Positions 1 to 64,000 of a DNA stretch of 64,000 nucleotides are shown piece after piece. A model generated the notes under the pieces. It was not told the origin of the DNA, made no database searches, and saw only the letters and a program-made list of their open reading frames with translations. The stretch covers positions 288,001 to 352,000 of the forward strand of contig JASGHJ010000002.1 in assembly GCA_047602405.1 (NCBI GenBank). Direction: 5' to 3'. Positions within the stretch are counted from its first letter, which is position 1; the number at the start of each line of letters is the position of its first letter. The translations under genes and the position numbers were made by a program. Origin of the DNA: Anaeromyxobacteraceae bacterium (GTDB lineage Bacteria > Myxococcota > Myxococcia > Myxococcales > Anaeromyxobacteraceae).

Positions 1-1216
1 GGACCTCCTCGCCGATGGCGCGCGTGGACTCGTCGAAGATCTCGCCGAAGTCGGCGCGGCCGGCCTCCTTCGCGTCGCGGAGCGTCTCGACGCTCATCGC
101 GATGGGCGTGAGCGGGTTCTTGATCTCGTGCGCGAGCCGGCGGGCCACCTCGCGCCAGGCGGCGACGCGCTCGGCCTGCGCGAGCCGGGCGCGGCCGAGC
201 GCGAGCTCGGCGGACATCGCGTCGAACGCGGTGACGAGCTCGCCGACCTCGCCCGAGGCCGTCACGCCGACCCGGGCGCCGAGCTCGCCCGCCGCGACGC
301 GCGCGGCGGCGGCGCGCAGGGCGTCGATGGGGCTCGTGACCCGCCGGGCGAGGAGCGCCCCGGCGATGCCCGCCGCGAGGCTGCCGAGGAGGAGCGCCGA
401 GAGGAACGCCGCGAGCACGCCGAGCTGGGCGCGCCACAGGCCCGCCGAGCCGAGCCGCACCTCGACCGTGCCGGCCTCCGCGCCGGGCGCGCCGACCCGC
501 ACCGGGCGGGCGGAGAGGCCGGGGCCGCCCAGCACCGCCTGCACCCGCCGGGCGAGGGGCGAGAGCTCGGGCGACGCCGCCTCGGCCGCCGCGAGCTCCG
601 CACCGTCGGGCGCCGTCACCCGCACCGAGCCGCCGGTGAGCGCGGCGAGGCGGGCCGCCCGCTCCGGGCCGAGCGCGAGCCCGCCCGCGAGCCGGAGGCC
701 GCCGGGGCCCGCGAGCGGGAACCACGCCACCTGGGCGAGCACCCGGGCGACGCCGTCCGGGCCCGCGCGCTCCACGAGCGCCGCGGCGGCGCGACCGGCG
801 GGCAGGCGCGTGAGGCGCGCGGCGTCCGGGTCGAGGTCGCCGGCGCGGCCGGGCATGTGGCCCGAGGCGATCACCCGGCCCTCCGGATCGAGCACCGCGA
901 GCACGTCGAGGCCGCGCGCCGTCATCCAGCCCGCGGCGAGCTCCTGCGCCGTGGCCGGGTCGAGCGTGCCGGATGCGAGGTCGCGGGCGAGCGCCTCCGC
1001 CTCCGGGCCGCCGGCGAGCTCCCGGACCGCGACGGACGCGCCGGCGGCGAGCCGGTCGAGCTCGCCCTCCACCGCGAGGGCGGCGCGGTCGAGGCGGGCG
1101 GCGTGCTCGGCGGCGAGCGAGGCCGAGAGCGCGCGCGACACCGGGACGAGCGCGGCCGCGAGCGGCACGGCCGCGAAGAGCGCGAAGGCGAGGCCGAGGC
1201 GAGCGCGCAGGCTCAC
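1..1216 (-). CDS. NtrY-like HAMP sensor histidine kinase (3' part outside window)
   Basis: Not in the ORF track. Read manually from GTG at 1216, which overlaps the upstream TGA (GTGA): MSLRARLGLAFALFAAVPL..., with H-box ERVAAWREVARRLAHEIKNPLTPIAMS typical of NtrY-class kinases. Confidence 0.85.
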   Translation of the reverse strand, partial: MSLRARLGLAFALFAAVPLAAALVPVSRALSASLAAEHAARLDRAALAVEGELDRLAAGASVAVRELAGGPEAEALARDLASGTLDPATAQELAAGWMTARGLDVLAVLDPEGRVIASGHMPGRAGDLDPDAARLTRLPAGRAAAALVERAGPDGVARVLAQVAWFPLAGPGGLRLAGGLALGPERAARLAALTGGSVRVTAPDGAELAAAEAASPELSPLARRVQAVLGGPGLSARPVRVGAPGAEAGTVEVRLGSAGLWRAQLGVLAAFLSALLLGSLAAGIAGALLARRVTSPIDALRAAAARVAAGELGARVGVTASGEVGELVTAFDAMSAELALGRARLAQAERVAAWREVARRLAHEIKNPLTPIAMSVETLRDAKEAGRADFGEIFDESTRAIGEEV

Positions 1217-2691
1217 GGGGCGCCCCCTCCGAGCCGCCACAGCTCCCCGGCGTCGAAGCCGCCGTCGGCCCGGGGCAGGAGCCCCTGGGCGGTCGGCCCG
1301 AGCGCCGCGCGCGGCGCCGCCGCGAAGAGCGGGACGAGGTCGAGCGCCCGCGCGAGCGCGACCGCCACCGAGGGCTGGTCCATCGGGATCGCCGCCGCCA
1401 TCGCCGCGAGCGCCCGCCGGGCGCCGTCCGCGCCGCGCACGGCGAAGGCGACCTCGGCCGCCGCGAGGGCGGGATCGGTGGCGAGCACCGGCACCGGCAC
1501 GAGCGCCACCTCGTAGTCGTGCGCGGCGAGCCGCTCCTGGAACCTCGCGCGCGGCGCGACCTCCACCGCGGCCTTCACCTTCAGGTCGAAGAGCCGGACC
1601 TGGAGCCGGTCGGCGGCGGCCCGCGCGTCGGCGGAGCCCTCCGGCACGAGGAGCTTCACCTCGTGCGGCAGCCCGCCCGCCGGCGCGGACGCCGCCTCGA
1701 CCGCGGCGTCGCCGGCCGGGAGGAGCGCGCCCGGCACGAGCGTCGCCATCGGCTCCGCGGAGCCCCGCGGGCGGCGGCGGGCGAGGTCGGCACGATCGAG
1801 CCCGGCCAGCGCGGCCCGGACCGGCGGGGCCGCGGCGCCGAGCCGCGCCGGCTCGACCGCGGCGACGAGCGCGGCGAGGGCCGGGAACGCCGGGCCGGCG
1901 CGCCCGGCGGGCGGCTCGGGGCGGAGCACGACGTCGGCCTCGCCCCGCTCGAGGAGGCGCGCGGCGGCGCGGGCGTCGCGCGCGGCCACGAGCACCAGCG
2001 CGGCCGCGTAGGGCGGGCCGCGCGGGCAGCGCGGGTTCGCGGGGAGGGTGAGGGCGTCGCCCGCGGCCGGCGCGCGCGGCGGCTGGAACGGCCCGAGGCC
2101 GGGGAGGGCGAGCGGCAGCGCGGCGAGCACCCGCGGGAAGCCCGGGAGCGGGCGCTCGAGCGTGACGAGCACCTCGCGCTCCGAGACGATGGAGACCCCG
2201 GCGAGCGCGGGCGCCCGGCCGGCGAGCATGGCCTCGGCGCCGAGGATCGGCAGGACCGCCCACGCGTGGGGCGAGCGGGTCGCCGGCGCGGCGAGCCGCC
2301 CGAGCGCGGCGGCGAGCTCCGCGGCGCCCACGGGCCGGTCGTCGAAGGTGCGCAGGTCGGGGCGGAGCCTGAGGTGGTAGGTGCGCCCGGTCGGGTCCGG
2401 CACCGGCACCTCCTCGAGGAGGCCCGGGGCGAGCCGCCCGCCGGCGTCGAGCTCCAGCAGCGGCGCGCTCGTCGCGCGCGCCGCGGCGACGTCCTGCGGC
2501 TCGACCGCGAGCGCCGGGTCGAGCGTGGACGGCAGCGCGGGGAGCGCGAGCCGGAACGCGCCGCCGTGCGCCGGCCGCACGCCGGCGCGGGCCGGGACGG
2601 CCGCGAGCGCGAGCGCGAGCGCGGCGGCGGCCGCGGGGCCGAGGCGGCGGGGGCCGGCCGCGAGGCCGCCCTGGCGGCGAGGTGCGGTCAC
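1213..2691 (-). CDS. Family-5 (peptide/nickel-type) ABC substrate-binding protein
   Basis: GTGA-coupled start, signal peptide (AAAALALALAAVPARA), then GGAFRLALPALPSTLDP...LLELDAGGRLAPGL...YHLRLRPDLRTFDD motifs of SBP_bac_5. Confidence 0.7.
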   Translation of the reverse strand: MTAPRRQGGLAAGPRRLGPAAAAALALALAAVPARAGVRPAHGGAFRLALPALPSTLDPALAVEPQDVAAARATSAPLLELDAGGRLAPGLLEEVPVPDPTGRTYHLRLRPDLRTFDDRPVGAAELAAALGRLAAPATRSPHAWAVLPILGAEAMLAGRAPALAGVSIVSEREVLVTLERPLPGFPRVLAALPLALPGLGPFQPPRAPAAGDALTLPANPRCPRGPPYAAALVLVAARDARAAARLLERGEADVVLRPEPPAGRAGPAFPALAALVAAVEPARLGAAAPPVRAALAGLDRADLARRRPRGSAEPMATLVPGALLPAGDAAVEAASAPAGGLPHEVKLLVPEGSADARAAADRLQVRLFDLKVKAAVEVAPRARFQERLAAHDYEVALVPVPVLATDPALAAAEVAFAVRGADGARRALAAMAAAIPMDQPSVAVALARALDLVPLFAAAPRAALGPTAQGLLPRADGGFDAGELWRLGGGAP

Positions 2692-4038
2692 GGCACGCCC
2701 TCCGGCGTGCGGGGGTCGCCGGTGACGATCCAGAGCTGCGTCGCAGGTCCCTCGGGCGTCGAGATCGCGGCGGCCAGCACGGCGTCGTCGACGCCGTCGC
2801 CGGTGAGGTCGCCGCCCGCGCCCGCGAGGAGCGCGCCCTCCACCGCCGGCCCCTCGAGCAGCGGCGCCGCGCCGGCGCGCGCGGGCAGCACGCGCACGCG
2901 GTCGGTCGAGGCGGGGTCCGGCGAAGAGGCCACCACCTCGGGCGTGCCGTCGCCGTCGAGATCGGCGAGGGCGAAGCCGGTGCCGACGCCCTCGAGCGGC
3001 GGGCCCGCCGGCGCGAGATTCGGGGCCGAGGAGGGTGAGCCGGAGGTCGGCAGAGAGCGCGGCGTACGCGATCGGCCCGGAGCGCGGGCTCGCGGCGACC
3101 GCGTACAGGCGGCGCGGCGTGGCGGGCGCCGCGGCGGGGTCGACCGCCCGGACGCGCAGGTCCTCGAGGAGGCCCGTCCCCGCGGCGAAGCGGCCGAAGA
3201 GCGCCCCCGCCTCGCCGGCGCAGAGCGGCGCGAGGGCGAGCGCGCCGGCGGGCACGAGCCTCCGGTCCTCGAGCGCGAGCACCTCCGCGGCGGGGCTGCC
3301 GGCGTGCTGGTACGCGAGGCGGCCGCCGCCGAGGTCGGCGATCGCGACCACCGCGGCGTCGCCGCGGACCGGCCGGCGGGCGCCGGCGGGGACCTCGCGG
3401 CGGGCGAGCGGCGCGCCCGCGGGCGAGAGCAGCAGGACGGCGTCCGGCGTCACCGCCGCGAGCGCGGGGGCGCCCGGCCCGAGGGCCTCGCCGATGGCGA
3501 GCGCGAGCACGCGGCCGGGCACGCGGGCGAGCGGCCGGATCACCGCGAAAGGCGCGCCAGGGGTCCGCACCTCGCGGGCGAGCCAGGCGGTGGCCGGGTC
3601 GGCGGGCACGCGGGCGTCGAGGACGCGCGGCGGCACCGCGTGGGCGCCGGGCCGGTGCTGCAGGAAGAAGGAGGGCCACGCCGGCACGAGCTCGGCGACG
3701 AGGGAGAGCTCGCGGCGCCCGGGCACGAGCCCGGCCTGCACGCGCAGGAGCCAGTCCTGCCCGCCCGCGCGCGCCGCGCCCTCGGGGTCCTCGGCGCCGC
3801 GGAGCGGCGTCACGACGTAGCCGCGCCCCGTGAGCGCCGCCTCGAGCGCCGAGGCGAGCGGGGCCGCGAGGCCCGGGGCGCGGGTGACGACGAGGAGGGC
3901 CACCCCGCGCCGGTCGTCCGGGGGCGGGCCGAGGTCGCCGGCCAGCCTCGCGGCGAGCGCCGGGAGCGCCGGCGGCGGGTCGGCGGGCGCGGCCGGCGCG
4001 GCGAGGAGGAGTGCGGCGAGGGTGAGGAGGCGCTTCAC
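2688..4038 (-). CDS. Secreted FG-GAP/VCBS-repeat protein (one +1 frameshift at ~3019)
   Basis: Signal peptide VKRLLTLAALLLAAP. After removing one base at GATTC 3017-3021 the frame continues into ALADLDGDGTPEVV and GDLTGDGVDDAVL FG-GAP motifs (~449 aa). Confidence 0.7.
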
Positions 4039-6725
4039 CGATCTTCCATGAAGAAGTTCTGGGGCGCCGACTGCCGGCTCGCGGCGGCGGTCTCGGTCGG
4101 CGCGGTGCCGGAGAGGAACGACATGGTGGGCGCGGCGGCGGCGCCGTCCGGGGCGAGCATGCCGCTCGCGGGATCGATCCGGGCGACGTCCACGCCGGGC
4201 GGGGGCGTGAAGGGCGACGGGGGGCGGCCGCCGAGCGTGGCCTGCACGAAGGACATCCAGGCCGGGAGCGCGGCGACGGCGCCCGTCTCGCGCGGCCCGA
4301 GGGGCGCGTGGTCGTCGAAGCCGACCCACACGCCCGCGACGAGCTCCGGCGTGAACCCGACGAACCAGGCGTCACGGTGCTCCTGGGCGGTGCCGGTCTT
4401 GCCCGCGATCGGGCGCGCGAGCGACCTCGCGGCGGCGCCGGTGCCGTACTCCACGACCCCGCGCATCATGTCGGTCACGACGTACGCGACGTCGGGCCGG
4501 GTGCCGACCGCCGGGACCGCGTACTCGGGCGGCGCGGCGGGATCGGCCGGCGGGGCGCCGTCGGGCGGCGCACCGGCCTGCTGCGGCTCGCCCGCGGCGG
4601 GGACCGGGGCGGGCGCCGCCACCGCGGCCGGCACCGGCGCCGACGGCGTCTCCTGCAGGAGCACGTTCCCGTGCCGGTCGCGCACGCGGAGGATCATGAC
4701 CGGCGGCACGTAGCGGCCGCCGTCCTCGAGGCCCGCGTACGCGTTCACGAGCTCGAGGGGCTGCACCTCGCCGGTGCCGAGCGCGAGCGTCAGGTTCTTC
4801 GGGAGCTCGGAGGCGATCCCCATCCGCTGCGCGAAGGCGATGACGGCCTCCACCCCGAGCGCGTCGGTGAGCTTCACCGAGACCGTGTTCTTCGAGTGGG
4901 CGAGCGCGGCGGTGAGCAGCATGGGGCCGTCGAACTGGTCCTTCTCGAAGTTGCGCGGCTTCCACTCCTTGCCGGTCCACGGGTCGCGGTAGACGTCGGG
5001 CGTGTCGTAGACCACGGTCGCCGGCGTGAAGCGGCGCGACTCGATCGCCGCGCCCCACACGAACGGCTTCATGGCCGAGCCGGGCTGGCGCCGCGCCTGG
5101 AGCGCGCGGTTGAACTGGCTCGTGGCGAAGTCGTAGCCGCCGACGAGCGCGCGCACCCCGCGGGTCGCGGGGTCGAGGGAGACGAGCGCGCCCTGCACGA
5201 GCGGGGTCTGCTCGAGGGAGAGCGGCAGCGGCCGCTTCTCGCGGACGAGGCGCTCCGGCGGGGCCTTCGAGGGCATGAGCCGCACCTGGACCACGTCGCC
5301 CACCGCCAGCACCGACGCCATCTTCTTCGGCGCCGCGGTCGCCTGCGAGGGGTTCCACTTGCGGGCCCAGGCGACGTCGGCGAGCGGGACGGCACCGGTC
5401 GCGGCGCCGAGGTCGACGGTGGCGGACTTCTCCTCGACCTCGGTCACGAGGCCGGCGTACACGTCGCCCACCTCGAGCGGCCGGGCGCGCGCCATCCGCG
5501 CCACGTCCTTCGGCGCCTCCTCGCCCGGCTCGATGTCCTCCGGGTTCACCTTCGCGAGGTCCCACACCCAGACCTCGCCGGGGGGCGGCTCGACGCGGGC
5601 GAGCGACGCGCGCCACAGCGGCATCGCCGCCTTCACCCGCGCCTCGTCGAGGTGCACGACCGGCCCCCGCCAGCCCTGCCGGCGGTCGACGGCGCGCAGC
5701 CCGGCGGAGAGCGCGAGCTCGGCGTAGCGCTGCTGGGTCGCGTCCATCGCGACGTCGACCTGGAGCCCCTGCGTCTCGACCACCTCGGCGCCGTACTTCT
5801 CGTCGAGCACCTTCCGGACGGCGTCGGCGTACCAGGCGCCGGGGGGATCGGCCTCGGGCGGGCGGGTGACGATCGGGCGCGCGTTCTCGGCGTCGAGCTG
5901 GGCCTTCGTGATCCAGCCCTCCTCGAACATGCGGCGGAGCACGTAGCGCTGGCGCTCCTTCGCGCGGGCCGGGTGGTTCACCGGGGAGAGCCGCATGGGC
6001 GACTGCACGACGCCGGCCAGCGTGGCCGCCTCGCCGAGCGTGACGTCGCGGACGCTCTTCGCGAAGTAGAAGCGCGCGGCCTCCTCCATGCCGTAGCGCA
6101 GGTGCCCGAGGTAGATCTGGTTCAGGTAGAGGTAGAGGATCTCGTCCTTCGAGAGGTTCTCCTCGAGCCTCGGCGCGAGCACGAACTCCTTCACCTTGCG
6201 CTTCAGGCGCCCGTCGCTCGAGAGCAGGAAGGTCTTCACCACCTGCTGCGTGATGGTCGAGCCGCCGCAGGCGACGCCGCCGCGCAGGAGGCCCTTCAAG
6301 AGGCACCGCCCCATCGCGAGGTAGTTGAGCCCCTCGTGCTGGTAGAACCTCGCGTCCTCCGCGGCGAGCACGGCCTTGCGCAGGTGCTCGGGCAGCTCGT
6401 CGAGCGGCACCACCGTCCGGCGCTCGCGCGCGAACTGGAAGACCTCCTTGCCGTCGGCGCCGTAGACGTGGGTCGACACGCTCGGCGCGTAGTCGGCGAG
6501 CTTGTCGAACGCGGGCAGCTCGCGCGTCGCGAACCACACGACGCCGCCGCCGGCGGCGAGGCCGAGCGCGAGGAGGCCGGCGAGGGCGCCGAGGACGCGC
6601 CGGGCGCGTCCCCGGAGGAGGCGCCGGGCGCGGGTGCGCGGGGTCTTCCGGGTGTCGTTCACGGGGAGGGCGGGAACGATAGCGCCGGTCTGGCCGGGCG
6701 GGAAGGCGGGCGTCGGGCGATCCAT
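4035..6725 (-). CDS. mrcA: Class A penicillin-binding protein 1A (transglycosylase-OB-transpeptidase)
   Basis: TM anchor; glycosyltransferase motifs EDARFYQHEG and GGSTITQQ; transpeptidase motifs SAMK (SxxK), SKN and KTG. Confidence 0.93.
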   Translation of the reverse strand: MDRPTPAFPPGQTGAIVPALPVNDTRKTPRTRARRLLRGRARRVLGALAGLLALGLAAGGGVVWFATRELPAFDKLADYAPSVSTHVYGADGKEVFQFARERRTVVPLDELPEHLRKAVLAAEDARFYQHEGLNYLAMGRCLLKGLLRGGVACGGSTITQQVVKTFLLSSDGRLKRKVKEFVLAPRLEENLSKDEILYLYLNQIYLGHLRYGMEEAARFYFAKSVRDVTLGEAATLAGVVQSPMRLSPVNHPARAKERQRYVLRRMFEEGWITKAQLDAENARPIVTRPPEADPPGAWYADAVRKVLDEKYGAEVVETQGLQVDVAMDATQQRYAELALSAGLRAVDRRQGWRGPVVHLDEARVKAAMPLWRASLARVEPPPGEVWVWDLAKVNPEDIEPGEEAPKDVARMARARPLEVGDVYAGLVTEVEEKSATVDLGAATGAVPLADVAWARKWNPSQATAAPKKMASVLAVGDVVQVRLMPSKAPPERLVREKRPLPLSLEQTPLVQGALVSLDPATRGVRALVGGYDFATSQFNRALQARRQPGSAMKPFVWGAAIESRRFTPATVVYDTPDVYRDPWTGKEWKPRNFEKDQFDGPMLLTAALAHSKNTVSVKLTDALGVEAVIAFAQRMGIASELPKNLTLALGTGEVQPLELVNAYAGLEDGGRYVPPVMILRVRDRHGNVLLQETPSAPVPAAVAAPAPVPAAGEPQQAGAPPDGAPPADPAAPPEYAVPAVGTRPDVAYVVTDMMRGVVEYGTGAAARSLARPIAGKTGTAQEHRDAWFVGFTPELVAGVWVGFDDHAPLGPRETGAVAALPAWMSFVQATLGGRPPSPFTPPPGVDVARIDPASGMLAPDGAAAAPTMSFLSGTAPTETAAASRQSAPQNFFMEDR

Positions 6726-6747
6726 GGGGGCACCTGCGGGTGGCTAC

Positions 6748-6763
6748 AGCACCGGCCGTGCCA
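6748..6763 (-). promoter_or_regulatory. sigma54 (-24/-12) promoter of mrcA
   Basis: Minus strand TGGCACG-GCCG-GTGCT with exact GG-N10-GC spacing, ~23 bp upstream of the mrcA ATG. Confidence 0.7.
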
Positions 6764-6821
6764 CCCGGCGCTCCTGTCGGGAACCCGCGCCGCCACGTGG
6801 AATTCCGCGCCGCCGGCCGCG

Positions 6822-6841
6822 GCGTGTCCGCCCCGACACGC
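6822..6841. promoter_or_regulatory. Putative enhancer (UAS) palindrome for a sigma54 activator
   Basis: GCGTGTC-cgcccc-GACACGC perfect inverted repeat ~60 bp upstream of the -24 box, with an extra GACACG half-site at ~6859. Confidence 0.45.
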
Positions 6842-6877
6842 GCGCCCCCGGCCGGCCGGACACGGTCCGCGGGTCGA

Positions 6878-8249
6878 CTAGCCCTCGTCGCGGCGGATGC
6901 CGAGCGCCCGCATCTTCTTGTACAGGTGGCTGCGCTCGAGCCCGAGCGCGCGGGCGGTGTCCGACACGTTGTCGGCGTGCTCCGCGAGGGCGGCGAGCAC
7001 GATCTCGCGCTCCGCCTCCTCGACGAGGTCGTGGAACGACGCCCCCGCGCGCAGCCGGTCGGCGCGCGGCTTGCGAGCGCCCGGCAGCACGCCCGCCACC
7101 TCGGCGTCGCCGATCTCCCGGTCCGTCGGAGAGGATCGCGAGCCGCTCGACGAGGTTCCTCAGCTCGCGCACGTTGCCCGGCCACCCGTGGCTCTGGAGG
7201 GCGGCGAGCGCCTCGCGGGAGAGCCGCATCGGGCGGCGCCCGTTCTTCTCGCAGGCCTCGGCGAGGAAGCGCTCGGCGAGCGCGGGCACGTCCTCCCGCC
7301 GCTCCCGGACCGGCGGCACGTGGATCGGCACGACCGCGAGCCGGTAGAAGAGGTCCTCGCGGAAGCGGCCCGCGGCCACCTCGGCCTGGAGGTCCTTGTT
7401 GGTCGCCGCGACCACGCGGACGTCGCAGCGCAGGGTCTCGCGCCCGCCCACCCGCTCGAACTCGTTCTCCTGCAGGACGCGGAGCACCTTCGCCTGCATG
7501 GCGGCGGGCATGTCGCCCACCTCGTCCAGGAAGAGCGTGCCCCCGTCCGCCTGCTCGAAGCGCCCCCGGCGGGCCGCGACCGCCCCGGTGAAGGCGCCCC
7601 GCTCGTGGCCGAAGAGCTCGCTCTCGATGAGCTCGGCCGGGACCGCCGCGCAGTTCAGCTTCACGAATGGTGCGGCCTTCCTCCGGGATCCCTCGTGGAT
7701 CGCGCGCGCGACGAGCTCCTTGCCGGTGCCGTTCTCGCCGGTCACGAGGACCCGCCCCTCCGAGGGCGCCGTGCGGCGGATCACGTCGAGCAGCCGCTGC
7801 ATGGCGGGGCCGCCGCCGATCATGTCGGTGGGGGTGGGCCCCTGGACCTCCCTGCGCAGCCGCGCGTTCTCCTCGCGCAGATCGCGCAGCGCCAGCGCGT
7901 TCCGCACCGCGACGAGGAGCTTGTCCTTCTCGGTGATGGGCTTCTCGAGGTAGTCGAACGCGCCGAGCTTGAAGGCGCTGCGGACCGTCTCGAGCGAGCC
8001 GTGCCCGCTCATGATCACGATCGGCAACCCGGGGCGGGTCTCGCGCGCCTTCTCCAGGACGGCCAACCCATCCAGGTCCGGCATCCGCACGTCCATCACG
8101 ACGACGTCCACCGGGAGTGCGGCGATCTTGTCCAGCGCCTCGCGGCCGCCGCTCGCCGTCTCGACCACATGCCCCTCCATGGTGAGCGCGCGAGAGAGCG
8201 TCACGAGGATGTTCTTCTCGTCGTCGACCAGGAGCACCGTGGCGGGCAT
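6878..8249 (-). CDS. sigma54-dependent response regulator, NtrC/NtrX family (one +1 frameshift at ~7118)
   Basis: REC domain (LLVDDE...MDVRMP), GENGTGKE, GAFTGA, FLDEV and WPGNVRELRN. The Fis HTH (NVSDTARALGLERSHLYKKM) lies in the 6878..7099 frame. Confidence 0.92.
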
Positions 8250-8293
8250 GCGGGAATGGTAATGCGAGGGTCCTGTTTCCGGGTCGAAAAGCT

Positions 8294-8322
8294 TTGACAG
8301 GTGGGCCGTGAAGGAGTGAATT
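8294..8322 (+). promoter_or_regulatory. sigma70-type promoter of the pal-like gene
   Basis: TTGACA-N17-TGAATT, followed by GGAGG before the ATG at 8368. Confidence 0.5.
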
Positions 8323-8367
8323 TCGCGGCACCCGCTTTCTCGACATCACTCAACCGGAGGTCTTCCG

Positions 8368-9048
8368 ATGCGCCGCATCTCTCTCCTCGCCGTCGCCGTC
8401 GCCGCACTCGCGGTCACCGGTTGCCCCAAGAAGCCCGAGAAGGGCGAGTGCCAGTCGAGCGCCGACTGCGCCAGCCAGGAAGGGTACGGCAAGGTCTGCG
8501 TCCAGGGCCGCTGCCAGGAGTGCGCCGCCGACGCCGACTGCAAGGCCGGCTTCGTGTGCCGCACCAACAAGTGCGTGCCGAAGCCCCAGTGCGGCGCCGA
8601 CGCCGACTGCGCCGAGGGCCAGATGTGCCAGGGCGAGCGCTGCGTGACGAACCCGGACTACAAGAAGCCCGAGGACAACGCGTCGAAGGTCGGCGCGGTC
8701 CCGCCCGAGTGCGCCGACGCCGGCACGTTCACGATCCGCTTCGGCTTCGACCAGTCGACGATCACGGCGCAGTCGCAGGACGCGCTCCAGAAGCTCGCCG
8801 ACTGCCTCAAGCGCGCCCCCGCGAAGAAGGTCACCGTCGCCGGCCACGCCGACGAGCGCGGCACGACCCAGTACAACGTCGCGCTCGGCAGCCGCCGCGC
8901 CGAGGCCGCCAAGAAGTACCTCTCCGATCTCGGCGTCGGCGCGACGGTCGAGACGGTCTCGTACGGCGAGGAGAAGCCGCTCTGCAAGCAGGCCACCGAG
9001 GACTGCTGGGCCGAGAACCGCCGCGACGAGTTCCAGGTGGAGCGCTGA
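8368..9048 (+). CDS. Pal/OmpA-family peptidoglycan-associated lipoprotein with Cys-rich N-terminal repeats
   Basis: Lipobox AVTGC; three CxxxADC repeats; OmpA_C motifs FGFDQS, GHADERG...YNVALGSRRA, SYGEEKP and NRR. Confidence 0.88.
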   Translation: MRRISLLAVAVAALAVTGCPKKPEKGECQSSADCASQEGYGKVCVQGRCQECAADADCKAGFVCRTNKCVPKPQCGADADCAEGQMCQGERCVTNPDYKKPEDNASKVGAVPPECADAGTFTIRFGFDQSTITAQSQDALQKLADCLKRAPAKKVTVAGHADERGTTQYNVALGSRRAEAAKKYLSDLGVGATVETVSYGEEKPLCKQATEDCWAENRRDEFQVER

Positions 9049-9983
9049 TGAGGATCCGCGTGCTTCGGCTCCGGCCCCCGGAGCTTCGCTCCGGGGCGCC
9101 CACGCTCGGCATGAGCGGGAGGAGCTGGCACGCGGTCGTAGGGGCAGCGCTGATGGTCGCGCTGCTCCCCGGCTGCTGGGTTCCGCTCGAGCGCGGGCGC
9201 CTCATGGAGGCCCGCCTCGAGAAGCTCGAGACCTCGGCCTCCGAGCAGGAGAAGCAGCTCGAGGAGCAGCGCGCCCTCGTGAAGGACCGCGTCGCGAAGG
9301 CCGACGCGAAGATCGCCGAGGTCCAGGAGAAGCTGGACGAGCTCAACAAGGCCGCCCGCCGCTCCGGCGCGGACCTCGGCGTGCAGCTCCAGAAGGTGCA
9401 GGAGGACCTCACGAAGCTCGGCGGCGAGCTCGAGGTCGAGCAGCACAAGCTCGCCGAGCTCGAGCGGTCGATCGCGGCCGTGAAGGCCGACACCGAGGGC
9501 CGCCTCGCCGCGCTGAAGGGCGCCGGCGCCCTCGACCAGTACGAGGCGCGCCAGAAGCTCCAGTCGCTGCCGAAGCCGGACGACAAGAACGGCCTGCTCG
9601 AGCTCGCGAGGAAGGAGGAGACCTCCGGCGACAAGGGCGTGGCCCGCGAGCTCTACGAGGAGTTCGTGCGCCGCTTCCCCGACGACCCGCGCGCCGCCGA
9701 GGCGGGCGTCAAGGCCGGCGACCTCCTCGCCGGGCAGCGCCGCTGGCGCGAGGCGCTCCTCGCGTACGGGAAGGTGGCGCAGGACTTCCCGAAGGCCGCC
9801 GAGGCGCCGGTCGCGATGGTCGGCGCCGCCGACGCGATGCTGAAGCTCGACATGAAGGACGACGCGAAGGCGCTGCTCCAGCAGGTGATGGACCGCTACC
9901 CGAAGAGCGGCTCCGCCGCGCGCGCCAGGGCCCGCCTCGCCGAGCTCAAGAAGCCCGCCCCCGCCCCCAGGAAGACGAAGTAG
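9048..9983 (+). CDS. CpoB/YbgF-like coiled-coil TPR lipoprotein (alternative start ATG 9111)
   Basis: Follows the pal-like gene (TGATG overlap); lipobox LLPGC, long coiled coil and C-terminal TPRs (...LLQQVMDRYPKSGSAARA). Confidence 0.78.
   Translation: MRIRVLRLRPPELRSGAPTLGMSGRSWHAVVGAALMVALLPGCWVPLERGRLMEARLEKLETSASEQEKQLEEQRALVKDRVAKADAKIAEVQEKLDELNKAARRSGADLGVQLQKVQEDLTKLGGELEVEQHKLAELERSIAAVKADTEGRLAALKGAGALDQYEARQKLQSLPKPDDKNGLLELARKEETSGDKGVARELYEEFVRRFPDDPRAAEAGVKAGDLLAGQRRWREALLAYGKVAQDFPKAAEAPVAMVGAADAMLKLDMKDDAKALLQQVMDRYPKSGSAARARARLAELKKPAPAPRKTK
9059..9118 (+). repeat. Diverged copy of the REP-like palindromic element, inside the 5' end of the cpoB-like gene
   Basis: CGTGCTTCGGCTCCGGCC...CACGCTCGGCATGAGCG aligns with the copies at 10869, 31656 and 46036. 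Confidence 0.65.
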
Positions 9984-10095
9984 GCGCGCCGCGCTGGCCC
10001 GCAGCCCGGACCGCCGGCTTGCCGCCGCCGTCCGGTGTGGCGATATCGCACCCGGTGCGGCGCGAGGCGCCCCTGGCTGGCCCTGAAGGACCAGC

Positions 10096-10124
10096 GGGTG
10101 TGTCGTCCGACACCCAGGTGTGTC
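10096..10124. promoter_or_regulatory. Putative UAS upstream of a sigma54 promoter
   Basis: GGGTGT-N8-ACACCC palindrome (10096-10115), plus GGTGTGTC repeated at 20-bp spacing. Confidence 0.4.
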
Positions 10125-10199
10125 CCCATGGCACTTCCCGGTTTTCTTGATCGGGGCACAAGTGAGCTACACTTCAGAGGTAGCCCCGGGCGTGCAGCC

Positions 10200-10215
10200 C
10201 GGCACGCGCCTCGCA
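10200..10215 (+). promoter_or_regulatory. Putative sigma54 promoter of the MshEN gene
   Basis: CGGCACG-CGCC-TCGCA with GG-N10-GC spacing. Confidence 0.5.
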
Positions 10216-10298
10216 GTGTGGAAGCGTGTGGAGGACGAGCCCCTTGTGGGAGCCTGGAAGCAAACAGGGGTCCGCAGGTTACGGTGGGTGAGGTGGCC

Positions 10299-10856
10299 AT
10301 GTCGCGCGTTCGCATCGGAGAGATGCTCGTCCAGCAGGGCCGGATCGACGGCTCTCAGCTGGAGTCTGCGCTCGCCCACCAGCGGAAGTGGGGCGGACGG
10401 CTCGGCCGCGCCATCATCCACCTCGGCTTCATGCGCGAGGACGCGCTGCTCCAGGCCGTGGGCCAGCAGCTCGGCGTCCCGTTCGTCGAGATCGGCGACC
10501 GCTTCGTGCCCCGCCACGTGCTGAACCTCGTCCCCGAGAAGCTCATCCGCGGCCGCCGCGTGCTGCCGCTCGCGCGCCTCTCGGAGACGAAGCGCGGTCC
10601 GCTCGTCGTCGCGCTCGCCGACCCGGCCAACCTCGTCGCGCTCGACGAGATCGCCTTCGCGACCGGGATGCAGGTGAAGCCGGTGCTGGCGAGCGAGTTC
10701 GACCTCGACGCCGCCATCTCGCGCCTCCTCGACGGCGCGCTCTCCGTCCCGCGGAACGGCTTCGCCGACCGCACCGACGCCATCGACCTGCCGGAGGACA
10801 CGAGCCCGCTCACCGTGCTCCGGCGGGACGAGGGCACGAAGCACACGTTCCATTAG
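10299..10856 (+). CDS. Stand-alone MshEN (GspE/PilB N-terminal) domain protein, probable c-di-GMP receptor
   Basis: Tandem motif RIGEMLVQQGRIDGSQLESALAHQ / RLGRAIIHLGFMREDALLQAVGQQ, no ATPase domain; SD GAGGTG before ATG 10299. Confidence 0.85.
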   Translation: MSRVRIGEMLVQQGRIDGSQLESALAHQRKWGGRLGRAIIHLGFMREDALLQAVGQQLGVPFVEIGDRFVPRHVLNLVPEKLIRGRRVLPLARLSETKRGPLVVALADPANLVALDEIAFATGMQVKPVLASEFDLDAAISRLLDGALSVPRNGFADRTDAIDLPEDTSPLTVLRRDEGTKHTFH

Positions 10857-10932
10857 TTTCCGGGGGGCCGTCCCTCGACTCCGGCCCGCTTCGCGGGCCT
10901 ACGCTCGGGATGAGCGAGCCCCCCACCCCTGG
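10855..10932 (+). repeat. REP-like palindromic element copy 1
   Basis: Core CGTCCCTCGACTCCGGCCCGCTTCGCGGGCCTACGCTCGGGATGAGCG (10869-10916), near-identical to the copy at 31656. Confidence 0.85.
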
Positions 10933-11012
10933 ATCGGCTCCGCCGGACCGCAGCCTCCGGCTGCGGTGACGGCTTCGCCGGGAAGCGTCGCTGGCCGCGC
11001 CGCCCTCTCCGC

Positions 11013-11980
11013 CTACAGCCCCACGAGCTCCCGGAACCCGCGCTCGCCCATCTCGCGCAGCGCCGCCAGGCGATCGCGGTAGCGGCGCCAGTCCTTCCAC
11101 GCGAGGCGGTCGGCGCCGAGCGCGGTCTGGTGGAAGGCGTGGATCCTCGACGCCGTGAACCGGAGCGCGGCGTAGCGCGCGTACGGATAGACCGCGTCCA
11201 GCGTCTCCGGCTCGGCCTTCCGCTTCGCGCGGTAGCCCTCGAGGAGCGCGTGCGCGCGGTCGCGCTGGAAGCGGTCGGTGTAGCACCAGGCGTTCACCGA
11301 GACGCCGAGGTCGTAGGCGAACGGGTCGACGCAGCTCATCTCCCAGTCGAGCAGCGAGGAGATGCGGTGCCCGAGCCAGAGCACGTTGTCGACGAAGAGA
11401 ATCGCCGTGCACGAGGCCGCGCGGGGCGCCCGGGAGCGAGGCCGCGCGGGCGTACTCGTCCTCGAGCATCGGGCGGGCGGCGTCGACCTCGGGGTCGTGG
11501 GGCGGGTTCTTCAGCTCGTCGAGCCACGCGCGCACGCGGGGCGGGCCGTACGGGTTCGCGCGGGTGGCCTGGAAGCCGGCGGCGAGGTCGTGCAGCCGGC
11601 CGAGCTGCTCGCCGAGGAGCCGGCAGCGGGGAGCCTCCGCCTCGTCGCGGGTGATCTCCTCGCCGGGCGCGTAGGCGAAGAGGCATCGCGGGCTTCCCCC
11701 GCACCATCACCCAGCCCTCGCCCGCGGCCGTGCGGAGCAGACGCGGCACCGGCAGGTGGGCCTCCTCGAGGTAGCGGTGCACCTCGGCCTCGAACGCCAC
11801 GTCGGAGAGCGCCTTGCCCTCGTTGAGCCGGAAAAAGTAGCGCTCGCCGCCCGCCCAGACGTGGTGGTTCGTGTTCACCGAACCCTTCGGCTCCGGGCGC
11901 GTGGCGGAGGGGGCCGGGAGGCCGAAGGCGGCGAGGGCCGCGGCGATCTCCGCGGGGTCGAGCTCGGTGTAGAGGGCCAT
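11013..11980 (-). CDS. thrB: Homoserine kinase type II (APH-like; two +1 frameshifts at ~11400 and ~11682)
   Basis: MALYTELDP..GSVNTN; corrected PRGLVHGDLFVDNVLW..LLDWE..DPFAYDLGVSVNAW; ~321 aa after removing two bases. Confidence 0.85.
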
Positions 11981-12048
11981 GGTGCGCCCCGGAGGATCGC
12001 AACGCGCGGGCCCCCCGTCAATCGGCGGTTCGGCGCGGGCGGGCCCGG

Positions 12049-12567
12049 CTACTCGAGGGGATCGGCGGGGGCCGCGGGCTCCGGCGGGCCGTCGAGGGCG
12101 CGGCCGAGGTCGATGGGCCGCCAGCGCGCGGTGGTGACGCGCCAGCCGTCGGGCTCGCGCGCGAGGCGGACGTCGAAGCGGTGCACGGAGGCCTCGCCGG
12201 GCGCGAGCGCCGCGAGGGGGCGGTCGCCGCCGGCGCGGGCGAGCACCACGTCCACCACCGCCGACGCGAGGTCGCCCTCGACGCGGACCGTGGCGCCCGC
12301 CACCGACGCCGAGACCCATCCGCCGCGCAGGATGACGCCGGCGGCGAGCCGCCGCGCGGCCTCGCGATCGAGGTCGCCCGCGCGGAAGCGCTCCGACACG
12401 TCCGCGATCACGTCCCCGGGCCGCTTCGCCTCGGCGGCCGCCGCGGCGCGCGCGAAGACGGCCCGGACGAGCTCCTCGTCGGTCGGCGGCTTCCTGCAGG
12501 CCGGCGAGAGCGCGACCGCGGCGGAGGCCGCGAGGACGGCCGCGAGGTGCGTCGAGCGCCGCGTCAT
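12049..12567 (-). CDS. Hypothetical lipoprotein, NTF2/SnoaL-like fold
   Basis: Lipobox-like LSPAC; helix-then-strand pattern ending FDVRLAREPDGWRVTTARW. Confidence 0.6.
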   Translation of the reverse strand: MTRRSTHLAAVLAASAAVALSPACRKPPTDEELVRAVFARAAAAAEAKRPGDVIADVSERFRAGDLDREAARRLAAGVILRGGWVSASVAGATVRVEGDLASAVVDVVLARAGGDRPLAALAPGEASVHRFDVRLAREPDGWRVTTARWRPIDLGRALDGPPEPAAPADPLE

Positions 12568-12589
12568 CCCCCGGAGTAGACTCCCACCC

Positions 12590-13411
12590 GTGAGCCGCGA
12601 CAAGCCGGATCAGGGCCGCTCGGACGAGCACAACTCCCGGGGCATCGAGCTCGCCGACCGCGGCTGGCTCGACGAGGCCGTGGCCGAGTTCCAGAAGGCG
12701 ATCGCGCTCGACCCGGACTCGGCGCACGCGCACGACAACCTCGCGACCGTCTACTCCGAGAAGAAGCTCTACCGCGAGGCGCTGCGCGAGTACCTCCTCG
12801 CCCTCGACCTCGAGCCGGAGAGCGCGACCGCCCACTACAACCTCGCCTGCTTCCTCGCGAGCCACGGCGGCGACATGGCGGCCGCGGAGTACCGCCAGTC
12901 CATCGAGCTCGAGCCCGGCTACCCCGACGCGCACCTCAACCTCGGGCTCACGCTCGCCGAGCAGGGGAAGCCGGAGGAGGCCGCGAAGGCGCTCGAGGCG
13001 GCCATCGCGCTCGACCCGAAGGACCCGGTGCCGCGCCACGAGCTCGCGGCGCTGCTGATGGACGAGGGCGACCACCGGGCGGCCATCGGCCACCTGCGCG
13101 AGGTGGTGCGCCTCGACCCGAAGAACCACGAGGCGCAGCTCGACCTCGGCATCTGCTACGCGCAGAAGGGCTTCTACGTGGAGGCGGAGCGGGCCTACCG
13201 CCGCGCCGGGGAGCTCGCGCCCGGGGAGCTCCTCGTCCACTACGACCTCGCCGCCCTGTACGCGCTCTGGGGCCGGCCCGACCAGGCCCTGCCGGAGCTC
13301 ACGAAGGCCCTCGACCAGGACGCCGCCAAGGTCAAGGGGTGGCTCGCGACGGACCCCATGTTCGACTCCCTGAAGGGCGACCCGGCCTTCGAGAATCTCC
13401 TGGAACGTTGA
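12590..13411 (+). CDS. TPR-repeat protein
   Basis: Multiple canonical TPRs (AHDNLATVY, AHYNLACF, AHLNLGLTL); GTG start 7 nt after TAGACT. Confidence 0.85.
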   Translation: MSRDKPDQGRSDEHNSRGIELADRGWLDEAVAEFQKAIALDPDSAHAHDNLATVYSEKKLYREALREYLLALDLEPESATAHYNLACFLASHGGDMAAAEYRQSIELEPGYPDAHLNLGLTLAEQGKPEEAAKALEAAIALDPKDPVPRHELAALLMDEGDHRAAIGHLREVVRLDPKNHEAQLDLGICYAQKGFYVEAERAYRRAGELAPGELLVHYDLAALYALWGRPDQALPELTKALDQDAAKVKGWLATDPMFDSLKGDPAFENLLER

Positions 13412-13477
13412 GGTCCAGGGCCGGACGCTCCGTCAGGGCGTAGCCGGGTGCACTTTCCGTCCGGTACGCTCCGTCGG

Positions 13478-15143
13478 ATGGCCGAGCTCGCGTTCTTCCG
13501 CCACGGTGAGGAGCTGCTCCGCGTCCCGCTCGACGGGCCCAAGCGCATCGGGCGCTCCCCCGAGTGCGACGTCCCGCTGCCCGATCCCGCGCTCTCCCGC
13601 GTGCAGGCGCTGGTCGAGCCGCTGGGCGAGGGGTGGCGGCTCCTCGATCGCTCCGGCCGCGGCACGCGCGTGGGCGGCCGCGAGGTCAACGAGGTGCGCC
13701 TCGAGGAGGGCGCGGAGGTCGCGCTCGGCGGCTGGCGCGCGCTGTTCCGGGCCACTCCCGCCGGCGACGGCGGCGTCACCCGCGCCGACGCCGGCGAGAC
13801 CCGCGTGCGCGCCGGGCCCGGCAACGGCGCCCCGCCCGCGGCGCGGCTCCGCGTGCGTGCGGGCGGCGCGGACCAGGTCGTGCCGCTCGGGCCGGGCGGC
13901 CTCACGGTCGGGAAGGACGGCGGCTGCGAGGTGAGGATCGAGGACCCCTTCGTCTCGGCGCGGCACCTCCGCGTCGAGGCGCGCGGCGGCGCCTGGGCGC
14001 TCGTCGACCTCGGCTCCACGAACGGCACCTTCATCTCGGGCGCGCGGGTGGCGCAGGCCGACCTCCCGTTCGGGCTCCCGGTGAAGCTGGGCGACGCCGA
14101 GCTCGTGCTCGAGCCGGGCGAGGCGCCCGTCGCGGCGCCGGCCGAGACGTTCGAGGGGATGATCTCCGGCGACGCCGGCATGCGGCAGCTGTTCGAGCTC
14201 GTCGAGCGGGTCGCCGCCGCCGAGGCCGCGGTCACGATCCTCGGCGAGACCGGCACCGGCAAGGAGCTCGTCGCCCGCGCGCTGCACGCGCGCTCCGCCC
14301 GCCGCGAGGGCCCGTTCATCCCGGTGAACTGCTCGGCGATCGCCGAGTCGCTCATCGAGGCCGAGCTCTTCGGGCACGAGAAGGGCGCGTTCTCCGGCGC
14401 CGACCGGCAGCGCAAGGGCGCCTTCGAGGAGGCCGACGGCGGCACCCTCTTCCTAGACGAGGTGGGCGAGCTGCCGCTCGAGCTGCAGCCGAAGCTGCTC
14501 CGCGCGCTCGAGCTCGGCGAGGTGAAGCGGGTCGGGGCCGCCCGGCCGTTCCAGGTGAACGTGCGCATCGTCGCCGCGACGCACCGGGATCTCGCGGGCC
14601 GCGGTGCGGGCGGGCCGCTTCCGCGAGGACCTCTACTACCGGCTGTGCGTCGTGCCGGTGACCATCCCGCCGCTCCGGGCCCGCAGGGGCGACGTGCGCC
14701 CGCTCGCCGACGCGCTGCTCGCGCGGGCGGCGCCCCGCGGGCTGGCGGTCAGCTGGAGCGCCGAGGCGATCGCGCGGCTCGAGGCCTACGACTGGCCGGG
14801 CAACGTGCGGCAGCTCCGGAACGTGGTGCTGCGGGCGCTGCTCTTCCGCGGCGAGGGGCTCGTGATCCCGGCCGCGGCCGTGACGTTCGACGACACCCGC
14901 GCCGCGGTCGAGGCCACGCCGGACGACGACGCGCTCTACGTGCGGGGGCTCACGCTCGAGGACGTCGAGCGCGAGGTGATCCGGCTCTCCCTGCGCCGCA
15001 ACGCCGGCAAGCGCGCCGCGGTCGTGAAGGAGCTCAAGATCGCGAAGAGCACGGTGCTGAAGCGCATCGCCCAGTGGAACCTGCACGGCGAGGGGCGCGC
15101 CGCGGGGGCGCCGCCCGACCTCGACGAGGACGACGACGGCTGA
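13478..15143 (+). CDS. Double-FHA sigma54-dependent activator (one +1 frameshift at ~14597)
   Basis: FHA motifs GRSPECD..SRVQA and [22 protein letters not shown] motifs GETGTGKE and GAFSGA; the frame continues into [19 protein letters not shown] and an HTH. Confidence 0.88.
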
Positions 15144-15151
15144 GGCCCGCG

Positions 15152-15625
15152 CTACAACCCGGACGCGAACAGCCAGCCGCGCTGCGTCCGGACCAGGCCG
15201 AACCGGTGCACGTCCGCGTCGCGGCGGGGCACCTCGCCGTTCGGGGTCTTCACCCGGTAGTACTGCTCGAAGAAGACCTCGGCGGTGGCGGTCTCCTTCA
15301 GGACGTCCACCCGGCGCAGCGTGAACTGGACGCGGTAACCCTCGAGCCCCTTCAGGTCGCGGGGGAGCTGGACCTCGAGGCCGGCCCGGTCGAGGTCGTC
15401 GGCCGGGTCGGGCGTGCCGCCGTTGTCGAAGTAGTCGGGCGACGCGAGGGCGAGCACCGCGCCGGCGTCGCGCTTCTGGAGCGCGTCGCGGTAGCGCTCG
15501 AGCGCCTGGACCACCCCGCGGGTGTCGTCGTTGTCCGGGATCTCCGTGCCGGGGAACCGCTTCGGGCCGCAGGCGGCGGCGAGGAGCGCGAGGGCCAGGG
15601 CGGCGAGGGCGCGGGGGGTCGTCAT
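15152..15625 (-). CDS. Lipoprotein, NTF2-like (DUF4440-type)
   Basis: Lipobox [30 protein letters not shown]. Confidence 0.65.
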
Positions 15626-15703
15626 GGGCCGCGACTCTCACCCGGGCCTGCCCCCCGGTCAAGCCTCGCGCCCGGCCGCGAAGCGTGCTCGGATCCGCCT
15701 CGC

Positions 15704-16165
15704 ATGGCGACCAGCCTCGAGCGGCTCCAGGACTTCTTCGCGACCTCCCCGGCGGCGGCCCGCGCGACCGCGACCCTCTCCGCCGACGCGCGGGTGGACC
15801 TCGCGCTCGACGAGGGCCCGGCCCACTTCACGCGCGAGGCGGGCGCGCCGGAGGTCCGGCCCGGGCCGTCCGGGCGCCCGGACTTCACGCTGCGGCTCCC
15901 GCCCGGCGCGGTCGAGCGGGTGACCGCGGTCACCGGGGACGACGTCGGCGCCCTCGGCATCGCGTTCTTCGAGCTCGTCCTCGAGCGCGACCCGGCGCTC
16001 AAGGTGGGCCTGCGCCTCGACGCGCCCACCGGGCGGCTCGTCGCGCACGGCTACCTCGCCGTGCTCGCGCTCGGCGGCGTGAAGGTCGGCTGGTGGCTGA
16101 TGAAGAAGGGCTTCGCGAACCCGCTCGCGGTCATCGAGCGGCTGCGGCGGCGGAGCAGCGCCTGA
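15704..16165 (+). CDS. Hypothetical protein, SCP2 sterol-carrier-like
   Basis: ATG 15704 [12 protein letters not shown]...; strongly G/C-biased third codon positions; [12 protein letters not shown] resembles the SCP2 strand pattern (weak). Confidence 0.5.
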
Positions 16166-18371
16166 CGCCGGCCGCCGCGCGCTCGCGGTCGGCCGCGGCG
16201 GGCAGCGTGCGCACGAGCTCCCCGAGGAGGGCCGCGCCCGCGGCGGGTGCGCCGCCGGCGCAGCGCGCCTCGCCGAGGAGCAGCCGGGCCTCGTCGCCGA
16301 GCTGGCCGCCGAGCCCGCCCGCGGCGGCGCGCTCGAGCTCCGGGATCGCGGCGGCGGCCTCGCCGCGCCCGGCGAGCTGCCGCGCGAGGAGGTAGGCGGC
16401 GAGCGGGTGGGGAGACCGCGCGACCCGCGCGAGCGAGACGCCCGCCTCGCCCTCGCCGAGGAGGTAGGCCCGGGCGGCCTCGGCGAGCGTGGGCTCCGCG
16501 ACGGCGAGCAGCTTCGCCTCGAGGAGCCGCGCCTCGCCGCGGTCCGGGCCGAGCGCGAGCGCGGCGCGCCAGCGGGAGGCGGCCCCCGCGAGGTCGCCCC
16601 GCCGCCACGCGAGGTCGCCCCCCGCGGCCTCGAGCCCGGGCGCCATCGGGGACCCCTCGCCGGCGGCCGCGCGGGCCGAGGCGTACGCTGCGGCCGCGCC
16701 CTCGAGGTCGCCCGCCCGCACGAGCACGTCCGCCCGGGCCCGCCACGCGCCGGCCTCGTCGCCGAGCGCGCCCGCCCGCGCGTAGAGCGCGCACGCCGCC
16801 GCGGTGCGCCCCCAGGCGGCCTCGCTCCCCGCGGCCGCGAGCAGCGCGGTCTCCTCGCGGGCGCAGCGCCGCGCGAAGACCGAGCGCTGCGTGAAGCGGG
16901 CGCGCGCCGAGAGGGCGAGGCCGGGCGGGGTCGCCACCGCGTCGAGCGACGCCTTCCAGGCGCGGTCGAGCTCGGGCCACGGCACGCCCGCGGCCGCCGC
17001 GAGGTCCTCGCCGGCGTAGGCGCGCGCGATGGCCGCCGGTCCGTGGCGCTCGAGCGCGAAGGCGATGAAGCTGCCGGCGGTCGCGTAGCTGCGGGCCGGG
17101 CCCTGGCCGAAGAAGCCGGCCGGCGAGAACAGGCCGACCGGGTCGGGCAGGAGCCCCTGGTCGCGCGCGGCCCGGGCGAGCTCGTGCACGGTGTAGCCGC
17201 CGCGGGGCAGGTCGAGCGCCACGGCGAGCCCCTCGATGAGCGCCTGCGACGGCACGACGCGCAGGCGCGCGGGCACGTGCAGCGGGCCGGGCGCGAGCGC
17301 CGCCGCGAGCGCGTGGACGAGCTCGTGGCGGAGGGTGGGGTGGGGGAGCGCACCGTCGACGACGTGGATCTCGGGGTGCCACGGCTTCACGTAGTCGGTC
17401 CGGCCGGCGCCGACGAGGAGCTGCTTCTCGGCGGCCGAGCGGTACACGTACACGGTGATGCGCGGCGGGTGCTCGAGGCCGAGCGCCCGCGCGACGTCCG
17501 CCGCGTGGAACTCGCAGTCCGCGAGCAGCGCCGCCGCCGCGGCCCGCGGCTTCTCGCCGGCGTGCACGAGCAGGCACCGCTCGCCCTCGAGCCGCCCCGC
17601 GAGCGCGCGCTGGATCGCGGCGCGGTCGCCGGCGAGCCCCTCGGCGCGGAGCGCCGCGCCCGCGCCCCAGGCGCCGGCGAGGCCGAGCGCGATCGCGGTG
17701 AGCGCCGCGAGCGGCCGCCGGCGGGGGGCGGCGAGCCCGGCCGCGCCCACCGCCGCGACGGCGAGCGCGAGGGCCCCCGCGCGCCAGAGCACCATGCGCA
17801 GGTCCACCGCGACCGGCTCGTCGTAGAGCACGCCCGGCCCGGGCCAGGCGCCGAGGAACGGGTCGTGCCCGAAGGCGGCCGGGCCGGTCCAGCCGGTCCA
17901 GAGCGTCCACCCGAGCGAGCCCGCCACCGCGAGCGCGTACAGGGCCGCGGCCCGGCCGCGCCGGCCGCCGGCGAGGACCCACGCGAGCACGGCGGTCGCG
18001 GCGCCGAGCGCCGCAGAGGGCACGGCGAGGAGGGGGACGAACCACGCCGCCGGGGTCGCGGCCGCGCACGCGCCGAGGGCGGCGCGCAGCGCGGCGCCCG
18101 CGGCGAGGGCGCCCGCGACGGCGAGGAGCCGCGCGGTGCCCGAGAGCGCCGCGCGGACGGGCGAGCGCGCCGCGAGGGCGCGCGCGGCAGGGAACGCGGC
18201 GAGCGGGGCGAGGAGGCCGAGCCCGAGCGCGAGGAGCTCGCCGAGCTCGTAGCCCGGCGCGTCGAGCGTGGGCAGCCCGGCGAGGACGAAGCCGGCGACC
18301 GCCGCGGCCCCGGCGGCGAGCGCGATCCACCCGCGGGGGGCGGGGCGCTCCGGCTCGGCGAGGGTGGAGAT
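16131..18371 (-). CDS. Membrane protein with HExxH (gluzincin/peptidase MA-like) domain and C-terminal TPR-like helices; probable ATC start
   Basis: Several N-terminal TM helices, then LRHELVH...[19 protein letters not shown] 5 nt before an in-frame ATC at 18371. Confidence 0.7.
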
Positions 18372-18438
18372 GGCGGCCTCCCTTCTGGCGGGTCGGTAAC
18401 TACCCGGCCCGGCCCCACCGGGATAACATGGAGGACCG

Positions 18439-18822
18439 ATGAGCGAGAACGGCGACAGCGGCAGCGACCACCGCGAGCACGCGCGCGCGCCGATCGAGCT
18501 CAAGGTCGACTACAAGAAGCTCAACACCTTCTTCGCCGACTACACGAAGAACATCTCGAAGGGCGGGACCTTCATCAAGACGAAGCGCTCCCTGCCCATC
18601 GGCACGCGCTTCCTCTTCCGGCTCGCGGTCCCGGGCCGCGACGCGCCCTTCGAGCTCAACGGCGAGGTCGTCCACGCGAGCCCCTCCGGCGACGAGCCGG
18701 GCATGGGCATCCGCTTCGTGTGGACCGCCGACGGCGAGCGCGAGGCGTTCGAGTCGGTCGTCGAGGGCCTGATGGCGGACGCGCTCGGGCCGGTGGTGGC
18801 CGCGAAGCTCCTGAAGAAGTAG
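18439..18822 (+). CDS. PilZ-domain protein (TIGR02266-like)
   Basis: REHAR (RxxxR), NISKGG and GMGIRF motifs. Confidence 0.88.
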   Translation: MSENGDSGSDHREHARAPIELKVDYKKLNTFFADYTKNISKGGTFIKTKRSLPIGTRFLFRLAVPGRDAPFELNGEVVHASPSGDEPGMGIRFVWTADGEREAFESVVEGLMADALGPVVAAKLLKK

Positions 18823-18904
18823 GGCCCCTGCGAAGCGAAGCGGAGCAGATCCAGGGAGGGGCCCCGTGGAGCTTTGCTCCACGGGGAGGGGGCTACGCCC
18901 CCTC
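18822..18904. repeat. Multi-hairpin palindromic element between convergent genes (terminator/REP-like)
   Basis: Hairpins CCCCGTGGAGC-ttt-GCTCCACGGGG (18862-18886) and GAGGGGGC-tac-GCCCCCTC (18886-18904), plus GGGCCCCT/AGGGGCCC. Confidence 0.7.
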
Positions 18905-18909
18905 GAAAT

Positions 18910-19374
18910 TCAAAACCGCGGCACGTTCTCGAACTTCACCCGGTCGCCCGCCTTCACGCCGCGGGCGGCGCACCAGCCGCCGTTCACCTCGAGCACGAAG
19001 CGGCTCGGCAGCCCCACCGTCCGCAGCGACGTCGTCTGCGGCGTGGCGCGCTCCACGACGCCCGCGATGGTGCCGTCCTCCGCGATGAAGATCATGTCGA
19101 GCGGGATCAGCGTGTTCTTCATCCAGAACGCGTGCTCCTCGCTCTCGGAGAAGAGGAAGAGCATGCCCGCGTCGTCGTCGAGCTTCTCGCGGTACATGAG
19201 GCCGCGGGCCCGCTCGGGGTCGGTGCGGGCGACCTCGACGCGGACCGGGTGGCGCGCGCCGGCGGCGGTCTCGACCACGACCCGAGCGGAGGGTGCGGCG
19301 GCGTTGCCGGGGCGGGCCGAGCAGGCGCCCGCCACCGCGAGGACCGCGGCCGCGCGGAGGACGACGCGCTTCAC
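18910..19374 (-). CDS. DUF192-family lipoprotein
   Basis: VEVART..RARGLMYRE..GMLFLF..FWMKNTLIPLDMIFI..VLEVNGG; GTGA-coupled start. Confidence 0.9.
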   Translation of the reverse strand: MKRVVLRAAAVLAVAGACSARPGNAAAPSARVVVETAAGARHPVRVEVARTDPERARGLMYREKLDDDAGMLFLFSESEEHAFWMKNTLIPLDMIFIAEDGTIAGVVERATPQTTSLRTVGLPSRFVLEVNGGWCAARGVKAGDRVKFENVPRF

Positions 19375-19802
19375 CGGGGGACGACGCAGTACGAGGAGAA
19401 CGCCACGTCCGACAGGTAACGCTGGCGGGTGGCGTCGTCGAGCGTCGCGACGAAGGCGGGATCGAGGAGCAACAGGTCGCAGACGAGGCCGGTCTTGTCC
19501 GTCGAGCAGTCGCGGTTCGACACGCACGGCTTCGAGCAGTACCCGCAGATGCCGTTCGTCGCGTCGGCGCAGCTCGAGTAGCGCGCGCCCGCGGGCGCGG
19601 GCGAGACGATGCAGACGAGATCGTCGCAGCCCAGGTTGCCGGTCTCGAAGTAGTCGCCCGCGGCGGTCTGCGGCGTGGGCGCGGGCGGATCGTTGTCCGC
19701 GTTCCAGCTGAGGCGGCAGGGCCGCCCGACGTCGGGATCCTGGCAGGCGCCGAGGGCGACGGCCGCGGCGACGGCGACGAGCGCGTGGGCGATGAGGCGC
19801 AT
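19371..19802 (-). CDS. gltK: Cys-rich gliding motility lipoprotein CglC/GltK/AgmO
   Basis: Lipobox LGAC, DVGRPC..DYFETGNLGCDDLVC..YCSKPC; located next to gltBAC as in Myxococcus. Confidence 0.72.
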   Translation of the reverse strand: MRLIAHALVAVAAAVALGACQDPDVGRPCRLSWNADNDPPAPTPQTAAGDYFETGNLGCDDLVCIVSPAPAGARYSSCADATNGICGYCSKPCVSNRDCSTDKTGLVCDLLLLDPAFVATLDDATRQRYLSDVAFSSYCVVPR

Positions 19803-19924
19803 GGTCGGCCCGGATCGTTAGCACGCGGGCCAGGTGCCCACAAGGAAGCCCCCCGGCCGCGTCCCCAGGGAGGAGGAGCGCCTACAGACTCGTTTGAGCA
19901 TCCCTTGCACGGGGGGCCGCCACG

Positions 19925-19954
19925 TTGCCCGTACCCCTCCCTGTTGGCTAGGAT
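19925..19954 (+). promoter_or_regulatory. Putative sigma70-type promoter of gltB
   Basis: TTGCCC-N18-TAGGAT. Confidence 0.4.
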
Positions 19955-19967
19955 GCCTCATCCTTCC

Positions 19968-20834
19968 ATGAAGCCGACCGCACTCCTCGCCGTGCTCGCG
20001 ATGACCGCGCTCCCCTGCGCCGGACGCGCTCAGGAGATGGGCCTCGATCTCTCGAAGCCCGCGCAGAAGCCGGAGGAGGCGAAGCCGGCGACGCCGGCCG
20101 AGCCGCCCCCGGACGCGCCCGGGCTGGATTCGTCGAAGCCCGCGGAGAAGCCCGCCGCGCAGGCGCCGGAGAAGGCGCCCGAGAAGGCGGCCCAGAAGGC
20201 CCCGCCGCCGCCCGCGCTCGCCCAGGACGTCGCGCTCGGCGACAAGGTGAAGGCGGTCCAGAAGAAGGGCTTCCTGAAGAAGGGCCGCTTCGAGATCGCG
20301 CCGACGTTCGCGCTGACGGTGAACGACGCCTTCTACCAGAAGTTCGGCGGGGGCCTCAGGCTCGCGTACTCGCTCGGCGACACGTTCGCGCTCGCGGTGC
20401 GCGGCACGTACTACACGCCGTACCGCACCGAGAACGTGCGCGACGGCAAGCTCGCGTTCCAGAGCCAGCTCCTCACCTCCCAGCTCTACCGGCAGGCGAT
20501 GGTCGACGGCGTGTGGTCGCCCATCTACGGCAAGGCCTCCTTCCTCTCGAAGGACATCGTCCACTTCGACGTCTTCTTCGCGGCGGGCTTCGGCCTCGTG
20601 TGGAGCGCCACGAGCTTCGCGCCGCGCGACGAGGGGCCGCACCTCGCGACCGACTTCGGCGGCGGCGTGCGCTTCTACCCGAAGAGCTGGCTCGCCTTCG
20701 AGCTCGGGCTCCTCGCCACCCTGTACCCGGACCAGCCCATCAAGTCGGTGCCCGGGACCATCCAGAAGGTCTTCGTCGCCAACGTCGGCGTCTCGTTCTT
20801 CCTGCCGCCCACGTTCGACTACGCCTACCCATGA
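19968..20834 (+). CDS. gltB: Outer-membrane beta-barrel, GltB-like
   Basis: Signal peptide, Pro/Ala linker, VKAVQKKGFLKKGRFEIAP..NDAFY..WSPIYGK; symbol assigned by synteny. Confidence 0.7.
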   Translation: MKPTALLAVLAMTALPCAGRAQEMGLDLSKPAQKPEEAKPATPAEPPPDAPGLDSSKPAEKPAAQAPEKAPEKAAQKAPPPPALAQDVALGDKVKAVQKKGFLKKGRFEIAPTFALTVNDAFYQKFGGGLRLAYSLGDTFALAVRGTYYTPYRTENVRDGKLAFQSQLLTSQLYRQAMVDGVWSPIYGKASFLSKDIVHFDVFFAAGFGLVWSATSFAPRDEGPHLATDFGGGVRFYPKSWLAFELGLLATLYPDQPIKSVPGTIQKVFVANVGVSFFLPPTFDYAYP

Positions 20835-21568
20835 CCGCCCGCCGGCTCGCCGTCGCGCTCGTCCTCGCCGCCGTGGCCCTCGCCCCGGAGGCCCGCGCGC
20901 AGTCGAAGGCGGACGCCTTCGCCGGGAGGATCCCGCCGGTGTCGGGGCAGCTGTACGAGAAGGCGGGCCGCTTCGAGGCCACGCTCTCGGGGAACCTCTC
21001 GCTCAACGACGCCTTCTTCACGAAGTACTTCGGCGGCGTGAAGCTCGGCTACCACGTCAGCGAGTTCCTCTCGGTCTCGGCGCAGGCCGCGGCGGGCATC
21101 ACCCGCGCGACCGGGTCCACGACGCTGTGCCCGGCGAACTCGGGCTGCCGCGACGCGACGCCGTACGAGCTGTACCAGGTGCCCGGCGATCTCAAGGCGG
21201 TGTACGGGCTCGAGGTCGCGTGGTCGCCGGTCTACGGCAAGCTCAACGCGTTCTCCGAGCAGGTCACCCACTTCGACCTCTCCATCCTGGCCGGCGGCGA
21301 CCTCGTCTCCTACCGCGAGGTGATCTCGGCCGCGCGGGCGACGGAGCTCCGGGACGCCGGCGGCGAGCCCGCGGTCGCCCGGACCTTCGGCGGCCACCTC
21401 GGCCTCGGGGTGCGGGCCTTCGTCACGCCGTGGATGGCGCTGCGGCTCGAGGTGAAGGACTACCTCTTCCGCGTGCAGGTGCCGAACGGCGGGACCGACA
21501 AGAAGCTCCAGTCCCAGCTCTTCACCGAGCTCGGCGCCTCCTTCTTCTTCCCGGGCGCCAAGAGGTGA
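20831..21568 (+). CDS. gltA: Outer-membrane beta-barrel, GltA-like (paralogue of the preceding gene)
   Basis: GRFEAT..SLNDAFFTKY..WSPVYGK; ATGA-coupled; symbol assigned by synteny. Confidence 0.7.
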   Translation: MTARRLAVALVLAAVALAPEARAQSKADAFAGRIPPVSGQLYEKAGRFEATLSGNLSLNDAFFTKYFGGVKLGYHVSEFLSVSAQAAAGITRATGSTTLCPANSGCRDATPYELYQVPGDLKAVYGLEVAWSPVYGKLNAFSEQVTHFDLSILAGGDLVSYREVISAARATELRDAGGEPAVARTFGGHLGLGVRAFVTPWMALRLEVKDYLFRVQVPNGGTDKKLQSQLFTELGASFFFPGAKR

Positions 21569-21576
21569 GCACCGCG

Positions 21577-23595
21577 ATGCGCGCCCGCCACGCCCTCCTC
21601 GCCGCCGCCCTCGCCCTCGCGGCCCCCCTCGCGTCCGCGCAGGACCTGGGGCTCGACCTCGGGGCGCCGAAGAAGACGACGAAGAAGGCCGACTCGAAGA
21701 AGAAGCCCCCGAAGAAGGCCGCGAAGCCGCCGAAGGGCGCCGCCTCCAGGCCCGCCGCCCGCCCGGCCGAGACCCGCGCCGCGCCGCCGCCCGCGCCGGT
21801 CCCGCAGCCCTCCCCGCCGCCCGCGGCCGCCCCGTCCCAGGCGCCGGCCGCGGCGCCCGCCGCGCCGGTCGTGCCGCCTCCGCCCCCGCCGCAGGAGGCC
21901 CGCCCCGCTTCCCCGAAGCCGGCGGTGCCGCCGCCCGCGCGCGCCGGCTCGAAGCCCGCCCAGCCCGGGCTCTCGCTCACGCCGCTCGATCTCGGCGGCG
22001 GCGCCGCGAAGGAGAAGCTCGCCGCGGCGAGGAAGCTCCTCGACGGCGGCGACGCCGAGGCCGCCGCGCTCGCCTTCGACGCGATCGTCCGCGATCCCTC
22101 GCTCGCCGAGGCGCACGACGAGGCCCGCTACCAGCGCGCGAAGGCGCTCGAGCGGGCCGGCCTGCACCACGCCGCGCTCTCCGCGTTCGACGAGGTGCTC
22201 GACCGCGGCCCGCAGGGCTCGCGCTTCTACCACTCGGCGCTCGAGTGGGTGTTCTACGTGGGCCGCAACCTGAAGAACGAGCAGCCGGTCCTCTCGCGCG
22301 TGGCGCGCCACGCGGCGGCGGGGTTCCCCCCCGCCCACGAGGATCGCTTCCACCTGCTCGTCGCGAAGTACGAGTTCGAGCGCGCAAGGGCGCTGCAGGA
22401 CGCCGGCCGGCTCGGCGAGGCGCAGAAGGCGTTCGACGAGGCGCGCCGGCTCGCCGGGCTCGTGCGCGAGGCGGCGGGCGGCGGCGCCGAGCCGAGGCCC
22501 GAGCCGAGGAAGGGCGCCGACGAGGCCGAGCTCGCCGCGGAGAGCGGGGACACGTTCGCGCGGGCCCGGTTCCTCACCGGCCTCGTGCTCTACGCGCAGG
22601 GGAGCGCCGACGGCGCCATCGAGTCGTTCAAGGAGGTCGTGCGCCTCCAGAACCCGAAGCGCAACCGCCGCGTCGACCTCGACGTGCGCGAGATGGCGTT
22701 CCTGCAGCTCGCGCGCGTCCACTACGAGAGCCGCCAGAACCGCTACGCGATCTTCTACTACGGGCGCATGCCCTGGGGCGGGCCGCGCTGGCTCGAGGGG
22801 CTGTGGGAGGCCTCGTACGCGCACTACCGCGTGGGCGACTACGAGAAGACGCTCGGCAACCTCCTGACCCTCCAGTCGCCGTACTTCGAGGACGAGTACT
22901 ACCCGGAGTCGTTCATCCTCGAGGCGATCGTCTACTACGAGAACTGCCGCTACCCCGAGGCGCGCCAGGTGCTCGACGCCTTCACCCGCCGCTACGAGCC
23001 GCTCTACGAGGCGCTCGCGGGCATGACCTCGCGCGCGGGCGCCCCGGCCGAGTTCTTCGAGGGCGTGGCCCGCGGCGGCCGGCCCACCGCCGCGCCGATG
23101 GACCGCCGCGTCGCCCGGCTCGCCGACACCGACCTCAACCTCGCCCGGCTCAGCGAGACCATCGGCGAGATCGACCTCGAGGCCTCGTCGGGGCTCTCGG
23201 CGCGCTCGAAGGCGTTCCGCGAGTCCGCGCTCGCGAAGGACGTCGAGGACCGGCTCCGCGCCGAGCGGGTGCGCCTCGCCGACGAGGCCGGCCTGCGGGC
23301 GCGCGGCAAGCTCGAGTACGAGCGCGACCAGCTCCGCACGCTGCTCGCCCAGGGGCTCCGGATCCAGATCGAGGTCTCGCGCAAGGAGCGCGACGCGCTC
23401 GAGGGCGCCCTCATCGCGGGGTCGCAGGTCGAGGTGATCAAGAACCTCAAGTACTCGACCGCGACCTCCGACGAGCACCTCTACTGGCCCTACGAGGGCG
23501 AGTTCTGGCGCGACGAGCTCGGCACCTACACGTACACGTTCACGAAGGGCTGCAAGGACCGCCTGAACCGCCCGCGCGGCACGTCCTCGCCCTGA
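21577..23595 (+). CDS. gltC: Periplasmic TPR gliding protein GltC
   Basis: Signal peptide, Pro-rich linker, TPRs and C-terminal YWPYEGEFWRDELGTYTYTFTKGC. Confidence 0.78.
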   Translation: MRARHALLAAALALAAPLASAQDLGLDLGAPKKTTKKADSKKKPPKKAAKPPKGAASRPAARPAETRAAPPPAPVPQPSPPPAAAPSQAPAAAPAAPVVPPPPPPQEARPASPKPAVPPPARAGSKPAQPGLSLTPLDLGGGAAKEKLAAARKLLDGGDAEAAALAFDAIVRDPSLAEAHDEARYQRAKALERAGLHHAALSAFDEVLDRGPQGSRFYHSALEWVFYVGRNLKNEQPVLSRVARHAAAGFPPAHEDRFHLLVAKYEFERARALQDAGRLGEAQKAFDEARRLAGLVREAAGGGAEPRPEPRKGADEAELAAESGDTFARARFLTGLVLYAQGSADGAIESFKEVVRLQNPKRNRRVDLDVREMAFLQLARVHYESRQNRYAIFYYGRMPWGGPRWLEGLWEASYAHYRVGDYEKTLGNLLTLQSPYFEDEYYPESFILEAIVYYENCRYPEARQVLDAFTRRYEPLYEALAGMTSRAGAPAEFFEGVARGGRPTAAPMDRRVARLADTDLNLARLSETIGEIDLEASSGLSARSKAFRESALAKDVEDRLRAERVRLADEAGLRARGKLEYERDQLRTLLAQGLRIQIEVSRKERDALEGALIAGSQVEVIKNLKYSTATSDEHLYWPYEGEFWRDELGTYTYTFTKGCKDRLNRPRGTSSP

Positions 23596-23602
23596 ATTGC
23601 TG

Positions 23603-23626
23603 GGACCGGGGCCCCACCCCCGGTCC
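23603..23626 (+). other. Intergenic hairpin between gltC and gltD
   Basis: GGACCGGGG-ccccac-CCCCGGTCC with no U-tract. Confidence 0.55.
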
Positions 23627-23651
23627 GGACCAAACTTCCCGGAGGAACCCG

Positions 23652-26600
23652 ATGAGCCGAGCCCTCGCCGCCGGCCTCGCCCTGTCGCTCCTGGCGGCGG
23701 TGCCCGCGCACGCCCAGCAGCGCAAGTCCGGCCCGGAGGCCGACCTCGGCGCGAAGCGCGAGGTGAGCCCCGACGCCAGCCTGCAGGGCAAGCTGGAGGG
23801 CAAGCGCAAGGAGGAGGGCCCGGCCGGCCCCAAGGTCGCCTTCGACCAGTTCCGCAAGGTCACCGAGGTCAAGATCTCCGAGAAGCGCGCCGAGGAGATC
23901 GCGTCGCTGCGCAAGCTCATCGAGCTCGGCGGGGGCGACGAGGCCGACATGCCCCAGTGGTACTTCCGCCTGGCGGAGCTCCTCTGGGAGGAGAGCCAGT
24001 ACTACTTCTTCGAGTCGAACCGCCGCGACGATCAGCTCATCGCGCTCGGCACCCGCGGCGACCCGCGCGAGATCGACCGGCTCATGGCCGAGAAGAAGGA
24101 GCTCGAGGGCCAGACCCAGAAGCTCCAGGTCCAGGCGGTCGCGCTCTACAAGGCCATCATCTCGAAGTACCCGAGCTACCCGCGGCTCGACGAGGTGCTC
24201 TACTTCCTCGCCGAGAACCTCACCCGCCGGAACAAGAACGACCCCGAGGCGCTCAAGGCGTACCGCGCGCTCATCACGAAGTTCCCGAACTCGCGCTACG
24301 TCCCCGACTGCTGGATGGCGTTCGGCGAGTACTACTTCGAGCGGTCGTCCACCTCGGACCGGGTGCCCAACCTCAAGCGGGCGCTCGAGGCCTACCAGAA
24401 GGCCGCGACCTACCAGGAGAGCAACGTCTACGGCTACGCGCTCTACAAGCAGGGGTGGGTGCACTACAACCTGAACGAGCACGAGCAGGCGATGGACATG
24501 TTCCGCGCCGTCATCTACTTCGGCGAGCTCCCCACCAGCACCGTCCCGGCCGAGAAGAAGCTCGCCCTCGTGAAGGAGGCCCGCAAGGACTACGTCCGCA
24601 CCTACTCCCACGTCGGGCGGCCGGAGGGCGCGCAGGAGGACTTCAAGCGCGTCGGCGGCGAGAACAACGGCTGGGACATGCTGAAGAACCTCGCCGACAT
24701 CTACTACGGCGACGCCAAGGATCCCGCCGCGATCATCGTCTACGCGCGGCTCATCCGCGAGAAGCCGCTCTCGATCGAGGCGCCGTTCTTCCAGTCGCGC
24801 ATCGTGACCTCCGCCGGCCGCATGGGCCGCAAGGAGGACGCGGTCCGCCAGGCGCACCGGTTCGTGGAGCTGCTCCGCGAGAATCGAGAAGGGCTCGCAG
24901 GAGGCGAGGACCGAGAAGGGCCAGAAGGCGCTCGCCGACGCGCGCGCCAACGCGGAGAACACGCTGCGCACGCTCGCGCTCAACTACCACATCGAGTGGA
25001 AGAAGACGCGCGACGAGCCGGTGGCCGGCTTCGCCGCCTCGGTCTACCGCGACTACCTCGACGTCTTCCCCGACGCGCCGACCGCCTACGAGATGCGCTT
25101 CAACCACGGCGAGCTGAGCTACGCGCTCGCCGACTTCCAGGGCGCCGGCGAGGAGTACGACCGGGTCGCGCTCATGGACGTGGCGAGCGTGGAGGGCAAG
25201 GTCCCGGGCCGCCCGAAGCCGGGCAAGCTCATGAAGGACGCCCTCGAGGCCTCGGTGTTCGCCTGGGACCTCGTGGTGAAGAAGCTCGACGAGACCGACA
25301 AGATCCCGCTCACCGACCCCCGCAAGCAGGTCCCGTTCGCGCCGCTCCGGCGCCGGCTCGTGGACGCCTGCGAGCGGTACCTCAAGTACCAGCCGGCCGG
25401 GGACAAGTGGGTCGAGGTCGCCTACAAGTCGGCGAACCTCCACTACCGCCACAACCAGTTCGCCGAGGCGAACGCGCACTTCACGCGCATCGCGCTCGAG
25501 CACCCGTCGCACGAGCTCGCGAAGTACTCCACCAACCTCGTGCTCGACTCCTACAACCTGCTCGGCGACTGGAGGAACGTCAACGCGTGGGCGAAGAAGT
25601 TCTACGCGAACGGCGCGCTCCTGAAGGCCCACCCCGCGCTGAAGGACGACCTCGCCCGCGTCATCGAGCAGTCGGCGTTCAAGATCGTCGAGCAGCGCGA
25701 GGCCTCGAAGGAGTACGAGCTCGCCGCCGAGGAGTACCTCGCCTTCTCGCGCGACTGGCCGGAGTCGAAGCTCGCCTCCACCGCGCTCTACAACGCCTCG
25801 GTCGACTACGTGAAGGCCGGCCGGCTCGACCGGGCGATGGAGGTGCGCGAGCAGTTCCTGCAGCGCTTCCCGAACGACCCGCTCGTGCCGAAGGCGAACT
25901 ACGACAACGCCGAGGCGTTCGAGGCGATCGCCGACTTCGAGAAGGCGGCCGACCTCTACGAGAGGTACTTCCGGGACTGGAAGCGGCAGCGCGACGGGGG
26001 CGCCGTGGCCGCCCGGCCCCCGCCGAAGGGGAAGAAGGGCAAGAAGGCCGCCCCGCCGCCCCCCGCCGCCGCGCCCGCCGGGCAGTACGAGGAGAAGAAG
26101 GCCTCCGACGCCCTCATCAACGTGGCGGTCTTCCGGGGCGAGCTGCGGGACCTCACCGGCGCGGAGGCGGCGATCACCGCCTACCTCGAGACCTGGCCGG
26201 AGGGCGCGGACGCGGCGAAGCTCTCGCTCGCCCTCGCCGACCTCTACCGCGACCAGAAGAAGCCCGCGTTCGAGCTCAGGCAGCTCGAGCTGCACCAGAA
26301 GAAGTACGCGGCCGACGCCGACGGGTGGCTCGCGATCCAGCACCGGATCGCGCTCCTCATGGAGAAGAACGGCAACGCCCGCGGCGGGCGCGAAGCGTAC
26401 GACCTCGGCCTCGCCTACTGGCGGCGCAACCGGGACAAGGTGAAGGACCGGGGCCTCGCGCTCGTCGCCCAGGCCCAGTACCTCGAGCTCGAGCCGGAGT
26501 TCGACGCGTACGACCGGATCACCCTCAACGTCGCGCCGAAGTACCTGAAGGCGCAGCTCGAGGTGAAGGCGAAGAAGCTCAACAAGCTCGAGGCCTCCTA

Positions 26601-27201
26601 CGGCGAGATCGTGAAGCTGAAGCAGCCCGACCCCGCCATCTGCGCGCTCTACAAGATCGCGTGGGGCTACCGGCGCTACGCCGAGGCCCTCTTCGCGGTG
26701 CCGGTGCCGAAGGAGTTCCGGAACAACGCGGAGGCCGTCGACGAGTACAAGTCGCAGCTCGCCCAGTTCGCCGAGCCGCTCGAGGCGAAGGCGGTGGAGG
26801 GGCTCGAGCTCGCCGCGAAGACCTCGCGCGACTACGCGGTGGTGAACGACTGCGCCCGCAAGGTGAACGAGCTCCTCGCGAAGGCGAAGCCGGACGAGTA
26901 CGCGCCGACCGGCGAGCTCGCCGCGCCGGTCGCCTGGGTCGCGCCCCGGCCCGAGCCGCGCGGCTACGGCCCGCTCGCCGCGGTGCAGGCCGCGCCCTCG
27001 CAGCGCCCCGCGGGCAAGAAGGCCGACGCCCCGCTGGCGCCGCTCAAGGTGCAGCCCGCGGCCGGCCCGGCGAAGCCGGCCGCGAAGCCGATCGACCCGT
27101 CCGACCCACAGAACCGGGTCATCCCGGACGAGCCGGTGCCGGTGAAGAAGAAGGCGAAGAAGGACGGCAAGAAGGAAGACGAGGAGGATCTGCTGCCGTG
27201 A
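23652..27201 (+). CDS. gltD: Large TPR gliding protein AgmU/GltD (one +1 frameshift at ~24882)
   Basis: SD GGAGG, signal peptide and TPR arrays in two successive frames joined at GAATC 24881-24885; ~1182 aa corrected. Confidence 0.8.
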
Positions 27202-28532
27202 TCGACCGCCCCCGCCTCCTCGCGCTCGCCGCGGCCGCGGCGCTCTCGGCCTGCGCCTCCTCGGGCGCCGCCGGCGCCGGCGACGCGCCGCCCCCGGCCG
27301 CCGCGGGCAAGCCCCGCGCCGCCGCCGTGCCGGTGCCCCCGCCGCCCCCCGGCACCGCGCCGGCCTCCGGCGACCCCGCCGTCCGCGCCTTCGAGGACGC
27401 CGCCCGCGCCCAGACGAAGGCGCTCGAGGGCGGCGGCACCGTGGACTGGTCCGAAGCCGAGCGCCGGTGGCGCTCGGTGCTCGCGCAGGGGGAGGTGGGG
27501 GAGGCCCGCTTCAACCTCGGCGTGGCGCTCGAGCACCAGGGCCGCGCCGACGAGGCGCGCGAGGCGTACGAGCAGGCGCTCCAGGCGAAGCCCACCCTGC
27601 GCCAGGCGATGGTGAATCTCGCCGTGCTCGCCGAGGCGCGCGGCGACGGCCCCGGGGCCGCCGCCGCGTACGCCCGCGTGCTGCGCGACTTCCCCGAGGA
27701 CGCCATGGCGCGCGAGCGCCTCGCGTCGCTCTACCTCGCCTCGGGGCAGTACGAGGAGTCGTTCCGGCTCGCGAAGGAGTCGCTGCTCCGCGACCCGCGC
27801 TCGGTCGGCGCGCTCAAGACGCTCGCCCGCGCCGCGCTCGGGAAGAAGCAGCCCGCCCAGGCGCGCCTCGTCGCCCGCCGCGCCGAGAAGCTCGCCCCGA
27901 AGGACCCGGAGCTCCCGGAGCTCCAGGGGCTCTCGTACGCGCAGCAGGGCGACGCCGCCGCGGCCGCCGTGCAGTTCCGCCGCGCGCTCGCGCTCGCCCC
28001 GGGGCACCTGCCCGCGCGCTACGCGCTCCTCCAGCAGGCGCTCGAGGGCCAGAAGTGGGGCGCGGTCGACGAGCACGCCACCGCGATCCTCGCGGCGCGC
28101 CCGGACGACGCGCGGGTGGTCCTCGCGAAGGGGCTCGCCCTGCGCCACTCCGGCAAGGCCGACGAGGCCCTCGCCGCCTACGAGCGGGCCGAGAAGCTCG
28201 GCGGCGCCGACCTGCCCGAGGCGACGCTCGCGCGGGGCGTGCTCCTCGGGAAGGTGAAGGGCGAGTGCGAGGCGGCGATCCCCGTGCTGACCGCGTACCT
28301 GCGCTCCGGCGGCGTCCCGGCCGGCGGCCCCCAGGCGACGAAGCTCGTGCGCGAGTGCGAGGCCACCCTCGCCGAGAACCGGAAGCTCGCCGAGACCGCG
28401 CGCCAGATGAAGGCGGAGTCGGACCGCAAGGCCGCGGAGGCCGCGCAGAAGAAGGCCGCCGAGGAGCTCCTCAAGGCTCCGCCGCCGCCGCCCCCACAGC
28501 CCCCTTCACCGGCGCCCGCCGGGAAGCCCTGA
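27198..28532 (+). CDS. gltE: TPR lipoprotein AglT/GltE
   Basis: GTGA coupling, lipobox ALSAC and TPRs (ARFNLGVALE); position after gltD. Confidence 0.75.
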   Translation: MIDRPRLLALAAAAALSACASSGAAGAGDAPPPAAAGKPRAAAVPVPPPPPGTAPASGDPAVRAFEDAARAQTKALEGGGTVDWSEAERRWRSVLAQGEVGEARFNLGVALEHQGRADEAREAYEQALQAKPTLRQAMVNLAVLAEARGDGPGAAAAYARVLRDFPEDAMARERLASLYLASGQYEESFRLAKESLLRDPRSVGALKTLARAALGKKQPAQARLVARRAEKLAPKDPELPELQGLSYAQQGDAAAAAVQFRRALALAPGHLPARYALLQQALEGQKWGAVDEHATAILAARPDDARVVLAKGLALRHSGKADEALAAYERAEKLGGADLPEATLARGVLLGKVKGECEAAIPVLTAYLRSGGVPAGGPQATKLVRECEATLAENRKLAETARQMKAESDRKAAEAAQKKAAEELLKAPPPPPPQPPSPAPAGKP

Positions 28533-28569
28533 ACGGGGCATGGCCACCTTTCTGACAGGCCGGACCGGG

Positions 28570-28578
28570 TGATAGGAT
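28570..28578 (+). promoter_or_regulatory. Extended -10 promoter of gltF
   Basis: TGaTAGGAT upstream of SD GAGAGG. Confidence 0.4.
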
Positions 28579-28600
28579 CGTTCACCCTCGAGAGGTTCCG

Positions 28601-28915
28601 ATGACGAAGACGCTCCTCCTCACGGCAGCCGCGGCGACGACCGGGCTCCTCCTCGCGCTCGCGGCGCCCGCGCGCGCCCAGGACGCAGGGGCGCCGGCCG
28701 GCGGCCAGCCGCAGCCGGCGTCCGGCGACGCCCAGCCGCGCGTCGAGTACGAGAAGAAGACCGTCATCAACTTCGAGGAGGACACCATCGAGGGCGACCT
28801 GAAGCGCCCCGACGGCGAGTACATCGAGGGCCGCAAGAAGGTGCAGCACTCGAACCTCATCCGCATCCGCGAGAACTGGCACGACAAGGTCATGCAGTCG
28901 TCGTCCGACCTCTAG
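28601..28915 (+). CDS. gltF: Small secreted gliding protein CglF/GltF
   Basis: Signal peptide then KKTVINFEEDTIEGDLKRPDGEY..LIRIRENW. Confidence 0.82.
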   Translation: MTKTLLLTAAAATTGLLLALAAPARAQDAGAPAGGQPQPASGDAQPRVEYEKKTVINFEEDTIEGDLKRPDGEYIEGRKKVQHSNLIRIRENWHDKVMQSSSDL

Positions 28916-28927
28916 GCCGCGACCCCC

Positions 28928-31009
28928 ATGCCCAGCCCGATCACCGTCAAGGTCTTCCGCGGCGACGCGCTCGTGAAGAGCGAGCAGTTCACCCGCGACA
29001 TCATCAAGATCGGGCGCGGCGACAAGGCCCACCTCGTCCTCGACGACGAGAAGCTCTCGCGCATCCACGCGGTGATCGAGCTCGCGCCCGACGGCAACGT
29101 GTCGATCATCGACATGGGCTCGACCGGCGGCACCTTCGTCAACGGCAAGAAGGTGAGCCGCGGCAAGGTCGAGTTCGGCGACCAGATCATGCTCGGGCAG
29201 GGCGGCCTCACGCTCGTGCTCGAGGCCGGCGGCGCACCCGCCGAGGCCGCGCCGCAGGCCGCCGCCGCGCCGTCCCCGGCGCCGGTCGCGCCGCGCGTCG
29301 CGCCGGCCCCGGCCGCGCCGGTCGCCGCCGCGCCGAAGCCCGCGCCGGCCCCCGCGCCGCGCGCGACGACGGTCAACAAGGCGGTCCCGGCGCCGCAGGC
29401 GGCCGCCCCGGCCCCGCAGCCCGCGCCGGTCGCCGCGAAGCCCGCCCCCGCGAGGCGCACGAACGGCACGCACGCCGCGCTCGAGGCCGCCGTCCCGGCC
29501 GCGCCGCCGCCCGCCGTGGTGCAGGCCCCGGTCCCGGCGCCCGCCGCCGAGGTGGAGGCGCCCGCCCCGAGGCGCCACACCGGCGCGCACGTCATCACCA
29601 CCCCCGCGGTGCTCGAGGACCTCTCGGCCGAGCCCGACCTCGGCGTCGAGCTCCGCCTGCTCTGGGGCCAGACGCTGCTCGACGCGCACACCTGGGTGCG
29701 CCCGAAGTCGCCGGTGCTCGTCGGCGAGACCGACCGCTGCGCGCTGAAGCTCGAGGGGCTCCCGATGGCGGAGCTCCCCGTCCTCACCTTCGAGGGCGGC
29801 GACTACCGCTTCACGTTCACGAAGGGCATGAACGGCGTCGTCGTGCTGCCCGAGGGCAAGCAGACCTTCGGCCAGCTCGTGCGCGAGAAGAAGGCGCAGC
29901 CGGAGGGCAAGGTCGACGGCGGCTTCAGCGTGACGGTGCCGAAGAAGGGGGCCGTCCGCGCCGAGGTCGGCAAGCTCGCGATCGAGGCGCGCCCCCGCGT
30001 GCCGCGGCAGGTGAAGGGCGCGCCGTTCTGGGAGCAGATCAACTACCAGTTCCTGAACCTCTTCCTGATCCTGTTCTTCCTCCTCTCCGGCTTCGTGGTC
30101 GCGGCGAACAACTGGCCGTACGACACCGACGTCGTCGCCGACGACCTCTTCAAGAACCCGCAGCGGATGGCGAAGTTCATCATCAAGCCGGCCGAGCCGC
30201 CGCCGAAGGCGGCGCAGGCGCCGAAGTCGGACGAGCCGAAGAAGGACGACGGCGAGGCGGCCGCGAAGGCGAAGGGCGACGAGGGGCAGATGGGCAAGAA
30301 GGACGCGCCCAAGACGAACGCCCGCTCGGCCCCGAAGGCGATCGATCCGAACGCGAAGGACCTCGTGAAGCGCACCGGCCTCCTCGCGGCGCTCGGGCGC
30401 GGCGGCGGCGGCGGGCTCTCGACGGTGTTCGGCTCGGGCGGCCTCGGCGGCGACCTCAAGGGCGCGGTGGGCAACATGTTCGGCCCCACGGTCGGCGACA
30501 GCTACGGCCTCGGCGGCCTCGGCATCCGTGGCTCGGGCTCGGGCGGCGGCGGCACCGGCGAGACCATCGGCATCGGCGCGGTCGGCACGAAGGGCCGCGG
30601 CGGCGGCATGGGCAGCTACGGCACCGGCGTCGGCGGCCTCGGCTCGAAGTCCGACCGCCCGCTCTCGGTGACGACCGGCCCGGCCACCGTGCAGGGCGCC
30701 ATCGACAAGGAGCTCATCCGCAAGGTCATCCAGGAGCACGCCGACCAGATCCGCTACTGCTACACGCAGCAGCTGCAGGTGAACCCGCGCCTGCAGGGCA
30801 AGGTCTCGGTCACCTGGGTCATCAACGCCGACGGCTCGGCCTCGGGCGCGAAGATCGACGCCTCCGCGACGTCGCTCGAGGACCCGAAGGTCCACGAGTG
30901 CATGATGGCCAAGATCCAGTCCTGGGCGTTCCCGAAGCCCAAGGGCGGCGGCTTCGCGATCATCACCTACCCGTGGATCCTGCGCTCCGCCGGCAGCGGG
31001 GCGGAGTAG
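28928..31009 (+). CDS. gltG: GltG/PglI: FHA - TM - Gly-rich linker - TonB-C-like domain
   Basis: FHA (IKIGRG..SRIHA..DMGSTGGT), a single TM and IRYCY..GKVSVTWVI..FPKPKGG..YPW. Confidence 0.85.
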   Translation: MPSPITVKVFRGDALVKSEQFTRDIIKIGRGDKAHLVLDDEKLSRIHAVIELAPDGNVSIIDMGSTGGTFVNGKKVSRGKVEFGDQIMLGQGGLTLVLEAGGAPAEAAPQAAAAPSPAPVAPRVAPAPAAPVAAAPKPAPAPAPRATTVNKAVPAPQAAAPAPQPAPVAAKPAPARRTNGTHAALEAAVPAAPPPAVVQAPVPAPAAEVEAPAPRRHTGAHVITTPAVLEDLSAEPDLGVELRLLWGQTLLDAHTWVRPKSPVLVGETDRCALKLEGLPMAELPVLTFEGGDYRFTFTKGMNGVVVLPEGKQTFGQLVREKKAQPEGKVDGGFSVTVPKKGAVRAEVGKLAIEARPRVPRQVKGAPFWEQINYQFLNLFLILFFLLSGFVVAANNWPYDTDVVADDLFKNPQRMAKFIIKPAEPPPKAAQAPKSDEPKKDDGEAAAKAKGDEGQMGKKDAPKTNARSAPKAIDPNAKDLVKRTGLLAALGRGGGGGLSTVFGSGGLGGDLKGAVGNMFGPTVGDSYGLGGLGIRGSGSGGGGTGETIGIGAVGTKGRGGGMGSYGTGVGGLGSKSDRPLSVTTGPATVQGAIDKELIRKVIQEHADQIRYCYTQQLQVNPRLQGKVSVTWVINADGSASGAKIDASATSLEDPKVHECMMAKIQSWAFPKPKGGGFAIITYPWILRSAGSGAE

Positions 31010-31020
31010 GGGAGACGGTC

Positions 31021-31641
31021 ATGACGAGGATCCTCGCGCTCGCGCTCGCCGCGCTCCTCCCCGCCGCCGCGCTCGGCCAGGAGTCGGCGCCGGAGCTGCA
31101 GACCGACCCGCGCGCGGCGAAGTTCCGCGACGTGGAGCGCGGCCTCTTCGTCGGCTTCGAGGCCGGCTACCTCTCGCTGCTCGACACGCCCACCAAGAAC
31201 ACGACGGACTTCCCGTACGCGGGGAAGGGCGGCGGGCGAGCGGGCGGGCTCCTCGTGACGGCGTCGGTGGGCATCGACCTCGGGACGCGGCTGTCGGTCT
31301 CGCTCTTCGGCGTTGGCACGAACCAGCAGGCGAGCATCGACTACGGCGCCTTCTCGCTGTTCGGCGGCGGCGCCGACGTCCGCTGGGCGTTCTACGGCTC
31401 GAAGGATCCCAACGATTACGAGCGCTTCTTCCTGTTCGTGCACGCGCGGGGCAGCTACGTGCTCGCGAAGCCGACCGGGCTCTTCGGCGACTCCGAGCTG
31501 CTCGTCGCGGGCGGGCCCGGCGTCGAGTACTACACGCGCCTGCGCCACTTCTCGATCGGCGTCGTGACCGACGTCGCCTACGCGACGAGCGCGGGCACGG
31601 CCGGGTTCGCGGTGTACCCGACGGTGCGCTACACGTTCTGA
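31021..31641 (+). CDS. gltH: Outer-membrane beta-barrel CglE/GltH
   Basis: Signal peptide, FRDVERGLFVG, GPGVEYYTRLRHFSIG and terminal aromatic YTF. Confidence 0.78.
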   Translation: MTRILALALAALLPAAALGQESAPELQTDPRAAKFRDVERGLFVGFEAGYLSLLDTPTKNTTDFPYAGKGGGRAGGLLVTASVGIDLGTRLSVSLFGVGTNQQASIDYGAFSLFGGGADVRWAFYGSKDPNDYERFFLFVHARGSYVLAKPTGLFGDSELLVAGGPGVEYYTRLRHFSIGVVTDVAYATSAGTAGFAVYPTVRYTF

Positions 31642-31731
31642 GTTTCACGGGGCCTCGTCCCTCGACTCCGGCCCGCTTCGCGGGCCTACGCTCGGGATGA
31701 ACGGCCGAGTGGGTCCCCACCCCGGCAGCAA
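31641..31731 (+). repeat. REP-like palindromic element copy 2
   Basis: Core 31656-31703 identical to copy 1 except the terminal GAACG; tail CCCCACCCCGGCAGCAA. Confidence 0.85.
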
Positions 31732-31797
31732 CGGTTTCGGGGGTGGCGGCAGCGGGTCAACCGCCCGAAAGGGCTCGGGAAATCGCCGGCCGTTCCG

Positions 31798-31827
31798 TTG
31801 ACCCTGCCGGGTGGGCGGCCCTATACT
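31798..31827 (+). promoter_or_regulatory. sigma70-type promoter of gltI
   Basis: TTGACC-N18-TATACT. Confidence 0.6.
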
Positions 31828-31878
31828 TTCGCGTCCCCTGCCTGGCCGGCCCAACCTTCACGCCGAGCGAAACCACCT

Positions 31879-34800
31879 GTGAGCGCACCGGCTTCGGAAG
31901 ACCAGATCCGCCTGCACCTCGAGACCCTCGAGGCCGCCCCCGGTGACGTGGGCTCCTTCCGGGCCCTCGAGAGCCTCTACGAGAACGCCGCGCGCTGGGA
32001 CGACCTCATCGCGCTCTACGAGGGGCGCGCGCAGGCCGTGCCCGAGCCCGGCGCGCCGCTGCTCGCCCGCGCGGCCAACCTCGCGAGGAACCAGCTGCGC
32101 AACACCGCCCGGGCCGAGGGCCTGTGGCGGCGCGTGCTCCAGGCGGAGCCCGCCCACGGCGACGCCCTGCGCGCGGTGGCGGAGATCCTGGAGGAGCGCG
32201 AGGACTGGACCGCGCTCGCCGCGGTGCTCGAGCGGGAGGCCGCCGGGGCGCACGACCCGGCCGAGGCCGCCCGCCGGACGCTCCGGGCGGGCAAGGTCCA
32301 CGAGGAGCGGCTCGGGCGGCGCGACCGCGCGGCGCTCCTGTACGCCCGCGCCTGCCGGCTCGATCCGACCCTCGGGGAGGCCCGCACGCGCGCGCTCGCG
32401 TGCTTCGTGGCGCTGCGCCGGTTCGGGCAGGCGAAGAAGATGCTCGACGCCGTGCGCGACCTCGGCGGGGACCGCCCGGGGCTCGCGGCGGAGTACGCCC
32501 GCCTCGGCGCGGCGCTCGTCGACGAGCCGCTCGAGCACGGCCTCGCGATGGACGCGCTCATCGAGGCGCTCGCCCTCGACCGGAGCGCGCCCGGCGCGGC
32601 CGAGGCCCGCGAGCGGCTGAAGGGCATCCCCCGCGCGTGGCGCGACGAGGCGAGGGCCCTCGACGCGCGCGCCGCCGCCTCCACCGACCGCAGGGAGGCC
32701 GCCGGGCTGCAGCTCAAGCTCGCGCAGCTGCACGTGGCCTACGACCCCGAGGGCGCGCCCCGCGCGCTCGAGCGGATCGAGCGCGCGTGGGCGCTCGCGC
32801 CCGGCGACGGGTTCGCGCTCGAGCTCCTCGGTCGCGCCTTCGCGGAGCGGGGCGACCACCGCGGGCACGCCGACGCGCTCGCGAAGCTCGCGGCGGGCAC
32901 CCGCGACCGCGCGGCGCAGGTGGCGCTGCACCTCGAGATGGCGCGCGTCGACCTCGTGCGCTTCGGCGACGCCGACGCCGCGCTCGCCGCGCTCGAGCGC
33001 GCGCTCGAGCTCGACCCCGCCTGCGAGAGCGCCGCGCTGCAGGCCTTCGAGCACCACGCCGACGCCGGGCGCTTCGACCGGGCGCTCGGGGTGCTCGAGC
33101 GGCACCTCTCGGCCGCGCCGGAGAAGCCGGCCCACGCGCCGCTCCGGGTGCGCTCCGCCCAGCTCGCGAAGGACCGCCTCTCCGACCCCGCCCGCGCCCG
33201 CCGCCACCTCGAGGCGGCGCTGCGCGTCGACCCCGGCCACTTCCCCGCGGCGACCGCGCTCGCCTCGCTGCTCGCCGACGCCGGCGAGTGGCAGCGGCTC
33301 GCCCAGCTCCTCGAGGGCGCGCTCGCCTCCGACGTGGAACCGGCCGAGAAGGTCCGCCTGCTCGAGCGCCTCGCCGAGGTGCAGCAGGAGCGGCTCGGGA
33401 AGCCGAAGGAGGCGCTGCGCACGCTCGCCCGGGCGCTCGCCCTCGATCCGGCCCGCGCCCAGACGCGCAAGGCCATGGAGGGCGCGGCCGCGCGCGCGGA
33501 CGCGTTCGGCGACCTCGCCCGGGCCTACCGCTCCGCCGCGGACGACGCCGCGGACCTGAAGGCGAAGAAGACCCTGCTCCGCCGGGTGGCGGAGATCGTG
33601 GACCGCGACCTCGGCAAGCCGGAGGAGGCCGTGCGCGCGTGGCGCGCGCTCCTCGAGGTCGACGCCGACGACAGGGGCGCGCAGGCCGCGCTCGACGCCT
33701 GCCTCGCGAAGGCGGGCCAGCAGGAGGAGCTCGCGAAGAGCCTCGACGAGCGCAGGCGGGCCGCCGCGGGGGACGAGCGTCGTTCGCTTTCGGTGAAGCT
33801 CGCGAAGCTCTGGCAGGACGCCGCCCGCTACGGCGACGCGGCGGGGGTGTGGCGCGAGGTCGTCGAGGCGGCGCCCACCGACGACGAGGCGCTGTGGGGG
33901 CTCCACGCCGCGCTCGAGGCCCAGAGCGGCCCCCGGGCCGCCGAGGAGCGCACCGGCGTGCTCGCCGCCCTGGCCGCCCGCGCGAAGGGCCCCTCCGAGC
34001 GCGCCGCGCTCGAGCTCGCCCGCGCCGAGCTGCTCGCCGACCCGCTCGCCCGCCCCGAGGACGCCGCGACGCTCGCCATCGCCGTGCTCGCCGCGGGCGG
34101 CATCGGGCCGGGCCTCGTCGCCGACGCGACGTCGCTCCTCGAGCGGCTCCCGGCGCGCGGCGCCGACGGGCTGCGCGTCGCCCAGGCGCTGGTGCCGGTC
34201 TACGCCTCCTCGAACGAGCCCGCGAAGCACGCCGCCGCCCTCGAGCTCGTGGGCCGGAAGCTCCCCCAGGGCGCCGACCCGCGCGAGCGGGCCCGCGCCT
34301 TCCTCGACGCCTCGCAGATCCGCGCCGACCGGCTCGGCGATCTGCGCGGCGCGCTCTCCGACGCCGCCGCCGCGCTGCGCGCCGCGCCCGACCACGCCGA
34401 GGCCCGCCGCCGCTGCGAGGACCTCGCGCGCCAGGTCGGCGCCCAGCGCGAGCTCTACGGCCTGCTCCAGGAGGCCGCCCGCCGGCTGCAGGGCCGGCCC
34501 GAGGAGGAGGCCGCGCTGCGCGTCCGCGCCGCCGCGGTGGCCGAGGAGGACCTCGGCGCCTACGACGACGCCGCCACCCAGCTCCACCGCGCCCTCGAGC
34601 TCCGCCCCGCCGACCCGGCCGTGCTCGCCGCGCTCACCCGCGTCGCGCTCGCCTCCGAGCGCTGGCAGGACGCCGACGCGCTCCTCGCCCGCCGCGCCCA
34701 GGCCGCCGCCGGGCCGGAGAAGGCCGCGCTGCTCGCGCAGCGCGCCGAGGTGCTCGAGGACCACCTGAAGGACCCCGCCGCCGCCGCGGCCGCGCTGCGC

Positions 34801-37800
34801 GAGGCCGTGGAGTTCACCCCGCAGGACGGCAAGGCCCGGCTCCTGGGCCGGCTGGCCGCGGCGCTCGGCGCCGCCGGCGACGCCGCCGGCCGGGCGAAGG
34901 CCCTCGCCGCGCTCGCCGCGAGCGTGCCGGACAAGGCCGAGGCCTCGAAGGCCGCGCTCGAGAGCGCGCGCATCCAGGCGTCGCTCGGCGACCCCGTCAC
35001 CGCCGCCGAGGCGCTCGCCGCCGCCTACGCCGCGAACCCCGAGGACGCCCCGACGCTCGCCGCGCTCGAGGCGGTGCTCGAGGGCGCGAACCCGGAGGCG
35101 ACCCTCGCCGCCGCGGGCGCGCTCGCGTCCCACCCGGATCCCCGCCGCCGCGCGAAGGCCCTCGAGGCCCGCGCCCGCGCGCTGCGCGATCCCGCCGAGC
35201 GGGCCGAGGCGCGCCTCGCCGCCGCCAGGATCCACGAGGCCGAGCTCGACCAGGTCTCGCTCGCCTTCCTGGACGTCGCCGACGCCGTGAAGGACGCGCC
35301 GGCCGACGCCGCCCTGCGCGCGGAGCTGCGCCGCCTCGCCGCCGAGAGCCAGGAGCTCGAGGCCTGCGCGAAGGTGTACGACGAGCTCGCCGAGCGGGCC
35401 CCCGCCGAGCAGCGGCTCACGATCCTCCGCGAGCGCGCCGAGTGGTCGGACCGCCGCCGCGATCCCGCCTCCGCCGCCGAGGGCTGGCAGCGCGTGCTCG
35501 CCGCGAACCCGGGCGACCGGGAGGCCCTCACCGCGCTCCGTCGCCTGCACCGCGCCCGCGAGCGCTGGGGCGAGCTCGCCGACGTGTGCGCCGAGATCGG
35601 GCGCGCCGCCCAGGAGCCCGCCACCCGCCAGGACGCGCTGCGCGAGGAGGCCGCAGTGGCCGAGACGCGGCTGCGCGACCTCGGGCGCGCCGCCGCCGCC
35701 TGGACGGCGGTCGCCGGCATGGCCCCCGCCGACGCCGAGGCCCAGGCCTCCCTCGAGCGGCTGCACGAGCAGCTCGACCGGCCCCGCGATCTCGCCATCG
35801 CCCTCGAGCGCCGCCTCGCGCGCGCGTTCGACCTCGACACGGCGGCCCGCCTCGCGGAGCTGAGGCGCACGCGCCTCGGCGACCCCGCCGGCGCGCTCGC
35901 GCTGCACGCCGAGCTCGTCCGGCGCGATCCCTCGCGCATGCCGTCGGTGGACGCGCTCGTCGCGCTCGCGGCGACCCCGGGCCCGGTCGGCCGGGAGGCG
36001 CTCGCCGCCGCCGAGCCGGCGCTCGCCGCGGCCGGCGAGCACGCGCGGAGGGTGGCGGCCCGCGAGGCGCGCCTCGGCGCGGTGACCGAGCCGGAGGAGC
36101 GCGCGCAGCTCTTCCTCGACGTGCGCACGATCCTGGCGCACGACCTCGCCGATCCCGCCGGGGCGTTCGCGGCGGCCCGCCGCGCGTTCGGCGAGGCCGG
36201 CCCGGCGCGCGCCGGGGCCGGCGCCGACCTCGAGCGGCTGGCCCGCGCGACCGGCAAGCTCGACGAGCTCGCCGCGGCGTGGGAGGAGGCGGCCCGCGGG
36301 GCCGCCGGCGCCGAGGCGCTCGACCTCGCGCGCCGCGGGGCGCGCCTGCGCACCGAGCGCGGCGCGGGCGCGGCCGCGGTCGATGCGTGGAAGCGCGTGC
36401 TCGACGCCGCGCCCGGCGACGGCGAGGCGATGGCGGAGCTCGAGAAGCTCTACCAGGCGTCGCGCTCGGCCGGGGAGATCCTGGTCCTCGCGCGGCACCG
36501 CGTCGGCCAGGCCGAGGGCCCGGCCCGGGCCGGTCACTGGCTGCACGCCGGCAAGCTCTGCGAGGACCTCGGCGACGCCGCCGCCGCGCTCGAGGCCTTC
36601 CGCGCCGCGCGCGCGGAGGACCCGGCGTCCACGCCGGCGCTCGAGGGGCTCGACCGGCTCCTCGCGCGCCAGCCGGCCTCGGAGGAGCACCTCGAGGTGC
36701 TCGCCGCCCTGGCCGGCCTCGCCGGCCCCGACGAGCGGCTCGCCGTGCTGCTGCGCCGCGCGGCGCTGCTCGAGGCCGATCCGTCGCCCCGCCGGGCGGT
36801 GGAGGGCTACGCCGAGCTCCTCGCCGAGTGGCCGCGCGAGCCCCGCGCGGTCGCCGGCCTCGAGCGCCTGCTCGCCCGGCCCGACGCGCGGGAGCCCGCC
36901 GCCCGCGCGCTCGAGGACGTGTTCCGCGCCGCCGGCGACGCCCGGCGCCTGGTGGGCCTGCTCGAGCTGAGGCTCGAGCACGCCGACCCCGCGGAGCGCG
37001 CACCGTTGCTGGCCGAGGTGGCCGCGCTGCACGAGCGGCTCGGCGATCGCAAGAAGGCCTTCCTCGCCCGCGCGCGGGAGCTCGACCTCGCCGCCGCGCG
37101 CGGCGAGGACGCCCCGGCCGTCCGCGCGGAGCTCGAGCGGCTCGCCGCGACGACCGGCGCGTTCGGCGAGCTCGCCGCGGCCCTCGAGGCCGCGGCCGGC
37201 GCGCCCGGGCTCCCGCCCGCGGCGGCGCTCGAGATGAAGCGGCGCCTCGCGGCGGTGGCGGCCGACCGGCTCGGCCGGCTCGACGCCGCGGCGCGCTGGT
37301 ACGAGGACGTGGCGCGCGAGGCGCCGACCCCGGAGACGCTCGGCGCGCTCTCGCGCGTCTACCGGAAGCTGGGCGCGCACCGCGACCTCGCCCGCACGCT
37401 CGGCCGCCTGGCCGACGTCGCGCCGGGCGCGTCGGCGCAGAAGGAACTCCTGCTCGAGGTGGCGAAGATCATGGCCGACCAGCTCTCGGATCGGGACGGC
37501 GCCGTCGACGCGTACAAGAAGATCCTCGCGGTCGATCCGGAGGACCCGAACGCGCTGCGCCTCCTCGGCAAGCTCCTCAACACCGCCGAGCGCTGGGACG
37601 AGCTCGCCGACGTGCTCGCCCGCGAGGTCTCCCTCGCCGACAGGAACCCGAACCTCGCCGCCGACGCGGCGGAGCTCCGCTACCGGCTGGGCCGGATCCG
37701 CCAGCAGCGCCTCTCCGACCCGGACGGCGCGCTCCTCGCCTACCGCGAGGTGCTCGCGAAGGTCCCGCGCCACCCCGGCGCGCTGACCGCGCTCGAGGAG

Positions 37801-40800
37801 CTCGCCCGCGGCTCGGGCGCCTCCGCGATCGAGGCGGCGGGCGTCCTCGAGCCGGTGTACGCGGCCGAGGGTGAGCACCAGAAGCTCGTCGAGACCCTCG
37901 AGGCCCGCGCCGCGAACGAGACCGACCCGGTGGCCCGCGCCGCGCTGCTCCGGCGGGTCGCGGACGTCTACGGCGGCTCGATGCGCAACGCCGAGCTCGC
38001 CTTCGTCGCGGCGAGCCGCGCGCTCGCCGCGCACCCCGACGCGCTCGAGTCGCTCGAGGCGGCCGAGCGGTGGTCCGCCCAGGCCGGCTCCGCCGAGGAG
38101 CTCGCGGCGCTGCTCGCCGAGAACGCCGACCGCGCCCGCGAGCCGCGCACCCGCGGCGAGCTGCTCCGCCGCATCGCCCGCCTCGCCCGCCCCGAGCCCG
38201 CGAAGGCGGCCGAGGCGTGGCAGCGGGTGCTCGACCTCCTCCCGGAGGACGCCGAGGCGTGCCACGGCCTCGTCGAGGCGCTCCGCGGCGGCCAGGAGCC
38301 CGAGGCCTTCGCCCAGGCGCTGCGCCGCGCGCTCGCCATCGAGCCCGACGACGCGCGGCGGGCCACGCTCCTCGCCGACCTCGCCGCCGTGCAGGACGAG
38401 CGCCTCGACGACGCCGGCGGCGCGATCCTCACCACCCGCCGCCTGCTGGAGCTGCGGCCCGAGGACCGCGACGCGCTCGCGCGCCTCGACCGGCTCTGCG
38501 TCCGCACCGAGCGGTGGGTCGACCTCGGCGAGGTGCTCGCCCGCGAGGTGCCGGCGGCGGCCGCCGCCGGGGACGAGGCCGCGGTGCTCGCCCTCGAGTA
38601 CCGGCTCGCCGAGCTCAAGGAGGCGCGGCTCCTCGACAAGGAGGGCGCGCTCGCCCTCTACGAGGAGGTGCTGAAGGCGCGCCCCGACCACCCCGAGGCG
38701 ATCGCCCGGCTCGAGGCCTGGCTGCAGCGCGACCCGGGCCACCCCCGGGTCGGCTTCGTCCTCGAGATGGCCTACGCGCAGGGCGGCGACGCCGCCCGGC
38801 AGGCGGCGGTGCTCGAGATGCGCGCCGGCGAGCGGCCGGACGCGGTGGAGCGCAAGGCGCTCTACCTGCAGCTCGCCGACGTGCGCGAGCAGAAGCTCGC
38901 CGACCCGGAGATGGCGTTCCTCGCGCTCTGCAAGGCGTTCCGCGAGGACCCGGCCGACGTGAAGGTGCGCGCCCGGCTCGAGAAGTCCGCGGAGGCCTCG
39001 GGGCACGAGGAGGAGCTCTGCGCGATCTACCAGGACGAGGTGGACCGCCTCCCGCCGGTCGACGCGGCGGCGGTCTCGCTCGTCATCGGAAGGCTGCTCG
39101 ACGAGCGGCTCTCCAATCCCTCCGGCGCGGCGCCCTACCTGCGCAGGGCCCAGGCGCTCGACCCCGAGGCCGCGCAGTTCGCGCTCCCGGCGCTCGAGCG
39201 CATCTACACGAAGCTCGAGTCCTGGCCGGAGCTCGCCGACGTGCTCTCGTCGCGCGCCGCGGCGGCCGCCGCCCCCGCCGACAAGGTCGCGATCCTCTTC
39301 CGCCTCGGCCAGCTCTGCGAGGAGATGCTCGAGCAGAAGGACCGCGCCGCCGAGGCGTACGAGCACGCGCTCGTCGCCGACCCGCGGCACCTCCCGTCCC
39401 TGCGCGCCCTCGAGGCGCTCTACGAGGGGGCCGGCCGCAAGGAGGACCTCTACCGCAACCTCGACGCGCAGCGCGCCGCCCCCGGCGACGCGGCGGCGAA
39501 GGAGCGGGTGATCGTGAAGCTGGCCGGGCTCGCCGCCGAGCTCGGGCGCATCGACGACGCGGTCGCGCTCTGGCGCGAGCTCCTCACCCAGAAGCCGCGC
39601 CACGACCAGGCCCTCGCCGCCCTCGAGGAGCTCTTCGAGCAGGGCGAGCGGTGGAGCGACCTCGCGGCGCACCTCAGGATCCGGCTCTCCGCCACGGTGG
39701 ACCGGCGCGAGATCGCCCGGCTCAACGACAAGCTCGGCCTCGTGCTCGGCACGAAGCTCGGCGACATGGGCCAGGCGGTCGCGAGCTACAAGGCCGTCCT
39801 CGACTCCGACCCGCGCAACAAGCGGGCGCTCGAGTCGCTGCGCGACATCTACGCCGCCCAGGGCGAGCAGGAGGCGCTCGCGGGCGTCTACCGGCGCCTC
39901 GTCCCGCTGCAGGAGGACGCCGCGGGCGTGAAGCGGGTCCGGCTCGAGCTCGCCGAGGTGCTGCTCCGCGCCGGCAACAAGCGCGAGGCCACCGAGCAGG
40001 CGAAGCTCGCGTTCGACATCGAGCCGCACCTCGCCGAGGAGCTCGTCCGCATCGAGGAGGTCTTCCGGCAGACCGGCGCGGGCGCCGAGGGCGTGCGCGC
40101 CGCCGAGGCGCGGGCGGCCCTGCTCGCCGAGCAGGGCGGGCCGGCCGAGGCCATCCCGGCCTGGCTCGCGGTGGCCGAGCTGTGGAAGGGCCAGCGGCGG
40201 CCGGACGCCGCGGCCGCCGCGCTCGACAAGGTGCTCGAGCTCGACCCGGGCAACCGCAGCGCCTTCGACGCGGTGCGGGCGATCCACCAGGAGGCGGGCA
40301 ACTGGCGCCTCTACGCGCGGGTCTCCGAGACCTTCGCGCCGCAGGTGGCCGACCCGGCCGAGCGGCTCGGCCTCATGAAGGAGGCCGCGGGCATCCAGGA
40401 GCGGCGCCTCGGCCAGAAGGAGGGCGCGTTCCTCGCGTGGTCGCGCGTGGTCGCGGCCGCGCCCGCCGACGAGGAGGCGCTCGCCGCCTGCGAGCGGCTC
40501 GCCGCCGAGACCGAGGCGAACGAGGAGCTCTCCGAGATCTACGAGCAGGTCGCCGACGAGTCGAAGGGCATCGTGCGGGCGCAGATCCTGCTCCGGCTCG
40601 GCAGGCTCCGCGACGAGAAGCTCGACGACGCCGACGGCGCGGAGAGCGCCTTCCGGCGCGCGCTCGAGGCCGACCCGGGCAGCCCGGAGGCGCTGGCGTC
40701 GCTCACGCACCTCTTCAAGCGCCGCGGCCGCGTCCGCGAGCTCGTCATCACCCTCGAGCAGAAGCTCGAGGCGGCCGCCGACATGGCCGAGAAGAAGGCG

Positions 40801-43800
40801 ACGCTCGTGGAGGTCGCCCGGCTCTACGACGGGGAGCTCAAGGACGTCGACGAGGCCATCACCGCGCTCCGCCGCGTGCTCGAGCTCGACGGCTCCGACC
40901 CGGCCGCGCTCGACGCGCTCACCGGCATCTACCGGCGCGAGGCGCGCTGGCAGGACCTCGCCGGCGTGCTCTCCCGCGCCCGCGACCTCGCGGCGACCGA
41001 CGAGCACCGCATCGCCTACCAGCTCGCGATCGCGTCCCTCTACGAGAACGAGATCTCCGACGACGAGGCCGCGGTCGAGGCCTACCGGACCGTGCTCGGC
41101 ATGGACGACGGGAGCCAGGAGGCCCTCTCCGGCCTCGAGCGGCTCTACACGAAGCTCGACCGCTTCGCCGAGCTGAACCGGGTCTACGAGCGGCAGGTCG
41201 CGCTCACGAGCGACCCGGTCGAGCAGGCGCACGTCCTCGCGAAAGAGCGCCGGCATCCAGGAGGAGAAGCTCCACGACGCGAAGGCGGCCACCGAGAAGA
41301 ACGAGCAGATCCTGTCGCTCGACGGCGGCAACCTCCCGGCGGTGAAGGCGCTCGAGCGGCTCTACCGCGACGCGAAGTCGTGGGACCGGCTCATCACGGT
41401 GCTCCAGCACCACCTCACGCTCGTCACCGACCGGCGCGACCAGGTGGCGCTCGAGGTCCAGATCGGCGAGGTCTGGTACAAGGAGATGGCCCGCGTCGAT
41501 CGCGCCGAGGCCATCTTCAACCACGCCCTCCAGCTCGATCCCGAGTCGCGCCAGGCGGTCTCGGCGCTCGGCCGGCTCTACGAGCGCTCCGGCAACTGGA
41601 ACCTCGCGCTCGACATGCTGAAGCGCGAGGCCCGCATCGCGGGCGGCGCGAAGGACGCGGTCGACCTCCACGTCCGGATGGGCGGCATCCTCGAGGACAT
41701 GCTCCTCGACGTGAACGGCGCGAAGGAGGCCTACCAGAAGGCGCTCGCGCTCGACCCGGGCTGCCTGCCCGCGGTCCGCGCGCTGAAGGGCATCGCCGAG
41801 CGGGGCCGCGATCGCGGCTCGTACCTCGAGATGCTCCTCGACGAGGCCCGGTACGCGACCGATCCCGCCGAGAAGACCCGCCTCTACACCGAGGTCGGCC
41901 GCCTCCACCAGGAGGAGAAGGACGATCGCGACGGCGCGGCGAAGTACTACGAGGAGGCGCTGAAGCGCGCCCCGGGCCACCTCGAGGCGGCCCGCCCGCT
42001 CGCCGACATCTACATCCAGGACCAGCGCTGGGTGGACGCCGAGCGCGTCCTCGACGCGTGCGTCGAGGCGATCCAGGGCTACGGCGACGCGAAGGAGCTG
42101 TGCCGGCAGTGCTACCGGCAGGGTTACGTCGCCGAGAAGCTCGGCAAGCGGGAGAAGGCGCTCGCGTGCCACCGGCGCGCGTACGACCTCGACTCGACCT
42201 ACCTGCCCGCGCTCGAGGGCCTCGGCCACCTCCTCGTGCAGGAGGGGCAGTGGGACGAGGCGCTCCGGATCTTCACGACCATCATCATCCACCACCGGGA
42301 CGGCCTCACCGACCTCGAGGTGGTCGAGACGCACTGGCAGATCGGCGAGATCTCCGACAAGCTCGGCCAGCAGGACCGCGCGGTCGGCGCCTTCCGGAAG
42401 GCCCTCGAGATCGACGCGAACCACGAGCCGTCCCGCAAGAGCCTCGTGAGGGTCCTCGAGACCCTCGGCGACTGGGAGGGCGTGGTCGAGCAGCGCCAGC
42501 GGCTCCTGCCGCTCCAGGAGGGCCCGGCGAAGTTCGAGAACTTCGTCGCCCTCGGCGAGGCCTGCCGCGACCGGCTCCACGACCCGTACCAGGCCATCGA
42601 CGCCTACCTCGGCGCCTCGCGCGTGGATCCGACCTCGCTCCCGGTCACCCAGGCGCTGCTCGGCCTCTACAAGGAGACGCGCCAGGGCCAGAAGGCGGCC
42701 GACGTGCTCGCGCAGCTCCTCGAGCGGCCCGAGGTCCAGGCCGACCGGCCGAGCGCGGCGCAGATGCACCTCTCGCGCGCCGAGATCCTGCGCACCGAGG
42801 TGAAGGACGAGCCGGCCGCGCTCGTCGAGCTCGAGAGGGCGCTCGACGCGAACCCGCGCCTCGTGCAGGCGTTCGCGCAGGTCGAGGAGATCCTCGGCGG
42901 CCAGAGCCGCTGGGAGGAGCTCGAGCAGGCCTACGTGCGGATGATCGCGCGGCTCCCGAAGACGCCCGACGCCGCGCGCGCCCGCGCCGGCCTGTGGCGC
43001 GCCCTCGGCGACCTCTACCGCAACGTGCTCCGCAACGAGGAGGGCGCCCGCACCGCGTACCAGGTCGTGGCGCGCTCCGAGCCGGAGGACGCCGCGGCGC
43101 TCGAGATCTACGCCGAGCTCGCGACCGCGAAGCCGGGCGAGGAGGGCGAGGCGATCGGCGCCTACCGCCAGCTCCTCAAGCTCGGCGCGATGCCGAACAA
43201 GGCCGCCTCCGCGCTCGTGAAGCTCCACGCCCAGCGCAAGGAGTACGACCTCGCGTACTCCGCCGCGCAGGTGCTCGTGCACCTCGTCGGCGGCGCGACG
43301 CAGGAGGAGGTCCAGGTCGTCTCCCGCCTGCGCAAGTTCGCGCGCGACCAGGCGAGCCGCTCGATGGACGACGCGATGTGGGACCTCGTGAAGCACGAGC
43401 GCGTGAAGGGGCCGCTCGCGGACATCCTCACGCTGCTCGCGGTCCACGCCCGCGGCATGTTCGTGCAGAAGGAGAAGGACCTCGGCATCAACCCGAAGCG
43501 GGACGAGATCGACGTCCAGGGGTCGATGCTGTTCTTCGCGAACATGTTCAAGTACGTGGAGCGCACGCTCGGCACGAAGGGCCTGAGGCTCTTCCGCCGC
43601 GAGGAGCTCCCGAGCCGGCTGCAGCTCCTCCCGACCGAGCCCATCGGCGTGGGGGTGGTGGAGGACGCCTTCGCGGAGCGGCCGAAGAAGGAGCTCTGGT
43701 TCGCGCTCGCGAAGGCGATGACCTTCGCGCGCCCGGAGATGCTGCTCGCCCGGCTCATGCCCCACGAGCAGCTCGACCTCGTGTTCCAGGCGGCGTGCTC

Positions 43801-44173
43801 GGTGGGGACCTCGCGGTTCGTCGTCACCGCCGACCCGCACCTCGTCGAGAAGCTGAAGCGGGAGCTCGACCGGACGCTGCCGGAGAAGGTCCGCAAGAAC
43901 GCCCTGAAGGTGCTCGCCCGGAACTACTGCGACGTCCAGCACCCGGGCGACGTGCGGGCCTACCTCGACGGCGCCGAGCTGACCTCCAACCGGGTGGCGA
44001 CGCTGCTCGCCGGGGACCTCGAGCTCGCGAAGCGGGGCGCCCTCTCCGAGAAGCCCCAGGTCTCGAAGCTGCGGGAGGACACGCGGGTCAAGGATCTCCA
44101 GTCGTTCTGCCTCACCGACACCTACGGGACCCTCCGAGATCGTCTCGGGCTCTCGTGCGTCGTAACCACCTGA
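31879..44173 (+). CDS. gltI: Giant TPR gliding protein AgmK/GltI (~4100 aa; one +1 frameshift at ~41243)
   Basis: Continuous TPR-like helical repeats; frames 31798.. and 41342.. join at GAAAGAGC; no signal peptide; lies between gltH and gltJ. Confidence 0.82.
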
Positions 44174-44190
44174 GGCGGCGAGACGCCTCA
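44171..44190 (+). terminator. Hairpin at the gltI stop codon
   Basis: TGAGGCG-gcgaga-CGCCTCA; no U-tract. Confidence 0.35.
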
Positions 44191-44210
44191 GCGGCAGGCG
44201 CGGGCGCGCG

Positions 44211-44240
44211 TTGACGGTCGGCCCGGCCCAAGACTAGGAT
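44211..44240 (+). promoter_or_regulatory. sigma70-type promoter of gltJ
   Basis: TTGACG-N18-TAGGAT. Confidence 0.55.
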
Positions 44241-44257
44241 TCACGCGGACTTACCCC

Positions 44258-46021
44258 ATGAAATTCACCTGCGAACGCTGCAGCGCGCAGTACATGATCT
44301 CGGACGACAAGGTCGGGCCGGCCGGGGTCAAGGTCCGCTGCAAGAAGTGCGGGAACGTCATCCACGTGCGGCACGCCGAGGCCGGCGCCGCCGACGCGCC
44401 CGCGCCCGGCGCGAGCGGCGCGGCCGCGACGCCCGGCGCCGGGCTCGACGCCGAGCTCGGCCAGGCGTTCGACAGCGCCTTCGGCGGCGGCGGCGAGAAC
44501 CCCGACGCGACCCAGGCGATGACCTCCGCGGACGCGGCCAAGATCGCGACGGCCCCCGAGCCGCCGGCCGGCGAGTGGTACGTCGCCATCGGGCAGGCGC
44601 AGGTCGGCCCGCTGCCGCTCGCCGAGGTGAAGAAGAAGTGGGAGGGCGGGGAGATCACGCCCGACTCGCTCGCCTGGCGGCCGGGGATGGGCGACTGGAC
44701 CCCGATCTCGACCGTGCAGGACCTCTCGGCGTACCTCGCCACGGTCCCCCGCGCCGCGGTGCGCCCCTCGCGCCCGGCCATGGAGGCGGCCCGCGACTCC
44801 GTCCCGCGCTACTCCACCTCGACCGGGATGCCGGCGGTCTCCGCCGCGTCCGCCGGCACGCCCGCGAAGGGCACCCCCGCCGCGCCCGAGCCCGGCTGGA
44901 AGCCGGCCGGCGCGAGCGCGCTCGCGGCGCTCGCGAACGAGGAGATCGCCGCGCGCAACGCGCCGGAGCCGGCGCGGCCCGCGCCCGCCGCGAAGCCGGC
45001 CGGCGGCACGCTCGTCGACGCGATGAACCTGCCGGAGGGCGGGGTCGATCCGACCGGCGCCATCCCGCTCGCCATCAAGGGCATGGAGAAGACCGAGGAG
45101 CGGAAGGTCTCCTCGATCGCCCAGTCCGCCGCGAAGCAGCGCCGCTCGCGCGGCGTGCTCGTGGGCGTGGTGGTGACCCTGCTCGTCGTCGCGGGCGGCG
45201 TCGCCGCGGCGGTGTTCACGGGCCTGATCCACGTGCCCGGCGTGGACCTCGGCGAGAAGCCCGCGCAGGTCGCGGCCGCGCCGGCCCCCGCTGCGATCCC
45301 CACGCCGGCGGCCGCTCCGGCGCCGCCCCAGCCCGCGCCGACGGCCGTCGCCGCCGCGCCGGCCGCCACCACCCAGCCCACGCCGGCCGTCGCCGAGCCG
45401 ACGAAGGCCGACCCCCCGCCGCCCGCGCCGGTCGAGCCGCCGAAGGCCGCGCAGCCGGCCCCGAAGCCCCAGGTCGCGGCCGCCGAGCCGCCCGCGAAGC
45501 GCGGCCGCGACGCGGTCAGGAAGGGCGGCAAGACCACCATCGCCCGGTCGGAGCCCGCGCCCGCGCGCGAGGCCCCGGCCCCGGCGCCCGCGCCGGCGAA
45601 GAAGGGCGGCGGCGGCGTGCTCGACTTCGACGAGGGCGACGCGGCGCTGAAGGAGGCGCTCGGCGGCTCGGCGCAGCAGGGCAGCCGCTCCGTCTACGTC
45701 CCGCCCGCGCCCGGCGGCGCGGGCGGCGGCAGCCTGCCCGCCTCGGTGTCGACCTCGCAGATCCAGGAGGCCGTGGCGGGCCGGGTCGACTCGCTCCGGC
45801 GCTGCGTCTCGGAGCAGAAGGCGCGCGATCCGGACGCGTCCGGCACGCTCAAGATGGCGTGGACCATCGCGGGCGACGGGTCCCCGAAGGACGTGCGCTG
45901 CGTGACGCCCGAGTACGCGAGCGGCCAGTTCGCCGCCTGCATCGGCGGGGTCATCAAGAACATCCGGTTCCCGCGGTCGCAGACCTCGGGCCAGCCGGTC
46001 ACGTTCCCGTTCTCGTTCTGA
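44258..46021 (+). CDS. gltJ: AgmX/GltJ: zinc ribbon - GYF_2 - TM - TonB-C-like
   Basis: CERC..CKKC zinc ribbon, WYVAIGQAQVGP..LAWRPGMGDW GYF_2, a TM segment and C-terminal VTFPFSF. Confidence 0.87.
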   Translation: MKFTCERCSAQYMISDDKVGPAGVKVRCKKCGNVIHVRHAEAGAADAPAPGASGAAATPGAGLDAELGQAFDSAFGGGGENPDATQAMTSADAAKIATAPEPPAGEWYVAIGQAQVGPLPLAEVKKKWEGGEITPDSLAWRPGMGDWTPISTVQDLSAYLATVPRAAVRPSRPAMEAARDSVPRYSTSTGMPAVSAASAGTPAKGTPAAPEPGWKPAGASALAALANEEIAARNAPEPARPAPAAKPAGGTLVDAMNLPEGGVDPTGAIPLAIKGMEKTEERKVSSIAQSAAKQRRSRGVLVGVVVTLLVVAGGVAAAVFTGLIHVPGVDLGEKPAQVAAAPAPAAIPTPAAAPAPPQPAPTAVAAAPAATTQPTPAVAEPTKADPPPPAPVEPPKAAQPAPKPQVAAAEPPAKRGRDAVRKGGKTTIARSEPAPAREAPAPAPAPAKKGGGGVLDFDEGDAALKEALGGSAQQGSRSVYVPPAPGGAGGGSLPASVSTSQIQEAVAGRVDSLRRCVSEQKARDPDASGTLKMAWTIAGDGSPKDVRCVTPEYASGQFAACIGGVIKNIRFPRSQTSGQPVTFPFSF

Positions 46022-46105
46022 GTTTCCGGGGCGCTCGTCCCTCGACCTTGGCCCGCCGCGCGGGCCCACGCTCGGGACGAACGGCCCGCCCCACCCCGGC
46101 AGCAA
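46021..46105 (+). repeat. REP-like palindromic element copy 3
   Basis: CGTCCCTCGACCTTGGCCCGCCGCGCGGGCCCACGCTCGGGACGAACG with the same flanks as copy 2. Confidence 0.8.
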
Positions 46106-46115
46106 GGGAGCCGAG

Positions 46116-47232
46116 TTGGCCATCAGCCCGAGTCTGCCGCCCAGGGTGGCGTGGCGCACGCTCGCCGACATGGGGCCGGCGGAGCTCGAGATGCTGCGCC
46201 TGATCCTGCGCGGCGGCTCGGTGATCGACTGGCGCCGGCTCGACTTCAAGACGCCGCAGGAGGTGGACGCGTTCCTCGCGCTCAACCTCTTCGACCTCGA
46301 GGACCTGCGCGACGAGCGCCGGGTGCGGGCGATCCTGCTGCAGGCGGTGGAGTACCTGCGGGCGGCGTTCGGGTACCGGGTGGCGGAGCCGGTGGCGCGG
46401 CCGGAGGACCTGCGCGAGCTGTTCCTGCTCGCCTCGGGCGCGCTCGAGCCGAAGCGGTACCGCCGCATCGCGTGCGTCGTCTTGAAGGTGATGCACGTCA
46501 TCCACCACCTGGAGGCGCGCGAGCTGCTCTTCCGCACGCCCATCCGGGAGGCGGACCTCGCGGACCGGGTGCACCGGCGGGTGATGGGCGAGGCGGAGCG
46601 GATGCGGACGGCCGGGCTGCCGATCGTGGAGTTCGCCGGCAACCGCAAGCCCCGGCCCTCGCTCGTGACGAAGCTGCTCGCGAAGCGGGAGACCGTGGCG
46701 GCGCAGGTGTTCGACCGCGTGCGCTACCGGGTGGTGACGGAGCGGCCCGACCAGAATCGTCTCGGTGGTGTGGCACCTCACCCAGACGCTGTTCCCGTTC
46801 AACTTCGCGCTGCCCGGGCAGACGCAGAACAACCTCGTGCGCTTCTCGGAGCTGCTCGAGGCGCACCCGAAGGGCGCCGAGGTCGCCGAGCAGCTGCAGC
46901 TCCCGATCGAGCTCGAGGCGCGCGACCCCGCCGCGCCACGGAACGAGTTCTCGGGGCGCGGGTACCGGGTGCTGAACTTCGTCGTCGACCTGCCGGTGCG
47001 GATCGACGACCTCATCCCCCCGCTCGACCCCATGGCGGACGAGCTCGGGCGGGTGGTCTTCTCGCTCGTCGAGTTCCAAATCATGGACGCCGCGACGGCG
47101 AAGCAGAACGAGGAGGGGGACTCCTCGCACGAGCGGTACAAGCGCCGCCAGCTGCAGCGCGTGCTCCGCCGGCTGTCGCGCGGGCTCGTCGTGCCGAAGA
47201 AGGGCGCGAGGACGACCGGCGACGGGGAGTAG
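46116..47232 (+). CDS. TIGR04552-like protein with RelA/SpoT-synthetase-like motifs (one +1 frameshift at ~46755)
   Basis: LILRGGSVIDW N-terminus; RKPRPSLVTKL, FDRVRYRV, GYRVLNF, VEFQIMD and EGDSSHERYK; SD GGGAG before TTG. Confidence 0.72.
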
Positions 47233-47309
47233 GGAAACAGGAGCGGGAGCAGATGCGTGAGCAGGAGGAGCGGTAGGCGGAGCTGGAGCTGAAGCGGATG
47301 CGGAGGCGG
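47233..47309. repeat. Degenerate hexamer tract (GGAGCG/GGAGCT/GGATGC-like)
   Basis: Purine-rich 6-nt periodic sequence between convergent stop codons. Confidence 0.5.
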
Positions 47310-49039
47310 TCACGCGGCGGCCTCCTGCGCGACGGGGGCGGTCGAGGGCGGGGCCGCGGGTTCGTCCCGGTCCTCCGGATCCAGCACGGCGAGCTCGAGG
47401 CCGTCGCGTTCGAAGAACTCCCAGACGAGGTCGCCGGGAGCCCGTCCGCTCACGCGGATGAAGCCCTGGTGGATTGCGATGAGGTGGTGGGCGGCGCAGA
47501 GGGCGACGAGGTTCCAGTGCTCCGAGCAGCCGCCGTGCGAGCGGAAGCGGATGTGGTGGAGGTGCTCGGCCGGGTGGGAGCAGCCGGGGACTCGGCAGCG
47601 GCAGCCGTCGCGCTTCATGACCGCGTCGGTCTTCTTCCAGAGGGCGGAGGCGAGGTCGATCCACGTCTTCGTGAAGTGGGCGCTCATCATGAAGAGTGCC
47701 TGGCCAGGGGTGAGGCCGGGCCCGGTGCGCAGGCGGGCGGCGGTGACGGCGTCGCGGAAGAGGGCGTCGACGTCCTCGGGGACGGAGAGCCTCACCTCTC
47801 CCGAGGACCACATCTGACGATCTCGCTCCTCGCGGGCTTTCCGCTTCGTGTCGAGCGCGGGCTTGGCGGCGGCGCTCTCGATGCGCGCCTTCACGTCGGT
47901 CGGCGTCGCGACCTCCGCCACGGCGCGGGCCTGCTCGTAGGAGAGCGTGCCGTCGCGGAGCGCGGCGCGAAGGTCGGGCAGTGCCTTCAGGTTCCGCTCG
48001 AGCGTCATCCGCTGCCGCGCCGTGGACGGTGCGATGCCGAGGGGCCTCGACGCAGAAGGCCTCGAAGCCGCCGACGGCGTGCCCCTGGACGACGAAGCCC
48101 TTCCATGCCCGGAAGAACTTCACGAGCACGAGCGCCCTGCCGAGCCGCTCGTCGTCGGAGAGCCGAACCCTCACGAGGCGCTCGAGCTCGCGGAGGAGCG
48201 CCCGGGGGCGGCGGGGCCGAGGCCAGGGAGGTGCGGCTGGAGGGGCAGGGCGCGCCACACCTGACGAACCCGCGCCGGCAGACGCGCCGACCTCGCGCGC
48301 CACGCCTGATGATCCCGCGCAGGCCTCGCCGCGCGCCACACCTGACGATCCGCCCTCCAGGTGCTCCGGCAGCGGAAACCCGCCGAGGAACTCCATCGAG
48401 AGCGCCTGGAGGATCCTCCAGTTCGGCGCATCGAGGTCGCCGAGCACGATGGAGGCGACGCCGAACGCGTCCTCCACGCCCTCGCGGTGGACCGGGTCGT
48501 CGTCGAGCTTCGCGGCGAGCTGCCGCCAGCCGAGTTCGTACGGGTCCCTTCCGGGCCTCGTGAGCTTCTCGAGCGCCCGCACCGTCCTGAGCCTCGCGAG
48601 CTCCAGCCAGCGCTGCTCCTCCGCTCCGAACGCGACCTCGACGATCGCGTCCACCTTCCGGAGCGAGAACTCCCCCGCGATCACGGCCGCCCTGAGGAGC
48701 GGGCGCACCGCAAGCTTCTCGGCCATCGCCGCGAGCCAACGTGCATGCTGCGGATCGATCCCCAGCCGATCGAGCGCGAGAATCGCCGATGCCGTTGTAG
48801 CCGAGCTTGAGGTCGTGCTGACGGAGCGCCGCGAGCCCCTCGCCCACCGCGAGGTCCTTCGCGCCTCCGCCCTTCGCGAGCTTCACCGTGAGAGAGCCGA
48901 GTCGATGCGCATCCGCCCCGGAGAGCGGGTGCAGCGCGGGCGCACCCTTCGCTGCCTCCATGCGCGCCTCGAGCCGCGTGAGGAGGGCGTCATCTCCTTC
49001 TGCCGCAACGCTTTCCGCGATCTGGAATCGGCGGGCCAT
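47310..49039 (-). CDS. DUF222-like HNH endonuclease (two +1 frameshifts at ~48042 and ~48781; ~575 aa)
   Basis: C-terminal RDGCRCRVPGC..HLHHIRFRSHGG..NLVALCAAHH; two internally similar helical modules. Confidence 0.82.
48250..48351 (-). repeat. Three 21-bp direct repeats inside the HNH gene (encode GSSGVAR)
   Basis: GCGCGCCAC[A/G]CCTGA[C/T]GA[A/T]CC at 48250, 48295 and 48331, with spacers of 24 and 15 bp. Confidence 0.85.
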
Positions 49040-49048
49040 CTGAACGGA

Positions 49049-49070
49049 AGTCTAGTGCCAGGGTCTGACA
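49049..49070 (-). promoter_or_regulatory. RecA-NDp/PafBC-like promoter of the HNH gene
   Basis: TGTCAG-N10-TAGACT, 9 nt upstream of the ATG at 49039. Confidence 0.6.
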
Positions 49071-49300
49071 TTCCACGGTCCAGACGCGGCCCCGCTCGAG
49101 GCGGAGGCGCTCGCCGCGACGCTGCCGTCGGAGGAACTGGAGCAGAACCGCGGCCCGGCGCGTCCCGACGTGGGGCGCTGCGGGCGTCATCGCGCTCGCG
49201 CTCGCCGCGTTCCTGGCGCTCGCCCTCGCCTCGCGCCGAGCGCGCAGCCCTTCGCGCCGTGACCCGCAGGGCCGCGCCGCCGCGCCCTCACCCGGACCCC

Positions 49301-49744
49301 TCACCGCCCCACCGGCGCGCTCACCCGGAACACGTGGCCGTCCGGGTGCGCGAGCCGGAGCTCGCGGACGCCCCACGGCTCGTCGACCGGCGGCGCCATG
49401 ACCGCCGCGCCGACCGCGCGGGCCCGCGCGTAGGCCTCGTCGACCTCGCGGCACGAGCCCACCCAGAGCGTCATCCAGGTCGCCCCCGCGTCGTCGTCGC
49501 TGCCGGGCAGCGGCGGCTTGCCGCCCCGGAGCCCCTGGGCGTCCTTGCAGAGGAAGATCTCGATCTCCCCCGCGCCGACGCTCGCGAAGTGGGCCGGGCC
49601 GTGGGCGTCCCCGTCGGCCGATCCCGGGATCATCCCGCCCGCGTTGAACGTGAAGCAGCGCCGGAACCCGAGCGCCTCGAACCAGCGCAGGCTCGCGGGC
49701 ACGTCGGAGACGTTGAGGATGGGGGTGACGGCGGTGACGTTCAT
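49301..49744 (-). CDS. VOC/glyoxalase-bleomycin resistance family protein
   Basis: VTPILNVSDVPASLRWFEALGF..VDEAY..PPVDEPWGVRELRLAHPDGHVF. Confidence 0.88.
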   Translation of the reverse strand: MNVTAVTPILNVSDVPASLRWFEALGFRRCFTFNAGGMIPGSADGDAHGPAHFASVGAGEIEIFLCKDAQGLRGGKPPLPGSDDDAGATWMTLWVGSCREVDEAYARARAVGAAVMAPPVDEPWGVRELRLAHPDGHVFRVSAPVGR

Positions 49745-49781
49745 CCCGCGGTGATAACCGGACGCCCGGCCGGGCGCCCGG

Positions 49782-51032
49782 TCAGACCACCCCCGCACGC
49801 CGCAGCGCGTCCTGCTCCGCCTCGGAGAGCCCGAGCTCCCGGAGGACCTCCGCCGTGTGCTGCCCCAGGGTCGGGGGCGCCCGCGGCGGCACCACCGGCG
49901 TGCCGGACAGCCGGATCGGCGAGGCCACGAGCGCCGCCCGGCCGGCGACCGGGTGCTCCACCTCGACCCGCATGCCGCGGTGCCGGACCTGGGGATCCGC
50001 GAACACCTGCCCGAGGTCGTTGATGGGCCCGCAGGGCACGCCGGCGGCCTCGAGGGGCTCGATCCAGGCGGCGCGGGGCCGCGCCGCGAGGGCCGGGGCG
50101 AGGAGCGCCACGAGCGCGTCCCGGTGCCGGACCCGGGCGGCGTTGGTCCGGAAGCGAGGGTCGTGCGCGAGCCCGGGCAGCCCGAGGACCTCGCACAGCC
50201 TCCCGAACTGCCCATCGTTGCCGACCGCGATGACGAGGTGCCCGTCGGCGGCGAGGAAGCTCTGGTACGGCACGATGCTCGGGTGCGCGTTGCCGAGCCG
50301 GCCGGGCGGCCTCCCGGTCGTGAGGTACGCCTGGGACTGGTTCGCGAGCATCGCGACCTGCACGTCGAGGAGCGAGAGGTCCACGTGCTGGCCCTGCCCG
50401 GTGCGATCGCGGTAAGCGAGCGCGGCGAGCACCGCGGTCGCGGCGTACATGCCGGTCATGACGTCCGTCACCGCGACGCCGACCTTCACCGGCCCGCCGC
50501 CGGGCTCGCCGTCCGGCGCGCCGGTGACGCTCATGAGCCCGCCCATGGCCTGGAGCAGGAGGTCGTAGCCGGCGCGGTGCCGGTACGGCCCGGTCTGGCC
50601 GAAGCCGGTGATGGAGCAGTAGACGAGGCCCGGGTGCTCCCGCGCCAGGGAAGGGTAGTCGAGGCCGTACCGCTCGAGGCCGCCCACCCGGTGGTTCTCG
50701 AGCAGCACGTCGGCGCGGGCCGCGAGGCGGCGCACGAGGGCCTGGCCCTCGGGGCGGGCGAGGTCGACGGTGATGGAGCGCTTCCCGCGGTTCGCGGAGA
50801 GGAAGTACGAGGACTCGGCGGTCTCGCGCCCGTCCGCGTCCGCGAGCCAGGGAGGGCCCCAGCCGCGCGTGTCGTCGCCCGCGCCGGGGCGCTCCACCTT
50901 CACGACGTCGGCGCCGAGGTCGGCGAGCACCTGGGAGGCCCACGGGCCCGCGAGCACGCGGGAGAGGTCGAGCACGCGCAGGTGGCCGAGCGGGCCCGGC
51001 CGGGAGGGTCGTTCCGCTGTGCGAAATGACAT
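49782..51032 (-). CDS. CaiB/BaiF class III CoA-transferase
   Basis: RVLDLSRVLAGPW..LADLGADVVKVE..NRGKRS..GFGQTGPY..GYDLLLQ. Confidence 0.93.
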   Translation of the reverse strand: MSFRTAERPSRPGPLGHLRVLDLSRVLAGPWASQVLADLGADVVKVERPGAGDDTRGWGPPWLADADGRETAESSYFLSANRGKRSITVDLARPEGQALVRRLAARADVLLENHRVGGLERYGLDYPSLAREHPGLVYCSITGFGQTGPYRHRAGYDLLLQAMGGLMSVTGAPDGEPGGGPVKVGVAVTDVMTGMYAATAVLAALAYRDRTGQGQHVDLSLLDVQVAMLANQSQAYLTTGRPPGRLGNAHPSIVPYQSFLAADGHLVIAVGNDGQFGRLCEVLGLPGLAHDPRFRTNAARVRHRDALVALLAPALAARPRAAWIEPLEAAGVPCGPINDLGQVFADPQVRHRGMRVEVEHPVAGRAALVASPIRLSGTPVVPPRAPPTLGQHTAEVLRELGLSEAEQDALRRAGVV

Positions 51033-51068
51033 TCCGAAATTCTAATCATCGTGGTTGACAGCGGAACG
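51010..51068. promoter_or_regulatory. Divergent promoter with probable IclR operators
   Basis: 11-bp inverted repeat CGTTCCGCTGT (51010-51020) / ACAGCGGAACG (51058-51068), the latter overlapping TTGACA; AT-rich island. Confidence 0.5.
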
Positions 51069-51108
51069 GGCCTCCGCCACCGTGCCTCGGGAGGATGGCC
51101 GCCCGCCG

Positions 51109-51888
51109 ATGACGCCGCCCGCCGCGCCGAAGGACCGCCGGTTCGTCACCGCGCTCGCGCGCGGGCTCGAGCTCCTGCGCGCGTTCGGCCCCGGCGACCG
51201 CTGGCTCGGGAACCGCGAGCTCGCGGCGCGCACCGGGCTCCCGAGGCCCACGGTCTCCCGGCTCACGCACACGCTCACCGCGCTCGGCTACCTCCGCCAC
51301 GCGCCCGAGCGCGAGCAGTACGCGCTCGGCCCGGCGGTGCTGTCGCTCGGCTACGCGATGCTCGGGCAGCTCGACGCCCGCCGCGTGGCGCGGCCGCTCA
51401 TGCAGGCGCTGGCGGAGCACGCGGGCGTCTCGGTGAACCTGGGCGTGCGCGACCGGCTCGGGATGGTCTACCTCGACACCTACCGCAGCGCCTCCACCTT
51501 CGCGCTGCAGCTCGAGGCGGGCGCGCGCATCCCGATCGCCTCGACGTCCATGGGGCGCGCGCTCGTCTGCGGCCTCCCGGACCCGGCGCGGCGGGCGCTC
51601 CTCGAGGAGCTCAGGGCGGACGCCGGCGCGGGGTGGCCCGCCGTGAAGAAGGCGCTCGACCGCGCGCAGCGCGACTTCAAGGCGCACGGGCTCTGCTTCT
51701 CGCTCGGCGACTGGCGCAAGGAGGTCCACGCCGTCGCCGCGCCGCTCGTGACCGGCGACGGGGAGGTGCTGGTGTTCAGCGCGAGCGGCGCCGCGTTCCA
51801 GACCGGCCGCGAGCGGCTCGAGCGCGAGCTCGGCCCCCGGCTCAAGAACCTCGTGGACAACGTCCGTTCCGCGCTGCGGCACGGCTGA
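51109..51888 (+). CDS. IclR-family transcriptional regulator
   Basis: FVTALARGLELL..LPRPTVSRLTHTL..TSMGRA. Confidence 0.92.
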   Translation: MTPPAAPKDRRFVTALARGLELLRAFGPGDRWLGNRELAARTGLPRPTVSRLTHTLTALGYLRHAPEREQYALGPAVLSLGYAMLGQLDARRVARPLMQALAEHAGVSVNLGVRDRLGMVYLDTYRSASTFALQLEAGARIPIASTSMGRALVCGLPDPARRALLEELRADAGAGWPAVKKALDRAQRDFKAHGLCFSLGDWRKEVHAVAAPLVTGDGEVLVFSASGAAFQTGRERLERELGPRLKNLVDNVRSALRHG

Positions 51889-51900
51889 GGAGAGAGGCAG

Positions 51901-53094
51901 ATGGCGACGTCGACCGAGCTCACCGACTACATGGGCTTCCAGGCGCTCCTCACCGAGGAGGAGCGGCTGGTCCGCAGGGAGGCGCGGGCCTTCGTGAACG
52001 CGGAGGTGCTCCCCGTCATCGAGGAGCACGCGCAGGCGGGCACGTTCCCGCGGCAGCTCGTGGCCGGCATGGCCGCGCGCGGCTTCCTCGGGCCGACGCT
52101 CCCGCAGGAGTACGGCTGCGCCGGGCTCGCGAACGTGGCCTACGGGCTCCTCATGTACGAGCTCGAGCGGGGCGACTCCGCCATCCGCAGCTTCGCCTCG
52201 GTGCAGGGCTCGCTCGTGATGTTCCCCATCCACGCGTACGGCTCCGAGGCGCAGAAGCGGCGCTGGCTGCCGAGGCTCGCGGCGGGCGAGGCGATCGGCT
52301 GCTTCGGCCTCACCGAGCCGGACTTCGGCTCGAACCCCGCGGGCATGAAGACGCGCGCGGTGCGCCAGGCGGGCGGCCCATCTGGAAGGGCACGGTGGCG
52401 GCTCGACGGCACGAAGATGTGGATCACGAACGGCACGATCGCCGACGTGGCGGTGGTCTGGGCGCGGACCGACGACGGCGTGCGCGGGTTCCTGGTCGAG
52501 AAGGGGACCCCGGGCTTCTCGGCGCCGGAGATGAAGGGGAAGTGGTCGCTCCGGGCCTCGGTGACCTCCGAGCTCGTGCTCGACGGCGTCGTGGTGGACG
52601 AGGAGCAGGGCCTGCTCCCGGGCGTGAAGGGCCTCAAGGGGCCGCTCTCGTGCCTCAACCAGGCCCGCTACGGGATCGCCTGGGGCGTGCTCGGCGCGGC
52701 CGACGCCTGCTACCAGTGCGCGCTCGACTACGCGCGGGAGCGCGTCCAGTTCGACAAGCCCATCGCGTCCTTCCAGCTCCAGCAGGAGAAGCTCGCGTGG
52801 ATGGTCACCGAGCTCACGAAGGGCCAGCTCCTCGCGCTCCAGCTCGGCCGGCTCAAGGACCAGCACCAGGTGACCCCGGCGCAGGTCTCGATGGCGAAGC
52901 TGAACAACGTGCACGCCGCGCGCGAAATCGCGAGCCGGGCGCGCACGGTGCTCGGCGCGAACGGGATCGTCGGCGAGTACCCGATCATGCGCCACATGGC
53001 GAACCTCGAGTCGGTCTACACGTACGAGGGCACCCACGACATGCACCTGCTCATCGTGGGCGAGGAGATCACCGGGATCCCGGCGTTCCGGTAG
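51901..53094 (+). CDS. gcdH: Acyl-CoA dehydrogenase, glutaryl-CoA dehydrogenase family
   Basis: ELERGDSAIRSFASVQGSLVM..GCFGLTEPDFGSNP..RHMANLESVYTYEGTHDMH. Confidence 0.82.
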   Translation: MATSTELTDYMGFQALLTEEERLVRREARAFVNAEVLPVIEEHAQAGTFPRQLVAGMAARGFLGPTLPQEYGCAGLANVAYGLLMYELERGDSAIRSFASVQGSLVMFPIHAYGSEAQKRRWLPRLAAGEAIGCFGLTEPDFGSNPAGMKTRAVRQAGGPSGRARWRLDGTKMWITNGTIADVAVVWARTDDGVRGFLVEKGTPGFSAPEMKGKWSLRASVTSELVLDGVVVDEEQGLLPGVKGLKGPLSCLNQARYGIAWGVLGAADACYQCALDYARERVQFDKPIASFQLQQEKLAWMVTELTKGQLLALQLGRLKDQHQVTPAQVSMAKLNNVHAAREIASRARTVLGANGIVGEYPIMRHMANLESVYTYEGTHDMHLLIVGEEITGIPAFR

Positions 53095-53100
53095 CGGGGG

Positions 53101-54001
53101 TCACCCCGCCGCCGCCGCGAAGCTCACGAGGTCCTGGCCGTCGGTCCACTGCGCGTAGCCGAGCACCTTCGCGCCCAGGCCGGAGGCCCGCATCGCCGCG
53201 TAGATCGGCGCGACGCCGCACAGGCGCCGCCGCTCGTCCTGGCGCACCGCCTCCCGGAAGAACGCCTCGGGGTCGCCCCCCTCGAGGGCGGCGAGCGTGC
53301 GGCGGTCGAGCGCGGCGAGCTCCGTGCGCTCCACCGGGTCGAGCGGGCGGGCGTCGCCGTACATGGGCCCCGCGTGCGCGAGGTCGGCGCCGGCGACGTA
53401 GCAGACGTTCCGGCCGCGCAGCTCCCGGCCGAGGGCGTCCAGGAAGGCGAGGGTCGCGCGGGCGGGGTCCCTCAGCTGCGAGAATCGACGAGCAGAGCAC
53501 CGGGAGGACCCTGGCCGGGCGCCGGTTCGCGCGCAGCAGCGCGAGCAGCGGGAGCTCGATGGCGTGCTCCCCGGCGTGCACGTCCTCGTCGCCGAGCACC
53601 TCGTCCTCGCCGAGGCGCCTCACGAGCTCGTCCACGAGCGCGCGGTCGGTGGGGATGCAGCCGAGCGGGGTCGTGTAGTCGAGGCGGGTGAGCGTGAAGA
53701 GGTGGGGCGGGGTGACGTGGGCGGTGCCGAAGACGACGTAGAGCTCCGCGTCGGCGCCGGCGAGCGCGCGCGCGGCGGGCGCGTAGACCCGGGCGCCGCG
53801 GGTGAAGTCGACGTGCGGCACGACCACGAGCCGGGGCGGCTCGTCCGGCCACCGCGGGGCGGGCAGTTCGAGCCAGCGGTCGAGCGCCCGGGCGAGCGCG
53901 GCGGGGTCCTCCGGGTACACGCCGCCCGCGCACGAGGGTGGGCGGTGGGGCTGGGCGCGGTAGGCGGCGAGCGCGCGGCTCCGGGGTCCGGGCACGGGCA
54001 T
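53101..54001 (-). CDS. MEMO1/AmmeMemoRadiSam protein B-like (one +1 frameshift at ~53483)
   Basis: AGGVYP, VPHVD, GTAH, EHAIELPL; after correction GADLAHAGPMYGD and LCGVAP. Confidence 0.82.
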
Positions 54002-54078
54002 GTCCGGGGATGTCGTAACGCGAGCCGGCCCGGACGCGCCGTCGCGCAAGCGTGGGAAGGCCGGAAGGGGCGGTTCGC

Positions 54079-55732
54079 TTACCGCTTGTTCTTCTTCCGG
54101 TTCTTCTTCTTGTTCTGGCGCTCCTGCTTGCGCTTCTTGCGGCGCGCCTCCTGATCGGCGCGGGACTCGAGCGCGATCGGCTCGGGCGAGTAGCCCATCA
54201 TCCGCGCGCGGGCCATGGCGCCCGCGGCCATGGGCGGGGTGTAGCCCTTCGGCAGCCCCATCGCCTTCGCGGCCTCGGGCGGGATCATCCCGCCGCGCAT
54301 CGCCTGCTGGACCGCGTCGGCGTCGGCGCCGAGCACGTCCTCCATGCCCTTGCCCTGCAGCTGGCGCAGCTGCATGAGCTGCTTCACGCCGGGCAGGCGC
54401 GCGAGGAGGCCGGGCGCGGAGCCGACCTGCTTCATGACCCCGCGCATCTGGTTGTAGTGCTTGAGGAGCTCCTTGACCTCCTTCTCGCTGCGGCCGGAGC
54501 CCTTCGCGATGCGCTTCTGGCGGCGCTCGTCGACGAGGTCGGGGCGCGCGCGCTCCGTCTTCGTCATCGAGTCGACCATCGCGACGATGCGGTCGAGCGC
54601 CTTGTCGTCGAACTGGAAGCCCTCGGGAAGCTCCCCGAACAGCGGGAACTTCTCCATGATGTCGCCGAGCGAGCCCATCTTCCGCACGAGGCGGAATCTG
54701 GTTCACGAAGTCGTCGAGCGTGAAGTCGCCGGAGAGGATCTTCGCGGCGTCGCGCTCCGCGGTCTCCTCGTCGACGTGCTGCTCGAAGTCCTTCACGAGC
54801 CCGACGACGTCGCCGAAGCCCAGGATGCGGGAGGCGAGGCCCTCGGGCCGGAACTCCTCGAGGCGGTCGAGCGACTCGCCCATGCCGAGGAACTTGATGG
54901 GCTTGCCGGTGACCTCCTTGATCGAGAGCGCCGCGCCGCCGCGGGCGTCGCCGTCGAGCTTCGTGAGCACGAAGCCGTCGAGCACGAGGCGCCGGTCGAA
55001 CTCGGCCGCGGTCTTCACGGCGTCCTGGCCGATCATGGCGTCGGCGACGAGGAGGATGTTCTCCGGCGCGACCTCGCCCTTGATCTGCTCGAGCTCCTGC
55101 ATGAGCTCGTCGTCGATCGCGAGGCGGCCGGCGGTGTCGTAGATGACGACCGCGGCCTTCTCGCGGGCGGCGGCGTCGAGCGCGTGGCGGCACATGGCCG
55201 GCGGCGCGACGCCCGGCTCGTGGAACACGGTGACGCCGAGCTTCTCGCCGAGGACCTTGAGCTGGTCGACGGCGGCGGGGCGGTAGACGTCGGCGGCGAC
55301 GAGCAGCGGCCGCTTGCCCTCGTCGAGCAGCTTTTTCGCGATCTTGCCGGCGGTGGTCGTCTTGCCGGAGCCCTGGAGGCCGACCATCATGATGCCGGTC
55401 GGGCGGGCGCGGTCCTTGCCGAACCGCAGCGACGTGTCGACCGGGCCCATCAGGCCCTCGAGCTCGTCGTGGCAGATCTTGATGAAGTGGTCCTGCGGCC
55501 CGACCTTGAGCGTGCCCTTCGCGGTCTTGACCTTCGTCTCGACCACCTCGCCGATGGCCTTCTCGCGCACGCGCGCGACGAAGCGCTTCACGACGTCGAA
55601 CGAGACGTCGGCCTCGAGGAGGGAGACGCGGATGTCCCGGAGCGCGTCGTCGACCACCTCGGCGGTGATCTCGGTGCGCCCCGAGAGCTTGTTCCTGGCG
55701 GCCTTGAAGCCCTTGGCGACGGTCTCGAGCAC
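54079..55732 (-). CDS. ffh: Signal recognition particle protein Ffh (one +1 frameshift at ~54695)
   Basis: GLQGSGKTT, DVYRPAA, DTAGR, TKLDGDARGG; M domain (SMTKTER..RIAKGSG) in the 54079..54687 frame. Confidence 0.95.
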
Positions 55733-55769
55733 GGGCGGGCCTTATAACACGGGCCCAGGGAGGTTTCCC

Positions 55770-56285
55770 CTGCCGTTTGGCTACTATGCACGCCTGTCCA
55801 AGAGGGACCAGGCGACCTACCGGAGGAGCGACGCGGCCGGCCCGTGGAGCGTCCCGGAGGGCGCCCGGGACGCGCTCGCGCCCTGGGTGGAGGCGCTCCG
55901 GGCGGGCCTCGCGGCGGACGACCCGCGCACGGTGCGGGACGCCTCGGTCGCGCTCTGCGCGGGGCTCTCGGCCGCCCTCGGCGCGCCCCCGCCGCGGGTG
56001 GACATCCTCGCGGTGCGCCCGAGCGAGGAGTGGGGCGAGCTCCACGGGCTCTACACGACGGGTGACGAGCCGGCCCGGATCCGCGTGTGGATGCGCACCG
56101 CGAAGAAGGGGCGGGTGGTGGCGTTCCGGACCTTCCTCCGGACGCTGCTCCACGAGCTCGGCCACCACCTGGACTTCGAGGTGCTGCGGCTCGACCAGAG
56201 CTTCCACACCGAGGGGTTCTTCCGCCGCGAGTCGGGGCTCGTGCGCGCGCTGCTCGGCGAGCCGGAGCGGCGGGACGACGGGTAG
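55770..56285 (+). CDS. Small HExxH (SprT/minigluzincin-like) protein; probable CTG start
   Basis: LHGLY..FLRTLLHELGHHLD..SFHTEGF; SD GGGAGG 6 nt before CTG. Confidence 0.68.
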   Translation: MPFGYYARLSKRDQATYRRSDAAGPWSVPEGARDALAPWVEALRAGLAADDPRTVRDASVALCAGLSAALGAPPPRVDILAVRPSEEWGELHGLYTTGDEPARIRVWMRTAKKGRVVAFRTFLRTLLHELGHHLDFEVLRLDQSFHTEGFFRRESGLVRALLGEPERRDDG

Positions 56286-56299
56286 GCGGGCGGCTGCGG

Positions 56300-56707
56300 C
56301 TACGCCGCGAGGCGCGGCGGGACCAGCTCGCCGATCGCGGTGAAGAGGTCGCCGAGGCCGAACGGCTTCGGCAGGTAGCGGTCCGGCGCGCACGCGCCCG
56401 GCGCCTGGGCCGAGATCACGACCACCGGGATGTCGGCGAGCGCGGCGTCCTCGAGCTGCGCCTCGCGGAACTCCCACCCGTTCATCACCGGCATCATGAG
56501 GTCGAGCAGGATGACGTCCGGGAGCGGGTCGCGCGCGAGCCGCGCCAGCGCCTCCTCGCCGTGCCCCGCGAGCTCCACCGCGTAGCCCTCGAAGCGGAGC
56601 GCCTCGGAGAGCGACTCGCGGATGTCGGGATCGTCCTCGACGAGGAGCACGCGCGCGCGCGGCGCGTCGGAGATCGTGTGGCCGGAGGTGGTGGTCTCGC
56701 CGAGCAT
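56300..56707 (-). CDS. Single-domain response regulator (CheY-like)
   Basis: VLLVEDD..LLDLMMPVMNG..YLPKP. Confidence 0.88.
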   Translation of the reverse strand: MLGETTTSGHTISDAPRARVLLVEDDPDIRESLSEALRFEGYAVELAGHGEEALARLARDPLPDVILLDLMMPVMNGWEFREAQLEDAALADIPVVVISAQAPGACAPDRYLPKPFGLGDLFTAIGELVPPRLAA

Positions 56708-56720
56708 CGACGGCTCATAG

Positions 56721-56736
56721 TGCAAGGAAAGCGCCG
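56721..56736 (-). promoter_or_regulatory. Putative sigma54 promoter of the single-domain response regulator
   Basis: CGGCGC-TTTCC-TTGCA with GG-N10-GC spacing. Confidence 0.45.
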
Positions 56737-56845
56737 TCGGGCGGAATGCCACGGCCGAGGGGCCCCGTTGCCGGGCTCAGGGCAGACCCGAGCGTACCGT
56801 GGGTAGAGCGGAGCGCCCGACCGGCCCGGGTCCGAGCCGGAAAGG

Positions 56846-56931
56846 TAGGGCCGCCCGGGATCGAACCGGGGCGCCGCTCGCGCGGCAGGGGATTTTAAGT
56901 CCCCCGCGTCTACCAGCTCCGCCACGGCCCC
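56846..56931 (-). tRNA. tRNA-Leu(TAA)
   Basis: Acceptor GGGGCCG/CGGCCCT, D arm TGGCGGAGCTGGTAGACGC, anticodon arm GGGGA-CT-TAA-AA-TCCCC, long variable arm, GGTTCGATCC; CCA not fully encoded (ACCT). Confidence 0.95.
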
Positions 56932-56936
56932 GCCGC

Positions 56937-56942
56937 ATGATA
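56937..56942 (-). promoter_or_regulatory. -10 box of the tRNA-Leu gene
   Basis: TATCAT followed by GC-rich GCGGC immediately before the tRNA 5' end. Confidence 0.45.
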
Positions 56943-57133
56943 CCCCGACCTCGCCTCCGGACCTTTCCGGCGCGCCCCCCGCGGGATGATCGACGTCTTC
57001 ACGTCGGGTGGAGTGTGCGCCGGGAGGCCCGTCTCGCGCAGCGCTTTCGCGACCCAGCCGGGTCGGGAGTCGGGCCCGCGTGACCCCGGGTGCGCCCTGG
57101 CCGGCCCCGTTCCGGGGCCGCCGGAGCCGAGGC

Positions 57134-60060
57134 TCACAGCGGCGCGTGCGGCTCCGGCGCCTGGCCGACGGCGCGCGCGAGCGAGGTGGGCTCGACGGGC
57201 TTCGTGAGGTGCAGGTCGAAGCCCGCGGCTCGGGCCCGCTCCTGGTCCTCGAGCTGTCCGTAGCCCGACACCGCGACGATCTGGAGCGCGTCGCCCCGCG
57301 CGCTGGCCCTCAGGCGCCGCGCGACCTCGTAGCCGTCCATCTCGGGCAGGCCGATGTCGAGCAGCACCACGTCCGGCGCGAACCGGTCCGCGAGCGCGAG
57401 CGCCGCCGGGCCGTCGGGCGCCCAGCGCGCCTCGTGGCCGAGGAGCTTCAGCACCTCCACGAGCGTCTCGGCGGCGTCCGCGTTGTCCTCGACGACGAGC
57501 ACGCGACGGGTCCCGGTGGGCAGCGGGAGGTGGCGCGGGGGAGGTGTCGGCGCCCGCGCCGCGAGCGGCAGCCTCACCTCGAACGTGCTGCCGAGGCCGG
57601 TCCCCGCGGAGTGGGCGGAGACCTCGCCGCCGTGCAGCTCCACGAGGCGCTTCACGAGCGTGAGCCCGAGGCCGAGGCCGCCCGAGGTGCGGGCGAGCCC
57701 CTTCTCGCCCTGCACGAAGAAGCTCGAACACGCGGGGGAGGAGCTCGGGCGGGATCCCGCTGCCGCGGTCGGAGACGCGCAGGACCGCGCGGCCGCCCTC
57801 GCCGGCGAGGTCGACCGCGATGCTGCCGCCGGGCGGCGAGTACTTCACCGCGTTGTTGAGCAGGTTCGCTACGATCTGCTCGAGGCGGGTGGGGTCGCCG
57901 TCCAGCTCGAGGCCGGGCGCGAGCTGCACGGAGAGCCGGTGGCCGAGCGAGTCGGCGAGGTCGCGCTGTGACTCGACCGCGCTCGCGACGACGTCGTCGA
58001 GGCGGACGCGCTCCTTGCGGAGCTCCACGAGGCCGCGGGTGATGCGCGAGACGTCGAGGAGGTCGTCGAGGATGCGCGACGCGTTCCCGGCCTGTCGCTC
58101 GAGGATGCCGACCGCGCGGCTCGAGTCGCGGCCGACGGCGGCGCGCCCGCGGATGACGTGGGCGGCGCTGCGGATCGCGGCGAGCGGGTTGCGCAGCTCG
58201 TGGGCGAGCATCGCGAGGAACTGGTCCTTCTGCCGGTTCGCGACGTCGAGGGCGACGGTGGCGGTGCGCAGCGCCCCCTCGGTCTCCTTCTGCGTGGTCA
58301 CGTCCCACGCCGCCTCCACCGCGCCGGAGATCGCGCCGCCGCCGTCGTGGAGCGGGGCGGCCGAGAGGCTCAGGGTCCGGATCCGGCCGCCCGGCACCGG
58401 GACCCGGACCTCCTCGCGCTCCACCCGCTCGCCCGCGAGCGCGCGCGCGAGCGGCAGCTCCGCGGCGAGGACGGGGCGGCCGTCGGGGTGGGTGGCGCCG
58501 ACCGGCACCGCGGCGAGCGCGCTGCGCCCGAGGAGCTGCTCGCCGGGGCCGGCCTGCGCGATCGCGGTGGCGTTCACGATGATGACCCGGCCGCTCGCGT
58601 CGGCCACCGAGACGCCGGCGGGGAGGGCGTCGAGGATCGCCGAGAGGTGCGCCCGCTCCCGCGCGAGCGCCTCGTCGAGCTGGACGCGCTCGAGCGCCTG
58701 CGCGCACTTGCGGACGTGCGAGAGCATCTCGTCTCGCACGTCGGCCGGGAAGCTCTGCTCCTCGCGGAAGGTGAGCCCGACCACGCCCAGGCAGCGGTCC
58801 TCGACGAGGAGCGGCAGGCACGCCCACGCGGCGGCGTGCAGGAGCTGCGAGCGGTCCCAGCCCGGGTACGCGGCGGCGCGCTCCGCCTCGGTCCCGAGCC
58901 ACTGCGCCTCGCGCAGGGCCGCCGCGGCGGTGATGGGGAACGGCGCCGTGATCGGGAGGCGCTCGTACGGTCGGACCTGCGCGTCGGGGTAGCCGCGCCA
59001 CCCGACCGCGCGGAGGTGCCGGCCGTCCTGGGGATCGAGGAGCGTGACGACGCCGGCCGCGGCGCCGAACGCGCCCAGGCCGTCGTCGAGGATCGCCGTG
59101 ACCACGTCCGACGGGGTCCGCGTGGCCGCGAGCGCCGCGGTCAGGCGCTGGCTCTCTCTGCAGCCGCACGCGGGCGACGCGCTCGGCCCGGCTCGCGCGC
59201 GCCCGCTGGATCGCGAGCGCGCACTGCGCGGCGATGGCGCGGCCGAACGAGAGGTCCGGGCCGGAGCGTGCGTGGGCGACGCGGTCGGCGACGACGAACA
59301 CCCCCACCGGCGCCGGCTCCGCCGCGAGCGGCAACACGAGGGCGGCCTCGAGGCCGAGCCGCTCGAGCCAGCTCCGCACGGCCGGCGCGGCCTGCTCCAC
59401 GGTCAGGGTCTCGGGCTGCCCACGGTCCACCGCACGAGCGAGGATCGGCGCCTCCCGGAGCGGGATGGCGTGGCCGAGCCGCCCGGCCTCGGCGCTCTCG
59501 AACACGCAGCGCAGGTGTTCGTCCTCCCGCAGCCAGATCGTCCCGTCGACGCCGCCGAGGAGCTCGACGGCCCGGGTGAGGGAGTTCCGCGCGACGGCGC
59601 CGAGGTCGGGGTCGGCCGCGAGCTCGGAGACCATGCGGGCGAACAGGTCGGCGCGGGCCTCGGCCCGCACGGCCCCGGTGGTCTCGAAGGCGACCCCGAG
59701 CGCGCCCTCCACGCGCCCCTCGGCGTCGAGGACGGGGTCGAGCGCGACCGTGAAGTGCCGGCGGTCCCCCCCGGGGCCGATCGCCAGATCCACGTCCCGG
59801 AGCTCCACCCGCTGCCCCTCGAGCAGCCGGGCGAGCTCGCGCTCGTACCGCGCGGTCCCCCAGCCCGGGACCTCCCGGACGGGCATGCCCACCGGGTCCG
59901 CGCCCGGGCAGAGGGCACGGGCGGCTGCGTTGGCGTGCTCCACGACGAGCGCGGGCCCACGCAGATAGACCACCGCCATCGAGGGATGCTCGTACAGCAG
60001 GCGGGCCGGGCCGGCCGGGGGGAGGGCTCCGGCCCGGGCGGGTCCATCGGCAGCGGGCAC
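57134..60060 (-). CDS. Hybrid sensor kinase PAS-GAF-GAF-PAS-HisKA-HATPase-REC (two +1 frameshifts at ~57720 and ~59155; start uncertain)
   Basis: LAHELRNPL, NLLNNAVKYS, DRGSGI, GGLGLGL and C-terminal REC VLVVEDN..LLDIGLP. Confidence 0.85.
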
Positions 60061-60122
60061 CGGCCGAGGGTGTACATCCCATCGAGGTCTCGCAAGCTGC
60101 AGCGGCCGGGTGCCCCCTCCGG

Positions 60123-61145
60123 TCAGCGGCCGTAGCGCTCCTCGAAGAGCCGCCGCAGGCCGGGGTTCCGGCGCAGCACACCGAGCGTGAGGTCGGCGTG
60201 ACCGGGCACGTAGCCGTTCCCGATGACGAGGGCCGCGTCCTTGCCGACGCCCTCGGCGCCGAGGGCCGCGGCCGTGAAGCTCGTCGCCATCGAGAAGAAG
60301 AGCACGGTGCCGCCGTCCTTCGCGGCGAGCATTGAGGCCATCTCGGTGCCCGGCACCGACGCGCAGTTCACGACGAGATTGAAGGTGCCGCCGGTGGCCT
60401 GCACGCGGGCGAGCGCCCCCACGCCGTCGGTCGCGTCGAGCGCGAGCGTGCGATCGCAGACGCCCGCGCCCTGCACGGCCGCGAGCGCCGCCGGGGAGAG
60501 GTCGCACGCGACGACCTCGCCGTCGCCCGCGAGGAGCTCCTTCGCGTGGGCGCAGACGAGCGCGCCCGACTTGCCGGCGCCGAGCACGAGGACGCGCATG
60601 CCGGGCCGGACGTAACGCGCGGCGAGGGCGGGGGCGCCGCACACGTCGAGCGCGGCGAGGGCGAGCGTCTCCGGGAGGTCCGAGGGCAGCGCGGCCCAGA
60701 GGCCCGAGGCGAAGAGGATGGCCTCGCCCTCGCACTCGATCCGGTCGATGGCCGGGCGCACCGCGCGGATGGCGTCGAGGCGGAGCGGGGTCAGCGTGAG
60801 GGACACGAGCGTCGCGACGCGGTCGCCCGGGCGGACCTTCCCGGCGGCAGGGTGGGCGGGCCCGACGGCCTTCACGCGGCCGATGAGCATGCCGCCGGAG
60901 CCGGTGACCGGGTTGTGGAGCTTCCCGCGGGTGCGGACGATCCGGAGGACCTCGTCCGCGATCTTCCCGGGGTCCCCGCCGGCGACCCCGGAGAGCTGCT
61001 TGAAGCTCGCGGCGTCGACGTTGAGGGCGTCGACCGAGATGGAGAGCTCGTCGTCGCCGAGCGGGAGCGCAGGGTCCAGGACGTCCGCGCGCTGGGGGAG
61101 CACGCCCTTCGGGGAGACCACGCGGCGCAGGCCGTAGGGATCGAT
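60123..61145 (-). CDS. kdd: L-erythro-3,5-diaminohexanoate dehydrogenase
   Basis: PYGLRRV..GVLPQRA, LNVDAASF, RGKLHNPVTGSGGMLIG, TLVSLTLTPL, DVCGAP, FFSMATSF..ALGAEGVGKD..IGNGY. Confidence 0.87.
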   Translation of the reverse strand: MDPYGLRRVVSPKGVLPQRADVLDPALPLGDDELSISVDALNVDAASFKQLSGVAGGDPGKIADEVLRIVRTRGKLHNPVTGSGGMLIGRVKAVGPAHPAAGKVRPGDRVATLVSLTLTPLRLDAIRAVRPAIDRIECEGEAILFASGLWAALPSDLPETLALAALDVCGAPALAARYVRPGMRVLVLGAGKSGALVCAHAKELLAGDGEVVACDLSPAALAAVQGAGVCDRTLALDATDGVGALARVQATGGTFNLVVNCASVPGTEMASMLAAKDGGTVLFFSMATSFTAAALGAEGVGKDAALVIGNGYVPGHADLTLGVLRRNPGLRRLFEERYGR

Positions 61146-61159
61146 GGGGGCGCGTTATA

Positions 61160-61226
61160 TCCGACTCCGGGTCCGAATCCGATCCCGACTCGGATTCGGA
61201 CTCGGACTCGGATTCGGACTCGGACT
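61160..61226. repeat. Hexamer tandem repeat with internal inversion (TCCGAN)n(TCGGAN)n
   Basis: Eleven 6-nt units; the first half is approximately the reverse complement of the second. Confidence 0.8.
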
Positions 61227-61294
61227 GCCTGCGACCGCCTCCTCGCGATGCTCTACCGGCTCACCTCGCCGCGGGCGGGGTGAGGCGCTCCGGC

Positions 61295-64000
61295 CTACGC
61301 GTCCCCGTCCGCCAGCACGAGCTTCTCGAGGAGCGCCACGTCGCCGGGGAGCGGCTCGGCGGGGTCGCGCAGCCGGCGCTCGATGCGGGCGCAGATGGCG
61401 GCGTCGAGGCGGAGGCCGGCGGCGAAGAAGGCGTTCCGCGAGGCGGAGAGCGCGCCGATGGCGTCGGCGGTCCGGCCCTCGGCGGCGAGCACGCGGGCGC
61501 GGGCGAGGCGGGACACGGCGACCAGCACCCGGCCACCGCGGAGGCGGGCGACCTCCTCGAGCTGGGCGGCCTCGGCCTGGGCGTCGGCGAACCGGCCGCG
61601 CGCGAGGCTCACGCGGACGGCGGTCGCGCGGAGCGCGGCGTCGCAGGTGGCGCAGGTGCCGTGGCGGACCGCGGAGGCGGAGGCCTCCCGCAGGGCGTCC
61701 TCGGCGGCGTGGCTCGCGCCCGCGGCGAGGCGGCCGCGCGCGAGCGTGGTGTAGAGCCGCGTCAGCGCGTGGCGCCGGATGGCCCCGCGCTCGGCCGCGA
61801 GGACCCCCTCGTCGACGAGCGCGAGCGCCTCCTCCACGCCGCCCCGGACGATGCGCAGCGTGGCGAGCCGCTCGAGGGCGAGCGCCTCGCCCAGCGACGA
61901 GCCGGCGCCGCGGTGGCCCCGCAGCGCCTCCTCGAGGTCGGCCTCGGCGAGCTCGAGGTCCCCGGCGGCGAGCGCGGCGACGCCGGTGCCGTGGCGGCCG
62001 ACCGCGACCGCGTCGAGCCGCTCGCGGGCGCGCATCCGCCCGGTGAACGCCGCGGCGGCGCGGGCGAGGTCGGCGGCGGTGCGGTCGCCGAGCAGGTTCC
62101 GCTCCCAGAGGACGAGGTCGAGGTCGAGGCAGGCGCGGGCGTCGTCCTCGACGCCGGACGCGAAGGGATCGAGCACGAGCGAGTCGCCGTGCCCGCCCGC
62201 GGGCGACGGGGCGGAGGCGGCCGCGACGGCGGCGAGGTCGCGCGCGGCGGTCGCGGGGGCGGCGTCCCCCAGGGCGTCGGCGCGGGCGGCGGAGGCCTCC
62301 GCCTCGGCGCAGGCCTCGGCGAGCTTGCCGTCGTGCCAGAGCAGCCGCGCGCGCAGGAGGAGCAGGGCTGGCGACTCGTCGCCCTCGCCGGCGGCCTCGA
62401 GGCCCTCATCGATCTCCGAGGAGGCGGCGCGCATGGCGCCGCCCGAGGCGAGCGCGAGCGCGCCGAGCCGGTGGTCGCGCGCCCGCCGGGCCGGATCCCC
62501 TGCGCGATCGGCCTCGAGCGTCCGGGCCGCGTCGGCGAAGGCGCGCGCGGCGCCGCCGAGCTCGCCGAGGGCGAGCTGGACCGCGGCGGTCGCCTCGAGG
62601 ACCTCGGCGACGAGCGCCGCGTCGCCCCCGCCCGGCCGGGCGAGCAGCCGCAGCGCCTCGGCGAAGAACGCGAGCGCCTCGCGGAGGCCGGCGCGGGCCG
62701 CCGCGCGGTGGCCCGCCGCGACGAGGTGGCGGAGCGCGAGCTCGGGCCGGCCCGCCCGCAGCCGGTGGTGCGCGAGGAGCTCCGAGGGCGGCTCGCCGCC
62801 CCCGGCGGCGCCCGCCTCGAGCGCGTCGGCGACCGCGGCGTGGAGCTCGGCGCGGCGCCCCTGCGGCACCGCCTCGTAGAGCACCTCGTGCACGAGCGCG
62901 TGGTGAAAGTGGTAGCCGGCCCCGTCCTCGTCCACGAGCCGCGCCGCGAGCGCGCGCTCGAGCCCGTCGAGGGCCTCGTGGGCGGTGAGCCCCGAGACCG
63001 CGCGGACCACCTCGAAGTCGAAGCGCTGCCCCGCGACGGCGGCCGCCGCGAGCAGCGTGGCCGCGCCGTGGCCGAGGCGGCCGAGCCGGGCGCGGATCGC
63101 CGCGGCGGCGTCGGCCGGCTGCTCGGCGCCGGGCGCCTCACGGCGGGCCCGGAGCAGCTCCTCTGCGACGAGCGGCGAGCCGTCGGTGACGCGGTAGAGC
63201 TGCTCGACCAGCGGCTCCGGGGCCTGCTCGCCGAGCACGTCGGCGGCGAGCTCGCGGACCGCGGCGAGGCCGAGGCGGGGCACCCGCACGCCGCGCGCGA
63301 GCCGGGCGCCGTCGAGGTGCGCCAGCGCCGCCTGCGCGGGCGTGCCGGCGTGCAGGGCCTCCTCGTTGCAGGTCGCGACCACGACCAGCCGGAGCTCGCG
63401 GGCCCGGCGCGCGAGGACGTGGAGGAGGTCGAGCGAGGACTCGTCCGCCTCGTGGAGATCGTCGAGGAGGAGGTAGAGGGGCTTGCCGCCGCCGAGCTCG
63501 CGGAGCGCGTCCGCCACCGCCTCCACCACGCGGCGCCGGGTCGCCTCGGGCGACGCGCGCCCGGGCGCCTGGAGCGCCGCGAACGGATCCGGCGCCTCGG
63601 GGCGGGCCCGGCGCTCGGCGAGGAAGGCGTCGGCGAAGACCGCGTAGGGCTCGCCCTCGGCCCCGGCGCCCGCCACGCCGCACAGGACCGTGGCGCCGCG
63701 CGACAGCGCGAGGCGGGCGCCCTCGACCGCGAGGCGGGTCTTGCCGACGCCGCGCTCGCCCAGGAGCACGAGCGTGCCGTGCCCGGTCTCGAGGAGCGAC
63801 TCGAGCAGGAGCACGAGGCCCCCGCGGCCGCGCACCGGCCCGGGCTCGGGGGTGCCGAGCAGCCGCCGGGCCGCGCGGCGGGCCCCGTCGAGCGCGGGGC
63901 GCGCGGGCGCGCGGCCGATCTCGCCGCGCTGGATCGCCGCCCTGAGCTCGCGGAGCGCGTCGCCGGGGCCGCCGAGCCCGGCAGCGCGGAGGGCGGCGTC
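61295..64000 (-). CDS. AfsR/SARP-like regulator: BTAD end - AAA_16/STAND ATPase - TPR (5' part outside window)
   Basis: Frame is open to the window edge (LGGPGDALRELRAAIQRGE); Walker A GERGVGKT, Walker B LLLDDLHEAD, GSPL and FHHALVHEVLY. Confidence 0.8.
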   Translation of the reverse strand, partial: DAALRAAGLGGPGDALRELRAAIQRGEIGRAPARPALDGARRAARRLLGTPEPGPVRGRGGLVLLLESLLETGHGTLVLLGERGVGKTRLAVEGARLALSRGATVLCGVAGAGAEGEPYAVFADAFLAERRARPEAPDPFAALQAPGRASPEATRRRVVEAVADALRELGGGKPLYLLLDDLHEADESSLDLLHVLARRARELRLVVVATCNEEALHAGTPAQAALAHLDGARLARGVRVPRLGLAAVRELAADVLGEQAPEPLVEQLYRVTDGSPLVAEELLRARREAPGAEQPADAAAAIRARLGRLGHGAATLLAAAAVAGQRFDFEVVRAVSGLTAHEALDGLERALAARLVDEDGAGYHFHHALVHEVLYEAVPQGRRAELHAAVADALEAGAAGGGEPPSELLAHHRLRAGRPELALRHLVAAGHRAAARAGLREALAFFAEALRLLARPGGGDAALVAEVLEATAAVQLALGELGGAARAFADAARTLEADRAGDPARRARDHRLGALALASGGAMRAASSEIDEGLEAAGEGDESPALLLLRARLLWHDGKLAEACAEAEASAARADALGDAAPATAARDLAAVAAASAPSPAGGHGDSLVLDPFASGVEDDARACLDLDLVLWERNLLGDRTAADLARAAAAFTGRMRARERLDAVAVGRHGTGVAALAAGDLELAEADLEEALRGHRGAGSSLGEALALERLATLRIVRGGVEEALALVDEGVLAAERGAIRRHALTRLYTTLARGRLAAGASHAAEDALREASASAVRHGTCATCDAALRATAVRVSLARGRFADAQAEAAQLEEVARLRGGRVLVAVSRLARARVLAAEGRTADAIGALSASRNAFFAAGLRLDAAICARIERRLRDPAEPLPGDVALLEKLVLADGDA

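Follow-up and report, generated by a model that had tools for sequence, protein, structure and literature searches.

The window, as we call the whole 64,000-nucleotide stretch of Anaeromyxobacteraceae DNA analysed here, holds an HNH nuclease gene behind what resembles an actinobacterial PafBC/RecA-NDp promoter. This raises the question of what reads such a promoter in a myxobacterium, and whether the gene belongs to a damage regulon governed by WYL-domain proteins or to a selfish element that carries its own promoter. The initial annotation offered these as alternatives; our data support both together. We consider it likely, at roughly three chances in four, that the gene is one copy of a dispersed promoter-plus-HNH repeat whose damage promoter is read by the organism's own PafB/PafC. 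The present genome (G000) comprises 6.16 Mb at 74% GC; C1 and C2 denote its contigs.

The promoter, reading frame and protein of the window gene

The sequence TGTCAG-ACCCTGGCAC-TAGACT lies at 49070..49049 on the minus strand and is the sole match in the 64 kb window (shuffled sequences gave a mean of 0.01 matches, with at least one match in 1 of 100 shuffles). TGTCAG (49065..49070, minus strand) is the predicted -26 element read by PafB and fits the consensus tGTCgg(N10)tA(N3)T given in the accessible text of PMC8635444. TAGACT (49049..49054, minus strand), 10 nt behind it, is the predicted sigma-70-type -10 hexamer. Nine bases, TCCGTTCAG, separate TAGACT from the ATG at 49039, and no Shine-Dalgarno-like run occurs within them, just as had been described. 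The gene start is inferred to be leaderless or near-leaderless. A LexA-box-like sequence, CTAGAC-TTCC-GTTCAG (49040..49055, minus strand), extends over the -10 hexamer and the leader, with three mismatches to the M. xanthus box (consensus from the accessible part of PMC9705874). A looser match, TGTCAA-N10-TAGAAT, is found at 51039-51060 (C2:339060, minus strand), 6 nt before the gene at 51032..49782, and is probably an ordinary promoter.

The HNH repeat gene (47310..49039, minus strand) would span about 575 codons if read through, but the open gene of that length reported earlier does not exist in the present assembly. The reading crosses three frames because of single extra bases at 48782, lengthening a T run, and at 48044, inside a C run; both are extra relative to two intact copies in the nearest relative (G010), which encode 574 and 581 amino acids. 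These two insertions are probably assembly errors, since lexA is split as well and several long genes in the window change frame, although this copy may be a pseudogene. The frame changes in long genes fall at 31798-44214, 46116-47232 and 53069-55732 of the window, with lexA likewise split at C2:1748978, and point to single-base assembly errors throughout. Low-complexity six-base repeats lie behind the stop codon (47230-47310); such repeats also follow a G010 copy whose site is unrelated.

The identification as an HNH protein was correct: the C-terminus (47484..47597, minus strand) has a zinc-type signature (C-x4-C, HH, N, C-x2-HH) whose residues C486, C491, H499, H500, N514, C519 and H523, comprising the His-Asn-His set and the zinc ligands, are invariant across 28 homologues. 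PF01844 (HNH) was matched by 20 of these 28 at E<=0.05, and DNA-cutting activity is predicted from the conserved residues of HNH endonucleases. The predicted fold of an intact homologue (mean pLDDT 85) consists of two helical units and the HNH domain. The units, with approximate limits at 48375..48916 and 47665..48215 (minus strand), are tandem duplicates (hhalign probability 99.7), and the first is remotely DUF222-related with a ParB-HTH-like core.

The label DUF222-like holds as remote homology but not as Pfam membership. The first unit aligns to a DUF222-bearing protein, P0032 (hhalign probability 96.6, E 5.8e-10, 99 columns), and one neighbouring Atlas cluster has 13% DUF222, yet none of the 28 family members matches PF02720 at E<=0.05 and the best score, on two paralogues, is 18 bits against the Pfam cut-off of 24.4 bits. 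We therefore describe the family, as judged by these profiles, as DUF222-related and not as a DUF222 member. Pfam searches with the three window fragments gave no clear family, and no solved structure was matched by Foldseek at E<=0.001; its rows were confined to weak ones for ParB/Noc HTH and HNH. The family profile collects 1,843 clusters at E<=1e-30, and close homologues of the window protein carry the name Anaeromyxobacter in protein databases.

Distribution of the motif at repair genes and across genomes

The proposed scan for TGTCRG-N10-TANNNT revealed a spacer-specific signal in the present genome. With k set to 10, TGTCRG-Nk-TANNNT has 17 matches, compared with 0-2 for any other k in the range 5-15, and TGTCAG-Nk-TA occurs 24 times at k=10 versus 0-6 times at other spacers, so that the fixed 10-base spacer of the mycobacterial consensus is seen both in the window promoter and in the genome-wide counts. 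The loose form TGTCRG-N10-TA was rejected as a genome-wide count because codon periodicity inflates its numbers; in genome G176 it falls below its control (96 vs 124).

A union pattern gave 53 sites in the present genome. Ten were dropped (five extra TnpB-like copies, the second ssb copy, the window gene, and three without a convincing ORF), three more were unfetched (two of them already scanned), and the downstream ORFs of the other 40 were scanned. Of the 40, 11 serve repair or nucleotide supply: ssb, uvrB, radA, an imuA-like gene, recN, recQ, recJ, pcrA/uvrD, rmuC, a PD-(D/E)XK nuclease, and a B12 ribonucleotide reductase. Several of these repair ORFs scored under curated cut-offs because ORFs were cut at 400 amino acids. 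The control spacers 9, 12 and 13 yielded 62 sites, 57 with an ORF, and no core repair gene among the 57 (one Smr domain and one resolvase, by Pfam only). The motif is thus enriched at repair genes, a check that had been suggested at the outset, with Fisher p = 4e-5 for 11/43 versus 0/57 and p = 0.001 for a harsher count of 11/53 versus 1/62. One recA copy has the motif at two mismatches and the second recA is without it. The other genes behind the motif are TnpB-like genes (six copies), HNH genes, CarD, and unrelated or unnamed genes.

The ssb gene with its promoter occurs twice near a contig end, identical and inverted (C1:5868, minus strand; C1:20445, plus strand), representing either a duplication or an assembly artefact. 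The six copies of the TnpB-like gene, each of about 640 amino acids, are located at C1:600290, C1:645872, C1:1538103, C2:800010, C2:2144411 and C2:2703461. In these copies CTGAAC stands 3-4 nt before TGTCAG-N10-TANNNT and the gene starts 6 nt behind the motif, making them a second mobile family with LexA-like and PafBC-like signals. Other HNH families and two small transposase-like genes (one was scanned, with no family match) are also found behind the motif, at C2:1271674, C2:2602972, C2:1014191 and C2:1326068 (all minus strand).

Over the order Myxococcales (151 genomes), TGTCAG-N10-TANNNT has 1359 matches versus 283 for the reversed pattern (1354 vs 280 without the unpublished G146), and 133 of the 151 genomes exceed their own control; no statistical test across genomes is given because kin are not independent. 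HTH_PafC scores over its cut-off in 145 of the 151 genomes, and in the six with a weak or no match the motif count is 32 versus 27 for the control. In several genomes with a strong PafC the strict motif does not exceed its control; examples are G031 (0 vs 8), G055, G059, G065, G112 and G141. In the phylum but outside the order (86 genomes), the motif count is 782 versus 706, and in the 30 of these with a strong PafC it is 376 versus 323. The motif signal is clear for the order and not clearly present outside it. The idea of a damage regulon in Myxococcota therefore stands for the order and not for the whole phylum, to which it should not be extended for now because the excess outside the order is slight even where PafC is present.

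The PafB/PafC pair and the Myxococcus damage response

Reading of the motif by PafBC requires a PafB/PafC pair, and the tandem pafB/pafC-like WYL genes whose search had been proposed were found. The present genome has six WYL genes, including two tandem pairs. The first is an adjacent HTH-WYL-WCX pair: its second gene scores 97.6 bits on HTH_PafC (cut-off 32), and its PafB partner was judged by a WYL match and by likeness to solved PafB. The nearest solved structures to the proteins of this pair are those of PafBC (6SJ9, 7P5X and 9FND). The accessible text of PMC8635444 names the contact residues, and alignments to the M. smegmatis proteins show that K5, R8, E42, A43, R46, R50, K52 and Y76 of PafB and D62 of PafC are kept, among them the base-readout residues R46 and R50 together with E42, A43 and D62. 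S40 of PafB is replaced by T, and R56 and W70 are lost.

The likeness to the mycobacterial PafBC/RecA-NDp system, as described in the accessible texts of PMC8635444 and PMC6789036, covers the tGTCnG-N10-tAnnnT layout, the tandem HTH-WYL-WCX pair with HTH_PafC, the repair-gene targets, and residues E42, A43, R46, R50 and K52 of PafB and D62 of PafC. The differences are a Gram-negative host, a preference for TGTCAG over tGTCgg, the two lost residues, and the second pafBC-like pair. Promoter and regulator agree with a PafBC system in every sequence test run, and dependence of the promoter on PafBC is predicted. To our knowledge, sigma adaptation has been demonstrated only in Actinobacteria.

The motif could also be a real damage promoter read by another factor, such as an alternative sigma factor, another WYL protein or some other activator, with PafBC doing a different job. 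The six WYL genes with their two tandem pairs leave room for this, as do the PafC-positive genomes without an excess, inside and outside the order, the local preference for TGTCAG, and the loss of W70 and R56. We judge it distinctly unlikely, given that the core, the 10-base spacer, the -10 and the two base-reading arginines are the same as in the solved complex, that the excess fades in the few genomes of the order without PafC, and that in the second pair R46 is replaced by lysine, with a different, 9-base-spacer motif to match. That second pair lies at C1:232.5-234.5 kb. The motif TGTCCG-N9-TANNNT, which occurs 8 times versus 0-4 times at other spacers and clusters at C1:110364-166183 and C2:388242-392028, may belong to it.

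Reading by PafB/PafC remains our preferred explanation, and published work on Myxococcus allows it to be compared with measured damage responses. M. xanthus pafB and pafC (MXAN_1359/1360), the same proteins by family as the first pair of the present genome, were named by Sheng 2021 (PMC9705874), whose accessible text counts 24 of 51 genes with a PafBC-binding sequence and has LexA binding the pafB/pafC box weakly and the recN box not at all. According to the available text of Jung 2025 (PMC12288472), the pair is up 3.4 log2 in a lexA mutant, alongside RecN, RecJ and UvrA, and was not studied further; the mechanism of ddiA induction was still to be determined and the regulators of the LexA-independent response were unidentified. 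These two sources, in the parts accessible, list recN, recA2, ssb, ligA, sbcD, recX and ddiA as damage-induced in M. xanthus. They also indicate that M. xanthus pafBC is LexA-repressed and rises on damage, whereas mycobacterial PafBC levels are constant. No LexA-like palindrome occurs within 450 nt upstream of pafB in the present genome, so the LexA-to-pafBC cascade is not evident here.

In Myxococcus-type genomes the motif is located upstream of recA2, recN and ddiA. G073, from another family of the order, has 22 strict sites, including those of recA, recN, ligA and an XRE gene; the LexA probes given in the accessible part of PMC9705874 lie within or next to its recA and recN sites, the recN probe differing at its last base. 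The published ddiA primer matches 9 of 32 genomes of the Myxococcus-type genus and all nine loci carry TGTCAG-N10-TAATCT. Five of the nine have both primers and a 119-amino-acid gene with its ATG 100 nt behind the hexamer; the accessible text of PMC12288472 places the ddiA start codon at +94 of a 120-codon gene. The published +1 is an A separated from TAATCT by 7 bases (the +451 end implies one base of slack), so the ddiA start site fits the mycobacterial geometry, in which transcription starts about 6-7 nt behind the -10, within one base. In G176, 20 of the 96 loose sites were picked by position and five are repair-related: sbcD, ssb, topoisomerase A subunit, a uracil glycosylase fusion and recX. 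The remaining 15 were irrelevant or without a family, and recA1, uvrA, ruvA and recJ were not met among the 20.

If sigma adaptation runs the Myxococcales damage response, this would answer, in a tractable model, the question stated as open in the accessible text of Jung 2025 (PMC12288472). It would also account for the rise of recN in the lexA mutant despite the absence of LexA binding at the recN box, because LexA represses pafBC and PafBC would in turn activate recN. The idea of such a regulon is partly in print for M. xanthus, whose pafBC is already named in PMC9705874; the accessible part of that paper mentions neither the ddiA link nor the HNH repeat family, and its text likewise contains no motif, spacer test or mutant (its Figure S3 may show the motif). 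Among the papers open to us (most subscription papers were beyond reach), none reports a test of this motif or of the pair in myxobacteria, or a description of the HNH repeat.

Copies and spread of the promoter-plus-HNH repeat

The window gene had been called solo, which is accurate at the locus but not for the genome, where 17 dispersed copies were found. All 24 sampled genomes of the genus hold HNH copies, with 1-17 in each. At E<=1e-30 members occur in two bacterial families (10 of 13 genomes in one, 8 of 14 in the other) and in 0 of 14 genomes of the Myxococcus-containing family; outside the order the range of the HNH family is given by Atlas taxa only.

Each of the 17 copies is preceded by YGTCAG, 10 bases, and a -10-like hexamer 6-10 nt before the start. 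The hexamer is strict in the window copy, TAnnnn in three copies and nAnnnT in 13. The relaxed pattern was written after these 17 copies had been viewed. In other genomes, where some of the loci had been seen before the pattern was applied, it occurs at spacer 10 in 15/16 and 20/23 HNH loci (35/39 together), with at most one occurrence at any other spacer from 6 to 14. It was found in none of eight distant single-unit relatives. Conservation of the motif upstream of homologous HNH genes, on which the original proposal hung, is therefore observed in relaxed form.

A motif of this kind could lack regulatory meaning, being either baggage inherited with the repeat family or a chance match; kinship among the members makes their counts non-independent, and the window copy is frameshifted. 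Against this, the hexamer and the spacer length are kept while the spacer bases and flanks vary, among proteins about 30-40% identical and in two families of genomes. Unrelated repair genes carry the same signal, and the spacer controls largely refute a meaningless match, which we consider highly improbable.

The sequence common to the copies starts at the motif or about 40 nt upstream and ends at the stop codon, and flanks are not shared. Since the promoter precedes the predicted +1, copying probably took place at the DNA level. No transposase, terminal repeat or target duplication was seen on reading the ends of the copies, and a clean empty site was not obtained. In all five other species of the genus that were compared, no copy of the HNH gene lies within 1.5 kb of the corresponding flank gene, in keeping with the proposed selfish element that brings its own promoter. 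In those five species a small gene follows next after the flank gene; it is not evident in the window. The nearest relative, G010, holds a copy at all three loci tested, including the two that were added in search of an empty site.

The window copy is 84% identical to the syntenic G010 copy, whereas the flanks are 85-93% identical, and this G010 copy is 90% like another copy in its own genome. Four copies of the present genome are 94-97% alike mutually and 82-83% like the syntenic G010 copy with which they were compared; the latter stands apart from other G010 copies (72-79%). Such identities are what gene conversion, or replacement at favoured sites, would produce, and by these comparisons copies appear to be homogenised within genomes. 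We rejected a recent burst of transposition as sufficient by itself, because the same sites are occupied in the nearest relative and shared occupied sites point to in-place replacement or repeated use of a site.

The same observations bear on whether the HNH genes are domesticated host nucleases, serving repair or defence, that expanded by ordinary duplication and were kept because they are helpful. The three loci shared with the nearest relative would fit this, as would the presence of at least one copy in 24 of 24 genomes of the genus, the invariant catalytic residues, and the lack of a visible mobility enzyme or terminal repeat. We nevertheless regard it as unlikely. Copy number ranges from 1 to 17, the locus is empty in the five other species, and the copies end exactly at the stop codon with no common flanks. 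Copies are 82-84% identical between the two species, compared with 89-93% for flanks, and yet 90-97% identical within a genome. TnpB-like and other mobile genes use the same promoter.

Taking the gene as a mobile repeat under a PafBC promoter, the signal that it has in common with repair genes suggests that the nuclease would be made when DNA is damaged, because its promoter is likely to be a PafBC-read damage promoter. By likeness to mycobacteria, single-stranded DNA would activate PafBC, PafB would read GTC at -26 while PafC holds sigma domain 4, and polymerase would start 6-9 nt behind the -10 to give a leaderless message. In this clade of copies LexA may also repress the gene through the box over the -10. 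The weakest parts of the scheme are that the helical repeats would bind DNA which the HNH domain would nick, and that recombination repair, switched on by the same signal, would copy the repeat over another copy or into a new site. Such repair-driven copying would explain both the homogenisation within genomes and the promoter travelling with the gene.

The CTAGAC-TTCC-GTTCAG box is confined to this clade of copies, and similar sites precede lexA, recA and imuA in the present genome. LexA half-sites lie near 11 of 43 motif sites compared with a background of 1.2%, mostly at mobile genes. Double control by LexA and PafBC is only a lead for this clade, because only 3 of 23 other homologues have a LexA half-site near the motif.

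The 13E12 repeats of M. tuberculosis, which we take to be DUF222-HNH proteins, invite comparison. The accessible text of PMC3381160 describes them as damage-induced insertion elements, several with RecA_NDp and six LexA-bound. Both families consist of dispersed multicopy HNH-type genes with RecA_NDp-type promoters, predicted ones in the present family, and LexA boxes or box-like sites in some members, and the N-terminal repeat of the present family aligns to a DUF222-bearing protein (probability 96.6). The present family differs in its duplicated helical unit (about 575 amino acids), in having no member that passes PF02720, and in having the LexA box in a minority of members.

Free-standing homing HNH endonucleases likewise combine an HNH zinc domain with DNA-binding-like helical modules and signs of gene conversion. 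The present repeat differs from them in being chromosomal, multicopy at unrelated sites and behind a predicted host damage promoter; no cognate empty allele was seen.

A wider reading, which we put forward tentatively and find rather doubtful, is that PafBC sigma adaptation is the missing master activator of ddiA, recN, recA2 and ssb and, in addition, that the HNH family is a damage-timed, homing-like chromosomal parasite, turned on by PafBC at just the time when RecA repair can act, that nicks and overwrites diverged sister copies, a 13E12-like strategy in a distant phylum. The 1,843 clusters of the family add an uncharacterised class of repeats that appears to time its activity to host damage, and offer a non-pathogenic model for the role of 13E12-type genes.

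A REP-like palindrome of about 50 nt has 72 matches in the present genome (for example C1:429852-429907 and C2:2830335-2830390). It immediately precedes eight members of a single HNH subfamily and is a possible target site.
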